Assembly: GCA_951406725.2 (NCBI GenBank)
Contig: OX597826.1
Coordinates: 83,018,001-83,082,000 of the forward strand
From: Octopus vulgaris
Lineage: Eukaryota
Length of the DNA stretch: 64,000 nucleotides
Reading direction: 5' to 3'
Every line of letters begins with the position of its first letter. Positions within the stretch are counted from its first letter, which is position 1. The notes below the pieces were generated by a model. The model was not told the origin of the DNA. It made no database searches and was given only the letters and a program-made list of their open reading frames with translations. Position numbers and translations under genes: made by a program. Positions 1 through 64,000 of the stretch are shown here, in pieces.

Positions 1-905
1 CAAACCAGTATATATGTATACATATATTATTAAAATTTAAATAAAAATAAATGATAGATATGTATGTATAAAACTACCCTAGTATAAGTAAATAAGTAAA
101 AAATAAATAGATAACAAATTAGATGACTTGATATGTATGTAAACATCTACACTTAAATAGGCAAATAAATAAATAATTAGAAGACTAAATGCAGAGATTG
201 ATAACAATACAATAAAATAAAAAATAAATAAAGTGAATATATATGTTATATTGTTGAAGGTAAATATGTATGGAAGGATAATTTAAAGTACAGATCCAGA
301 GGACTATAGATATAAACTAAATATATAAGGCTGGTAATATTTATAAAGCCAAATGTATGTAAATGAAAAAATGAAAAAAATGAAAAAATGAAAAAGGTTT
401 ATTAGTAAATAGCATAAGATACAAATTAAGGTGAGTACAAAGAAAGACCAAATATACAATAAAAACCTTCCAAATAAACACATACAAAAAACCTATATTC
501 TCAACCTAAACACACCAAACTCATAAAAGGCTCTCCTATATTACATATTATACAATAACATTACATTATCTAGAGCTAGGTATCTAACCAAGATATACAT
601 ATATACTATGCAATATACTATGCAATATTAGAAAACTTCAAAAATCACATATTACAAGGCAAATACCAAAATGAATATGTTATTTCCTGTCATATTACAT
701 TTACCTTAAAAAACAAACAAAAACCCACATACAAAAACAAGAAACAAATAATACTAGACACATCTATTATTATTATACAAATGTAGCTATAAAAATTATA
801 AAATTATAAATTTATAAGTTGTATACTTTAGAATTATAGAAGACCACAGGTATAGTTAGTTAAAGAAGGGAGTTAAAAAATTAATAATAGTGGAAGTGCT
901 AAGTT

Positions 906-1415
906 CTATTTGAATCTAGAAAAGGTGAACGGTAGCCTATGAATGCAAAAGAAGTTTTTTTCATTAATGTTGTTAATAATTTGCCGACCCGCTTTAATAA
1001 TGAAAAAAATTTCATTAATACATAGAGAGCATTTTTTATTTTTTCCATTATACACAGGTGCTGAAGTTAGTATTTTCCAGTTTAATCTAAAATCCAAGTT
1101 CTTACTTTTAAGTTCCCAAATATATGCACTAAGCCCTGTAGAGTACATTCTATTTTTATTTCTAAAAGTATATCTGTGATAATTCAATCTTTGTTTTATG
1201 CTATTCATAGTTGCCCCGATATACACCCTACTACTCAATTGTGTATCTACAGTGCATTGGTAAACTACCTCCTTCCTGAGGCATTGATTACCAAATACAC
1301 ATTTATTTTTGTTTCTGCAATTACAAAGATTAACAGAATGAGGAAATCTAAGATTGGTCTCCACCCCTATACTACCATTCACATTATAAGTGTTACAATT
1401 GTTATCATCATCCAA
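906..1415 (-). CDS. GIY-YIG endonuclease domain of a Penelope-like retroelement (Naiad-type), 5'-truncated fragment
   Basis: CNC-x5-C-x5-C followed by VVYQC...VYIG, KQRLNYH, LSAYIWELK, CSLC and C-x-H, the PLE GIY-YIG/Zn-finger layout. The N-terminal ATG is probably not native. Confidence 0.88.
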   Translation of the reverse strand: MDDDNNCNTYNVNGSIGVETNLRFPHSVNLCNCRNKNKCVFGNQCLRKEVVYQCTVDTQLSSRVYIGATMNSIKQRLNYHRYTFRNKNRMYSTGLSAYIWELKSKNLDFRLNWKILTSAPVYNGKNKKCSLCINEIFFIIKAGRQIINNINEKNFFCIHRLPFTFSRFK

Positions 1416-1500
1416 TTTTATATTTTACATCTTTATATTTTTATATTTATATGTATATGATTATATAATATTTTTCACAATTATAACAAATTTAATTTAA

Positions 1501-1616
1501 TTCTCTGAAGAGGCCGTGGGGCATCCTTGTTAATGCCTCATTTATACCTGCCTTTATGGCTTATAGGTTAAATGAGGTATGACTGCCCTCACTGCCGAAA
1601 CAGCTGTCAGTTTTGA
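1501..1616 (+). ncRNA. Type I hammerhead ribozyme with long stem II in a Penelope pLTR-like segment
   Basis: Core CTGAAGA 1505-1511 and GAAA 1597-1600. Stem II GGC.GTG.GGGCA/TGCCC.CAC.GCC, plus inner 12-bp helix 1533-1544/1569-1580. Palindromic stem III ACAGCTGT, cleavage triplet GTC 1606-1608. Stem I is imperfect. Confidence 0.75.
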
Positions 1617-1801
1617 TTAATTGCATATTATATTTGAAATTTTTTACTTATATCTCTTTATCTTTTTACTATTAATGTATATCTCTTTTTGTATAATGCC
1701 TCTACTCATATGTAATGGTGTATTAAAGTATTGATTGGGTATCATCGGATAGTTGATGTTTTATTGATTTAAGTATGTTTCTCCATTCTCTAATTTTGTA
1801 G

Positions 1802-1848
<47 letters not shown>

Positions 1849-2052
1849 AGTTTCAGCTTACAGCTGAAAATATGTTGTTTTATCTCGAAACCTGTTTTTA
1901 GAACCAAATATATACGTTCTTATTATTATTTTGCAATTTACTTAATCATCGGTATATTATTGTTATTTTAATTTAAATATTTCTATTATATGTAATTTTC
2001 TAGAGGGTGTAATTTAATTGTTCATTTTGAATTGATAAAAGGTGTTTTTTTC

Positions 2053-2115
<63 letters not shown>

Positions 2116-2342
2116 ATATTTTGGGATTTTTGATTTAGTATTTCTAAATTGAATTTTTCCCTGTAAGTTAGGAATAATATTCCCTCAAATAATTATTATT
2201 GTTATATATATATTTCTTCATTTTATAATCTGTATTTTGTGTTCCACACATATATATGTCTGAAGCCTTACTCTATTTATCTACCCTACTGCCTCTACTG
2301 AATGTGTGTGTGTATGTAAATATATACATATATATTTATATT

Positions 2343-2404
<62 letters not shown>

Positions 2405-2475
2405 TACATATATATACATACTCATATATACATGTATGTATATATATATACATTCATATATATAGATACATATAT

Positions 2476-2502
2476 ATGTATGCAGTGGTAGTGGTGGTAG
2501 TG

Positions 2503-2554
<52 letters not shown>

Positions 2555-3408
2555 CAATATTAGTAGTAATAGCAGCAGCAGCAGCAATAGTAGAATCATT
2601 AGTAGTAGTGTTAGTATTAGCGGTAGTAGAAGAAGTGGTTTTAGTGATATTATTATTGCGCCCATTAATTGTGGCGTTTGTGGCAGGAGTGTTAAGCATA
2701 GTACTGTTTTCAGTAGCGGTAATATTGCAGTTGATGCTAGTATTGACTTTGTTGCTACTCCTATTAGTAGTAGAAGTATGTATTTCTAGTTGTAGTGGTT
2801 ATAATATAATTAGTGTTGTTAGTATCAGTATGCCTGTTAGTGTTTGCGTCGGTTTCAGGTGTGCGCCCATTACCCTCAGAGATGGGGATTATATTATATA
2901 TGTTTAAGTTGTTTAAAGTGTTCGGGCTAGAAGTATTAGAGGTTATTGCGATCGGTGTTAGTGTTTTCATTGTGTAGGTCTATGGTAGGGTTGTATGCAT
3001 TTAGATAGTAAGAGCTAAGTTTACGTTATATTAGATGAAGTGATAATAGATTCTATATTTGGCGTAGATGAATAGGATAATTTCAAAGTGGATCTGTTAA
3101 AGATAGAATGGTTCTAAAGTGAATGGAGGTGTATTCCAGAGAATAGATCTCCCGCAGCTTTTATTAGGCAAGTTAGGCGAGGTGTAATTCCTAGTGAATG
3201 TTAGAGGAGAGTTGAACGGTGTAACGTTAGTATTAGTGTTCGTATATCGAGTGTTCTGCTTGCGGGTGCTAGGGGGCGAGATTAACATATCGTAGTAGGA
3301 GGGATTAGATTTCTAATATTTGTATTTCCTAGTTTTTTCTAATGCAGATTTTGTTAGGCCGATTGTAATTAACAATGCATCGTCCCTGTATAAACCACCT
3401 TTGATATG
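2476..3408 (-). pseudogene. Degenerate Penelope-like RT/linker fragments
   Basis: Minus-strand IKGGLYRDDALLIT (~3365-3405, RT catalytic YxDD), RSILWNTPPF (~3120-3150), FNRSTLKLSYSSTPNIESII (~3040-3100), then a T/N-rich low-complexity linker. Frameshifted. Confidence 0.8.
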
Positions 3409-3972
3409 TATATATATATTCATTATTTGCGTCACAAGCAGCTTTAGTTTGAAATAGTAATCTGTGCAGTATATCGTACTTAAAGGCACATGCTTTATTG
3501 AAAGATTAATTAAGCATTTCTTCTATACGAACACCGCAGCTGGACAATTTTCGCAGTAATAATGAGCATGCAAACTGATAACCTAAAACTACAACACTGG
3601 TTATTGAATCACATGCAAACTGTCTATGCAGGATTGCCAAATTCTACAAATTGCCGACTACTACTACTACTACTACTACTAATACTACTATGTGGACATT
3701 GTAATGGAAAGAACTGTTGTCGCTACTTAGCCAGAGTTTCCAACATATTAATAAAAGTTTAAATATTCTCACTTAGAAGCCCTTTTAAATATCTTTTGAT
3801 TGTCATCGCTCCATCCCGGAACGTCTGAGGATATGGACGCATTCTGCATGGACGGAATATGAAACCGGGTTGAAGTGCTATTGAACACTTTTACATACAT
3901 ATACATATATCTACTTATGATTATATGATATATGCACAGGCATATGTATACACCCACAAACACACACAGACA

Positions 3973-4030
<58 letters not shown>

Positions 4031-4514
4031 CAACACAAAAATACATGTCCATAAGTCTTAACTTTACATGAGTGACTATATCTCTAATCCATTCAGGGTA
4101 ACTAGTCTGCAATGAATATTAAATACCGTGTAAACTAAAAAAGAGAACAATTCCACAATTTCCATAATATATGACTGCTGTACACAGAAGTGTTTCAATT
4201 TTTCAATAATTTCATATTTTTCAGAATACCATTTTGCTAACGGGTTGACTTACTTTTTAATTAAACTTTAACAAATTACATTTGTTTATCTCTCATTCCC
4301 TTTCATTCCTTTCTCTTACGTCCCGTGTCCACGTCCACCACGTGTTCCAGTTTATTCTTATACTTATTGTTTTTACATTTTTTTTATTCTAGCTTTTTAT
4401 TAAGAATTTTCTCTTCGGTTTGCTCTCCTATCAAAAGTACTTAGAGTATACACACACACTCACATACACACACAAACACATAAATATATGCATATATATA
4501 TATAAATATGTAGG

Positions 4515-4583
<69 letters not shown>

Positions 4584-5296
4584 GTGGAAATATATATATA
4601 TATATGAGATCTCCTTTTTAGTAGAAGAAATAGCTATAACTCTTTGACTGCTATTTCTAAATTCGGTCTGTGGTAAGGCAATTCGTTGCTAAACCCTTTA
4701 TTGCTTAGTATATATATATATATATATCACCCACCATACTTTCTATCTTATATGTGTGTGATGTGTGTGTTTGAGTGTGTGTGTGTGTGTGTGTACACTA
4801 CACACATGTTTCCACTGTGACTATCTTTCAGAACAGATCTTTACACACATATCTTCGCTCGCAAATCCCACAAACACACCATCACAAACACGTAAATCAT
4901 ATCCTCCTCCTCCTCCGCCGCCACAAACATCACGGCCAACAAAACAGTTTTACTTTTTTACCTTTCTCGATGTCTTTTCATTAATCTTCACACAGCTTTG
5001 ATCATTGTGAAATACATTAGCAACACACACAACAACACGGGGACTGACAGACACAACATAAACATTGGCACATACGACAAATATTGACAGATTCAAAACA
5101 CAACACCCACACGTGTGGCACAACTACACCGAACGCAACATTGACAAACAACAACACAACCACTGATTCATATAACACAAGTACTGACACAAAACAAAGC
5201 AAACGCACACAGCGCAAAAACCGATGCACAAACTCTAACATATTCCATACACCGACACACAACAGACTTTCTAACACCACGAGCATTCCTGATATT

Positions 5297-5526
5297 GATT
5301 TCATATTTTGGAATAAGGCTCGCGATTCCGGGGGAAGGAGGTAAATCGATTACGTCGATCTCAGTACTTAATTTATCGACCCCTACCCCTCCCTCCCCCC
5401 CCCCCGTGGCAAAGGATGAAAGAGTAAATTGACCTCAGCGGAATTTGAACTCGGAACGGACAGATGGACAATAATGCCACTAAACATTTCGCCCGGCGTG
5501 CTAACCATTCTACCATCTTGCCGCCC
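5297..5526 (-). mobile_element. tRNA-derived SINE, family B
   Basis: Matches copies at 7158, 44643, 54143 and 56826 (gttagcacgccgggcgaaatg...gagttcaaattccgc.gaggtc.actt). B-box-like GTTCAAATTCC. Internal C-run. Confidence 0.8.
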
Positions 5527-5599
5527 TCGGCCATGTCCAATATTGGCATTACATGAGTTGGCGTGTGATATTGTAGATTTCAAATGTATCACCTCTCCC

Positions 5600-5647
<48 letters not shown>

Positions 5648-5759
5648 TCTCATCATATATATCTGTGGCATTTCATCGATATCTCTTTAGATATGTGTGA
5701 ATGTGCGCATTTACAAACGTGTGTGTTTGATTTTGTGTGCGTGTGTTTATGTGTATCTG

Positions 5760-5767
5760 TGTGTGTG

Positions 5768-5846
<79 letters not shown>
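5760..5846. repeat. (TG)n microsatellite
   Basis: Direct inspection; nearby (CT)n tracts. Confidence 0.95.
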
Positions 5847-5847
<1 letters not shown>

Positions 5848-6175
5848 CATGTCTGTAAGTCAGAATGTCCAATTTTTCTCATTCCTCCAAACTTTCAATC
5901 ATTACATTCCTATCCCCGCCATTTCTCTGCGTATTTCACTCTTACTTTGGACTTCCAATTCATTTATTCCCACCTCACTCTCTCTCCCTCTCTTCCTCTC
6001 TCTATCTCTCTCTTTCTCTCCCTCTCTCATTTCTGCTATCTATTTACATAACCATTTTATTTATGTTTATGAATCTTTCAGAACTTCTATCTTATATATC
6101 GCTCAGAATTATTAAATGAGTCTCTCTCACCCTCACTCACTCTCTCGCACCCCTTTTCTCTCTCTCTCTCTCGTT

Positions 6176-6207
<32 letters not shown>

Positions 6208-7157
6208 TGATACAATTTAAAGAACATACTCTGTGTCTGTTCTTTCTCTCCCCGTTCCATTTTTTCCTGTCTTTATCCCAAATCGATTTGAAAATATTGG
6301 CAACAGTTGAAAAGAATGCAGTCTACTCGATGTCTACGTTAGAAACAACGAAGTATAGCAAAACAGTTCCGTTTAATGAAGTTCCCCGACCGAAAATGAC
6401 ACTTCATCTCAGCGCCTCTTGCCAATAGACGTCTATTAAGAAGTATTCGACAATCTGTACTAAAGACTCTCTGCGTTTAACACCCTGACTTGGCACCGGG
6501 CTATATTGCATATTATACAGTGGCATCGACCTTGTAGATTCTTCTCTGGCGCTTCACTAATAGAAATAGCAAGTAAATTTTCTTCAAACTTTGCACTGAC
6601 GTCTTAAATATCTGACATTCGAGATTAAACAACTAACATCCATGACCGAACAGTGTTAGTAAAATGGCTCCTCGAACAAGTTTAATGAAGGGCAAATTAA
6701 ATAATATGGTTCTGTTACACGGTATCAACAAAATAACGCGGAATAATTTTGACTGGAGTATCTTTGATATGTCTGATAGTTCAAGGCTGATCCGGAGATA
6801 AACAATAAAAATTCGTTTATAGTTTTCAGATATAACAGTAGCTAGAGCTCCCTCAAATCCTACACAACTATATTAAAAGCATTTTGTGTTTATCTGGAGA
6901 TGTATTCGCAAATATAAACTACACTTGAAAATATCGTTAAAACTGGAGCGTCTTTGATCTGAGGTAATTTAGATCAACCTTACCCGAGGCTAAATAACTA
7001 CAGAAAGGACAAGAATGGATAATGTAGTACATGAGAGAAAGTACTTCAAAAATAAGACTGAAAGGTCACCGTTGGGTGAAACGCCTATATATATAAGTCT
7101 GTTTGATCAGGGCTGACATGGAGTTAAACAACTCATTTTATAATTAATTAAATTTTT

Positions 7158-7340
7158 ACGGTATTTTAGCGGCATTAAGTCTGTCTTTACGTTCTGGGTT
7201 CATGTTCCGCCGAGGTCGACTTGGTCTTTCATCCTTTCGAAGCCGGTAAGTTAAGTACCAGTTGCGTAATTGGGTCGATCTAATGGACTGGCCTCCTCCC
7301 CAAAAGTTTCTGGACTTGTGCCAAGAGCAGAAAGGAATAT
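7158..7340 (+). mobile_element. tRNA-derived SINE, family B (5'-truncated)
   Basis: ccgccgaggtcgactt...tttcatcctttcg...aagtaccagttgcg...gggtcgatctaat shared with the other family B copies. Confidence 0.8.
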
Positions 7341-7931
7341 AATTACAAAATATATAACTGACAAAAGATGGTGAAGGTAAGGAATAAAAATGTCGGCCTG
7401 ACCAAAAATCATTAGAGTAAGAACTTAGTTTCACCCTACGAATGCTGAACCAAAATACTAGGAAGGTCGACTTTATATTTCACTATGTCCATCAGAGGAG
7501 GATAAGAAAGTGAAGTACCAGTGATATCATATCACCAGCGCGTTACAATTTACAAGCCTTCACCCAATGTAAAGGGATCGATACGGAGTACCAGCAATGA
7601 TAATCGAATTTTTGTAGCTTTTTCTTTTGTTTTGTTTTTTTTAAACAGAAGTGTTTGGCTTAGTAATACTAATTTATTAGTTACGAAGTCGATGTAAATG
7701 GCCACTAGAATAAGATTTGACAAAGTCTCCATGGAAGGGCTTCGAACCTTTGTAATAAACGGACGTGAACTAAAGATCGAAGAACATTTTTGCCTGGATG
7801 CTGTATTGATTTTATTGTAGATTGCAGTATTCACAAATTTACCAATAATCAAGTAAGTTCTAGATAGCTTGGTACTTTATTTAGGTTTGGATTTAATTTG
7901 TAAGCAAAACTGTGTGAGAGTATGTTTCTGC

Positions 7932-7987
<56 letters not shown>

Positions 7988-8008
7988 TTATATATATATA
8001 TATGTGTG

Positions 8009-8057
<49 letters not shown>

Positions 8058-8279
8058 ACATAGCAAATTCGGTTTTTTATACCAATCTCTCAACCAATAA
8101 TCATCGAATACTGAAGCTGGCGCAGTACTGTACCAGTATCTCCAATTCTAGCATTCAATTCGGCTTTCTGCCCCACCCTATCGCTCGTAAATACGACCCC
8201 AAGACGCTTAAACGTCTCCACTGGTCTCTAATTATAGAGGAACCTCCTTGATGATTATCCTCAGTAAAATCTGTGCTCG

Positions 8280-9170
8280 ATGTCTGGAAAGTAGAAGTAG
8301 GAAAATTGTCGAAATCGAAACGGCTGAAACAGGCTTCCGTCCTGGATACAGCACAACCGAAAAAATATTCTTTGAAAGGTAGGTCTTCGGGGAATTGTAG
8401 GAATATTGTCAGTAAGTGTATGCTTGCTTTGTAGACCTCTGAAATCTAGACCTCTGCGTGCCGTGAAATATTTTTGTAGGTGTTTGAGATTAATGGACAA
8501 TGTCCAAGTGCTTGTGTTCGTGTAAACGGTGCTGGGTGTGAATCTTTGACAGGGGTGCGAATTTTCATCTCACTTTTCATAATTATTATGAACTGGATTG
8601 ACACACACAACTGTTGAGGTATTGGAATCAGAATCGATGGGTGTAGGATCGATCGATATTTTCAGGCAACATAGTGCTACATAGCTCGTCAGAATATAAT
8701 TTTCGGCATACATTAAACACGTTCGCAGCCGAGTGCTGCAAGACAAGAAGAATAAGTGTCGCAAATATATGAGTTCTCTCAAGAAAGTCACCCCTAGTGC
8801 ACTCTCCATGTTAATACACTTCATGAATATTCTTTTGAAATGCATGAATGCCGCGACCTCCTGTTAAAGTACAATGACTTTGTACTTTCTCGAAAACAAC
8901 AAGTATCCTAATGTGATTTGGTGCATTAGACAGAGATAGGCTTGGTCTGTGTGCTAAGAAATTTCTCTTTGGGAACAGGCGGCTTCAAGTTCAATCCTTC
9001 AGTGCAGCATTCTGTAGACTCATCTTCGAATACTTCTGAAAGAAATTTGGCAGAACTAATCTGAGTGAAACTGTTTATCCTTATGGTTGTACCTGCGCCT
9101 AGAATTGTCGCAGCTGGAATATCTTTTCTCAAAAGTCTTCTCGCCTAGGCCTACCGGAAGTTAAGCATAA
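8280..9170 (+). pseudogene. Highly degenerate RTE-like LINE reverse transcriptase remnant
   Basis: Residual peptides ACVRVNG, QGC, LFIIIMNWID, GIRIDG and ELSLG-like segments in RT domain order. Many frameshifts. Confidence 0.5.
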
Positions 9171-12100
9171 AAACACGTGTCGAGACATATAAAACTGTTG
9201 ATATTAGAGCAGTTATTTATTAGAATTTTATGCCAATGCGAGATGTGAAAGAAGTGCAGTAATCGTCCTTATATGGACAAGAAAGAAATTAAATAGGAAT
9301 TCAATCAAAATATTTCAATTTCTTAATTTTACCTTGAATTAATCTACAATTTAAACTATAAACCTTAAAGTAAGATGATTTACTTTTTATCGTCTAATCC
9401 ATTCGCTCGTTGTACATCTGCTTACCAGATATATTTATCGACCTATGACCAATGGTATTCTAGATACCGTTTCCAGTATTCCATCGTGTAGTTACGGCTG
9501 TTTGGTTAACAATTTCGCTTAATAACTGCATGACATCTTATCACTGTAACAGTGCAGTACCTCGGGCAAGTGGATTATTCTGTCACCTCTGGTCGACCAG
9601 TCTTCAAGTTCAGATCTGATGGACGGAAACTGTATGGAGGCTTTCCAGACAGAACTTGCTAGTTTTTTATTTTTTTATTTTATGGCAGACTTAATTCTTT
9701 ACTGTGTTTGAACACCACACTTTTCACTTTAATGTCTTAAACATTCGAGCGAAGCCCGGATTTAAAGGTTGATTTCTTTTCTTCCATTTATTAATCCTGA
9801 AGGCCTGAAAAAAGTAAAAAAAACATCGCCTTACATCCTTTCACTTACACCGTAAATATATATTTCAAAGCATTTTTAAAAGCTTCATTCGGAGATAGGG
9901 TTAAAATCGCCAATGCTACTCTTGGTGGCTCAAAAACTACGCTAAATCGCAATGGTTAATTGCAGCTGGAGGTAAAGTGTATTAAGGTTCTAAGATTTAT
10001 GAAACTGTAACCTTTGCGAACACGATCACAGCACATTGCCAGTCACCTGATGCAATCTATAAATCTATTGAGTACCAGAAGTTGGGAAAATATAATGCCA
10101 TTGAGAAACACAAAATATATCCCATTGCTTGGACTATTTGCATTACTATTTGTCGACTACACCGAAGAGTTTCCTTGGATTCTGCTGTTTACGACCATAG
10201 ATTCAATTATCTTGAAGTTGATCATCTTACGTCACAGGAATCTCGACCTGGTTGCACCGTCTCATACAAAATGAAACCACATCTTACTATTTGAAACAGC
10301 ATTTAAGGGATAATGTAGATAATTTCCTAAATACACTGGGTTCGAAAACAAAATCTCAGATAGGTGGTAAGGGTTGGAACGTCTTTGATCTTAAGTCGAC
10401 CGCAACAAACCTGGCTTGTGGCTAAACAACAACTGCAATAACTGGCATTTCTCATTTTGCGTTTCATTTACTTAGACATATAGGAATTACTTTTCCCATA
10501 AGCCTCACAAAATATTTCTAACATCTAACATTATAATCCCATTTCTGTACCACAACCCACTCTCACCATTTTTGCCTTCCAACGCGAAGCTGCGAGCTTG
10601 TTAACTATTAACTCCGCCTAACCTTCAACATACATACGCCTTCTTCTCCATGAAATATTTATCTCCCTTTCTTCAACTCTTCAATTAAAGGTTGCCAACT
10701 AACTTTACTTCCCCAGCTGACAGCCCACTTATCAATTCCATCACATACATCATCATTAAATGTCCACACGTACTCTTTAGCTAGCATAGATTAAAATCAC
10801 GAGGTATAGAGTGATTATCAGTCAAAGGTTTTAATATGATTGATCCACTCTTATTTACTCCTTTCTTTCTGACACTGAAGACAATTTCTTCTATTGAAAT
10901 ACGAATTTTATTCCAGCCACTTTTAATTTTCTCACACCGATAGTAAACCTTTAATCTTATTCATCAATGAGTAGCATCTATATATTCCGTCTCCATACCA
11001 TTATATTTAGTAACTTTATTTCTAGATTTTCCTGTTACTTTGAAATTCTCTCTGTCTCATTGTGCATTATTCAATAGATTATTTCGTTCTTGTATTTTAG
11101 TATTTTACAAATTTTCTACGACTTTCTTTAATCTTTTCGATTTCAACATTTACCTCGCAATATATTCTATATTCAATGTCTGAATTATATTTCAACATTT
11201 TGCTTTCAATATCTTTTACGTTCAGTGTCTGAACATTATTCATTATATAAATAAATGACGTCTTTCATCGAAATGCACAAGACACACATTTGGGCGGAGG
11301 ATGTTGTCGTTTATCGGAAATTCCATTATTTGATTAGAATTTTATTTCATCGACCCCAAAAGTCTGAAATGGAAATGTTGTACATTATTTTATTGATTTC
11401 CCGAAAGACAGCGAGGAAAATTTCAACCCCAGCAGAATTCGAACGTAAATATACTACAAGTAGTCTTGTCCGTTACTTTACCGTTTTTATCAATATATCC
11501 ACTTAGTTTGAATTTATGCAAGACGTTCTTATAAATGAATTGGATTTAGGTTGACAAAAGCTAAGGATACGGTTTCAATTGTCAGTTGGCGTTAATCACC
11601 TTGAATTTTATCCTTGATGTTTCTAGGAAATTATGACCGTTACAAAATCCCTATTCCTCTCCACGAATCTAGTCGTTCACTCTCACCGAAAATACGTCAA
11701 TATTTATGTTGTTCCAATTGATAAGATTGAGGATTTGCAGAAATGACAGACTTTAGATGAAAGTCTCTTATTGTATTTAGTTTAGTTCTTTTATCTTCAT
11801 CTGCGTTCAAATGCTGTCAGTGTAACTTTGTAAGGTCACCTTTCACCGAGCGTATCTCTTAAGAGTCGCTAACTTAAAGTACCAGCTCAAGCGGAAAATT
11901 CACGGAATTGTTAGAGTCCTGAACGAGCTGCTTTGCGTTATTTGTTTTTAGTTCTTTGCGTCTTGTGTTCTTTGATGGTAAATTCGTAGCCCATTTAGCA
12001 CAACCACGCGGGTATAATCGGTTCGTAGATCTATTTCATTTCCCACGTGATTCTTGAGCAACTTTAGCTGAGTACACTCTATTGTAGCCATTCGGGCCTG

Positions 12101-13072
12101 GTCGCCTTTTTAAACAAAACCTACTCGCTTCTTCTCCAACCAAACTTTGAGGATCTGAAAGAAAGTAAATGTCTACCCCGTCTATACCACAAACAATACC
12201 ATTGCGTGCTATTTAATATAGTTATGAAATGTTGTGAAACGACCCTTTGGCGTGTGAAAGATTCAACTAACAAGTTGACTCTATCACATCAAATTCGATA
12301 TGAGAAATAAAGATAACACAAGTTAATGAGTTCTTTTCTAGTAATTCTAAATTTTACTCTTTCTACACGTTTAGCAGTTCATCTAAATGTGTAGGAAAGA
12401 TAAACTGTTATTTGAAGTTTAAACAACAAAATAACAGAATTAGTTTTTAAAACATTCAGTCATAAACTTTTTTTATTTTATTCCATCAATTTAAACCAAT
12501 CATTCCTTTAGAAACTCCAACCATTTTCCAAAATGTACTATCTTCACCTGCTCTCACTTTTAACTTCTAAAATTAAGTTTGGAATGAAATGAAAATTAGA
12601 AATCGATTAAAATAAAATGGAGAAATGAAATAAAAGAAAAATGGAGGAGAAAAATAAAAGAGAAGGACAAATGTTTCTGTATTTCTTCAGAATGTCTTAA
12701 AGGATTAATATTTGTTCATAAGCGAGCAATAATTCTGTTCCGTGATTTCTTTTCCATAACAAATCAATCTGCTGCTGTTTAAACAGAAACGGATGTGATA
12801 TTATAGAAATCTCATTGTATACGGAAATAGCGTGCAGACTTACACAGGTTAATGGATGGTCTTAGTAAATGTCTTTATTCAAGTTGAAATTTTGAAAACG
12901 CCTTAAATTTTGATTTTAATGATTCCTTTATCGGTTAAAATGTGACAGAGACTAAAGATTTATAGTGTAATCAAATCTATTCACTCTCACTCTACCTCTC
13001 CTCTCTTTCTTTCTCTTTTTCTCTCTCTCTCTCCCTATCACTCTTTCTTCTTCTCTCTCCCGCTCCCTCTCT

Positions 13073-13112
<40 letters not shown>

Positions 13113-14250
13113 TTTTTTCTCTCATTCTTTTTCCACTTTCTCTCATTGTCTCTAAAATGATCTGTGGAAAGAGGCCTTGATTCTTATTTCAATTCAATAA
13201 CTGGTTCGAGCAATCAATTTCTCTGAAATTTAGTTGTTTTAATTGTATTGTAATATTTTCCGGCAAATTGCGTGAAGTAAAAGATAAAAAAAAATTTCAA
13301 ATTACAAATCTGAAAATAAAACTATGAAAAAGTATATCGATATGTTTCATTCACAAATACTCAAAATTAAAGAAAAACATGCTATATACCTCGCAAAAGA
13401 ATTGTCACTGTGTTAGAGAATTCCAATTAATACAACGGATAAGAAGCATATTATTAGCAGATCATCGAGGGCCTACTTCTTTATTAATTTTATAATCGCA
13501 TTTAGCGACCAACAACGTCACTGATAACAGGCTTGCAGCGAATCTTTCACTGGTTCATTGAATTTTATAATAGATTACTGAGGGAGAAATATCTCACGGA
13601 AATATTCTACATGCAAATTGAAATCTAGTGCGGCGGTCTCATACACGTAATATAGTAATCTTTTGAAAAGTGCAGATCAACTGATATTATCCAGCATCTG
13701 GATAATCGCTAACTCGGTTGTTAATATCTAATACACTGAATTAATTGAAAAGTTTTGACATAGGAAATGTAGCTTAAGAATGGAATGTAGCTTAAGAATG
13801 GCTTTTGTCTTAAAGTAACTGGAGGAAGCAACAGACTTGCTTTGGCCCTATTAAATAAGCTTAGCAAAACATTCTACTTGGCAAGACAGCGAGATTTTTG
13901 TCGCCACTAATTTGATTCATGATCTCAGTTAATCTTTTTTCAACTAATATTAAATGTGTGAAACCTTTAAGTATTGTCAATAATAGTGATCTTGGGAAAA
14001 AAAACTTGTAAAAAGACTGTTTTACTGCACTCGAAACCTAAACCACCCGATTCACACAGCATTTCATATCATATTTTTCCTAGTGAATTTCATTAACCAG
14101 ATATCTCTCTAAGCCCTTCGTTCGGTTTCCTCCCGTCATTTGCAGCTCCCTGCAAATCCTTCCTTTATGCTTTATTTTCCCAAATAAGGTAAAAATCGTT
14201 TTCAACCATTTACAGGTGTGTGTATGTGAATGTATGTATATATGTATGTA

Positions 14251-14282
<32 letters not shown>

Positions 14283-14939
14283 TATGTATGTATGATCTAC
14301 GAAGCTAAAGAATGTATAGAATGTTATTCTTGGAGTTGGGACCCCCCCAGCCCGGCTCCGAATGTTTGCTTTTGTCTTTATTGTGCAGATCCAACCTCTT
14401 ACACAATGCTAGCAATGTTATGGCTAGACGTATGCATTTATGTGTGTATTGTTAGAGTCGCTCTTGAGCACTAATAATAACATGTAATTTGGTACAACCG
14501 CTTATAATGACAAAACCATCAAACCTACCATTTTGGTGATGGGGTTGATTTTTCAAGTCCACTGAGAGAAGAAAACTAAAACCTGTTAAAGCACATAAAC
14601 TTATCAGAGTAATGTGATGGACATATGCACGTTTAAGATGACTGCGTGTGTGTTTTGTCAGGAGGCAGCAGCTTGTGTGCTTCGTTGACATGGAAGACTA
14701 TAGTGGAGAAAGACCGGATACACGGTGGAAAGGAGCATTGTTTGAAAACCAAGAATTGATGATCTCTGCATGACACTTGATTAAAAAGTAGAATGCTTCT
14801 TGGAAGAACAGACATCACTTCGAAACAGTGTCAGAATAAAACAAAACTGGTTCCGATCGATTCATTCAACTACTTCATAAATACTTTCTTTACGAATATT
14901 GTTTAAAGGAAGTAAGAGATCAAAACTGGACGCCATATT

Positions 14940-15520
14940 AAAATCAGAAGATTTCAAAAACGCTTAAGACATATTTATTGCGAGAAACTAATGTAAAGTT
15001 AATAACTATATGGTGATGTAAGTGACATTGATATTCTCCACAAGGCGGCAATGGCACAAATTCCCCCGACCGATGATTTAGAGGTCTTTTAAAAAGACCT
15101 TTGCAGGAATGCTCTAAAAGACACTCTGACACCCAGATGTTTCGTAACAACACCACCTTAAGCTGTATTCACACCCACCAAAGATAATGGACCAAACTTT
15201 TTTGGTAAAATGAAAGCAAATGTTTAGCGATTTGGGGAATGGATATGGCTGAAGAAGCTCAATTATTGTTGCTAAAAGAGGAAATTACAGTTGCTCAAAT
15301 ACGTTTACACTTGGAAAAGACAAATACTGAGTCTATCTTTCGTTAACCGGACGTCAGTGGACAGCATTACATGTGGGAAAAGACAAGCTGAAATAAGTGA
15401 ATGGTTTCCAGTGTCTTAGAAACTGAACAATAAATGCTGATAAAGTTTAGTCAGCAGGTAACAAACTGACCACGGAAACCAAATGTAAATTCCGATTTCT
15501 CAGAGCAACAGAAATGGGTT
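14940..15520 (+). pseudogene. Tc1-like transposase remnant
   Basis: KISKTLK (HTH region), WTKLFW*NESK (cf. WSDESK) and EWFPVS*KLN (cf. EWPxxSPDLN) in the expected order. No TIRs identified. Confidence 0.45.
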
Positions 15521-16172
15521 TGCTGGTGCGTGGTGTAGAAAGATGGACACTAACGAAAAGCTTACAAACTCTCTTGGACAGAGTGTGCACAAGATTACAT
15601 CAAGCATCATTCAATATGCCATGAAGCAAACATCTAAAATCAATGCCGAATCTATGTCTGGTAGCAAGAACGTCATGTCAAGTAAGATTAAACTTTATTG
15701 GCCACTGTTGGAGAAACAAAGATAAGGTGTTACATCCGTTATTGCTATGGAAACCTACTAATGACAAAAGATCGAGAGAAAGATGTCACATTATGTACAA
15801 GGCCAACTGAGATAAAATTCGACTCATTTCTACTATCGGTGATGTGAGGAAATGCGGCACGTGTGCAAATTTCTCTGAAGGGATGTGTGTGTGTGTGTGT
15901 GCATGCTTACAAGTGTGTGTGTGTGAATTTATGAGCATAAGTGTATGTGTGCATATTAATTATTTCATAATTCCTACACTATTTATAAAGTTACTTTATT
16001 TCAATGGTGCATTTAACTACATAGAATTTTAAAAGAAGTACGGCAACGTTTTGTAAAATGTTCATTTCCACGTACACTTGGTGTTGTGAATTAATCTATC
16101 CAACTATCTATTCATTTTTAGAAATAAAGGTAGATAAACGGATAGTTAGGTATGTGACACAGTGTGTGTGCT

Positions 16173-16203
<31 letters not shown>

Positions 16204-18659
16204 ATAAAATAGTTGCATTGTAGTGAACAGTTAGACATCTGTGCAAATAGGAAATTCGAAACATTAAATTTGTTCCAAAGTAATGGAACGAAAAATTAAG
16301 CAAAAGCAACGAAGAATATTTTATAGGAATCTTCAAATCTTGAATCTGAAACTAAACCGTAAATACTAACAAACGCTACAAAAAGCAATTATTATAATAA
16401 CATGGTACCAAAATTTCGTCGAAATTACATACAGAAAATGTTCCGTGTTTCCCATCAGATCTGTGTTAACCTGGAGTACATTTTTTTTTAAATTTTGAAA
16501 GGTCTTTGTGTAAGACAAATTGTAGTTTAGAATGCTCGGATCTCGATTTAAAAATTAAAGTTATGAGGAAAGAGAAACAATGCTCACAGCAGAATGTTAA
16601 GCTGCTGCACAACAGAGATTGATGTCCTGAATTTAGTCTTCCTGAGTAAATGTTATTGTTCTTAAAACTTTTAAATCTACAGAAAAAATTCTCTATTTAA
16701 TAGAAATAATAGAAAGCACACAAGAGTAAACTATTGTTAATCAAGTATAAATGTTGTCTGAGTAAAGGTAAAGTGAGTTCAAACTCTAGCACAAGGATGA
16801 AGTTTTAGGCGAAGGTAAGTTCATCAGTCTGAAAAATGTCGGTTTAATTCAGTTAAATGTCGGTTAAATATAACAGGTTTTCTCACCACAGAACTAAAAA
16901 AAAACATTATTTTGTAACACCGGCGAAGAGAAACATACTTTGCGATTGAGTGCAGATGAAAAAACCGATCTCAGTATTGAGACGTTATTGTATTGACTCC
17001 GAGAGAGTGATTGGCAAACTTCGATGAGATTTGAACTCAGTATACAAAAGAAGGTAAGTAAATATCAGGAAGGCAATATATCAGCTGCTCTAGCAATAAA
17101 TAAATAACACAAACGATCTAATTTAATCTTCGCCTCCTATCTCTATGTAATATGTCAGAATCTCGGTTGTTTGTAATGCATTGGTTGGTGCTGGAACTTC
17201 GATTTTGTGTGATTCTTTATTTTTCTCCTTTCCAATTGATCCAAGTTGTAGTTTCTAAGAAACATATATATTTCAGCGAGGGTGTCAAGAGTTAATCACC
17301 AATAATTATTGACACGAACTGACATTATTTCATCGTTCCACTTTCTGTTTCTGCACATGAACACCTAATCGTTATTATCAAACGAACGGATGAGATGATT
17401 CCCTTTAAGAGGATTAATGTGAGCCACGATTGCTTTGCATATCACTTGTAGAAATATTCAATGCTTCCTCTTTCTCTTCTGCCTGCAGCTTCTCATAGTT
17501 CTTTATTCCAAGTCAGCTTATGTTCGAGCGAGGAATGTTTTAAGATAAAACGAAAAATTCTTACGAATTCAGGTACGATGAATCCATAGAAGTTAAAATA
17601 AAATAAACGTCCCTTTATTTCGTTTTCTTCTTACATTCTGAATGAAATAAGACAAACTATTTATGGGTATTCAAAAGTTTTGGCCATTGCAAATTTTAAT
17701 GTACATTTGAAGAAATATATTAACCGCGCACATAAGATTTTTCACAATATCAAAATTCGAAGAGAATGGGTATGTAATACATTCAATTTACCAGGTATGT
17801 GTTAGAAGATTTTCCTTAATTATATCCAATGGATAGTAAAATTTTGTTGAACTCTAAGATTTGAAGTGAGAATTTAAAAGGGAAGGAAATACCGAAATGT
17901 TGTTAGACATGTGCCCTGGTACAATAGCTTTTGATGCTGCACCAATATTAAGATAGGAAATACAAATTCAATGAAACAATTTGATGCCAAGTTTACAAAG
18001 GATTTCTGACGAGGTGAGATAAAAATCTGTTCAATTGGCCCTCACTTGCATCATACAGAATGGTCAGACATAATATTCCGTGTGTGTATCAGACATCGGC
18101 ATTCTAGTGAACATGCATATACGCACGCTTACACACATATATATACATGCACGCATACATTCATACACACATAGAAACACACTCATTTATACGTGCATAC
18201 GCACACATACCTGCGCACATATATGTACGTACATACATACTTAAATACGGACATATGCACACATGCATACGAATGCGTGTCTGTGTTTGTGTGTGTGCGT
18301 ATGTATGTGTGTCTCCGTGCGCCCGCGCGCGTATGTTTGTCTATAGTTTTACATAACACAGAACTCAATGCAAAAATGTATTCGAATGCCGGATTAACAA
18401 GTTCCACTCTTTCCTTCGATCGTCTGGTAATAAAATTTGGAATAATGTTCATATCAAGTCTTATTGAAAATAAACATTCTTATCTATAATTATCCGAAAT
18501 TCATGGAGTGTAGTTGGATTAATATTAATAACCGGTGAGGCGAACAAACGGTGAAGCTGATGAAGCTGACAATTGTAACGCGATCGATGCTTAACACATC
18601 GTTTAAATACAGTTATTATTCTATCGCTTTCTGTCTCTGTCTTTATCTCCACATATTTG

Positions 18660-18671
18660 TGTGTGTATGTG

Positions 18672-18706
<35 letters not shown>

Positions 18707-18765
18707 GTATATGTATATATATATATATGTATATATATGTATATATATATGTATGTATATATATG

Positions 18766-18796
<31 letters not shown>

Positions 18797-18852
18797 GTAT
18801 ATATATATGTATATATGTATACATATATACATATATATATGTATATATGTAT

Positions 18853-18900
<48 letters not shown>

Positions 18901-18901
18901 A

Positions 18902-18973
<72 letters not shown>

Positions 18974-18975
18974 TT
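18660..18975. repeat. Long interrupted (TA)n/(TATG)n microsatellite
   Basis: Direct inspection. Confidence 0.95.
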
Positions 18976-19853
18976 GTTAATGTTGTGGAACAAAATGATC
19001 AAATTGCTGAATTCAATTTTAAGTTGGAAGTCTTATAAATATGATATTCGAGAAATTTACTTGCTCGGTCAAGTGTGCACTTCTCCGGTTTAAAAGTATG
19101 AAAGTGATTCGCAGCGGTGTCTGCTGGTGGTGGTCATGCATTAACGCTGGTCATATTAGAATATCTGAATCTCGCCGTGTGAAAATTACTTTGTTCATTT
19201 CATTTAAGATTGAAGTAGAATAATGTTTAATATAAAAAATTTTACGTCACATGACATTGCATTTTTTTATAATGCCTTTCCTTTAACTAATATTGTGGTA
19301 AAACTGCAACTAGTCTCCATTCTCTCTCGACTTCTGAACATGCTCTGCACGCGCTATGTATTGTTTCCCTCCAGCTGATTACGACGGAACATTGTGTTCT
19401 GCTGATGCAAGCGCTCGAAGTTATGTAGGCTTTTGCCTCACAGACAGGTTTCATCTCCTTCGCCGTACTCCAGTCTTAGATAACAAAGAAGAAGAAAACA
19501 GAACGAACTAGAATTCACTTAGGGATACATGCCCAGATTCGTCTTTGAGAATTCTAAGCGCGGCAGATAACAACCATCCACTAGAATTGTCTTTCTTTCA
19601 AATTTCCTGAGTTGCATTGTCGACGATCGAACGGAATCGCCATCTGAGTGACTTATACATGTTTATCTTACACGTACACAATTGTGGTTATATTCTCAGT
19701 AGTTTAATCGCCAGTATGTGTGTGTATATGTATGTGTGTGTGTGTATGTGTGTGTGTGTGTCCCCAAAATGTAAGCAAAACTCGAAAAAGCTCATTTTTC
19801 ATTGCACCAAATACAGGTCTTCACTATTCTATGTCTAACTAATCTACTCCAGT

Positions 19854-20100
19854 GGAGGCGCGTGTCTTAATGGTTAGGGTGTTGGACACATGATCGTTAG
19901 ATGTTAGTTTCGATTCCTGAACCGGGTGACGCGTTATGTTCTTGAGCTAAACACTTCATTTCAAGTTGCTCCAGTCCACTCAGCTGGCCAAACTGAGTAG
20001 CCCTGCGACAGACTGGCGTCGCGCCCAGGTAGAGAGTATATACACCACTGAACCCGGGAAACTGGCCCCTATGAGCCTGGCATGACTCGAGAAGAAAACA
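19854..20100 (+). mobile_element. tRNA-headed SINE with V/Meta-SINE-like central domain (family C)
   Basis: A-box-like ...aatggttagg and B-box-like gtttcgattcc, followed by cttgagctaaacactt and ccctgcgacagactggcgtc, resembling conserved SINE central domains. Confidence 0.65.
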
Positions 20101-21404
20101 TTTGAATTTATTCCAAAAGCTGTTTATAAAGCTCTAGTTGCGTCAGCATTGTGTTTTTCAGAATATCAGGGAACTTCATATTGGCTTCTTTATATATTCT
20201 GAGCCAAACTATTCACAAAATAGAATGATGAATGTATTTTTGTCATTCTCGCTTTTTTTTTGTTTTGCTTTGTTTTTTCTTTTGTTTTTTGTAGAATAGG
20301 TAATATATTCTTTGTCATGATTACGAATTCATCAATCAAAATTTTCGTTTTCTCAATTTTTAAATAGCAATGATTTGTTTTTTCTGAGAGCTGACGTTTT
20401 TACTAAGGATGTTCCGTAACTCGAATGTCGTAGGTACGAGTATGCTTTTGGTGCGCGTGGTTAGCTCTTAAATACCTTAAATCGTTGCTCATTGCATGTA
20501 AGCTGCCACTGGGGTCCATCGAATGGTAGTCAATAGCTACATTGTAAAAGATTTAATTTTCTATCCTCTGTAGCGGGGTTTCTTTATTGTCGTCCGGATT
20601 ACCGAAAGTGGTGAGAGCTTAGTTAATGTTATTAACTTATTAAGTTAGTTAATACCTGACAAAATTACTTATTCTTCCTCACCAAAGATTAGCAACGTGC
20701 CCGGTAATTTCGACTCCGATTGCTCCATCTTTTATTTGTTTAAAAGTTTATTGCAAATCTTAAATACTGGATTCCTTCACGTCGTTTTAAAACTGATACG
20801 TATAAAATGTGCGAGCGTGCTCCTCAGTCTATGGGCCGGGTGGGTTGGTCATGGCCAACCAGCGCAGCGTTCAGTTGTAATATTTTGAAGAGTGACACCA
20901 TATTAACTGAATAGAAAACAAGATGGAAAAATATAGAACATATACAAAAATATATAAAACAAACAAAATAAAAGAAATAATTGAAGTTTAAAATGACGAA
21001 GACTGGGTGATCCATGATCGATGTCATGGCATCAAATCATAAATATTAGTGACGCAGAAACACGTCGCTCAGCTCAACAAGGTTAACAGCTTTGTGTGCT
21101 ATTGAAGGGCTACACTGTACATACACAAACTTAAACCTACACACGCACACACGCACACACAAATACATATACGTGCGTGTCTGTGTGAGTGTGTGTCTCT
21201 TGTATATGTGTGTGTGTGTTTGCGCGTGTGTGTGTTTGAGCGCGTGTGTATGTGTGTGTGTGCTCAATTCCAGCGCTAGCTCTGCTTTACTTAGTCGCTC
21301 AAACTTTTCTTCTCCTCCCGTAGTAGACTACACACAGCAGTTCTTGTTTTTGTTGCTTTTCTTTGTGGGTGGAGGGGGGGGCTGTCAAAGAAGTCAATTG
21401 TTAT

Positions 21405-21616
21405 ACTCTTTACTCTTTTACTTGTTTTAGTCAGTTGACTGCGGCCAAGCTGGAGCATCGCCTTTAGTCAAGCAAATCGACCCTGGGACTTATTCTTTGT
21501 AAGCCTAGTACTTGTTCTATCAGTCTCTTTTGTCGAACCGTTAAGTTACAGGGACATAAACACACCAACATCGGTTGTCAAGTGATGATGGGGGACAAAC
21601 AGAGACACACAAACAT

Positions 21617-21677
<61 letters not shown>

Positions 21678-21827
21678 TACGACGGGCTTGTTTCAGTTTC
21701 CGTCTACCAAATCCACTCACAAGGCTTTGGTTGGCCCGAGGCTATGGTAGAAAACACTTGTGCAAGGTGCCACGCAGTGGGACTGAACCCGGAACCATGT
21801 GGTTGGTAAACAAGCTACTTACCACAT
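21405..21827 (-). mobile_element. tRNA-derived SINE, family A (internal TA/TG microsatellite)
   Basis: Reverse complement of the 33375 copy: gtggtaagtagcttg...ggttccgggttcagtcccactg...ggtagacggaaactgaaa...cttgacaaccgatg...aagaataagt. Confidence 0.85.
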
Positions 21828-22629
21828 GGTTAAAATTAGAATATATTTTCTTAGGGAGACATCGAAGAAAGAAAGAGAAACAAAATGACTAATGTGTTTA
21901 TAAAAGCTAGACTGAATCAGTCGATGCTCAATGGCAAGTAGCGAAAACTTCATAATTGCTTTGCTGGTTAGTTCCAGTGAAATCAACATAGCGCTAAAAT
22001 TCAAATAAAAACGTTGTGATTATTGAACAATAAATATGTGAATAGAATTTATGCATCAATTGAAAACATCCTCGTTGTAATTGAAAAGTCTAAGATTTCC
22101 ATGGAGCAAAATAACTCTAGAGAATATTTTTGCTGAATTCTATCGCTAGCCTCACTTCGTCGTTCTCTTTTTATGTCATACAAAGCATCCAAACGCCAGA
22201 CAGACACTTATTTTCTTGAAGCAAATTAAATTGTATGTGTTAGAATCGGAATTTAACATCGAAACATGAATAGCCACAAGCTTATTTATTATGAAAAAAA
22301 ATTTCATCAAGATATTATTTATCTTTGAAATCCACAGCTAAGATTAGCTTTGACATAATTATGTAAGTTATATGCCGATTGATTGCTAATTTGTCATGTA
22401 GAGGAAAGGAGAGGGCCTTCTTGCAATCCATGCTTTATTCTTTAGTGAGACGAGAGGAATGTAACACTTATTATCATTATGAATGTCTGTAATGAAATGT
22501 TCTTTCTTTTCGTTTCAGCGAAGGAGTCCTTCATACTTGTCTGCAGCTGCTATTTCTATAGGGCTGAATCTCTTGATCACAGTAAAATATGCAAATTAGT
22601 GTGTGTATTAATTATTTTGTGTGAAATTA

Positions 22630-22945
22630 TATTTATCTTTGAATTTTATTTATTTCACCCATTGGACTGCAGCCAAACTGGGGCATCGAGCTGAAGGATT
22701 TTATCGAAGGAATCGACACCAGTATTCATTAGTAAAGCTGGTACTTATTTTCTCGGCTCATATGCTGAACCGCTAGGTTGCGGGGACGTAAACCAATGAA
22801 TCCAGTTGCCAACAAAAGGACAAAGACACACATTCATAGATATAGATATGTTTAGTTATGACGAGCTTCTTTCAGTTTCCTTTTATCAAATCCATTCACA
22901 AGGTGTTGGTTGGCCGGAGTTAAAACAGAAGCACACTTGCGGCCA
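22630..22945 (-). mobile_element. Degenerate family A SINE
   Basis: gaaccgctaggttgcggggacgtaaac and cttctttcagtttcc...aaatccattcacaagg match family A. Confidence 0.6.
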
Positions 22946-23748
22946 AGAATTTTGACCAGCTTTCAAACCATTCTGCCCTCCCGTCACTGTAACAAACGCC
23001 CCAGAGTTTGGTACAAAGCCAGCGATTTTAGGGTTAGTTGAATTTATCCAGTGCGTGACTGATGCATTATTTGATAGAGCTCGTAATGATAAAAGGCAAA
23101 GTTCACCGCGTGGGTACTTGAATTCGGAATATACAAAGCCAGAAGAAATGCTGTGTAATCGCTATTAAGCAAGAAGGTGTCGAATATGTTGAAAATGCGC
23201 ACCTTTAATAATGAGATCATTAACTCATGAGATCATGTGCTCATGTGTAAAAGAGCATATATTTTGGTAGCTTTGCATACACTTACAACATCTGTGAAAT
23301 TAGGTAAAGCGTTTATTATAGAAAACAACGTAAAATAAGGAGGTCTCCATTGACCACAACATATTAGAAATATTCAAAGCTGTATAAAATTTCAGGAATG
23401 ACAAATATAATCTTATTCTCCGATTATTTTGACATTTTTATTTACATTCTCGTTATTGACGCCATCATAATTGACAGCTGGGGGCGGTCGAGAATGGCTT
23501 ATTTCAGTCACTATATTAGTTTGGATTGTATAATCGCATTTTCGTCAGTAACATAGTCGAATAAGCACTCAATGCACTAAACAACATTATTTTAAATACT
23601 ATGAATACAGGATGCTGCCAGACGTGGCTTAATAGTTTGACATCCATCGCCCTAATGTACAATTAAATATACAATAATGGAGGTAAACAAATATACTTAA
23701 TCTGTAGTGCTATGGCATCCACAAAATGTGACGTTGTCTATACACACA

Positions 23749-23790
<42 letters not shown>

Positions 23791-24099
23791 AACACACGCA
23801 CGCACACAAACACACACGCACAAACACACGCACGCACACACGCACACATAGTAAGTTGGTAAGAAAGTCCTGTCGCACTTCAAGATGGGGAAGAAACAAA
23901 TGCTCCTTTGGTTTCGATATATTTACTCCTGGCAATATTTCTCCTCGTTATTAATAGCATTAAACCCATCAATTTTTTCAAATAATTAATCCTTAGGGTG
24001 TAAAATTCTTCTTATACCGATTCAAAGAAACACTCAAATAATAAACTGAATAATGTTGCAATGATCTGAAAAGATGATTACCAGATGGAAGAAGGTCAG

Positions 24100-24910
24100 G
24101 CGAGTAAGGATGTTAGTTGCATAATTTTTCCCTGGGTGATTGGGCAATATCATAGACTTGCATTATCGCATAAAAACAAATCCGCGTCACGATTGGCCGA
24201 TGACAGGTGCTTTGTCACCTACAAAGTTTTATGAAATCCGTCCAAGTGATATCAATATTTCTCCTGTTATCTGTTTCGTTTATTTTTCTACCTTTTTTAT
24301 GACGGACGAAACCCTTCATATTTCACCAAACACAGAGCATAGCTTTTTGGGGTACAGTTTTAGTTTGCAGATAGCTTCTTCTTTTTCATTGGATATTAGC
24401 AGTTGGGGTTTTCCAGCAGATGTAATGATTCAAGCCAGGAAGGAATCGGTAACAAGTCAACTCTTCAATAACACACAGATGGCAATCTTTAATTAAGCCG
24501 AGAAGCATTTAGACGATGAAGAACAACCACTGGCCACATTTTTGACATTTTTACTGGGACGTAGACGTGGTCTTAGGATCCAAGCATGGCTTGGGTTAAA
24601 GTGGTTTGCTAATTTTTATGCAGATTGTTTCGATTTTTCTCGACTAGAGTTTCTAGAAGTTCAATATTGACAAAACCTGGTTGTCCGGTTGAAGAACAGT
24701 GTGTGAGAGAAACATTGCCCACGCAAAACTGGCCAAAGCCCCGTTGGCGCGTCCGGCATACAAAGCTTCATTTCCGAAGACAGAATGGATACAACTTGCA
24801 GCTTCCATATTTAAAGATCCCCTTTTGCATTCATACAGCATGAAGTACCTGTTGTAGGTCTGATCTACACTTATTTCAAAACGTGAAGTCGATTCCATTT
24901 TAACCATCAT
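24100..24910 (-). pseudogene. Mariner-like transposase remnant
   Basis: RYFMLYECKRGSLNMEAASCIHSVFGNEAL (mariner HTH1), then GQW..HRL (cf. WVPHEL) and FLA*IITSAGK (cf. FLxRIVTGDEK). Frameshifted. Confidence 0.7.
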
Positions 24911-25237
24911 AGCATAAAATAATGTGTAAAAAAAAGGGAATAAACATTAAAATATAAAAACTATTTTACCGTAAGTGCTACAGAACTACCCTCGTTTTTT
25001 CTTTCCAACCTAAAGGCTATGCACACGCATACGCGTTTGTGTGTGTGTATGTGTGTGTGTGCGTGTGTGTGTGTGTGTGCAATTAATGTTGCATCAGTAA
25101 TACTCTAGTCTGTGTATGCTATATATCAATATGCAGCCCTAGGAAGCATCGACGCTTCCTGTCGACCTTGACACATTTCCTGTGTCCTTATATATTTACG
25201 AAGGGGAGACAAGCACCCCCAACAGCTAGGCCTGTAG

Positions 25238-25281
25238 CTAGAGACACGCATGTTCCTGGGTCTTGCCCGTCATCAGTCTAG
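25238..25281 (-). ncRNA. Type I hammerhead ribozyme, minus-strand copy (core GAAA mutated to GGAA)
   Basis: Reverse complement reads ctaga CTGATGA cggg caaga ccca GGAA catgcgt GTC tctag. Confidence 0.7.
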
Positions 25282-25323
25282 AGTATCAAGGCCTGCTAGC
25301 TGAAGATACCTGCCTAGACCTCG

Positions 25324-25371
<48 letters not shown>

Positions 25372-25590
25372 GGGCTAAATAGCGGTGAGGTAATTCCCTT
25401 TACGTGACTGTCACGTTATGTTAACAGTATACAACCATTCTATCGCTCCACCACCCCTCATATCTCTCTGAGATATTTAGAAATTTAATATTTCTAATTT
25501 TGGTGATCAGTGAATAAATTTCACTGAAAAAATATATATATATATTTACGAAGTCTAGACAGGTATCTTCAGCTAGCAGGCCTTGCTACT

Positions 25591-25634
25591 CTAGACTGAT
25601 GACGGGCAAGACCCAGAAACATGCGTGTCTCTAG
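25591..25634 (+). ncRNA. Minimal type I hammerhead ribozyme
   Basis: Stem I CTAGA/TCTAG, core CTGATGA, stem II GGG/CCC (C-A mismatch at base), GAAA, quasi-palindromic stem III ACATGCGTGT, cleavage after C25629. Confidence 0.82.
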
Positions 25635-25801
25635 ATACAGGCCTAGCTGTTGGGGGTGCTTTTCACCCCTTCGTAAATATATAATGACACAGGAAATGTG
25701 TCAAGGCCGACAGGAAGCATCGATGTTTCCTAGGGATAAATAGCGGTGGTGTAATTCCCTTTATGGGACTGTCACGTTAAGTTGACAGTATACAACCGCT
25801 A

Positions 25802-25844
<43 letters not shown>

Positions 25845-25848
<4 letters not shown>

Positions 25849-26091
25849 TTAACTTACCTGGAAGAGGATGTATTTAATTTGCTTTGCAGAAGCAACTGTT
25901 TTGTTGAAAGTGTATATTGTTGTTAAATGCTCGAAATACGAGAGTAGAAAAACAGCCAACAAATGATGAAGGGTCGTTTTTGATGTTTGTCTTGTATTCC
26001 ATTTGTGTCTTTCGTTGTTAGAAAGAATAGTTCATGTTCCATGTACTCGTGCTTCGTATTTTTTGTTGTTTCGTGACGTCCTGTGCCCATC

Positions 26092-26092
<1 letters not shown>
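25845..26092 (+). mobile_element. (TA)n-flanked PLE pLTR-like fragment with degenerate HHR
   Basis: ctg(g)aagag at ~25858-25866 and taaatgctcgaaa at ~25924-25936. Bounded by (TA)n on both sides. Confidence 0.4.
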
Positions 26093-26094
<2 letters not shown>

Positions 26095-26135
<41 letters not shown>

Positions 26136-26136
26136 C

Positions 26137-26167
<31 letters not shown>

Positions 26168-26174
26168 CATATAA

Positions 26175-26228
<54 letters not shown>

Positions 26229-26286
26229 ATATAGTCTAGATGTACTATGTACATATACGTATGTATATATGCATATATATATAATC

Positions 26287-26327
<41 letters not shown>

Positions 26328-26609
26328 TTGTGTGTGTGTGTGTGTACACATATATATGTAAGTACATATTTCTACATATATGTATGTATGTGTATGTATG
26401 TATATACATACGTATATAAGTATATATATATACATATATGTATATGTATATACATATGTATATATATACATATATGTATGTATGCATGCATGTATGTATG
26501 TATGTATGTGTGTATAAACTTGTGCGCGTGCATCTTAGATATTTACACTTGTAGTTATATATTTTATTCCCACTTTAATTTAAGTGATTATCATCTTATA
26601 TATATAGTT

Positions 26610-26671
<62 letters not shown>

Positions 26672-26697
26672 GATTGATTGATTGATTGATTGATTGA
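26095..26697. repeat. Compound (TA)n/(TATG)n then (GATA)n-(GATT)n microsatellites
   Basis: Direct inspection. Confidence 0.9.
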
Positions 26698-27986
26698 TAC
26701 ACAGATAGACACACACATACCCAAGCATGTTATACATACATACTCAACACAAAACTCACATGTTTACAAACACTGGGAACTCTCTTGGCTCAAAAATCTT
26801 GTCGCTTCGTTAGCGACCAGCTTGAACTCTCCCGAAAACTCCAATTAAACTCAAACATAAATTCTACTAACCTTTAATTACCTTATGCACATTACAATAT
26901 TTTCCCCTCACTTCTTTCGAGTTTTGAGCGCTCTACACTTCTTTCGTTAAAAAATATCGAAATGCATAACTTTGTGGCAGCCATAAAGCCACGCATTAAC
27001 TATTTCTGTTTACCTTCGTCTCCGGTATATGTTTATACATTTGTGTTCGTGTCTCGTTGATTTTTACATGAACAACTTTTTTTCAAATAAATCTGTTGAA
27101 TTTCTTCTTTAGCATTCAGACAATGATATGAAAAGTTCTTGTGGAACATTACTATAGAATTTGTCCTGATACACATGTAGGTAATCGAAACATCGATTTG
27201 ATGTCACAGATCTAAGCGAAGTCTATTTCGCGATAAAGAATTTCAACAGAAGTATTGACTACATTTCGACTGATGTCCAACATATTTCAAGTACACAAAT
27301 TACGAAAGTCGCTTCTAAATGATGATTCGTTCATTAGAAATATTCTTTCTTGTTTCCATAACTCTACATAAGAAATGATTTTTCAATGTCATCAACGATT
27401 TCATGAGCTACGTTTTGAAATATCTTTAACAGGATCAATATCTATATCGATTGCATTGCATATCACGCATAGGTTTTCTAAAGCTGCACATACTTATTCA
27501 TTCACGACAGGAGTTATGAATGTTTGAGCTAAGAAAAATTTTCTCACAACAGAGAAACGGAAGCAATTCTTGGAAATTCATATATACTGAATCCATAGAA
27601 AGTAAAGTATTATTTTCCCCCGACACACCTTATCATTCCCCAATTTACGTACGTACACTTCCTTAGAAATCTTCGCGATAAAGACGAAAAGTCATCATGT
27701 TTTCTTAACTGTTATGAATACAAATTTCCACTTCCTTTTCATATTTATGATGCGAATCCCATATTCCACTGGATGTTAAGGAGAGCAATGAGCAACTCAC
27801 TTTAGTTTCCGAAACAATTTCCTTTATGAATATCGGAAAAGAAGTTTAGAAAGCTACTGATGGCATTCACAAAGGAAAGGCAATATTTAAGCATTAAATG
27901 AATGTGACTTTCACAAACTAACAGTAAGACAAGTTCAGCAATATATGACATCGTAGACTAACATGGCAGCCAACGATCTCTTTTTC

Positions 27987-28054
<68 letters not shown>

Positions 28055-28187
28055 GGTGTGGACTAGGGATATATATATATGTGTGTGTGTGTGTGCTCCC
28101 ACACGCACATGCAAATGCCTACATACATAGAATACTATTTATGTATACACGCAGAAATATATGCATTATGTATATGTATGTATATAT

Positions 28188-28222
<35 letters not shown>

Positions 28223-29059
28223 TATACAGATATCCCGGAAGTAAATGAACAGCATCATTTTTGTGAGATTTTTCTCCCAACAAAATAAAGTCATTTGATG
28301 TATTTACGTCCTTCAGCTTGGATTTAGCAGACATGACTTTTGCAGTTTTTAATGCCTGAACCCTTTTGCGCATCGAACTGGCGAGCAGGGTCCAAATAAA
28401 CAAAATGATATACTGGGATGTCTGTTTACTCTTGAGATGTTTGTGTGTATGGGTGGATGTGTGTGTGTGAGTATACGTCACAGGCATATGTGTATGTTGA
28501 TGTACATACACATACACACATACACGCATTAGTGTGCGTGGGTTGACTTATTTGCGTCATCACGTTTCTCTGTGCTACTCCACCTATGCTGATTCTGGAA
28601 TTTGATATAACGAACCTCACCGGAAGGAGATCCAGGGTTTGGTCAAAAAGGCAAGAACAGGTTCACCTTCAAAACGTAGTAAAAACAAACTTCCTGGTTT
28701 AGAACTGCGTGAGGTTTACAACAGCAAACCTCATGCGTTCTTCTTCATTTCTTGTGACAGGCTCAAGTTCTAAATCCGAGGCCGAACGCCAATTAAATTC
28801 AGTGAATTAATCACGGAGTATATTAGAAAGAGCATAAAGAATGAGGATGCCTTAAAACCGACTTATCTAGCGTACTAATCTTTCAGTTAGTCTGACACGA
28901 CACAAGTATAGCACATTACAATATACATATTTAATTGATCCTTTATTTGGTCGACTAAAATGTCATAGGAAGGCAGGAATTGTGCCATCCTACCTCTCCA
29001 AATCTATAATGCTTCAACTAAATTTAGTATACATTGTAATCATGTATAATGTTTTATGG

Positions 29060-29920
29060 CAGTAAACTCCAGCTGTTTGACTCCTTTCTTGACTAGTGTT
29101 CGTGTCATAGGGTAGAGGGGACATACTTATCAAACTTATTTTAGGTTAAAGCTAGTTAGTTGTAGTATGTTTCCCTTCAAGATAAAATTATTTTAATCTA
29201 TGATACTGTAAAATACAACCTAGCAAATATAGGAAGGTACAATGAATTAATTAGAACTATAAAATTAAATCAGAATCAGTTAAGAAAAACAGTAAGAAGA
29301 ATATTCTTTTACCCCTAGAAGAAATTAAATTAAGTAAAGTTACATTGCATAAAATCAGTTCTACTGTCGGTCTGTTTGCAGCTGATACTGTATATTACAT
29401 TTGCTCTTCCCTATGAAGAGGTAGACACCCTTGAAGGACAACTAAGTAAATAAAATTAACATATTTATATAATTAGGGTGCACTAATCAATAGTTTGTTT
29501 ATTCGGGAGAGCTTGGAAGATTCTTCTAAATAAATGAGATCAGTGTAACATTAATCTGTTCCACTATTTTATGAGGTGAGAGTTGCATCTAAGTAACTGG
29601 AGTGTTTCCTCGAGTTATAAATTACACCTAACATTACCGCCATTATTTGCTAAGGCTCTGCCTATTATACACCATTCAATATGGTATTTAATATCCTCTT
29701 TGAGGCTTCAAATAAACTTACTTAATAAAGTAACGCTTTCTTTCATTTCTGTATTGAAATGAAGACTTATGATTCTATAATTACGATTACAATTTTTTTG
29801 CGCAAACTTCTTTATAAAAAAGATTTCACTGGATTTTCCAAAACATTTATAACTTGTATTTTTTCATAGGCATTGGTTATTCAAGGGACAGTCTAGGCGG
29901 TTTCGACTACTACATAATTT
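29060..29920 (-). pseudogene. Second, degenerate Penelope-like GIY-YIG remnant with 3' UTR
   Basis: CSSRNRLDCPLNNQCL, YRNHKSSF, LSKFI*SLKEDIKYHIEWCIIGRA, RCNL*LEE and H*SH align colinearly with the 906-1415 ORF. A decayed HHR-like tgataag...aaacagctg lies at ~29070-29133. Confidence 0.75.
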
Positions 29921-31163
29921 GCTAAATCTGTCATAAAATAAGTTCCCGTTCGATAAGTTCACATTCCTTCTGTTACTTATTTGAGATGTTGAGCACGGAC
30001 CATTCCCCATGTCATGACACCATACGTTTGTCATACAGATACTTTCCTTAAATGAATTACATATCCTTGATTCCATTTCTTTCTGCCTGTTTGCTTTGTT
30101 GTTCTTTCTTTTCTTGAATTCTCCTGTTGTTTGAGTAACTTTTGGCACATCTCTACCTGCTGATAGAATTGTTTCTCACTCTGCACAGCATAAATTTTCA
30201 AACAAAACATCGCAGATTCAAAACCTCTGTAATACACAGTCTGACTAATTGCTTCAACCTACCAACCTCAATATTCGTGGGAGCTGAGTTCAAATCGCGC
30301 AAATTTATAAAGGTCATTGAAAAATTCCATTCCTCTAATATATCTTAATATTTAATTAAATGTGATCTATTTAAACGGGTGGAGAAGATGACTTTTGAGA
30401 ATGGGTTGACCTGATAGCTATTCTAAGACGAGAAGAGGGAAGTTACTTTCAAACCGAAGACCTGGCCCAAATACCAAAGCGTGATGGACCCTACTAAAAG
30501 CACTAAGGATCCAGGTTGTGATGTTTATCCTGGCGACTATTTACGTCTATCACCCAAAATTTTGAGCGTTTAATTTGGCGGCTTCCTACACAACTTCTTT
30601 CAACCCATTTTAGCTTCTGAGGATTGTGTGACTCCGAGAATCTAAAGAGACAGCTGCTCAAAGTGCTACTTATTGGAATTGTTACAGTAACCACGTAGAA
30701 ACTTTTTAAGCAGAGAATTATGCCTGTGTCTATTTGATATTTCAGCTTAGTAATGTTCTACCGTCTCCAAGCTATGCTGTAAGAAATTGAAATCTTTATT
30801 AATCAGAAATTAATCTCAAACTTTTGTAATTAAAAGATATTTCTTTAGTCAGCAGGAGAAACATTTGTTAATTACAATAGTAATGAGATTTTTTAAATCA
30901 TAGATTAAGCTTTGGTTCCTCAATTTTAAGTATTTCTGCTACAAAAATGTTTTAAAAAGCGGAATCTCTTGAAGAATATCTGACCTTCAGGAAAGTACTT
31001 CGATATTTTCGATCATTTATTATTTATGAGTACAAGTAAATTACGGGGGGATGTCAATTTAATTTATTTGGATTAGAGAGATTATCCATATGGTGTATGA
31101 CTGGTCGTGCGATTGAATCAGATTTTTTATTGTTTACCGTACAAGATATCCAATGGCAGTTAG

Positions 31164-31257
<94 letters not shown>

Positions 31258-31275
31258 CATACACATGCATATAAT

Positions 31276-31535
31276 AGGCGCCGGCATGGCTGTGTGGTAA
31301 GTAGCTTACTTACTAGCCACATGGTCCCGGGTTCAGTTCCACTGTGTAGCACTCTGGGCAAGTGTCTTCTACTATAGCCTCGAGCTGACCAAAGCCTTGT
31401 GAGTAAATTTGGTAGACGGAAACTGAAAGAATCCCGTTGTATATATACATGTATATATGTATGTTTGTGTGTCTGTGTTTGTCCCATTTCATCACTTGAC
31501 AACCAATGTTGGTGTGTTTATGTCCCTGTAACTTA
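31276..31535 (+). mobile_element. tRNA-derived SINE, family A (3'-truncated)
   Basis: Head ggctgtgtggtaagtagc...gggttcagttccactg and ggcaagtgtcttctactatagcc. Preceded by (GATA)n. Confidence 0.85.
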
Positions 31536-31751
31536 ATTTAAAAGTATGACAAATGAAAGCACGAGCATAGTTGTGGGTTTCAGAAGGACACATGAAAGCC
31601 ACATGTTTCCTGGTCCGATTGCGCCTCACCCCAGGCAATTGTCTTCTGTCATTGCCTCAGCTTCACTAATATCTTTTGAACGGGATTTCGTTGATGAATG
31701 TCTTGCAGAAGGCGGACATATGTATGCCATTATTCAGTTTTACTTCAAGAT

Positions 31752-32220
31752 TTCTTACCAATAGAGAAAGAGCTGGTTTCTAACCTAGATCCAAGGCTCT
31801 TCCTCGGAATTTCAACAGCATCAACAGGATATTTTTGTATGTATATATGTACGTATGTATGCATGTATATTTGTTGATTTATATGTTTTGTTTTATGTAT
31901 ATATCTCACGCATATACTTGCATATCTAGACATGCACGTATAAACTTAAATAATAAACTGCTGGAAAGTTTTACAGATTTTTACAGTTCCAGTGATTGCT
32001 TGGACCGGCAGTTTTTGAATCAGCTTTCTCCTTTCCAGTTTTGAGAAGCCTAATTTCTCAAGATTGTTATTTAGGCAGTGCGTTACATATCCCCAATAAT
32101 TATGGATATATCCGAACTAGCAATCTGGATAGAATAGCTGTAGATTCCTCAATGGTTAAGTGTAGGTATTTTCTTTTTCGCTGATCTTTGGATTTATTTT
32201 AATATCCGCTGAGCAGTTAA
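31752..32220 (-). pseudogene. 3' end of an RLE-type non-LTR retrotransposon (distinct from the Dong-like copies)
   Basis: NCSADIKINPKISEKENTY...LRNLQLFYPD...IIIG...KLGFSKLERRKLIQKL..QAITGTVKICKTF*, resembling an RLE C-terminus, followed by a UTR. Confidence 0.6.
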
Positions 32221-33179
32221 CATATGTACGTATGTATGCGTATGTGTGTGTGCATGTATGTTTGTATGTGTGTGTGTATGTGTGTGCATGTGTATGTTTG
32301 AGTGTGTTCATATGTGTGTTTGTATGTTGTATGTGTGTGGGGGTGCGTTTTTGTTAGCGAAGGATGTAAATATCGGCCTAAAGGAACAAAATACCGAAAT
32401 GGATTCCGATATTTGCTTCAGGCATTTCTGTTTCAGTATCGTCGTCAGAAGCGCAATGAAGTAATGCTTAACGTTCGAAGCCTGTCCCTAATCATGTTAT
32501 TGTTGAAATATTGTGATTTAAAATATATAAGAAAACTTTAACTAATTTTGTGGCCATACTCACTATGCAAGATGGATCGATTCAACAGGTCATCTTACGA
32601 ATCATACATTAATCCCACAGCTCCTTCTTCTGTGTCTTGTTGAAAATGTGCCTGGCTCCTTACAACAAGGCCACGTGTAAAGTGAAGCGCAGGGGACAGA
32701 ATGCGATACAGATCGATAATCGAACCAGCTGCATTCTATACTAGACACAAATAAATATAATGACCTATTAGAGACTAGAAGCTATAACTGAAGATTTTAC
32801 TTCTTATTATTTTGTAAGTTGGGTAAGTCAATCTAGTGGAGTCCTGATTTAATCAGACTTTACCGAGTAAAGTGCTTGAATTTAGTTGTGTAAGCTGAGA
32901 GGTACAACGTAAAACGTGGGTGCAGCCATCTTCATTTTAACTGCATACAAAAATGAGTGAGTAAACATCAATTATTGTGTTCTTGAGAAATTACCGGCAG
33001 ATGAGACGATCTCATTACCGAAAATATCCCACAATATGAAGATAATTAAAATCGTGGGTGATACGCGGACATCACAAAGATATTTGTTATTCATCCACCT
33101 AGAGAACTGAGTGTTTCCCTTCTTTAATATGTCGTATGCGCTCGCGCATGCGTGTGAGATGTATATGCCTGTGTGTATG

Positions 33180-33221
<42 letters not shown>

Positions 33222-33285
33222 CATACACATATAATATATATATGTGTGTGTGTGTGTGTGTGAGTGTGTGTGTGCATAGATAGAC

Positions 33286-33354
<69 letters not shown>

Positions 33355-33374
33355 TACATACACATACATATAAT

Positions 33375-33795
33375 AGACTCCGGCATGGTTGTGTGGTAAG
33401 TAGCTTGCTTAACAACCACATGGTTCCGGGTTCAGTCCCACTGTGTAGCACTTTGGGTTAGTGTCTTCTACTATTGCCTTGGGCTGACCAAAGCCTTGTG
33501 AGTGCATTTGGTAGACGGAAACTGAAAGAAGCCCGTCGTATATATATGTGTGTGTGTGTGTGTGTGTGCGTGTGTGTGTGTCTGTGTGTATACGTTTGTG
33601 TATTTGTGTTTGTCCCCCATCATCACTTGACAACCGATGTTGGTGTGTATATGTCCCTGTAACTTAACGGTTCGGGAAAAGAGACCGATAGGATAAGAAC
33701 TAGGCTTACAAAGAATAAGTCATTGGGTCGATTTGTTCGACTAAATGTGGTGCTCTAGCATGGCCGCAGTCAAATTACTGAAATAAATAAAAGGA
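33375..33795 (+). mobile_element. tRNA-derived SINE, family A (near full length)
   Basis: tRNA-like head, internal (TG)n, tail ...catggccgcagtcaaattactgaaa. Confidence 0.87.
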
Positions 33796-33798
33796 TAT

Positions 33799-34304
33799 AA
33801 TTGAAGAAATTGGCATCAACAAGAAGGAGTTATTTTTCAATTGCTACAATTGTTCCGACGCAACATAATTCTCCAGGTATAACAGGTATTTGATTCTGCA
33901 ATTGTTTGTTTGCATAATGAGATGTAGTTGTGTTTCTTCATGTGATCTGCGAGTGTGGTTAGCCTTAGTTTAAGATCGTCGACTTCAAGGCCATCCCCTC
34001 CGTCCGTCGTGGTTTGCAGTCCACCAAACTCACTCTGGCATCACGCACCATCAGTCGATCAGCTACTACTAAATCCAAACCTCGACGAACGAAGAGGATG
34101 GCCTGAAGTCGACGATTTTAAACTAACGGAGATAACACTCTCATATCACCTGAGGAAACACAACTAGATCTCATTATCAAAATAAACAATTGCATAATCA
34201 AATACCTGTATACTTCGAGAACTTCGTTCCGTCGAAACAATTGTAGCGATTAAAAAGTAAATGTCCAACCGCACTCCTTCTTCCTGATTTCAATTTCTTC
34301 AATT
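33799..34304. repeat. Long inverted repeat / fold-back (MITE-like) element
   Basis: Arm 33799-34016 is the diverged reverse complement of 34076-34304 (e.g. aattgaagaaattg/caatttcttcaatt, atcgtcgacttca/tgaagtcgacgat, acaggtatttgatt/aatcaaatacctgt). Spacer about 60 bp. Confidence 0.88.
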
Positions 34305-34429
34305 TTACTTTCACACACGATGAATGCCCAAACTTAATCTTGGAAGTATATAAGACTACCTGATAGTATGGGTAATTTTGAAAGTGGACGAACTTTATAC
34401 TCTACCACGTTCCTAACGGAATATACCAT

Positions 34430-34489
<60 letters not shown>

Positions 34490-34491
<2 letters not shown>

Positions 34492-34790
34492 TTGAGAGGC
34501 AGGTGTTCTGTATATAGAATACATTTTGAAGTGCTCAAAAGATTTGAACTTGAGCCGGTTGATGAGTAAATGTAACGAGAAGCAAGTTAGGCAATTCGAT
34601 TTACACAGAACATGGATATGGATATCAAGTATGGATATCAAGTAGTCTGACTTACAGAACATAAATGATATCAGGAGTTAAATGGGCTGAGTTTTACAAG
34701 TCCAACAGCTGTTTCTGGGGGCTTGGTGTTCCGGAATGATGATAGCTACTTGGATCTGTTAACACCGCCTCCGTGTTCGGGGGAGAATTT
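34490..34790 (-). mobile_element. PLE pLTR-like fragment ending in (CA)n, with decayed HHR
   Basis: Minus strand: ccgaaca (cf. CTGAAGA) cggaggcggtgtt...aacaccaagccccca GAAA cagctgtt at 34704-34780. Abuts (TG)n at 34433-34489. Confidence 0.5.
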
Positions 34791-34808
34791 TACATTTGAG
34801 GAGTTGAC

Positions 34809-34846
<38 letters not shown>

Positions 34847-36094
34847 CATACTCACGAATGTATGCATGTGTATATTGTGAGTGTATGAGTATATGTATTT
34901 ATGTATGTTTGTGCATGTGTGTGTGTGTTTTAACACGCCATTTACATTATCAAGTCTTCATTTGAAATGTCTTCCGTTATCCTCAACACTATTATCGTTA
35001 CTAACATCACCAGGCAACATCAGTGATATCCAGTCATCTATTTCAGAAGACGTGTGGCACGGGTGAACAATAGAAACTCATAAACCTTTGTATCAAATGA
35101 GCACAGCTCATTACTTACGCAAAACGTTCACGAAATAGTAACTATAACAGTGATGGAAACGACAAGAGCTGGGAGTGCTGCAAGAGTAGCTGAATAGCTA
35201 TTCATTTGACACACATCCACTTAAGACAGACAGTAGATTGGTAGCGGAGACATTAAGAGAATGTTCTTCGATAGTTCTTGGCATCCATTAAACGACGGAC
35301 CTAATAAACAAAGAAAAGAGATTTGGATGAAGAAAAATTAGAAGGAAAGCAAGAAAGAAATAACGGGTGGAATAAAGAAAAGAAAGGAAGAGAGAAGTAA
35401 AGAAATGTTATTAGTTATTAGTTTTCTTATTCGAATAAAAGGTGTGTAACTGTCACCAAGTAACCTTTGTCTCTCGCTCTTTCTTTCTTTCCCTCTCTTT
35501 CTTTCTTTCTTTCCTTCTTTCTCAGGTTTGGCAAATGCTATTGAAGTAATCGGCATCTGATGTATAAAACTAAGCCACGTGATCAGTATAACGTTGGCAG
35601 CTTAACCATCAATAAAATTTAGTCATCTCTCGCTCTCGTTCAGAGATTCTAAATGTAGAATTTGCCGAGAAAGGAGGCACTTATTTCAAGAGCTGAGAAA
35701 ATCTTTTGTATTTATCTAATGTTTACAATCTTACATTCATTTTGTTTTGTTATTGTAATTTGCATGTTTGTTATATTTATTGTTGTTGTTTGTTGCGAGT
35801 TACAGGCACTGAGAGTGTGCTAGACAGAAGAGTAGGAAGGCAAGCAACTATAGATTCCTGTATTAGGAGATTATAAATCCTATGGGGTCAATGACAAACG
35901 AGAGAGGAAGGGAGGCAGAGGGGGGAGGGCTGGTGGCTAATGATCAAAGAGAGACAGACAGAGAAAGAAACAATAAGAGAGGGAAGTAAATAGTACAGAG
36001 AAAGAGGAAAGAGTATCGTGTTGAGATATAAAGAAAGGAGAAAGCGAGAAAGGGGATAACGATGAACAAAGGGATGGATGTGATAAGGGAAGAC

Positions 36095-36194
36095 NNNNNN
36101 NNNNNNNNNNNNNNNNNNNNNNNNNNNNNNNNNNNNNNNNNNNNNNNNNNNNNNNNNNNNNNNNNNNNNNNNNNNNNNNNNNNNNNNNNNNNNN
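36095..36194. other. Assembly gap (100 N)
   Basis: Run of exactly 100 N, usually a gap of unknown size. Confidence 0.99.
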
Positions 36195-36223
36195 TATTTA
36201 CTTGTTCACTATTACGATTTCAC

Positions 36224-36284
<61 letters not shown>

Positions 36285-36811
36285 ATTATATTATTACTAT
36301 AATGCCTAGAGGTCCTAATATTGTTTCTCCCGGTTTCTTTAGATAGCAAATGATGGTAGATTTACGGCTGTTGGTTTAGCTATTGATGTTGCTATAACAC
36401 TAATTGGCAGAATTGGCTTGTTGTGTCTACTAATACAGGCTGTTTGATTTGACTGGTAGTTGACAGGCCTGATGGTGGATTGGTTGATTTTTGAGAGAAG
36501 CGTTGACAAGTTGAACATAGCAGAGCTAAAATATAGAAATCTATGAACAACATCTCAGAGTTTTAACAAATGTAAAGTAATCTAGTTTAAGACATTTTTG
36601 GGGAGCCGTTAAACAGCCATTCCATCATCATGACTGCTTACAGTAGCACTGAAAAATGATTGGGAGAGAAGTGGGGAGAGATAGAGGGCGAAGAGGAAGC
36701 AGGTTACCTCGCTGAAATTCCAGCGGGGTTACAAATTTACGTATAGAAATCTCGAATTTTAAGAGGAGCTATTTTTATTGTCTTTATCATTATTATCATT
36801 ATTATTATTAT

Positions 36812-36862
<51 letters not shown>

Positions 36863-36900
36863 GAGGAGGAGGAGGAGGAGGAGGAGGAGGAGGAGGAGTA

Positions 36901-39062
<2,162 letters not shown>

Positions 39063-39064
39063 AC

Positions 39065-39096
<32 letters not shown>

Positions 39097-39098
<2 letters not shown>

Positions 39099-39430
39099 GA
39101 GTGAGAGAGCAGTTCATGCCATCAAAGTGACACTGGGGTAAAATATACGAAGCCCAGTATACCCATCATGACTACCCGTCTGATAAGGGTACACCAAGCA
39201 CATGCATCACAACCATATGTGCGCGACATGGTGATCTCATATCAAGATAAACAGCACATGACCTTGCAGGTGGGGCCCAGTTAAAAATTTCTTCAGGTTG
39301 AGTAGCCCATCCCGCTCAAAAGGTCCCTGAATAAGGGTTGTTTAAGGATGTTGAAAGGACCACCCATGTTTCCAGGGGTGAATTATTCAAACCCCAAAGA
39401 ATCCCTCTCATCAAACCCCAAAGAATCCCT

Positions 39431-39434
<4 letters not shown>
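39097..39434 (-). mobile_element. Truncated copy of the (TAA)n-associated non-coding element
   Basis: Matches 36901-37215. Flanked by (TTA)n, with a 24-bp tandem duplication at the truncated end. Confidence 0.85.
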
Positions 39435-39519
<85 letters not shown>

Positions 39520-39546
39520 CATTATCACTATTATTATTATTATTAT

Positions 39547-39594
39547 TCAGTAGTTTTATTTTTATAGCGTGCTTTCACTTCACTACCGAGCGCC
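39547..39594 (-). mobile_element. Extreme 3'-terminal fragment of the Dong-like element
   Basis: tcagtagttttatttttatagcgtgctttcacttcactac is identical to 37601-37640 and embedded in (TTA)n. Confidence 0.8.
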
Positions 39595-39598
39595 ATTA

Positions 39599-39663
<65 letters not shown>

Positions 39664-39774
39664 TTCTTGTGCCCCAGCATGGCCACAGCTCGTGAACTGA
39701 AACTAAATCAAATCAAAATATTATTAGACTGTTTGAAAAGAAAAGCTCTTAACATCGGGCTACAACAAGTAAAC

Positions 39775-40100
39775 TTAGGTGCCAAGAACCCTCCTAAATA
39801 TCCTAGCTGTCCCCAATAACACTGTTTTCTGAAGCTGTATTAAACAGGGGTTTTATGCCTATTTTCTCTATCCATCTGTTGAAATATTTAGGGATAGTTC
39901 CCAATTCATCTATAACTATTAGGATACATTTTACCCGCTCTCTCCATATCTCCATAGTCTCTGTGATTCAATGACCAGGTCCTGGTACTTTGCTATTTTT
40001 TCTAAACCTCTCATATTGATTTTTTTTATCATTTGAAACTGTAAAGTCAATTATCTGGCACATTCTATTCTATTTATCTACTGCTGCTAAATCAGGTCTT
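39775..40100 (-). pseudogene. Degenerate R4/Dong-like RLE C-terminal fragment
   Basis: RPDLAAVDK...QIIDFTV...EKIAKYQDL...LQKTVLLGTARIFRRVLG. Adjacent to (TCA)n/(TTA)n. Confidence 0.75.
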
Positions 40101-40134
40101 ATCACCATCATCATCATCATCATCATCATCACCA

Positions 40135-40181
<47 letters not shown>

Positions 40182-41410
40182 GTTGTTGTTGTTGTTGTAC
40201 ACTACGGTCGAAGTTCAGATGTTATTAACTCGTTTCGAATAAAAGCATTCTATTAAATGAAATAACGGTTTTGTCACGAATTTCTTGTGTACATATATGT
40301 TCTAAAACCTAGTTTCCCCCTACAGAGGGTAACTAAAAAAGTAAGGCTGTTGTTTTGGTTTTTTTTTGGATAATATTTACTTTTCTTTTACGTCTCTAAC
40401 ATAGCTGCGAATATTTCGCGAAATACACATAGACAAAAAAAAAAGAAAAAGTAGAGAATGAAACGTATGATAAATAGAGAAGAAACCAGAAAAGAATAGC
40501 GTTTTAATTACGCCGCAAAATACTAAAGGTCATTAGGACAAACAGCAGAATTTTAACATCGAATTTAAATATAATCAAATGGAAATGTTGTCAACAACAA
40601 CAAAAGCAAGAGAAGAATTCATGCACACATGATGCCAAGTGTAAATATGAAGAACAGAACGCTATACACGGCAGACGTTTTCTTTTTCAAAAACACCTCA
40701 ATGTAGAGCATTTTGCTGAGAGGCCAAAGTAAAGCATCATTTGACGGACGATTCCAACCTAGCACAACCAATCGAAGAGGTGTGCGATAGAAGGTAAGCA
40801 AATTACTTGTGCTTTTCTAGGTTCACTGGACATTTTTATTTTATTTTTTTGCTTTGCTGAAGCAGGAGTTGGAAGATGGAGTTGACAATGAAAGCTCCAG
40901 CGTTTGTAGGAACAGAACCATCAACATGTATCAGATTTAAATTTGATAACGAGACGGAAGCAGAATCCAACCTTGTACACTGAACACCTTTCCATAAGCT
41001 GGATCCACACTACTTGGTCCATCGTCAGGGATACGGTGATGATGTTCACCCTTAGGTGCTAGTACAATATTGTGTGCCGGTGGCAGTAAGGGATTGGATG
41101 TGATCGAGATAGGCGTGCAAGTTACCATGACCTGGAGAGACGACGAAGCAATTCTCCTATGGAGGGTGATTAATAAAACACCTTAAAACTGAGCATCAAG
41201 GGTTGACAACCCAGCTGCCGCACTTGTGGTAACTAAACCTGTCTAAAGACTTTCTGCACAGAACAATTAAGAGAACGAAAGTAACAGCAAACGAATCGTG
41301 AGGGTTGTTGATTCCAGATACAAGTCAGTCAGTTATTAAAATTGCCCGGTCCTCAATACTAGAAGCGAAAACCGAGACCCCCCAAACACACACACTCTGT
41401 CTGTATGTGT

Positions 41411-41467
<57 letters not shown>

Positions 41468-44400
41468 TCTTAGTCCCAGCTACGTTTGGCAAATACAAGG
41501 AATGTTACGCGGCAAAAACTACAACAATAGGTAAAATTAAGTGAGCCGAAATTATCCTCTGAATGCAATATCATCCGGCTCATTTATAAGGACTTCAGTT
41601 GATAGAGGCTAACGGGAATACTAAGTCTACCTAAAACTAAAAGATGAATTTGACTCCATTCAAAAAGGCTTTAAAGATGCTTAGTGGGGTATACCTCTTG
41701 GGAAGAGAAAGCAGTCTCTGGCAACAAAAAACTCATCTTTGTAAAGAAGAGCCAATTACCTGAAAGAAGGGGGAATCCTCTTCTTTGGGCGAAATCTCAT
41801 TCTCAAAAGGAAAACATGTTCTAGCAAGACTCTTTTACAATTGAAATAAGAAATTTCTAGAGGAAGCACAGGTCGAGACGGAAACGGGATCACTTATTGG
41901 CTAACTAAAAATAAGGAAGACTATTGGTTTAAAACTTCCAGACACGTGACTTTCCATTAGTGCTCTTCATCCTATGACACAAATTTTGAAGCGCGCAGCT
42001 ATGGACACTAAAGAAAGTAGAGTGCGGGTGTGTAGTGGACTTGTGTATCTTGACCAACACAACTGGGCGTTTATTTTACTAATTAATTCCCTTGTCTTAA
42101 TTATTCGCTGTTTAATCGTACTTTTCTTTATTCATTCTATGTAAATATTTATTTTTCAGAGATTTATAACTTGCCCAGTTATAGAGTGTGAGTTGCTTTT
42201 CACTCATCCCATCGCTCTTTGTATATCTTCCTTTCCCAATTGGTCTTTGTCAGCCCTTTGCTTAACGTTTCCTTCAAAGTTTCAGTATCTTTTCCAGGTC
42301 ATGTGTCTAATAAGGAAACGATCATCATCATCATCGCCATCATCATCAAGATCCATATTAGCAACATCATCATCATCATCATTCTCCACGTCTTCCTCTT
42401 TATCATCATTGTCATCAAAGTATCATCATCATCATCATTACTACTATCACAGCCATAATCATAATCTTCATCCTCCACATCCTCATCGTCATCATCATCA
42501 TTATCATCATCATTAATTTCATCATTTAAGTGTATTGACATTTCATTTCTTTTCTAATATCGCTTCTCCTGCTGCTCGAGCAGCGGGAAACGCCTCCAAT
42601 AAAACTTGTTTGAAATTTAAAATGTAGAAGTGTTCAAACACACACACACACTAACACACATTCACACACACAAAAATTCACACACACACATTCACACAAC
42701 ACACACGCAAAATATCAGGCTCAATTAGACAGGCAACTCGTGCATTTTGTGATATTAAAAAGTAATGCAGTTTTAACAAGTGAAAACATTAATTAACACG
42801 AAACAAACGAAATCATTAACAACACAACAACAAACCGTTTGCTTGTCGTGCTAGCAACAAGGAATATTTAAATAATTCGAAAAGCGGAAAAAAGGACAAC
42901 GTATAGAAATATGTTACTAAAACAAATATTTCCGTCCCCGTGACTTTATCAGAGAGTGAGAGAGAAGGAAAGTAATTTACCGCTGCTTTTCAAAAGATCC
43001 ACAGATTTTCAGTTCTGAATAAAGGAATATTTGAGGGAAACCAGACCGATGTGTGCAACAATATATATTCCATCGACTGACGGTGAGCAAATCTTATTAT
43101 CTAACTGGCTTTCAAACCTGAGGTTGTGTTAGGTGAAGTGACCGGGTAAGTCAATACTCCACACTCTTACCTGCGTCAGTGGAGTACAAATGACACATTG
43201 TCAGTGAGATAGAATCTTATCTTTGTGTCACCTATGTGCCACACTGGGGTAGTTAATCAGCGCCGAGATAACTAAGATCTGGAGGTTGTTCGGGCATACA
43301 ATTTTGAAATGCATAGGGATTTTTCAGACCTGTTCCCCAAAGTGGAAATTCATGACACTGGTGTCTTACGATAGAGGGATTTTTTACTACATATGAGACA
43401 AGAAGGTCCTTTGTGAACTTACTGACCTGATGAATGGGATAAGTCATGAAGAAAGAACTGCAGAACGAAAAGCAACGGTACGTCTCAAAAAAGGGCTGTT
43501 TCAGGAACATTGGTCGCAACTCCAAGGATGGCTAAAAAAGATCAGGAATCAACAACCAGATTCCTCTCCGTTAGCCGCAACCAATAACGCCACACCCTCA
43601 TCTTGAGATAAAGAGTGAACAAATGCGGAAAACTGGCAAGGACGGTGCAAAGATCAGAGAAAACTCCTATTCCCAGGGAAATCATGAAGAGCAAAGATTG
43701 GTTCGATCCTCAACCAAAAGAAGATCAAGGAATGCAGTACCTTCTTGGAAACCGTGAAGTTTGTCGTGAAAAGAAATTCTAAAAGGATCTGATGAATGGA
43801 ATCGAAATGGTGCTCTCTAACGAAGAGATCAGGACAAAAGATAATACTCGGGTTGGAATCCATACCAACCATCAAATATCAGCGTTACATGAGCTTCTTC
43901 TTACCCATTCCGGGAAGTAACCTTTTTCACGTATTGATGTGCAACAACACTGCGAATATCATGTCATGAAGAGAGGAGAGCAAAGGTTGCAAGAACGTCG
44001 GTTCTGTTCTGGTAGCAACTGCTCACGCATGCGCAACTTGAGATTCTTGAAGTAACCATGTATACTATTCAACGTCTCTGGTCAAGAAGCAAATTTTGGA
44101 ATCGAATTTCCTGCCGTATCCTATTCATCTATGATTTATTTTTATCTCATTTTGTGAATAATAGCGTCGTCGTCGGTAGCAGACTTTGAATAAATTTCCC
44201 AACGATTCGCTGCATTTCATATTCTTATGAAAGAGTTTTTATGTTATCATTAACTTCCATCTCACCCCTAGAACTGATAAGACAATACATAGCAGTTATA
44301 TATTGGGTTTAACTCAACTGAATATATTCCGGCTCTAAGATTCCGTACCGAAGTTCGGTAACATGTTGGATCAACAAGTGTCAGAGGTCAATCTCCTTGA

Positions 44401-44642
44401 ACGTGTCCGTATGTCATGGGATCGTTGGTTAAGGTGTGAAGTAGCTCATCCAGGAATTGAATTTACGTTGCAAACTTCTCTTGCTGGGAGTTTCATATTA
44501 TTCTGCGGCTAACGTATCCGCTTTATTAGCAAATATAACATAATTCCTAATATACTCAAACAGACGACCGTATCATTGAATGTCTTATAGAAATATTCCA
44601 CAGTAGAAAAGTAGCTTTATAGATTCTATAGTTTGGTGAAAA

Positions 44643-44847
44643 ATATTTTTTCTAATCTTAGCACAAGACCCGAAACTTTTGGGGAGGGGGGCCAATCGAT
44701 AGGATCGACCCCAGTGCGTAACTGGTACTTAATTTACCGACCCCGAAAGGATGAAAGGCAAAGTCGACCTCGGCGGAATTTGAACTCAGAACGTAACGGC
44801 AGACGAAATACGGCTATGCATTTCGCCCGGCGTGCTAACGTTTCTGC
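44643..44847 (-). mobile_element. tRNA-derived SINE, family B
   Basis: ccgaaaggatgaaaggcaaagtcgacctcggcggaatttgaactcagaacgtaa...cccggcgtgctaacg. Confidence 0.87.
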
Positions 44848-47198
44848 ATAATGTGGAATTACAGAACGAGGTTTCTTGTCCAATAGACTTCCAAGTGAGC
44901 AGCTCAATTAATTTGCAAGCAGTCACTAACCAGCACACTCTAGCGTCTAACCAACACACATACTCTCTCTCTCTTCCTTTCTCTCCTTCTCTCTCGCTCT
45001 CTCTCTCTTCCTTTCTCTCCTTCTCTCTCGCTCTCTCTCTCGCTCTCTCTCTCTTCCCGTATAGTGGTCCTCTTGAAACTATTCGTGAGTAACGTGAACC
45101 ATATCAATTACTATAGCCTTGGATAACCACATCCTCTGAATGAAGACAAACAAATATTGATATCAAAACAACTTTGTACTTTTATTTCGCCTTCATGCAT
45201 CTCCTCCTCTACAGCAGCTGTCTCCATTCTACGACTCGACGAACAAAAGTCTCTTTTTGAAAAGAGTTAAACATTGGGAAAATATAGTTATATAAACACA
45301 ATGATGAATATTATCTGGATGCTCATGGCTGGAGTGTCTTTTATTCATAATTCTTTTGAAGCTGGGCTGACCTCGGCCACACGAAAACATCTAAAAACTC
45401 GTAAAGGTTTTTCACCGTTGTTTCTTACCACTGAGCTTTTCCCTGCCCCGTTATTCTTTTCTTATGTCCGTGAAACAATAAATGCTGTCAATCTTGACAA
45501 CGGTAAAATACCGCTCCGGTATACAATATACGAGCTTAGATAAGTCAGTCAGTCAAGAAAATGATACACGGTGTCATTTAAATCAATCTTTCACAACTTG
45601 TTTTATTAATTTAACTCGGCTGCTGTGGGGTTTTTTATCATGGAGTGTGGAAATTTTTAAAGTGATAATTTATTTCTGCGACACAGCATCCTTTTTATTT
45701 TATTTTTTTCTATTTTCTGTAAAAGGAAAAGAAATATTACATGTGTATAAACTTGCCATTAGCATAAAGCTGGAAAATAAGTACATAAATGTTCGTTTTG
45801 AGATTTACTTTAATGCTTTTAAGTCTTTGAAAAGATTCTGTTTTGCTTCGGAAGAATCTGAGCTGTTTTTACACCTTGTCTGAGTCTCTATCATCCATTT
45901 AACCAAGCAACTATGAAATATATCTGAAACACTAAGGACATGTTTCTACTTTAAGCAATTTGATGTTGCTTTAATGGCCTTCTATATTGCAGAAAATGAG
46001 GATTTTAGGCATCAAATTTGTCATAACAGGAGAATATTATTACTTGAAATAAATGGCATTTCAGAGGATAATCTTAAAGAGCAAGGCATAGACCAATATC
46101 TTGTAAGTGCTTCTTGCAGTAAATTCAAATAACAATAAAATGAAGCGTGAAGGATAATAACCGAAGTCATACTGTAAAAAAATCACAGAATTTGAAATAT
46201 ACGATTGGGGAAGTCACAAATTGTTTATATTTTAGAGAAGGAGAAATAAGAATGTGTTGTTAATGCTCAGTTTTAGCTGTGTTACTGATATCAACAAAGT
46301 GAAGCAAAGTGAAGCAGTGGCTGGGATTCTGTCAAATTTTCAAATAATTTTCTTTCTTTGCACCAGTAAACATATTTCTGATATACTGAATTGTTCGTTA
46401 ATTCTTCGATAAACTATGGTGAGTTTGCGGAGAATCCAGAAAAACAATCAAACATATCTGAGGTTGTTTCCAATAATTTCAGACCAAAGAAATAGGGGGG
46501 GGGGATACACTGTTACTCATCAGCTGGGGCAGGTAATTGAAACGCTTGAGGATTAGACACATGAATTGCAATAATTAGTTTTGTATCTTTACGACGTGGG
46601 TTCAAATGACACAGAAGTCGACTTGGCATTCTACTTTTTGTGTCAATCAATTGAATACCAGTCAAATGCTGCAGCTGATTAAATCGATTCTATCCATTCG
46701 CTAGATTTCAGATCGAATGCCTTACAGCAATATGATCTTCGATTTTTTACCATAAAATATTTAGTCCAACTTCAGTTTAATGCTCACTTAACTATATTTC
46801 CATTCCTGGTTCGCTTTTGCCTTTCAGGCGTCGCATCATAACCTTAGTCAAGACCCTTAACTCTATGTCCACATATAGACTCCTATCTCATGTAGAAACC
46901 GCTATTCTATTCTAAACTTCTTAAGTGGAATTTTCACAGACGATATCGATTTATTGCCAATCAATGAGATCGCTTTGAATAATTTTGTAAAAGAGATGTT
47001 TAATCTTTGGAAATGACCAAGCATTGAAACATTCAATCATCCTAATAATCGATCACAGATCTTTGACCATTATCTCAGATGGGGTCAGTACAAGGTGTCG
47101 GTATTAAGTGACCATGTTCAGAAATCTTTTTCTTAAGGAAACCATTTAGTAATCTTTATTTAATTGTTCTTTCTTTCGCTCCCACAAAGCTTTCTCTT

Positions 47199-47234
<36 letters not shown>

Positions 47235-48095
47235 CCTCTCCCTCTATATATATCTCCCTCTCTCTCTCTCTCTCTTTGTACATATGTGTAGAGTAGTCTG
47301 TTACTGAAATTGTGCGTATATTTTTCAAATTCTCTGAGTGTAGGTGTACAAATGTAATTGAATAGTAAGCAGTATATAGATTGATATCTAGGCAAATGGA
47401 TAAGTAATTGATTTTCTTTAAAATATTGATTAACGCAAATTGCCGGATTAGAAGAGACGTCCAGGAGAACCGGTGAAAACACTGCCTCACGGTATTTATT
47501 CCGACTCCCTGTGCTCTGTTTTCAAATCGCACCGAAGCCTGCTTTGCCATTTGCCTTGGCCGATCCATAAGATGTATCACTCTACGATGATTGACGAAAC
47601 CATGGGGCTGGGTAGTTGGGTAAGAGGCCTTACCGTACCTGTTCCGGTTTTGCTTTTTAATTATGATAACAACACTTAAGATGACTTTTGTACGAAACCC
47701 TATCGTCACAAACTGGAGGATTTTAACTTCGATAAACATGTGGCGTACGAAAGAAAAAAATTCTCATGCATGGGTAACTTCTAATCATCGTCCTAAACCG
47801 ACGGATGACTTTCATTGATTATAGATGTTGTCAAAGGAACAGCTATACAGGCAAAAGGATATTGCCTACTAAACAAACCCCGAATACTTCATTATTATCG
47901 CAAAAGAAAGATACACAAACACACACACACATACATCAAACAGTATTCTAAACAAAGCAAAAAAAACATCTGATTCATATAAATGAACAACAAAACGTTC
48001 TGTTTTACCATTCTGATTTTGATTTTGTCTTGGAGAATTTGAAAACCGAACGAAAACGCTAATAAAGGATTATCCAAAACTCTGACTGCCTCTTT

Positions 48096-48110
48096 TGTGT
48101 TTGTGTGTGT

Positions 48111-48191
<81 letters not shown>

Positions 48192-48211
48192 TGTGTGTGT
48201 GTGCGTGTGTG
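48096..48211. repeat. (TG)n microsatellite
   Basis: Direct inspection. Confidence 0.95.
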
Positions 48212-49670
48212 TTTAAATGGCTTGTAAACACCTTCCATGCTGCAATTGTCTTTTATTTCAGCCCACGATCTCAGGTCAAGTCACTAACAACATCCAACGA
48301 TAGGAGACATACGTAATTGTTTAAACAATTACACGCTGCTTCACACTATAAGTAAATCCTGTGTTCGATTCACATTATTTCATAGAGCATACACAGCTTA
48401 TATAATTAAGACATCACAAAGAAGTCGGCTTCACCCTCTCGCATGGGTAAAACTTTGATGAACATGGACTGCACTAAGCCAACTAAATACACATAAAGTG
48501 TACATGGAGGGACTTTGAGACACATATCTAGCAGAAGCATGTGGGATTGGAATTTCACGAGAATGATACTGCAAGAAACAAATTCTGAAGATGTATAATT
48601 TTCCATTCTTATTTACGATGTCTTGATTATGCATATACATACATATACACACATGTGTGTGATACTTATATGAGTGATGTGTGCATGTGTGTGTTTGTGT
48701 GTATGTGTGTGTGTAAGTGTGTGTGAGGGAGATTCTCAAGAAATATTCCAGGAAACAATGGTTCAAAAAGCGATCATTCTAGTCGCAAGAACGTGGATCT
48801 AAATTGGCAAATACTTTACAATTCTACGTTTTCTTTTAAATTAAATATGTACAAATACACACACATGTCTGCATATCTACAGGCACACACACAGACACAC
48901 ACACACATGCACACACACATGTATGAATAAATGCAAATGCATAAATGCACATATGTATGTATGTATGTATGTATGTATGTTTGTCAGAAGACTGAGACAG
49001 CGGAAGATGAAATAAGCAGAGAAATGAAGAATGAAGCTGAATAAATGATGGAGCGATTAAAAGCGTTGGTAGTCATGAATGAAGGAAATATGAAGATAAA
49101 ATAGAATTACAAATTTGAATGAAGAAAACTAAGAGTCTCAAGAAGAAGAACAAGAACAACAACAAATATTAATTTAAATTTAATAAAATAATTTTATTTT
49201 TACAAATTTGAGAAATATGTTGAATTCTGTTTTATTTCACTCCTGATATTCTTGTTCTTGTTTTCGTTTCTTTTATAATTTGTTGCTTCTATCCGTTTTA
49301 TTTTACTCATTTGTTTTGTTTTTCCTTGTTTCTTTTTTCAATTTTTCGTTTCTTTCATTTATTTTTCGCCATCGCCAGGAATTTGCCTGCTAATAGTCGT
49401 TTAATCCTCTTCTTAGACATGACTAATGCTTTTCCTTGGAGAGGGTGAGTGGATATCTATAAATACATACATACATATACGCATATATATATATATACAT
49501 ATGAATATATATATGCATACACACGCGCCCACACTCACACATCCACGCGTGTAAAGCGAGGAGCGGGGAAAGAAAGAAAGAAAATAATGAAGGGAGAAAG
49601 AAAGCAACAGATTAAGAGACTAGCGAAGAGAGCGAGAGAGAAACAGGAAATAAGAGAGAGAATACGGAGT

Positions 49671-49766
<96 letters not shown>
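49671..49766. repeat. (GATA)n microsatellite
   Basis: Direct inspection; similar arrays at 31164-31256 and 33277-33352. Confidence 0.95.
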
Positions 49767-49767
<1 letters not shown>

Positions 49768-50315
49768 GTGAATGCTGTTGTTTAGGCGCCAAGTCAGCTC
49801 TTATTGAAGAGTTCGACGAGAAAAGCGTTCCTAGCCTTCGAATATTATGTTGTGTAGGCGTATTAGCTTATTGTATTGTTATTTTATGGGAAAGACCGTT
49901 TTGCCGTTGTTTTGTTGCTTTGTTCTATAAGCTGCAGTTGCTGTTGTCTTCTTGAGTGTTACTCGCCGCAACTGGAAGAAGCAACAGAATTGATGCCGTT
50001 TGCAGATTCGATGACAGGGGTGAGATCGGTGCTGTTAATATCCCATTTGAAGTGTTGATAATTGCGATAAAGGTATGAGCAGAGAAGAAAACATTACACA
50101 GGGGAGTAGAGAGTGGATGAGAGAGGAGTCCCATGGGCTCGACTGGATGAGGGAGGTGCAACGATAAAAGGTGAACGAGGCTGGAGTCCATGAGTGGAGG
50201 GGGCCCAGACGAGCGATTATGGTAGTGAGAGGGGCCAAAGAATGAGGGGACAAACATCAGAGTTGCGATATAAAGGTTGCAGCATACCTGTGATTTATTC
50301 ATTTCGATCAGTCAC

Positions 50316-50627
50316 CTGGCTTTTATCGGTATTGGCCAAGACTGTGCGTCTACGTTTCTGTGTATGAACGCGCATGTGTGAATGTGTATGAGTCTTTGGT
50401 GTGTGCATGTGACAATGTGCATATGTGTGTGTAGCTGCTTCATCATCATTGGTGTGTGCATGTGCATATGCATGTAGCTGCACCGTCTCAGATGGGGAAC
50501 AACTGTTTCCATATGTCGAGTGGAGCTCGTTTCCGTTTCGTGGACTATAACCGTTGTGGCTCTGGTCCGAAGTATTTTCCTGTTGTAAAGAGTATATCAC
50601 TGGCCAAACAGTGGTGAATTGGTGCAT
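50316..50627 (-). other. Candidate host exon/ORF in unique sequence (unidentified)
   Basis: ATG-initiated open frame in non-repetitive, GC-richer sequence. Donor-like CAG|GTGACT at 50316 and CAG|GTATGC at 50288. No recognisable domain. Confidence 0.2.
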
Positions 50628-50827
50628 TTGTGGGATAACGGAGTGATGGTCTTGGTTGGAAAAGAATAGAAATTACACCTTTATTAATTCTTTCCCCGCC
50701 ATCATCGGTGTCACCATTGCCATCATTCATAATCATCAACCCTCTGCTCATCACCATCATCATCACACTTTGTCATTACAATAGTCAAATGCAGCAGCAG
50801 CAGCAACAGCAACAGCAGTAGCAGCAA

Positions 50828-50863
<36 letters not shown>

Positions 50864-51991
50864 TAGTAGTAGTAGCAATTTTTGCCGTTGCAGCTTTTTG
50901 TTTTTGCATCTGCAACTGTTGCTGTTGTTGTTGTTGTTGTCCGTCTTTTTTCTTTTCTTTTCCAATCTTAGCAAACAACATTTTCAAAAGGTATAAACAA
51001 AAACAAAAAAACAAAAGAACACTTATCAAAAAATTAAACAAATAAGTAAAAAGAATAAGAAAAGAAACTCGAGATGTTTCAGGTTGTTTTCGGGATTTTA
51101 AATCATCTGAATTTTGTTTTGTTTTTGTTTGTAGTCATTTATATACTGTTTTGTTCTTGTTTTTTCTTTTTATTTGTTATTTTTGCCAATATGGCGTCTT
51201 TAACCTCTCGCGACTCGAGAGTTAATTACTGGAACATTTTTAGGTGTGCATTTTATTATTCCATCATCACGAACATCATCATTGTTTTGATCATCATCAT
51301 CATCGACATCATCATCTTCATCATCGTCATAAAAACGACAAAAACAACACCGTTCTTGACGTCATCATCACCATTACCATCATCATCATCATCATCGTCA
51401 TCACGGATATTATTGTTCTACGCACCCTGCCCATCTGCATCCCCAACATCATAATCCCCTTCATAATTATTATTTTTATTAATAACATCATAATTCTAAT
51501 TTTATCGTTGTCATCATCATCATCATCATCATCATCGTCATAATAATAATAATAGTAATAAACGTCATCATCATCATCATTAACATCATCATTACTATAC
51601 ATGCTCCGTTTCAAATTTTTCATTTGTTTTAGGGAACTTTTAATCCGTTTTACTGGTTCTTATTTTGTGTTTCTTTTTGTTTTTTGTTCCTTTTTATTTT
51701 TGTTCATTTTATAAAAGTAACAATATAAAAGAACAAAAACGACGAGAAACTGGAGAGAAAAAAAGAATAAAACGGAAGAATTGTAGAAATACACTGATTT
51801 ATTGTTTTTCAACCGAAAGAAGAGGAATGTAGGGTGTGGTGGGTCTGATTAATCAAGGATTTTTAATGGAAATGTCCAAGAATTTAAAACAAAGAATGAA
51901 AATCAAATTAGAAATAAAGAGAAAAAAATGGTATTAAAGTGATGGAGATTGTAAGATTAAAGAAATTTTTCAATTTTTTATTATTATTATT

Positions 51992-52070
<79 letters not shown>

Positions 52071-52364
52071 TTGTGGTGGAGCTGTTGGTTGTTAATAATA
52101 TTATTTCTTTTCTCTGTTCCTTGGTGGCACATACCGGATGTTTTTGCCTTTGGCAGTGAATTACATCCAGTGATCTTCAGTTTTTCTGTGAATTTCATAC
52201 TAATTACATTTCGTGTTTACCTTAGATCTCCCATATTCTCCTCAATATTCTATCTGTTCCGAAGGGTTTCGTTTTGTTTTCTAACTTCTATCCCCTTTAT
52301 AATTTTTTTTGTATGTCCTTTTTCCTGTTCGTCTCTCTCTCTCTCTCTATTGCCCCTTTCCCTT

Positions 52365-52445
<81 letters not shown>

Positions 52446-52717
52446 TTTCTGTGGTTGCACTTTTGCTTCTCGATGAGGTTGTGGGTCAAAGGCAGAAAAG
52501 GTAAAAAAGAAATTTTTTCCCAAAGCACTTTCATCTTTTGGATCAACGTACATGAACACCTACTACTACTACTAGTACTACTACTATTACTACTACTACT
52601 GCTACTGCTGCTGCTGCCGCTGCTGCTACTACTACTGCTACAACTGTTGCTGCTGCTGCTGCTGCTACTACTAGAATAATAAAAATACGAAGAAGAAAAG
52701 AAGGATGATGATGGTGG

Positions 52718-52750
<33 letters not shown>

Positions 52751-52919
52751 GGCGGAGGAGGAGGAGGATGAGGAGGATGATTTCATATATTTGGTACAAG
52801 GGCGAAGGATGAGTGGGACAATACAAAGACAGACATAAAGTATGGGGCATTACATATAACGAAATGATAAAAATGAAAGAAAGAAAGAAAAAAAGAAAGG
52901 AAGGAAGAAAGAAAAAAAG

Positions 52920-52952
<33 letters not shown>

Positions 52953-53149
52953 AAGTCAGTCTACACGGCATACGGAGAAAAAGAAGGGACGTATGCATAG
53001 CGTACAAAGGTTTAAGGCAAAAAGGTGCGAGGATGAGGATAGAGATGTGACCCTCCCGATACAGGAAGACCTCTAGGAATAATCGAGGAACCCCACTGTC
53101 CGAGATTTCCCTGAGCAAGTGCCATCTCCAAATACTTCTCTCGGACTCA

Positions 53150-54100
53150 CAAGTCTACACTTAGAGAGGTACCATCTCTAAGGTACATGAATGGAAAGGT
53201 ATCACAACAGCAGACAACACTCACGAAGACTCATAAGTGTAAATCCCCTGGTAACCATGGAGTGCCAAATGTCTGGCTCGCATCGATCTCGTGCGAACAC
53301 GAAAAATTAGTCCAGTTATTCAATGGAATCATGGGAAAACACCTAGTTGGTTAGCAAGAAGTATTGCTTACCTACTCCCGGAGAATAAGGAAACCAAATT
53401 TCCCCGAAACTCTCAGCTCATGACTTGTCTACCTACCACTTATAAAATTATAACATCCATCCTCGTAGAGAAATCATACAAAATTTATGGAAGAGAACGA
53501 TATCTTCCCCACTGAATGAAAAGTGTACCGACTGGCTCATATGGATGCAAAGACCAACTCTCAATCAATCGCATGATCCTTGAGAACTGTTATAACAAAC
53601 GTAGGAATCTCAGTTCCGCATGGACTGATTATAAAAAGGTATTTGACAGGATACCGCTTTCACAAATCTTGAAATCGTTGGATGTCTTCAAAATTTCTCC
53701 TGTGATTTCAAAGTTCCTCAAATACAACATGTTAATGTGGGATACAAATCTCCATTATACCACTCTAATAAACTACTGACCACGAAAAAAATATATAGTA
53801 TGCTTGCTACCTGTTGCCTACGGAAACATGCCTTGACAGTATACCGCATTCATGGATCTTGAAATCGCTGGAAATCTTCAAACTTTCTCCTTCGATTTCA
53901 AACTTCCTGAAGCACAACACGTTAGTGTGGAATACGAATCTCCAATTATACCACTTTAATGGAATACTGACCACAAAAATATATAAATATCAACTGCGGC
54001 TTTTACCAAGGTGACTCACTTTCATCTTTAATTTTTTTGCATAGCCCCATTACCTCTTACGAATGAACTTAACAGAACGGGCTATGGGCACAAAATAAGT
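53150..54100 (+). pseudogene. R4/Dong-like reverse transcriptase remnant with internal duplication
   Basis: KSPGNHG, TCLPTTYKIITSI, GCKDQLSIN, AWTDYKKVFDRIP and GFYQGDSLS (RT domains 0-4). Frameshifted. Confidence 0.85.
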
Positions 54101-54142
54101 CGTCAATTTTTTTTTTGTTATGTATAGCCCTAGTACCCATTT

Positions 54143-54412
54143 AGGAAGCAAGCAGGCGGAATCGTTAGCACGCCGGGCAAAATGCTTAGCGGTATTTCGC
54201 CCGTCTTCACGTTCTGAGTTCAAATTCCATCGAGGTTGACTTTGCCCTTCATCCTTTCGGGGTCGATAAAATAATTACCAGTTGAGTCCTGATGTCAATA
54301 TAATTGACTATCTCCCTCCCCAAAATTCCAGGCCTTGGGCCTATAGAAGAAAAGATTATTATTATTCTCCTCCCTAAAACTGCAGCCCTTGTAGCAAAAT
54401 TTGAAACCATGA
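54143..54412 (+). mobile_element. Family B SINE plus extra tail fragment ending in (ATT)n
   Basis: gaatcgttagcacgccgggcaaaatgcttagcgg...gagttcaaattcc. Second tail ...aaaatttgaaaccat followed by (TAT)n to 54488. Confidence 0.85.
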
Positions 54413-54430
54413 TTATTATTATTATTATTA

Positions 54431-54488
<58 letters not shown>

Positions 54489-54949
54489 GTGGAAGTTTTT
54501 CTTTCTAAACTGCTGAGGGTTTTCAAAAAGCACGAGGGCGATACAGGTCGACACAATGCGATACAATGTGGAATTACATAAAAGCGTCTAAACAAAAGAA
54601 CGACACAAAGAAACAAAACTTTTAAACAAAAAATAATTCCCCGAAAGGCGGAGACTTCCGAGGCCTGGTCATGAAAATTCAACAAAGCCATGGTCATCCT
54701 GAACCCTAGGGCAAGTGCCCTCTTCCCATTCTTCTTGCTCAACCTTCAGGCGCATGCTCGGAACTGTTTAGGCTTTCCACATTCGCGCATCATGTTGGCC
54801 GTTTGCAGTTGTTAATGCTGATAATGACTTTGGTGGTTCTTCAAATGGTTTCGAACGCTGCACTTCACTGAAAACGCTTGTTAATATCTGTGGCTTCTAA
54901 ACTCTTGTGTGAAGAGCTTTTCTTTGTTATAATGGACAAATGTATAGTC

Positions 54950-55260
54950 ATGATGGTTTCTGTAAGTAGTTTACTTGTGGCACCTTCAACAGGTATCTTC
55001 TGCTATTGCCTCAGGCTGACCAAAACCTTGTCAGTGGATTTAATAGACGAAAACTAAAAGAAGCCCGTTGTATAAATGTGTGTGTATGCACGCGCGCCTT
55101 TGTGTCTGTGTTTTTCCATCACCACCACTTGACAACCGCTGTTGGTTTTTTTTTATCTTCTGTAACTTAGCGGTTCGGCAAAAGAGTCCCATAGAATAAG
55201 TGCTGGGTTTTAACAAACATACTGGGGTCGATTTGTTCGGCTAAAGTCTTATGACTGAAA
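54950..55260 (+). mobile_element. Degenerate family A SINE
   Basis: ggctgaccaaaaccttg...tagacgaaaactaaaagaagcccg...cttgacaaccg...gtaacttagcggttcggcaaaagag. Confidence 0.75.
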
Positions 55261-56825
55261 TAATTTTATGATAAACGAGAAAACATTTCCTTTTTATTTA
55301 GTTCAAAATAGGATCCCATTTTCTTCTCGTCTGGAATTGTTTTTTTAAATAAAAATCTTAGATCCTTGTCTCGTGAATGACTTTGAATTTCATTTTGTTT
55401 AAGAGGGATGCCTTTTCTTCCGAAAATTGGCTTTCTTTTTTTAAGATGTGAGTCGTTTCTCGGTAGCGACTGCCTTCTCTTTGCCAGTGATCAACTCCAT
55501 GTCACATATTCTACGGTTTTTAATAGCTTTGCCACCGTTTCATTTTCCCATCACATTCGGCCTCTGCCTGGCACAATCTTCATAAAGGGATGAGATGGAA
55601 CTGCATTAAGGGACTAATTCATGCTTGCTTACTATTATTGCTATGCGTGACTCCTTTTCTGTATTATCGTTAATTTTATTTGTTTACCCTTTTTGAGCTG
55701 AAAGCATTTTAAAAAGGTTTATTGCCAGATTTACACCGCTCTCCACTTTTACAAGACGCAGATTTGATGTTGTTTGTTAGTTCTACAATCTTATGTTCTA
55801 CGATGTTATGTCCATCATAATCCCATTCGACGACTTATCGGCAAATGTGACGTCAGGACTGACTTCCTGTTCATGTTCTATCGCAAAGATGACTACAACC
55901 CAGTGGTTGACATCATCACCAATGTCCATGACGATGACCTTCCTGCATCTCCTATTCTTATACTGCCAAAAACCAGGTCTTCGGTAAGTGTCTAGCATAC
56001 AATCTGGACTTCTCCCTTCACCTCATCCTCTATTTTAAACATGATACATATCGTATCACATGCCCATCTTTTGCTATTTCTGTCTTCGTCTTTTGCTCGG
56101 ATGTAACAAAATTCCTGTGTTCTTAGCAAGGTATCGATATTGTGCTTTCTTCCTCCTGTGAACCTCTGTCATTGATTTTGATAATCCGGTAACAGTCCTG
56201 CTTACAAAAGGCTGCCAGGCTTTCGATCTTTCAGCAAAATTATTTATAACTTTTACTTCCTGATCTTTTAAGTCTACAGAGTTATGTAGACGCATTCTGT
56301 TGTTGTTGTTGTTGTAGTTTGTTATTTGTTAGGTGTTCTTTCTTTCTTATTTGTTTGGTGTTTTTTTTCTTGTTATTTGTGAGTTCATTAATATTGTATT
56401 TTTAAAATATTTTCTTTTGTGTGCGTGTGTGGTTATTTACCTTCTTCACAAATATTTCTAAGAGGGTGGAGGATCCAAGGAAAGTAGAATATTTTTCTTC
56501 AGCACCTGATGGCAGCGTAATGCAAAAATATATTTAAATCTGGGGTTCTTGTTTTACTTCATTTTAGAACAGACTTTCCAGAATGTTCAATAAAGGTTCG
56601 TGCTTGAAATAAAATCAAAAAGAAAAAATCAAAGTTGTTTCTGATGAGATTTGTATTGGGAACTTTACAATGAGACAACAAAGGATTTCAGTTACTTTTC
56701 CGACGCGTTAATGATTCTATCAATCCACCATAATGCTACTCCTCCTCCTACAACTACTACTACTACTGCTGCTGCTGTTGCTGCTACTACTGTTGTTGCT
56801 ACTATTACTACGACTAATAATAATA

Positions 56826-57040
56826 ATGGTTTCAGATTTTGCCACAAGAGAGGCAATTTTGTGGGATGGGATAAGTCAGTTACATCGGCCCCAGTACGCA
56901 ACTGGTATTTAATTTATCGACCCAGAAGGTATTAAAAGCAAAGTCGACCTCGGCGGAATTTGAACTCAGAATGTACAAACAGACGAAATATCGCTAAGTA
57001 TTTCGCCCGGCGAGCTAACGATTCTGCCCGCTCGCCGCCT
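56826..57040 (-). mobile_element. Family B SINE with (ATT)n tail
   Basis: Full head aggcggcgagcgggcagaatcgttagc (minus strand), tail ...ctgaaacc(att)n. Confidence 0.85.
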
Positions 57041-57073
57041 TACTACAACTACTACTACTACTACTACTACTAC

Positions 57074-57148
<75 letters not shown>

Positions 57149-57254
57149 CAACAACAATACTATTGAGAAGAAGAAGAAGAAGAAGAAGAAGAAGAAGAAG
57201 AAGAAGAAGAAGAAGAAGAAGAAGAAGAAGAAGAAGAAGAAGAAGAAGAAGAAG
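57041..57254. repeat. Compound (CTA)n-(TAA)n-(CAA)n-(GAA)n microsatellite
   Basis: Direct inspection. Confidence 0.93.
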
Positions 57255-58235
57255 AGACATTTTTTTTTCTTTAGCCAACAACAGATAATTTTAAGAGCAA
57301 CAAGACTCTAAAGTTTTTTTTTTTTATCAGTGTTCTCAATATATATTTGAAATATTAACTCTGGTGTCTCACAATATAATGTTGTGAATCGATGCCTTTT
57401 TCACGAAACAAATATCTGCTTACCTTTACGCTGAGAGAGTTGACGTTTCTAACAATGTTGTTGCTTCCGGAATCATTTCTACTGAAGCATTCTTGCCACC
57501 CAACTCTAACAAATGTCTTCCACATAATTTCAATGGGAAATATCTGTGACACTATTTTTCCCTATTTTTTTCGTTTCTTTCATTTTTTTTGTTTCTATTT
57601 TGTTTTATTATTCAGATGCTATGCAATTGTTTTTCTTTTCTTTTTATTTGAATCATTCTAAGTTTTTTATTATCTCGCCTTATAGAAGTTATTGAGCAAA
57701 ATACTCCACCGCTTTTATTTTTTAGTTTTTTTTTTCATAATCTTCTACCACTCTGCATAGTCCCTACTGCTAAAGCTTTTCAGTTCTTCTTAACCAAGAT
57801 ACATTGGGTTTTACTTTCAAACGTCTTAAGAAATTTTCCTTCTTTAGAATTTAGAATATTTCTTATTCGACTTCATAGATTTCCCTTCTTTCCATTTCAA
57901 ATTCTCTTCCTTCATTAATTTTTAACTTCTCCATTTCACTCCAGTTTACTTTACAGCTTACAACTCCTTTCAAATTTAATGTTTTTCATCCATTTACACT
58001 TTACAGAGTTTCTATTATAACTTATAAAAAGAAACAGAAGAGCTTATGTGTGGCCTTGTTTTTGTGATTTCATCACCAATTAGGCACTGAGGAGAACCTC
58101 TCTTTTCCAGAATATTCTTTTCATGATGTCTGTCTTATATATTAATCTTGCTGCAATCACAACATTTATGTTTGATAATTTCTTCATGAAATAAATATAC
58201 GAGAGCAGATTAGAAAATGTTACGCTTTCTTTTAT

Positions 58236-58273
<38 letters not shown>

Positions 58274-59513
58274 CATTCACATATCGTCATGTGTGGATAA
58301 TCTTCAGGTGCACATTGCCCTTTTTCGGACCACTTCTATGCCCTCTGGCTAATCCAATTCTATCCCAAACTAATGCAATTAAGGACCAGTGATTTGCTTC
58401 GATTTAATGTCGACCACTTTCTCAGTTTTATTTTATTTATTCATATATTTACTTTGAAAACAACGAAATTTTAGATTTATGACAGAAAGCAACTTTTCAA
58501 ACTTTCGAACACCATGCACAAAATTGTTGGTTTATACTTTTTTTTTTTTTTCCTAATACTTTGTGAAAAATATTCAGAGATTACGATCTTCTGATAAAGA
58601 TTTCAAATTACAATTTTATTTAAAATTCCTCACCTTTTCGATTTTCGAAACATTCTCCTCCCATCCTTCCCAGCGTTTATACATTTCACTGCGTATTTCT
58701 GCTTGTGTGCTTGTGTGTCAAACCTGATGAGATGAAGGAGACACCAATATAGTCGCCTGAATATAAAATAACAGCCAAATCTCTAATAACAAATTTTTTT
58801 TCAAAATTTTACTATTTTAAATCAGCTCCCCTCTCGGCTATTGGAATAAAACTAGCACATATGTGTGTATACCTTTTAAATCGACAGAAGAAACAAGACA
58901 AGCCTCGGTGTAATCGCTCGATATACTAGAACTAAGAGTGAAATCTCAAAAATTATCTTTTTCCAGGATTACCATTTTTTAAAAGGCATTTCCCATACTG
59001 CAAGCTTTCAAAATAACGGCATCCGGTCCCAAGAAATAAGTAACGAATCAGTACAGTTGGTCCCGCTCCATCCGCCACCATACCACTAACCAACATATTC
59101 TGGAATAAAGGCGGAGGGATGTTAAGACACACTTTTATGACGGAGAGGTAATCTATCATACACACTTTCAAAATGTTTCTTCCATCTATAGCTGAGTTGA
59201 TATTTAGACATACAGAACTATCAGCTCAGCTAAACGTTGAACATTGACTAGGATGCACTTGCTCAGCTTGCTCAGTAACAGCTAAATAGGCGGAAGTATC
59301 AAGTCAGCTGCTCAGAAATAATGAGCGGTAAATGTTTCAGCAGTTTGAGTGAAGTCTAACTTCTTGTAATAAAAAAAAAGAGAAACATTTGGAATCTATG
59401 TCCATAAAGCTCTTTAAATCCAACATTCTTGGGTTCTTGAGATTAGCAAACCCCATTTCTTAATATAGCTAAAGCCACCCAACAAGTAACCTTTCCCGCA
59501 AATTGCACAGCAT

Positions 59514-60105
59514 TTGCTTTATCTTTGTCAGACTCATCATATGGAATATGGTCTCAATAAGGCATATATAATGAGCATTCAGTCAGCACAGACATCAATC
59601 ATAAAACAAATAAATAGCCTGACCGATCCTGATTATTGGGATCGCCTCGAAAACCTGAAACTCTATTCTCTCCAGCGCCGCCCTAAGCACTATATTATTT
59701 GTACAATGTGGAAAATATTCCACCGATATTATCCAAACAATATCGGTATTGAGTTTACGAGTCACCCAAAGCCAGGCCCTCGTGCCATACGCCTCCTATA
59801 ATAGTTGAGTTCATATCACATAAAAACATGGCGACACTAAATACGTTTTGCCTTAATTGGTTCTATTTTATTCAACCTTATCCCGAAAGCAATTAAAATA
59901 GAAAAAGATCACACAAGTTTCAAAAGGTACCTGGACAAATTCTTCCAAGTAGTACAAGACAAGCTACCAGCCCTTGGATACGTCTCTGCTAACGATTGCT
60001 CGAGTGGTCCTTGGGGTCTCGAAATATGACTTAAAAGACCTCTCCAGGTGGTGCTATTAAATTAGTCATGGCCTGGGCCCACAATGGCCGAGACCTATCT
60101 AAGTT
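59514..60105 (+). pseudogene. 3' end of a CR1/L2-group LINE
   Basis: DYWDRLENLKLYSLQRR...MWKIF, then LFNLIPKAI...FKRYLDKFF..VQD.. typical of the post-RT tail of CR1/L2-like ORF2. Confidence 0.7.
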
Positions 60106-60774
60106 ATATGTGTGTATGTGTGTGAGTGTGTATGCGTGAGTGTTTGTGTGTGTGAATGTGTGTGTGCCTGTATGTGTGTGTGTGTGTCTGTATGTACTTC
60201 TATGATTTTTTTTTTCTCTGTGTGAAAACAAATCTCTATATTTTCGTAAGGATTTTTCTATCCTTGTGTGTGTGTGTGAATTCTCAATTTTCAATAATTT
60301 ATTATTGAAAAACAGTCAAAACTTGTGGAAAATTAAAACGAAGCACAATTAAGCTTTAATTATATTTGAGTACTATTCTTAATGATTATTTTACTCATTT
60401 ATCATTTATATAATTAATATTTTTCTTCATTAAAACGTTTATCCATTTAAATAATTTCAGTTACATCTGTGTATTTATGGAACGGTACTACAAAATCATA
60501 TGCAAATTATACTATACATGTGTGCATCTAAATAACTCGTTATGCACGACATATGCACAATTACATGCTTGAACAAATGTGTACATATACAAGTATGCAT
60601 ATTATATATGTCAGTTCACCCTTCGTGCTACTGGCAATATGTGACCCCGTAGAACCAGTTATATGGTCGATCCATCGGCGACTAAACTGACACCACTACC
60701 AAACCTACTTAGAAGAGAAGCTTTTGCTGGACACCCTCCAGAATTACATTTCTGTCAAAGGGTGGATGAACTGA

Positions 60775-61504
60775 GTATAGTCAACGGCCATCCAATACTG
60801 GAGGACTAACCATAGCAATGAGGAAGTGTCCCCGCCGTGCCGCAACTGCAATAGAGTGGATGAAACCATTGCCCATATCACGAACGAATGCCGTAGACTT
60901 GCCAAAAATCACTACACGTTGTGGCAACACGATCAGGTACCGAAAGTGCTACACTGAAAACTGTGCTAAGGAGTGGGGGCTAAAGAGAAGCAAGACGTGG
61001 TTTGAGAACAAAGCGAAGAGTGGCGGAGTCGGAGACTAGCAAACTCCCCTGGGATTTCTCAATCCAAGCAGATCGGGTGCTAGAACATAACAGATTGGAC
61101 CCAGTGGTGGTGGACAAGGTACATCACATATGCTATATAGATGACGTTGCATGACCCTTTGACCCAGGAATATTCAAGACGAAAGGCGAAAAAATAGATT
61201 GATACAACCCACTTAAGTACGAAATAGCCCGATTATGGGAAATGAAGAAGGTGAAGATAGTGCCAATTATTGTTGGGTCCTTAGGAACAGTATCAGAAGG
61301 CATCAAAAGGAATATAAATGAAATTGGAATAGAGTGCCAAGTAGAACTGTTACAAAAGGTTTGCCTCGTTGGCACCGCCAGAATAATCAGGAAAATGTTA
61401 GATAGCTGAAAAGAACAGATAGCATGATACTGTAGGCTGGAAGTAGCAGGACCGTTACGCATGCAGGACTGCAAGAGCTTCAACAAAGCCTGTGATAAAG
61501 AGAA
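60775..61504 (+). pseudogene. R4/Dong-like RLE fragment ending at (TGA)n
   Basis: CRNCNRVDETIAHITNEC, HDQV..VLH*KLC, WDFSIQADR, DDVA*PFD, VKIVPIIVGSLGT, LQKVCLVGTARIIRK. (TGA)n at 61505-61607. Confidence 0.85.
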
Positions 61505-61607
<103 letters not shown>

Positions 61608-61934
61608 GTGATTGTAGGATCTCTAGGAATGATACAAAAAGGTACTGAAACCTATTTGAAAATGATACCAGGCTTACCATCCCTACGGGAAGTGCAAAAT
61701 GTCGTATTAACTGGAACGGCTCATGTACTGAGAAGAGCATTATCGCTGTGAAAACAACATCCATCCATGAATTTATTTATTTATTAATTTTTAAATACAT
61801 ATTTTACCTGTGAATTTGCGCGTGCAATCTAAGAATGCATACAATGAGCTTCTCTGCCCTAGGTGTATGGAAAACACTCGGCGAGAAACGTAAGAAAATT
61901 TGAAGAAAGAAGGAAAAAAAAAATTTTTTTTTAA
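61608..61934 (+). mobile_element. Short 3' fragment of a Dong-like element
   Basis: VIVGSLGMIQKG...IPGLPSLREVQNVVLTGTAHVLRRALSL*, then UTR and (TAA)n at 61935-62097. Confidence 0.85.
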
Positions 61935-62097
<163 letters not shown>

Positions 62098-62579
62098 GTG
62101 GTATCATGTACATTGTTTTGTCTTTGTATAAAATATTCTGCTCAATACCACAGCTTTGCTTGTCAGTTGTTTGACTTTAACCAGTTGACCATGTCCTTTA
62201 GTGGCTGACGATATGTGCATCTCTGATCACGAGCAGAAGTAGTGGAGAGCATCATAGCCGTGTGTTGAAAAGAATTCTTAGAGGTTTGGATAATTCGCCT
62301 TTGGAAACATGGGTGGTTTATTCAACATCCTTAAACAATCATTATTCAGGGACCTTTTGAGCGGGGTAGGCTACTCGACCAGAAGAAAATTCTAAGTGGG
62401 CCCCACCTGCAAGGTCATGAGTTATTTATCTTGATATGAGATCACCATGTCATGCACATATGGTTGTGATGCATGTGTCTGGTGTACCCTTATCAGACGG
62501 GAAGCCATGATGGGTATATTGGGCTTCGCATATTTTACCCCACTGTCACTTTGATAGCATGCACTACATTCTCACTCAA
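62098..62579 (+). mobile_element. Third copy of the (TAA)n-associated non-coding element
   Basis: Reverse complement of ~36901-37400. Ends ...ctcactcaa(taa)n. Confidence 0.85.
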
Positions 62580-62603
62580 TAATAATAATAATAATAATAA
62601 TAA

Positions 62604-62621
62604 TAACCCTAACCCTAACCC
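62604..62621 (-). repeat. Interstitial telomeric repeat (TTAGGG)3
   Basis: taaccctaaccctaaccc between (TAA)n and a retroelement 5' junction. Confidence 0.85.
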
Positions 62622-63263
62622 TACCAGGCCAACATATTAGAGAACAGCAGTAGCCCAACATGTCGTGTATGTCAACAACAAAATGAAACCATTGATCATG
62701 TTGCCTCCAAGTGCAATCTTCTTGCGCCCACAGAGTATCTCAACAGGCATGATAGAGCTGCACAATATATTCACTGGGTAATTTGCAGAAGCCTGGACTT
62801 GCCCCATGATAAAACTGGTGGGAACACAAACTACCTCCAGTGCTTGAAAATGACCACATCTCACTCCTCTGGAACTTCACCATTCAAACTGACAGAAAGA
62901 TAGATGCGAATAGGCCAGACATCATAGTAAAAGGCTTCAGACAAAAAACATGCCTCCTCATTGATATGACTGTCCCAATCGATATAAACGTATCTGTCAA
63001 GACCTACCAGAAACTGAGCAAATATAAAGATCTGGAAATAGAAATCAGCAAAATGTGGAACCTGAAGACTAAAACAATACCTGTTGTCATAGGCGCCATG
63101 GGAATAATAGCAAAAGTGGCTGATAGCTACCTAACTCAGATACCAGGAAACCCAAAAATGGCAGAAATTCAAAAGATAGTGCTCATGGGAACTGCTCATA
63201 TCCTACGCAAAATACTTTCTTTGTAATCTCAAGTTTTAAAACAAACATAATTTTTGTATGGTT
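62622..63263 (+). mobile_element. 5'-truncated Dong-like element (zinc knuckle + RLE)
   Basis: YQANIL...CRVCQQQNETIDHVASKC...RHDRAAQYIHW, frameshift, then ORF 62840-63226 WNFTIQTD...RPDII...LIDMTVP...KLSKYKDL...GTAHILRK. Confidence 0.92.
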
Positions 63264-63915
63264 AAGGAAGAGATGAAAAGCCCAGAAGAAGAGCAAAGAA
63301 GATTGGCTAGAAAAACCGATGCATGGCCGATACCCATGTAGAGTGAACAAACCAGACGTAGAAAAACGAGACACTCATGTATGGATTAAGAACTCAGGAC
63401 TGAAGGCCGAAACCGAAGGTTTTATCATAGCAGCACAAGATCAAAGCTTGGCAACCAGGGCTTACCACAACAAAATAATGAACGATGGCACTGACCCGAA
63501 ATGCAGAATGTGCCATGGGCAGGATGAAACAGTGGACCACATCTTAACTGGATGCCCAGCACTTGCAAAAGCTGAATATATTCATAGACACGATAGAGTA
63601 GCGCAATATATCCATTGGAAGATATGTAAACACTACCAGCTTCCAACTTCAGAAAGATGGTACCAGCATAAACCTGAAGCTGTGACTGGAAAAGATGATG
63701 TAACAGTAATCTGGGACATGCCAACCAACAGCGATAAAGAAACCAAGGCAAACAGGCCGGACATAATCATCAAAGATGTGAAGAATAAAAAATGCTTACT
63801 GACATATGTGACAGTACCATCAGAGAGAAGTGTGTCTATTAAAGAAATTGAGAAGTTATTTAAGTACAAAAACCTAGAAATAGAAGTGACCAAGATGTGA
63901 GGAATTAAAAGCAGC
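63264..63915 (+). mobile_element. Dong-like fragment (zinc knuckle + RLE)
   Basis: ORF 63319-63900: MHGRY, GLKAETEGFIIAAQDQ, CRMC...H...C, RHDRVAQYIHW, RPDIIIKD, EKLFKYKNL. Confidence 0.92.
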
Positions 63916-64000
63916 ACAGCACCAGCGGCGACTCCTAGTCTAACCCAGAGACCTCAAGAGTCAACAAGTTAGAAGTTCATGTTGGTGTTATGTCTAGGGT

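Follow-up and report, generated by a model that had tools for sequence, protein, structure and literature searches.

A worn copy of an abundant, protein-free 361-nt repeat with a predicted self-cutting RNA motif, in a mirror-image layout likely left by a Penelope-type enzyme

The locus analysed here raises the question of how DNA with a predicted self-cutting RNA motif came to lie as a mirror image of itself among TA repeats, and of which enzyme and which form of RNA template could have put it there. In this study of a 64-kb window (the whole stretch of DNA that was analysed), we conclude that the locus is a worn copy of an abundant, protein-free 361-nt repeat with a predicted self-cutting RNA motif and that the element is of the ordinary retrozyme class, with a clean insertion scar of the type made by Penelope-like elements (PLEs). 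The mirror-image layout was likely left by a Penelope-type enzyme that copied RNA from two points at once.

Layout and fold of the unit

The original prediction described a unit of about 260 nt; however, 25371-25436 recurs directly as 25732-25797 (89% identity, spacing 361), which gives a period of 361 nt, and the shorter unit was rejected because the structured segment D (25441-25530) belongs to the unit and is part of the family. The order of the locus is inverted(AB), (TA)21, C, D, TA linker, A, B, C, (TA)n, and its parts are as follows.

25135-25327, minus strand: inverted partial copy (A, B and the first 6 nt of C), with 12 differences in 193 nt from 25545-25737
25327-25368, no strand: (TA)21 between the inverted and forward pieces, the equivalent of the TA linker ahead of segment A
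25371-25440, plus strand: segment C, first copy, two hairpins and an AC-rich end, opening the forward piece
25441-25530, plus strand: segment D, a strand complementary to segment C followed by three hairpins (z = -6.6)
25531-25544, plus strand: A/(TA) linker from D to A, spanned by diverged contigs in four of four runs
25545-25677, plus strand: segment A, a long rod with the hammerhead at its tip (from the fold)
25590-25635, plus strand: type I hammerhead motif, with core, three helices and a predicted cut after C25629
25684-25731, plus strand: segment B, two hairpins (from the fold and family depth)
25732-25802, plus strand: segment C, second copy, and 3' end of the insertion (direct repeat; loose ends at 25796-25800)
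about 25800-25848, no strand: (TA)n flank

The whole reads as one decayed 1.7-unit insertion. The inverted copy that had been placed at 25137-25327 was confirmed, with 94% identity to the forward sequence across 191 nt. The end of the inverted piece and the start of the forward piece share the same 6 nt (AGGGCT), one unit upstream, and the forward piece carries 65 nt more than the inverted piece and ends AC-rich; these last 65 nt of the second C (25738-25802), missing from the inverted piece, resemble a PLE tail. The description of the units as lying in (TA)n holds for 25327-25368 and about 25800-25848 but not for the outer end of the inverted copy, which has no adjoining (TA)n. No target-site duplication was seen beyond the TA repeats, and the flanks share an 8-nt TA-repeat match.

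The unit has a GC content of 40%, and 25137-25802 contains stops in all six frames, in agreement with the claim that it has no ORF. A tRNA-derived SINE was rejected, since ARAGORN finds no tRNA gene in the 64-kb window. The near-total self-complementarity proposed for 25545-25802 was borne out by a predicted fold of -99.5 kcal/mol (z = -6.19), which none of 200 shuffles equalled in stability; the antisense strand folds at -84.1 kcal/mol. Treated as a circle, one contiguous unit (25437-25797) has a predicted energy of -123.4 kcal/mol (z = -8.7), which none of 100 shuffles reached. Segment D also pairs with segment C, 25449-25458 forming nine Watson-Crick pairs of ten with 25742-25751, and the sole mismatch of this helix is closed by the letter that 96% of the family depth carries at 25456. 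The proposed TGACACA/TGTGTCA hairpin survives in part: segment B does fold as two hairpins, but the outer pair is private to this copy. At 25685, 99.6% of the family depth carries a letter other than the one found here.

The hammerhead motif and its family

The presence of a hammerhead was supported by the core, the helices and a comparison of descriptor matches with shuffled windows. The motif reads TCTAGA / CTGATGA / C GGG CAAGA CCC A / GAAA / CATGCGTG / TC / TCTAGA; its core is made up of CTGATGA (25596-25602) and GAAA (25616-25619), then TC, with cleavage predicted after C25629. Helix I consists of 6 bp (TCTAGA/TCTAGA) plus an internal loop, helix II of 3 bp (GGG/CCC) plus a C.A apposition at its base (four positions), and helix III of 3 bp plus a near-palindromic tetraloop. 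The descriptor matched three times in the 64-kb window (from 25596 on the plus strand and from 25276 and 37276 on the minus strand), compared with four matches in 30 shuffled windows (mean, 0.13).

The motif had been called minimal; however, by published usage its helix sizes are canonical. The same sizes are given for the canonical type I motifs of metazoans, whereas the minimal motifs of PLEs have a helix II of 7 to 8 bp and a helix I of 4 to 5 bp (Cervera and de la Pena, PMC4209133). The base of helix II is atypical in that no G10.1-C11.1 pair, termed highly conserved (PMC4209133), stands beside the core. The Rfam search that had been suggested did not detect the motif: the hammerhead models gave no match to the unit at the gathering score or at an E value of up to 10, and none at an E value of up to 10 even on a 91-nt stretch. 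Pattern scans returned zero matches in metagenome contigs, genome contigs and viral contigs. In the energy model, a cleavage-competent monomer fold would lie 5.8 kcal/mol above the minimum, and two 46-nt copies of the motif are predicted to co-fold as a double hammerhead (-27.7 versus 2 x -11.7 kcal/mol). In the inverted copy, where the core runs from 25276 on the minus strand and the predicted cut falls after 25243, the outer pair of helix I is broken, and the hammerhead is likely inactive because G replaces a core A at 25255 (minus strand); we take such a core, from general knowledge, to be probably dead.

The family was examined in 24 listed runs, 20 of which hold words of the stretch, under four organism labels. 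One run per organism (A to D) was aligned at 80% likeness, which yielded 3,259, 2,676, 2,249 and 1,709 contigs, so that the sequence is not single-copy but occurs in thousands of contigs across four organisms. These data support the proposal of a multicopy, non-autonomous, ORF-less hammerhead family. Relative depth, defined as summed depth divided by the median depth of eight pieces listed per run, was about 6,500 to 13,600 for B-C, 1,200 to 2,800 for the hammerhead and 150 to 350 for the start of the rod; because summed depth is no copy number, the latter is taken only as likely thousands.

Head-to-tail arrangement is supported by the period of 361, by joints and by bridging contigs. C-to-D joints in the runs go back 360 and 336 nt, and pieces bridging D to A occur in four of four runs, one of which differs by 24 letters and has 8 gap letters across 182 nt; therefore, both head-to-tail junctions exist at other loci. 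No long arrays were seen in the aligned contigs. Beyond 25796-25800, loose ends enter varied AT-rich DNA (consensus agreement, 0.5 to 0.6; 24 of 805 loose ends shown), which marks one common 3' end, and no family-wide terminus at the B/C border appeared among the 24 shown of 805. Family depth drops about tenfold at 25491-25520, within segment D, in all four runs; the drop may mark a second fixed 3' end or terminus or subfamily divergence. Truncation of the 5' side from the C end, read from depth, was rejected, since depth is no lower on D than on C and loose ends before 25681 run on into diverged A-like sequence; subfamily divergence or a second terminus near 25495-25510 fits the depth equally well. 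Recurrent inversions, read from opposite-strand joints, were also rejected because three of the six joints shown (25527, 25571 and 25577 to about 25680) may be artefacts of the self-complementary rod.

Family variation spares the predicted helices. The variant table showed 40 of 75 rows; nine were left out (five in the first C and four in the TA linker), and 31 were tested against a reference structure that is itself a prediction from the window copy alone. Six of the 31 variants break a pair, 9 keep one and 16 are unpaired, with 13.3 breaks expected were the same changes placed randomly (P = 0.001); for polymorphic sites only, 5 of 24 break a pair, with 10.1 expected (P = 0.009). These figures carry the caveats that several helix-sparing sites are CpG, that copies related to one another do not count as independent and that 35 rows lay outside the table as shown. 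As for the covariation that the original prediction called for, variants spare helices and G25563/C25659 changes on both sides; G25563, counted as a break, is half of this two-sided change. At six further sites, a letter present in the family closes a pair or strengthens one. The catalytic core contains none of the 40 rows shown (of 75). The letter carried by 39% of the depth at 25603 pairs with 25615, which brings helix II to 4 bp, and that carried by 38% at 25625 turns helix III into a perfect palindrome.

Insertion shape and the RNA template

In twin priming, as known from the L1 literature, a single template is engaged by two primers, and synthesis of the downstream copy ends at the point where the upstream one started. 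The geometry of this locus matches that expected for two primers engaging one template. Insertions of PLEs are described as partial tandems accompanied by an inverted 5' copy, with a tail of 30 to 40 bp on one end alone (Craig et al. 2021, PMC8557442). Furthermore, in AT-rich DNA a PLE protein was shown to nick both strands and extend them, starting internally at two sites in an AC-rich stem-loop; in vitro, uncleaved RNA is its main substrate and hammerhead cleavage is not needed (Frangieh et al. 2024, PMC11167929). The earlier attribution of the element to PLE mobilisation is supported by the layout, which combines a partial tandem, an inverted 5' copy, a one-ended tail and AT-rich DNA.

We consider the most probable explanation, in which we place moderate confidence, to be a non-autonomous retrozyme copied by a PLE, with a linear multimer a likelier template than a circle and a Neptune-type partner likelier than a Naiad. 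The unit would be transcribed as a structured RNA longer than one unit, and a PLE endonuclease-reverse transcriptase would nick both strands of TA-rich DNA. One nick would prime at the AC-rich end of C and copy C-B-A-D-C, while the other would prime at the B/C border one unit upstream and copy B-A in the opposite direction; the first copy would halt where the second began, and the two would be joined at the TA run. The template in this case would more likely have been a linear multimer with nonidentical units (or two RNAs) than one circle. Through its palindromic helix III, the motif would act as a double hammerhead in cutting multimers, although the cut need not have been part of this insertion. 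Several findings count against this explanation, namely, the tail of 65 nt versus the published 30 to 40 nt, the differences between the C copies, which a single clean template leaves unexplained, the helix II base, the 5.8 kcal/mol gap, the absence of an Rfam score, and the failure to find a PLE with matching ends, a B/C-border terminus among the 24 loose ends shown of 805 or a target-site duplication other than TA repeats.

The two copies of AB appear to come from one haplotype. Of 13 polymorphic sites, 12 have the same letter in both (7.6 expected), and at 25637 both have a letter that makes up 0.3% of the family depth; at 6 of their 12 differences in 193 nt, it is the plus copy that departs from the family majority. 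Such sharing, together with the closing of the unit on itself at both junctions and the predicted stability of the circular monomer, would also suit the circular RNA of the original prediction, in which a single unit, cut and ligated by its hammerhead, served the same PLE partner as a template for more than one turn, and mussel, coral and axolotl retrozymes of 220 to 390 nt do accumulate as circles (PMC7229834). We nevertheless regard this template as unlikely. Had a circle been copied 1.2 times, the C copies would be identical; instead, the two carry different family alleles at 25764, 25780, 25798 and 25799 (25764 and 25798 being CpG) and differ at three of the six listed polymorphic sites plus 25798; in all, they show 9 differences in 69 nt versus 12 in 193 for AB (Poisson P = 0.03, Fisher P = 0.12). 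The differing C alleles are therefore a mild argument against one circle as the template. To a modest degree, they fit a linear multimer whose units are not alike, a change of template from one RNA to another or gene conversion at a later time; that the AB copies match while the C copies differ is not fully explained. Moreover, the insertion neither begins nor ends at the cut site, and uncleaved RNA was the main substrate of the one PLE studied in vitro (PMC11167929).

A further possibility, which we judge improbable, is that the unit belongs to an autonomous PLE as its terminal repeat (pLTR), the locus being what is left of such an element after 5' truncation, along with the usual inverted copy. 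The inverted-plus-tail layout is the PLE norm (PMC8557442), and truncated PLEs are known to carry opposite-strand hammerhead pairs 100 to 700 bp apart; however, the 6-bp helix I and four-position helix II are canonical and not those of a PLE-minimal motif (both PMC4209133). In addition, segment A is preceded, at this locus and in diverged contigs, by D of its own unit, without an ORF; no RT-EN reading frame adjoins the unit at this locus, and at several loci the unit comes after another copy of itself and not after a coding region. The depth of run X1 at 25531 (7,965) is under half of that at 25550 (17,985), and therefore not every A start is shown to follow D. In Xenopus, 24 of 57 retrozyme families matched known elements, nearly all of them PLEs, at their termini (bioRxiv 10.64898/2026.07.22.740005), and an origin from a pLTR would be likely even if no copy of segment A adjoined RT-EN sequence. 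Finally, we consider it highly improbable that the locus is a pile-up in which members of the family inserted independently into one another's TA tails, or that the DNA was later inverted or altered by gene conversion. The family is abundant, many copies end beside TA-rich DNA and the C copies differ more than the AB copies, but the AB copies have a rare letter in common and agree at 12 of 13 polymorphic sites, the two breakpoints fall within 6 nt of each other and the D-to-A junction is a family feature.

Returning to a PLE-copied linear multimer, we tentatively postulate, as a possibility still open to considerable doubt, that this locus directly records how a retrozyme is moved: the PLE would use a linear multimeric RNA as the template at both primed target strands, without need of a circle or of ribozyme cleavage, and would recognize the structured B-C-D domain rather than the hammerhead. 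The family depth of this domain, in which the C-D helix surrounds the AC-rich end, is four to six times that of the hammerhead segment. If true, this would make the mobilisation of retrozymes testable with purified PLE protein and sub-unit RNA.

Relatives, partner element and other features of the window

By every sequence feature tested, the element fits an animal non-LTR retrozyme. The nearest likeness is to the retrozymes of Cervera and de la Pena (2020, PMC7229834), especially a mussel family of 350 to 390 bp: they share a type I hammerhead, a unit within 150 to 450 bp, head-to-tail order, no ORF, a GC content under 50%, extensive self-pairing, high copy number and PLEs in the same genome. 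Unlike those retrozymes, this locus has only 1.2 forward units plus an inverted piece and a helix II base without a G-C pair, and the element is known here from sequence alone. Target-site duplications of retrozymes are, when present, longer than 4 bp (PMC7229834), and insertion ends of the inverted-plus-tail kind are not described for retrozymes in the parts of the literature compared here.

Both that study and the work of Li, Clavereau, and Pollet on vertebrate non-LTR retrozymes (2026, bioRxiv 10.64898/2026.07.22.740005) propose that retrozymes derive from and depend on PLEs, mobilisation by PLEs being proposed and not demonstrated in either. The same relation is proposed here, but their evidence is co-occurrence and pLTR similarity, whereas ours is the shape of the insertion; their sampling included no mollusc. 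Monomers and partial arrays are common there as well, and eight of nine dimers failed to cleave. The locus falls outside their "active" class of two consecutive complete hammerheads, since it has one complete forward hammerhead and a second that is inverted and has a core change. Compared with endonuclease-bearing PLE insertions (PMC8557442, PMC11167929, PMC4209133), it is alike in its partial tandem, inverted 5' copy, one-ended tail, AT-rich target, AC-rich end and palindromic helix III and unlike in having no RT-EN frame, a tail of 65 nt versus 30 to 40 nt and canonical helix sizes.

Retrozymes have been described from cnidarians, mussels and amphibians, among other animals. Our literature search found no paper on a cephalopod retrozyme, and supplements (file S1 of Craig et al. 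and figure S6 of Cervera 2020) may bear on the point; the main text of a 2026 paper on O. vulgaris repeats uses the words ribozyme and retrozyme zero times (PMC13282606), and the O. vulgaris repeat library may also bear on it. With likely thousands of copies, four related organisms and PLE-type ends, the family offers material on which the partner enzyme and the form of the template can be tested. The copy analysed here is old and damaged, and its own contribution is modest.

The original prediction named as partner the Naiad-like PLEs of the window, a choice that the data do not favour. The best endonuclease in the window is a GIY-YIG ORF of a PLE with a Cys-rich linker at 906-1424 (minus strand), which ends in a stop 10 residues past the last conserved His and is followed by AT-rich DNA. 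It has 4,238 relatives at an E value of up to 0.001. Among the best 150 of these, 16 were single-match sequences of at least 300 aa (one repetitive match was left out), and in 13 of the 16 the match is C-terminal, with at least 170 aa upstream and fewer than 100 downstream; several relatives, as judged by eye, have reverse-transcriptase-like sequence upstream. Pfam assigned zero families to the ORF. A broken second PLE endonuclease remnant with several stops lies at 29500-30200 (minus strand); its GIY-YIG sequence, near 29.6-29.9 kb, matches the first with an E value of 6e-05. The end of the ORF, the AT-rich DNA beyond it and the C-terminal position in its relatives favour a Neptune-type element, subject to the caveat that Naiad and Neptune endonucleases are essentially indistinguishable; Naiads have no canonical hammerheads and persist only as remnants in cephalopods (Craig et al., PMC8557442). 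A C-terminal-endonuclease (Neptune-type) PLE is a more likely partner than a Naiad, in which the endonuclease is N-terminal, given hammerhead-free Naiads and the apparently C-terminal endonuclease of the window. A sequence link between the unit and either endonuclease locus was rejected, no shared sequence being found (best E value, 0.055, from AT-rich chance matches). No PLE with ends matching the unit was found at the endonuclease loci of the window, and the case for a PLE partner therefore rests on insertion shape and the literature.

Near the first endonuclease lies a second hammerhead-like core at 1505-1610 (plus strand), with CTGAAGA at 1505, GAAA at 1597, a palindromic helix III, a helix II of about 85 nt, a decayed helix I and a predicted cut after 1608. 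It is inverted relative to the minus-strand endonuclease ORF, with (TA)n following at 1805, and is likely an inverted terminal repeat of the 906-1424 PLE. The core at 1505 gave no Rfam hammerhead match, and 1505-1610 has no sequence relation to the 361-nt unit.

Other features of the window deserve mention. The third descriptor match, at 37203-37276 (minus strand), has short stems, lies inside a repeat present three times in the window and may be due to chance. A fold-back of about 510 nt at 33796-34307, with arms 74% alike and a predicted energy of -254.6 kcal/mol over 541 nt, has no other copy in the window and is possibly a MITE or another inverted insertion. Fragments of non-LTR retrotransposon C termini, with trinucleotide repeats adjoining, occur at 37781-38599 (minus strand) and at 62813-63226 and 63277-63900 (both plus strand); two of them give weak zf-RVT matches (E values of 7e-4 and 2e-5, below the cut-off), and all presumably resemble R4/Dong-type elements. 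At 53643-53985 there are two direct copies of about 156 nt, spaced by 190 and 83% alike.

What the first reader, a model, noticed from the sequence alone, without database searches (positions are those of the whole stretch)
62580..62640. Telomeric repeats exactly at the 5' truncation junction of a Dong-like insertion, in telomerase polarity
The sequence reads (TAA)n-(TAACCC)3-TACCAGGCC, where TACCAGGCC (YQA) starts the truncated element. On the minus strand, which is the first-strand cDNA in target-primed reverse transcription, it reads ...GGCCTGGTA-GGGTTAGGGTTAGGGTTA-TTATTA. TTAGGG units are thus appended to the cDNA 3' end, which itself resembles a telomeric primer, and join the target via TTA microhomology. 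Inference: telomerase, or a template jump onto telomerase RNA or C-rich telomeric RNA, healed the aborted cDNA. This would be a route to interstitial telomeric repeats.
Basis: partly seen in the sequence, partly recalled or inferred. Interest (0 to 1): 0.7.

Follow-up and report, generated by a model that had tools for sequence, protein, structure and literature searches.

The report
Telomere repeats at a retrotransposon junction
In a probable octopus genome, three perfect telomere repeats sit exactly between a TAA repeat and the cut-off start of an old jumping-gene copy; telomerase likely wrote them while a DNA end was being sealed, but this one site cannot show whether that happened during the jump itself, before it or after it.

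Summary
(TAA)8-(TAACCC)3 runs straight into a 5'-truncated Dong/R4-like LINE whose homology to its family starts exactly at 62622. The family encodes CLPTRN there, so the repeats are not element sequence. The tract is the only telomeric array in the window and its only primitive hexamer array of 18 bp or more. It has the marks of a short interstitial telomeric sequence (ITS) added by telomerase: 2-3 nt in register on the element side and TTA microhomology on the other. What is not shown is that the substrate was the aborted cDNA. The polarity and the microhomology are also predicted by a later break inside the element, by insertion into an existing ITS, or by the tract priming the upstream element's TAA tail. 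Only 1 of 7 TAA-to-element 5' junctions in the window carries it. In other organisms TAA arrays abut telomeric repeats in both polarities (5 and 5 loci), none with a Dong ORF. No genome was held and the read tool skipped the junction, so enrichment and read support are untested. Verdict: a real short ITS at a LINE junction; telomerase about 55%; cDNA healing during retrotransposition about 30%.

The parts
62096..62579 (+). B1: 5'-truncated copy of a non-coding interspersed repeat that ends in a TAA tail (likely a SINE or long 3' UTR mobilised by Dong-like elements; identity not established)
   Evidence: Two more copies at 36901-37401 and 39097-39416, 86-88% identical; no open frame in the three sense frames of the 36901 copy; no Rfam match
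62580..62606 (+). (TAA)9: 3' tail of B1 and/or target of element C; the last TAA is shared with the telomeric tract (TTA microhomology on the - strand)
62604..62623 (-). Perfect telomeric tract, (TAACCC)3TA on +, G-rich on -; about 14-15 nt belong to neither flank
62621..62623 (-). In-register seed: TA is certainly shared by element and repeat; the C at 62621 is probably element-derived too (AAC codon of Asn), giving TAG-3' on the - strand
   Evidence: Family protein has N before YQAN; loose-end consensus of 5 contigs in run X1 has C at this place, agreement 0.78; weak
62622..63263 (+). Element C: 5'-truncated Dong/R4-like LINE (CCHC knuckle, RHD, RPD..D..K endonuclease, stop at 63224-63226, start of 3' UTR); old copy with a 1-nt deletion near 62810; its own 3' tail is not visible
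63264..63942 (+). Element D: a different Dong-like family joined to C's 3' UTR without a TAA array, itself breaking off near 63925-63942
   Evidence: Family C continues with other sequence after 63263 in 14, 16 and 21 contigs of three runs; D protein hits
61937..62095 (+). (TAA)53 upstream of B1, following another Dong-like 3' end (61608-61936); no telomeric remnant here

Best explanation
The tract is a short interstitial telomeric sequence that telomerase likely added to the free 3' end of the element's minus strand at its 5' boundary, and whose new TTA end was then likely joined to the TAA array. Shown: the position, perfection and polarity of the tract, the element boundary, and that the tract is not element-coded. 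Inferred: (1) a minus-strand end ...GGTAG-3' paired with the telomerase template through 2-3 nt; (2) about 2.5 repeats were added; (3) the GGGTTA-3' end either annealed to the TAA strand and primed fill-in, or primed reverse transcription on the (UAA)n tail of a B-family RNA. The timing is open. The end may have been an aborted first-strand cDNA (a little over half of this explanation's weight) or a later double-strand break in an already integrated copy with loss of its upstream part. The product is an inert scar.
For: Only telomeric array and longest primitive hexamer array in 64 kb. The other 9 hexamer arrays are variants of adjacent mono-, di- or trinucleotide runs, whereas TAACCC is three substitutions from TAATAA (sequence). 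Homology starts exactly after the tract and the family has CLPTRN upstream. In-register bases at the seed end are typical of telomerase-inserted ITS: 75-80% of loci have 1 or more, 33-40% have 3 or more (PMC2246262 Table 4; horse 78% and 35%, PMC7215372). TTAGGG is the cephalopod motif cited in PMC13218726. A mollusc telomerase has an 8-nt template and low processivity (PMC8480181), which would fit short seeds and short tracts (inference). Truncated R2 cDNA ends are handled by host repair, including CST-Pol-alpha-primase (review PMC13586686).
Against: One site only. 1 of 7 TAA-to-element 5' junctions in the window has it, and 0 of 2 such junctions in outside Dong-like loci (L144, L146). In metagenome contigs, 10 distinct loci with (TAA)4+ next to telomeric repeats split 5 to 5 by polarity, and none had a Dong hit; these are other organisms. 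A 3-nt register is common by chance (10.8%), and R2-type truncated junctions carry 1-5 nt microhomology without any telomerase (PMC2718515). C's 3' end and target remnant cannot be seen because D interrupts it. The junction was not seen in independent reads.
Confidence: 0.55

Rival explanations
1. Existing ITS as target: a short ITS already lay in or beside the TAA array, the TAA-targeting element inserted there, and its cDNA end annealed to the cut target through CTA microhomology, as truncated R2 copies do.
For: Predicts the same polarity and microhomology (inference; PMC2718515). TAA arrays abut telomeric repeats without Dong ORFs elsewhere (10 distinct loci). In L016 a LINE-like 3' end with a (TAA)4 tail is followed by TAACCC repeats in this same polarity. 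REL-type elements flanked by target TAACCC are known in fungi (PMC12857005).
Against: 0 of the other 16 TAA arrays in the window hold an ITS, so such targets are rare. No telomeric remnant lies upstream of B1.
Confidence: 0.2
2. No telomerase: the RT added a few non-templated G's, or a repair polymerase copied a few bases, creating one TAACCC unit at the junction that then expanded by slippage; or the RT jumped onto a C-rich telomeric RNA.
For: R2-like RTs add non-templated bases and jump templates (PMC2718515, PMC13586686). A 24-bp tandem duplication sits at another 5' junction in this window (39387-39435). The genome is rich in microsatellites.
Against: The unit is exactly the telomeric one among 350 primitive hexamer classes, and no other primitive hexamer array in the window reaches 3 copies. 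The family sequence is not telomere-like beyond 2-3 nt.
Confidence: 0.15
3. Assembly artefact: a chimeric join across the TAA or telomeric repeat.
For: The window holds a 100-N scaffold gap, the site lies between high-copy repeats, and no independent read was seen across it.
Against: The whole repeat tract is 42 bp, shorter than a read. The repeat-to-element join is not inside a repeat (sequence).
Confidence: 0.07

Closest known systems
Short interstitial telomeric sequences inserted by telomerase at double-strand breaks (Nergadze et al. 2007, PMC2246262; Santagostino et al. 2020, PMC7215372)
   Same: Few exact hexamers, bases in register at the seed end; flank deletion in about half of loci; ITS inside repetitive elements are on record (16 of the 25 primate loci analysed).
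   Different: Described in mammals from empty orthologous sites. Here no empty site is available, the host is a mollusc, and the seed end coincides with a LINE 5' truncation, so the substrate could be a cDNA.
5' junctions of truncated R2/R1 insertions (Stage and Eickbush 2009, PMC2718515)
   Same: 1-5 nt microhomology or extra bases at the truncated 5' junction of an REL-type LINE.
   Different: Extra bases there are short and unassigned. Drosophila lacks telomerase (PMC5537684 abstract), and no telomeric fill was seen in the passages read.
Telomere-associated retroelements: Athena/Coprina PLEs (PMC8557442), FoTeR/MoTeR REL elements (PMC12857005), endonuclease-independent L1 at telomeres (PMC4700185 section 17)
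   Same: TAACCC repeats on the element's sense strand next to element ends; G-rich 3' ends used as RT primers.
   Different: Those elements target chromosome ends or carry the repeats themselves. This family sits in TAA arrays throughout the window and does not encode the repeat.
Dong (R4 clade) LINEs
   Same: CCHC plus REL C-terminus, TAA tails and targets (PMC3812793 passage); abundant and recently active in Octopus vulgaris (PMC13282606).
   Different: RT phylogeny against named Dong/R4 sequences was not run; this copy is truncated and frameshifted.

Membership tests
Telomerase-inserted short ITS | Exact tandem copies of the host telomeric unit at an internal site | tested here: met
   20 bp perfect, flanked by kb of non-telomeric DNA; motif per PMC13218726; host genus inferred
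Telomerase-inserted short ITS | Bases in register at the seed 3' end | tested here: inconclusive
   2 nt certain, 3 nt probable; a 3-nt register arises at 10.8% of positions by chance
Telomerase-inserted short ITS | Empty orthologous or allelic site showing one-step insertion | not testable with these tools
   No genome held; junction skipped by read laying
TERC-ITS (telomerase RNA copied beyond the template) | Telomerase-RNA-derived bases beside the repeats | tested here: not met
   No unassigned bases besides the hexamers (sequence); no Rfam match in 60500-64000 at E 0.1
Dong/R4 LINE (element C) | C-terminal CCHC knuckle and restriction-like endonuclease after an RT in one ORF | tested here: met
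   C-x2-C-x8-H-x4-C, RHD and RPD..D..K in the translation; 1,200-aa relatives carry RVT_1; profile and a full-length relative match R2 structures at E 1.3e-4 and 6e-27
Dong/R4 LINE (element C) | TAA target and TAA 3' tail | tested here: inconclusive
   TAA array 15 bp upstream; relatives in the window end in TAA; C's own 3' end is not visible
Dong/R4 LINE (element C) | RT groups with Dong/R4 in a tree | not tested
   No named Dong or R4 reference was held; the clade label rests on motifs, target and recall
Telomere-targeting retroelements (Athena, MoTeR/FoTeR, TRAS/SART) | Telomeric repeats as regular target or as part of the element | tested here: not met
   1 of 7 TAA-linked 5' junctions in the window; family protein is continuous through this position

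The most novel reading that the evidence does not exclude
Telomerase extends the 3' end of aborted first-strand cDNAs of Dong/R4 LINEs during target-primed reverse transcription, and the new GGGTTA end completes the insertion by pairing with the TAA target, or by priming a template jump onto the UAA tail of another element RNA. TAA-targeting LINEs would then be a recurring source of interstitial telomeric repeats, and telomerase a host factor of retrotransposon 5' joining.
Probability: 0.3. Interest if true: 0.7.

Novelty: new variant of a known kind. Interest (0 to 1): 0.36.

Why it matters
How the 5' end of a non-LTR insertion is joined is still being worked out, and host repair pathways including the telomere-associated CST-Pol-alpha-primase are implicated (review PMC13586686). 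If telomerase acts on the cDNA end, it is a further pathway, a new source of ITS and a side product to look for in R2-based gene insertion in telomerase-positive cells. Octopus genomes, with very many Dong copies in TAA arrays, make this countable. If the ITS came before or after the insertion, the site is an ordinary repair scar.

Tried and rejected
Whole-genome junction survey: no genome is held. Read support: 24 runs were listed and 4 laid. X24 gave 0 reads. Three contig sets gave 19,742, 15,852 and 12,761 records, but 62570-62632 was skipped, so the junction is neither confirmed nor denied. Viral collection: junction pattern 0 hits; element protein and alignment 0 relatives; a 14-mer gave 120 loci, 0 of them with a Dong hit. 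Prokaryote genomes: 4 contaminating Dong-like loci, 2 with a visible TAA junction, neither telomeric. Screen of 288 fetched proteins for translated telomeric repeats: 1 NPNP near the start of a full-length protein, no junction. Pfam on 59 ORFs from the 10 distinct metagenome loci: 3 hits, one a zf-RVT about 1.2 kb away on the opposite strand. 'Repeats are element consensus' rejected. 'Template jump onto telomerase RNA alone' disfavoured: several repeats and no RNA flank. 'Ordinary TAA variant' disfavoured: the interruptions shown in the first 200 of 210 hits are single-base changes. Earlier scan notes: nothing for this genome, this sequence or four word searches; one search gave unrelated ITS cases.

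Full report
Observation. No other tandem TAACCC or GGGTTA array exists in the window, and 1 of 17 TAA/TTA arrays of four or more units touches one. An 18-mer search with three mismatches found only this site (3 overlapping hits, 0.05 expected). Among 10 primitive hexamer arrays of 15 bp or more it is the only one of 18 bp or more; the other nine are variants of neighbouring simple runs. The tract is real in the assembly and not a chance match. The scan covers very many windows, so some selection for striking cases applies.

The element. Downstream, two frames give YQAN..CRVC..H..C..RHD and ..RPD..D..K.., ending at 63226. Relatives are 1,200-aa RT proteins from marine invertebrates, and the profile and a full-length relative match solved R2 proteins. 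The closest named relative is an Octopus bimaculoides protein, 85% identical, so the host is probably an octopus; the species was not determined. A member of that cluster, P0125, reads CLPTRN before YQAN and aligns from exactly 62622, whereas the tract reads P*P*P in that frame. The repeats are therefore not element sequence. Contigs from three public runs show a very high-copy family (12,761-19,742 records laid, most 90-99% alike), an extra A after 62810 in 48-50 contigs, and a different continuation after 63263. Copy C is thus old, frameshifted, and interrupted in its 3' UTR by a second family, D. Its own tail and target remnant are not visible. The label Dong/R4 rests on motifs and TAA targeting (PMC3812793, passage) and on the abundance of Dong-R4 in Octopus (PMC13282606, PMC8967140, passages); no tree was built.

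The left flank. The TAA run is the tail of a non-coding repeat, B1 (62096-62579), with two more copies in the window. The tract therefore lies between a 3' tail and a 5' truncation and can belong to either junction. I count seven places where a TAA array precedes a truncated element on its sense strand (62096, 62622, about 40100, 39600, 39434, 39066, 37452). Only one has telomeric repeats; one has a 24-bp tandem duplication.

Mechanism. On the - strand the element ends in GGTA or GGTAG, followed by about 2.5 TTAGGG units whose last TTA merges into (TTA)n. The base at 62621 is probably the element's own (Asn codon; weak loose-end consensus), which would put TAG in register. These are the marks of telomerase-inserted short ITS in mammals: in-register bases at 75-80% of loci, deletions at about half, and cases inside repetitive elements (PMC2246262; PMC7215372). 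TTAGGG is the cephalopod motif cited in PMC13218726, and a mollusc telomerase has a short template and low processivity (PMC8480181). I put telomerase acting on this end at about 0.55.

First, polarity does not discriminate: an element that inserts with TAA on its sense strand would show TAACCC on that strand if it had inserted into an existing ITS, and a later break healed on the right-hand end gives the same (inference). Second, 1-5 nt of microhomology is normal at truncated R2 junctions (PMC2718515), and a 3-nt telomeric register occurs at 10.8% of positions of this element (TAG alone at 1.1%). Third, doubly truncated Dong fragments occur nearby (53133-54115, and D), so later breaks or non-standard joins do happen here. 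Fourth, a scan of metagenome contigs gave 23 loci, 14 truly telomeric and 10 distinct: 5 in the window's polarity and 5 in the opposite one, none with a tblastn hit to the long Dong relatives (9 loci with mixed G/C letters were set aside). One of them, L016, has a LINE-like C-terminus and a (TAA)4 tail followed by TAACCC repeats in this polarity, with only 138 bp seen downstream (the RTE-like reading is recalled, the Atlas hit is a lead). These are other organisms, so they weaken rather than refute.

Untested. No genome was held, and the read tool skipped 62570-62632. Enrichment, the 3' junction, an empty allele and read support all remain open.

Literature. Six searches aimed at this question showed no paper reporting telomerase addition to a LINE cDNA at an internal 5' junction; four more were for background. 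The library lacks most subscription journals, so this is not proof of novelty; the primary papers on Athena elements, L1 at telomeres and R2 repair pathways were seen only through reviews. Seen as passages: PMC11371274, PMC7215372, PMC5110952, PMC13282606 (also one supplement search), PMC8967140, PMC2246262, PMC8557442, PMC2718515, PMC13586686, 10.1101/2024.12.14.628481, PMC12857005, PMC3812793, PMC8480181, PMC13218726; PMC4700185 as passages and section 17; PMC5537684 as listing and abstract start only. The locus tables in the supplements of PMC2246262 and PMC7215372 were not read and may hold ITS at LINE 5' ends.

Verdict. A real, short ITS at a LINE junction, most likely telomerase-made. 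Weights: cDNA healing during retrotransposition about 0.30, later break about 0.25, existing ITS as target 0.20, slippage or RT-made 0.15, artefact 0.07. A variant of a known kind, cheap to settle with one genome-wide count; interest 0.36.

Noticed in passing
window 39387-39435 (- strand): The 5'-most 24 bp of a truncated B copy are tandemly duplicated right at its junction with a TAA array, like slip-back during second-strand priming.
   Followed up: partly
window 36800-40200 (- strand): A train of at least five nested Dong-like and B-family pieces, most separated by TAA arrays; one B tail runs into a compound (CTC)n(CTA)n(TAA)n microsatellite.
   Followed up: partly
window 53133-54115: Internal RT fragment of a Dong-like element with neither end, no TAA flank and an apparent internal duplication of about 200 bp.
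   Followed up: no
window 63263-64000: C is joined to D without a TAA array, and D breaks off near 63925-63942 into unassigned sequence; nested insertion or template switching are both possible.
   Followed up: partly
window 906-1424 (- strand): 172-aa open frame with a VYIG motif, recalled as resembling the GIY-YIG endonuclease of Penelope elements; not tested.
   Followed up: no
L016:112-138 and upstream ORF 212-832 (-): LINE-like 3' end with a (TAA)4 tail followed directly by TAACCC repeats; a candidate for reverse transcription primed on a telomerase-extended or ITS end.
   Followed up: partly
L006:1501-1530 (-): A TAA array holds (TAACCC)7, about 22 bp of other sequence and an A-run before TAA resumes, which could be a very short truncated insertion with telomeric repeats at its 5' side.
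   Followed up: no
L144-L146: A cyanobacterial MAG holds three short contigs of animal-type Dong-like LINE DNA, probably host contamination.
   Followed up: no
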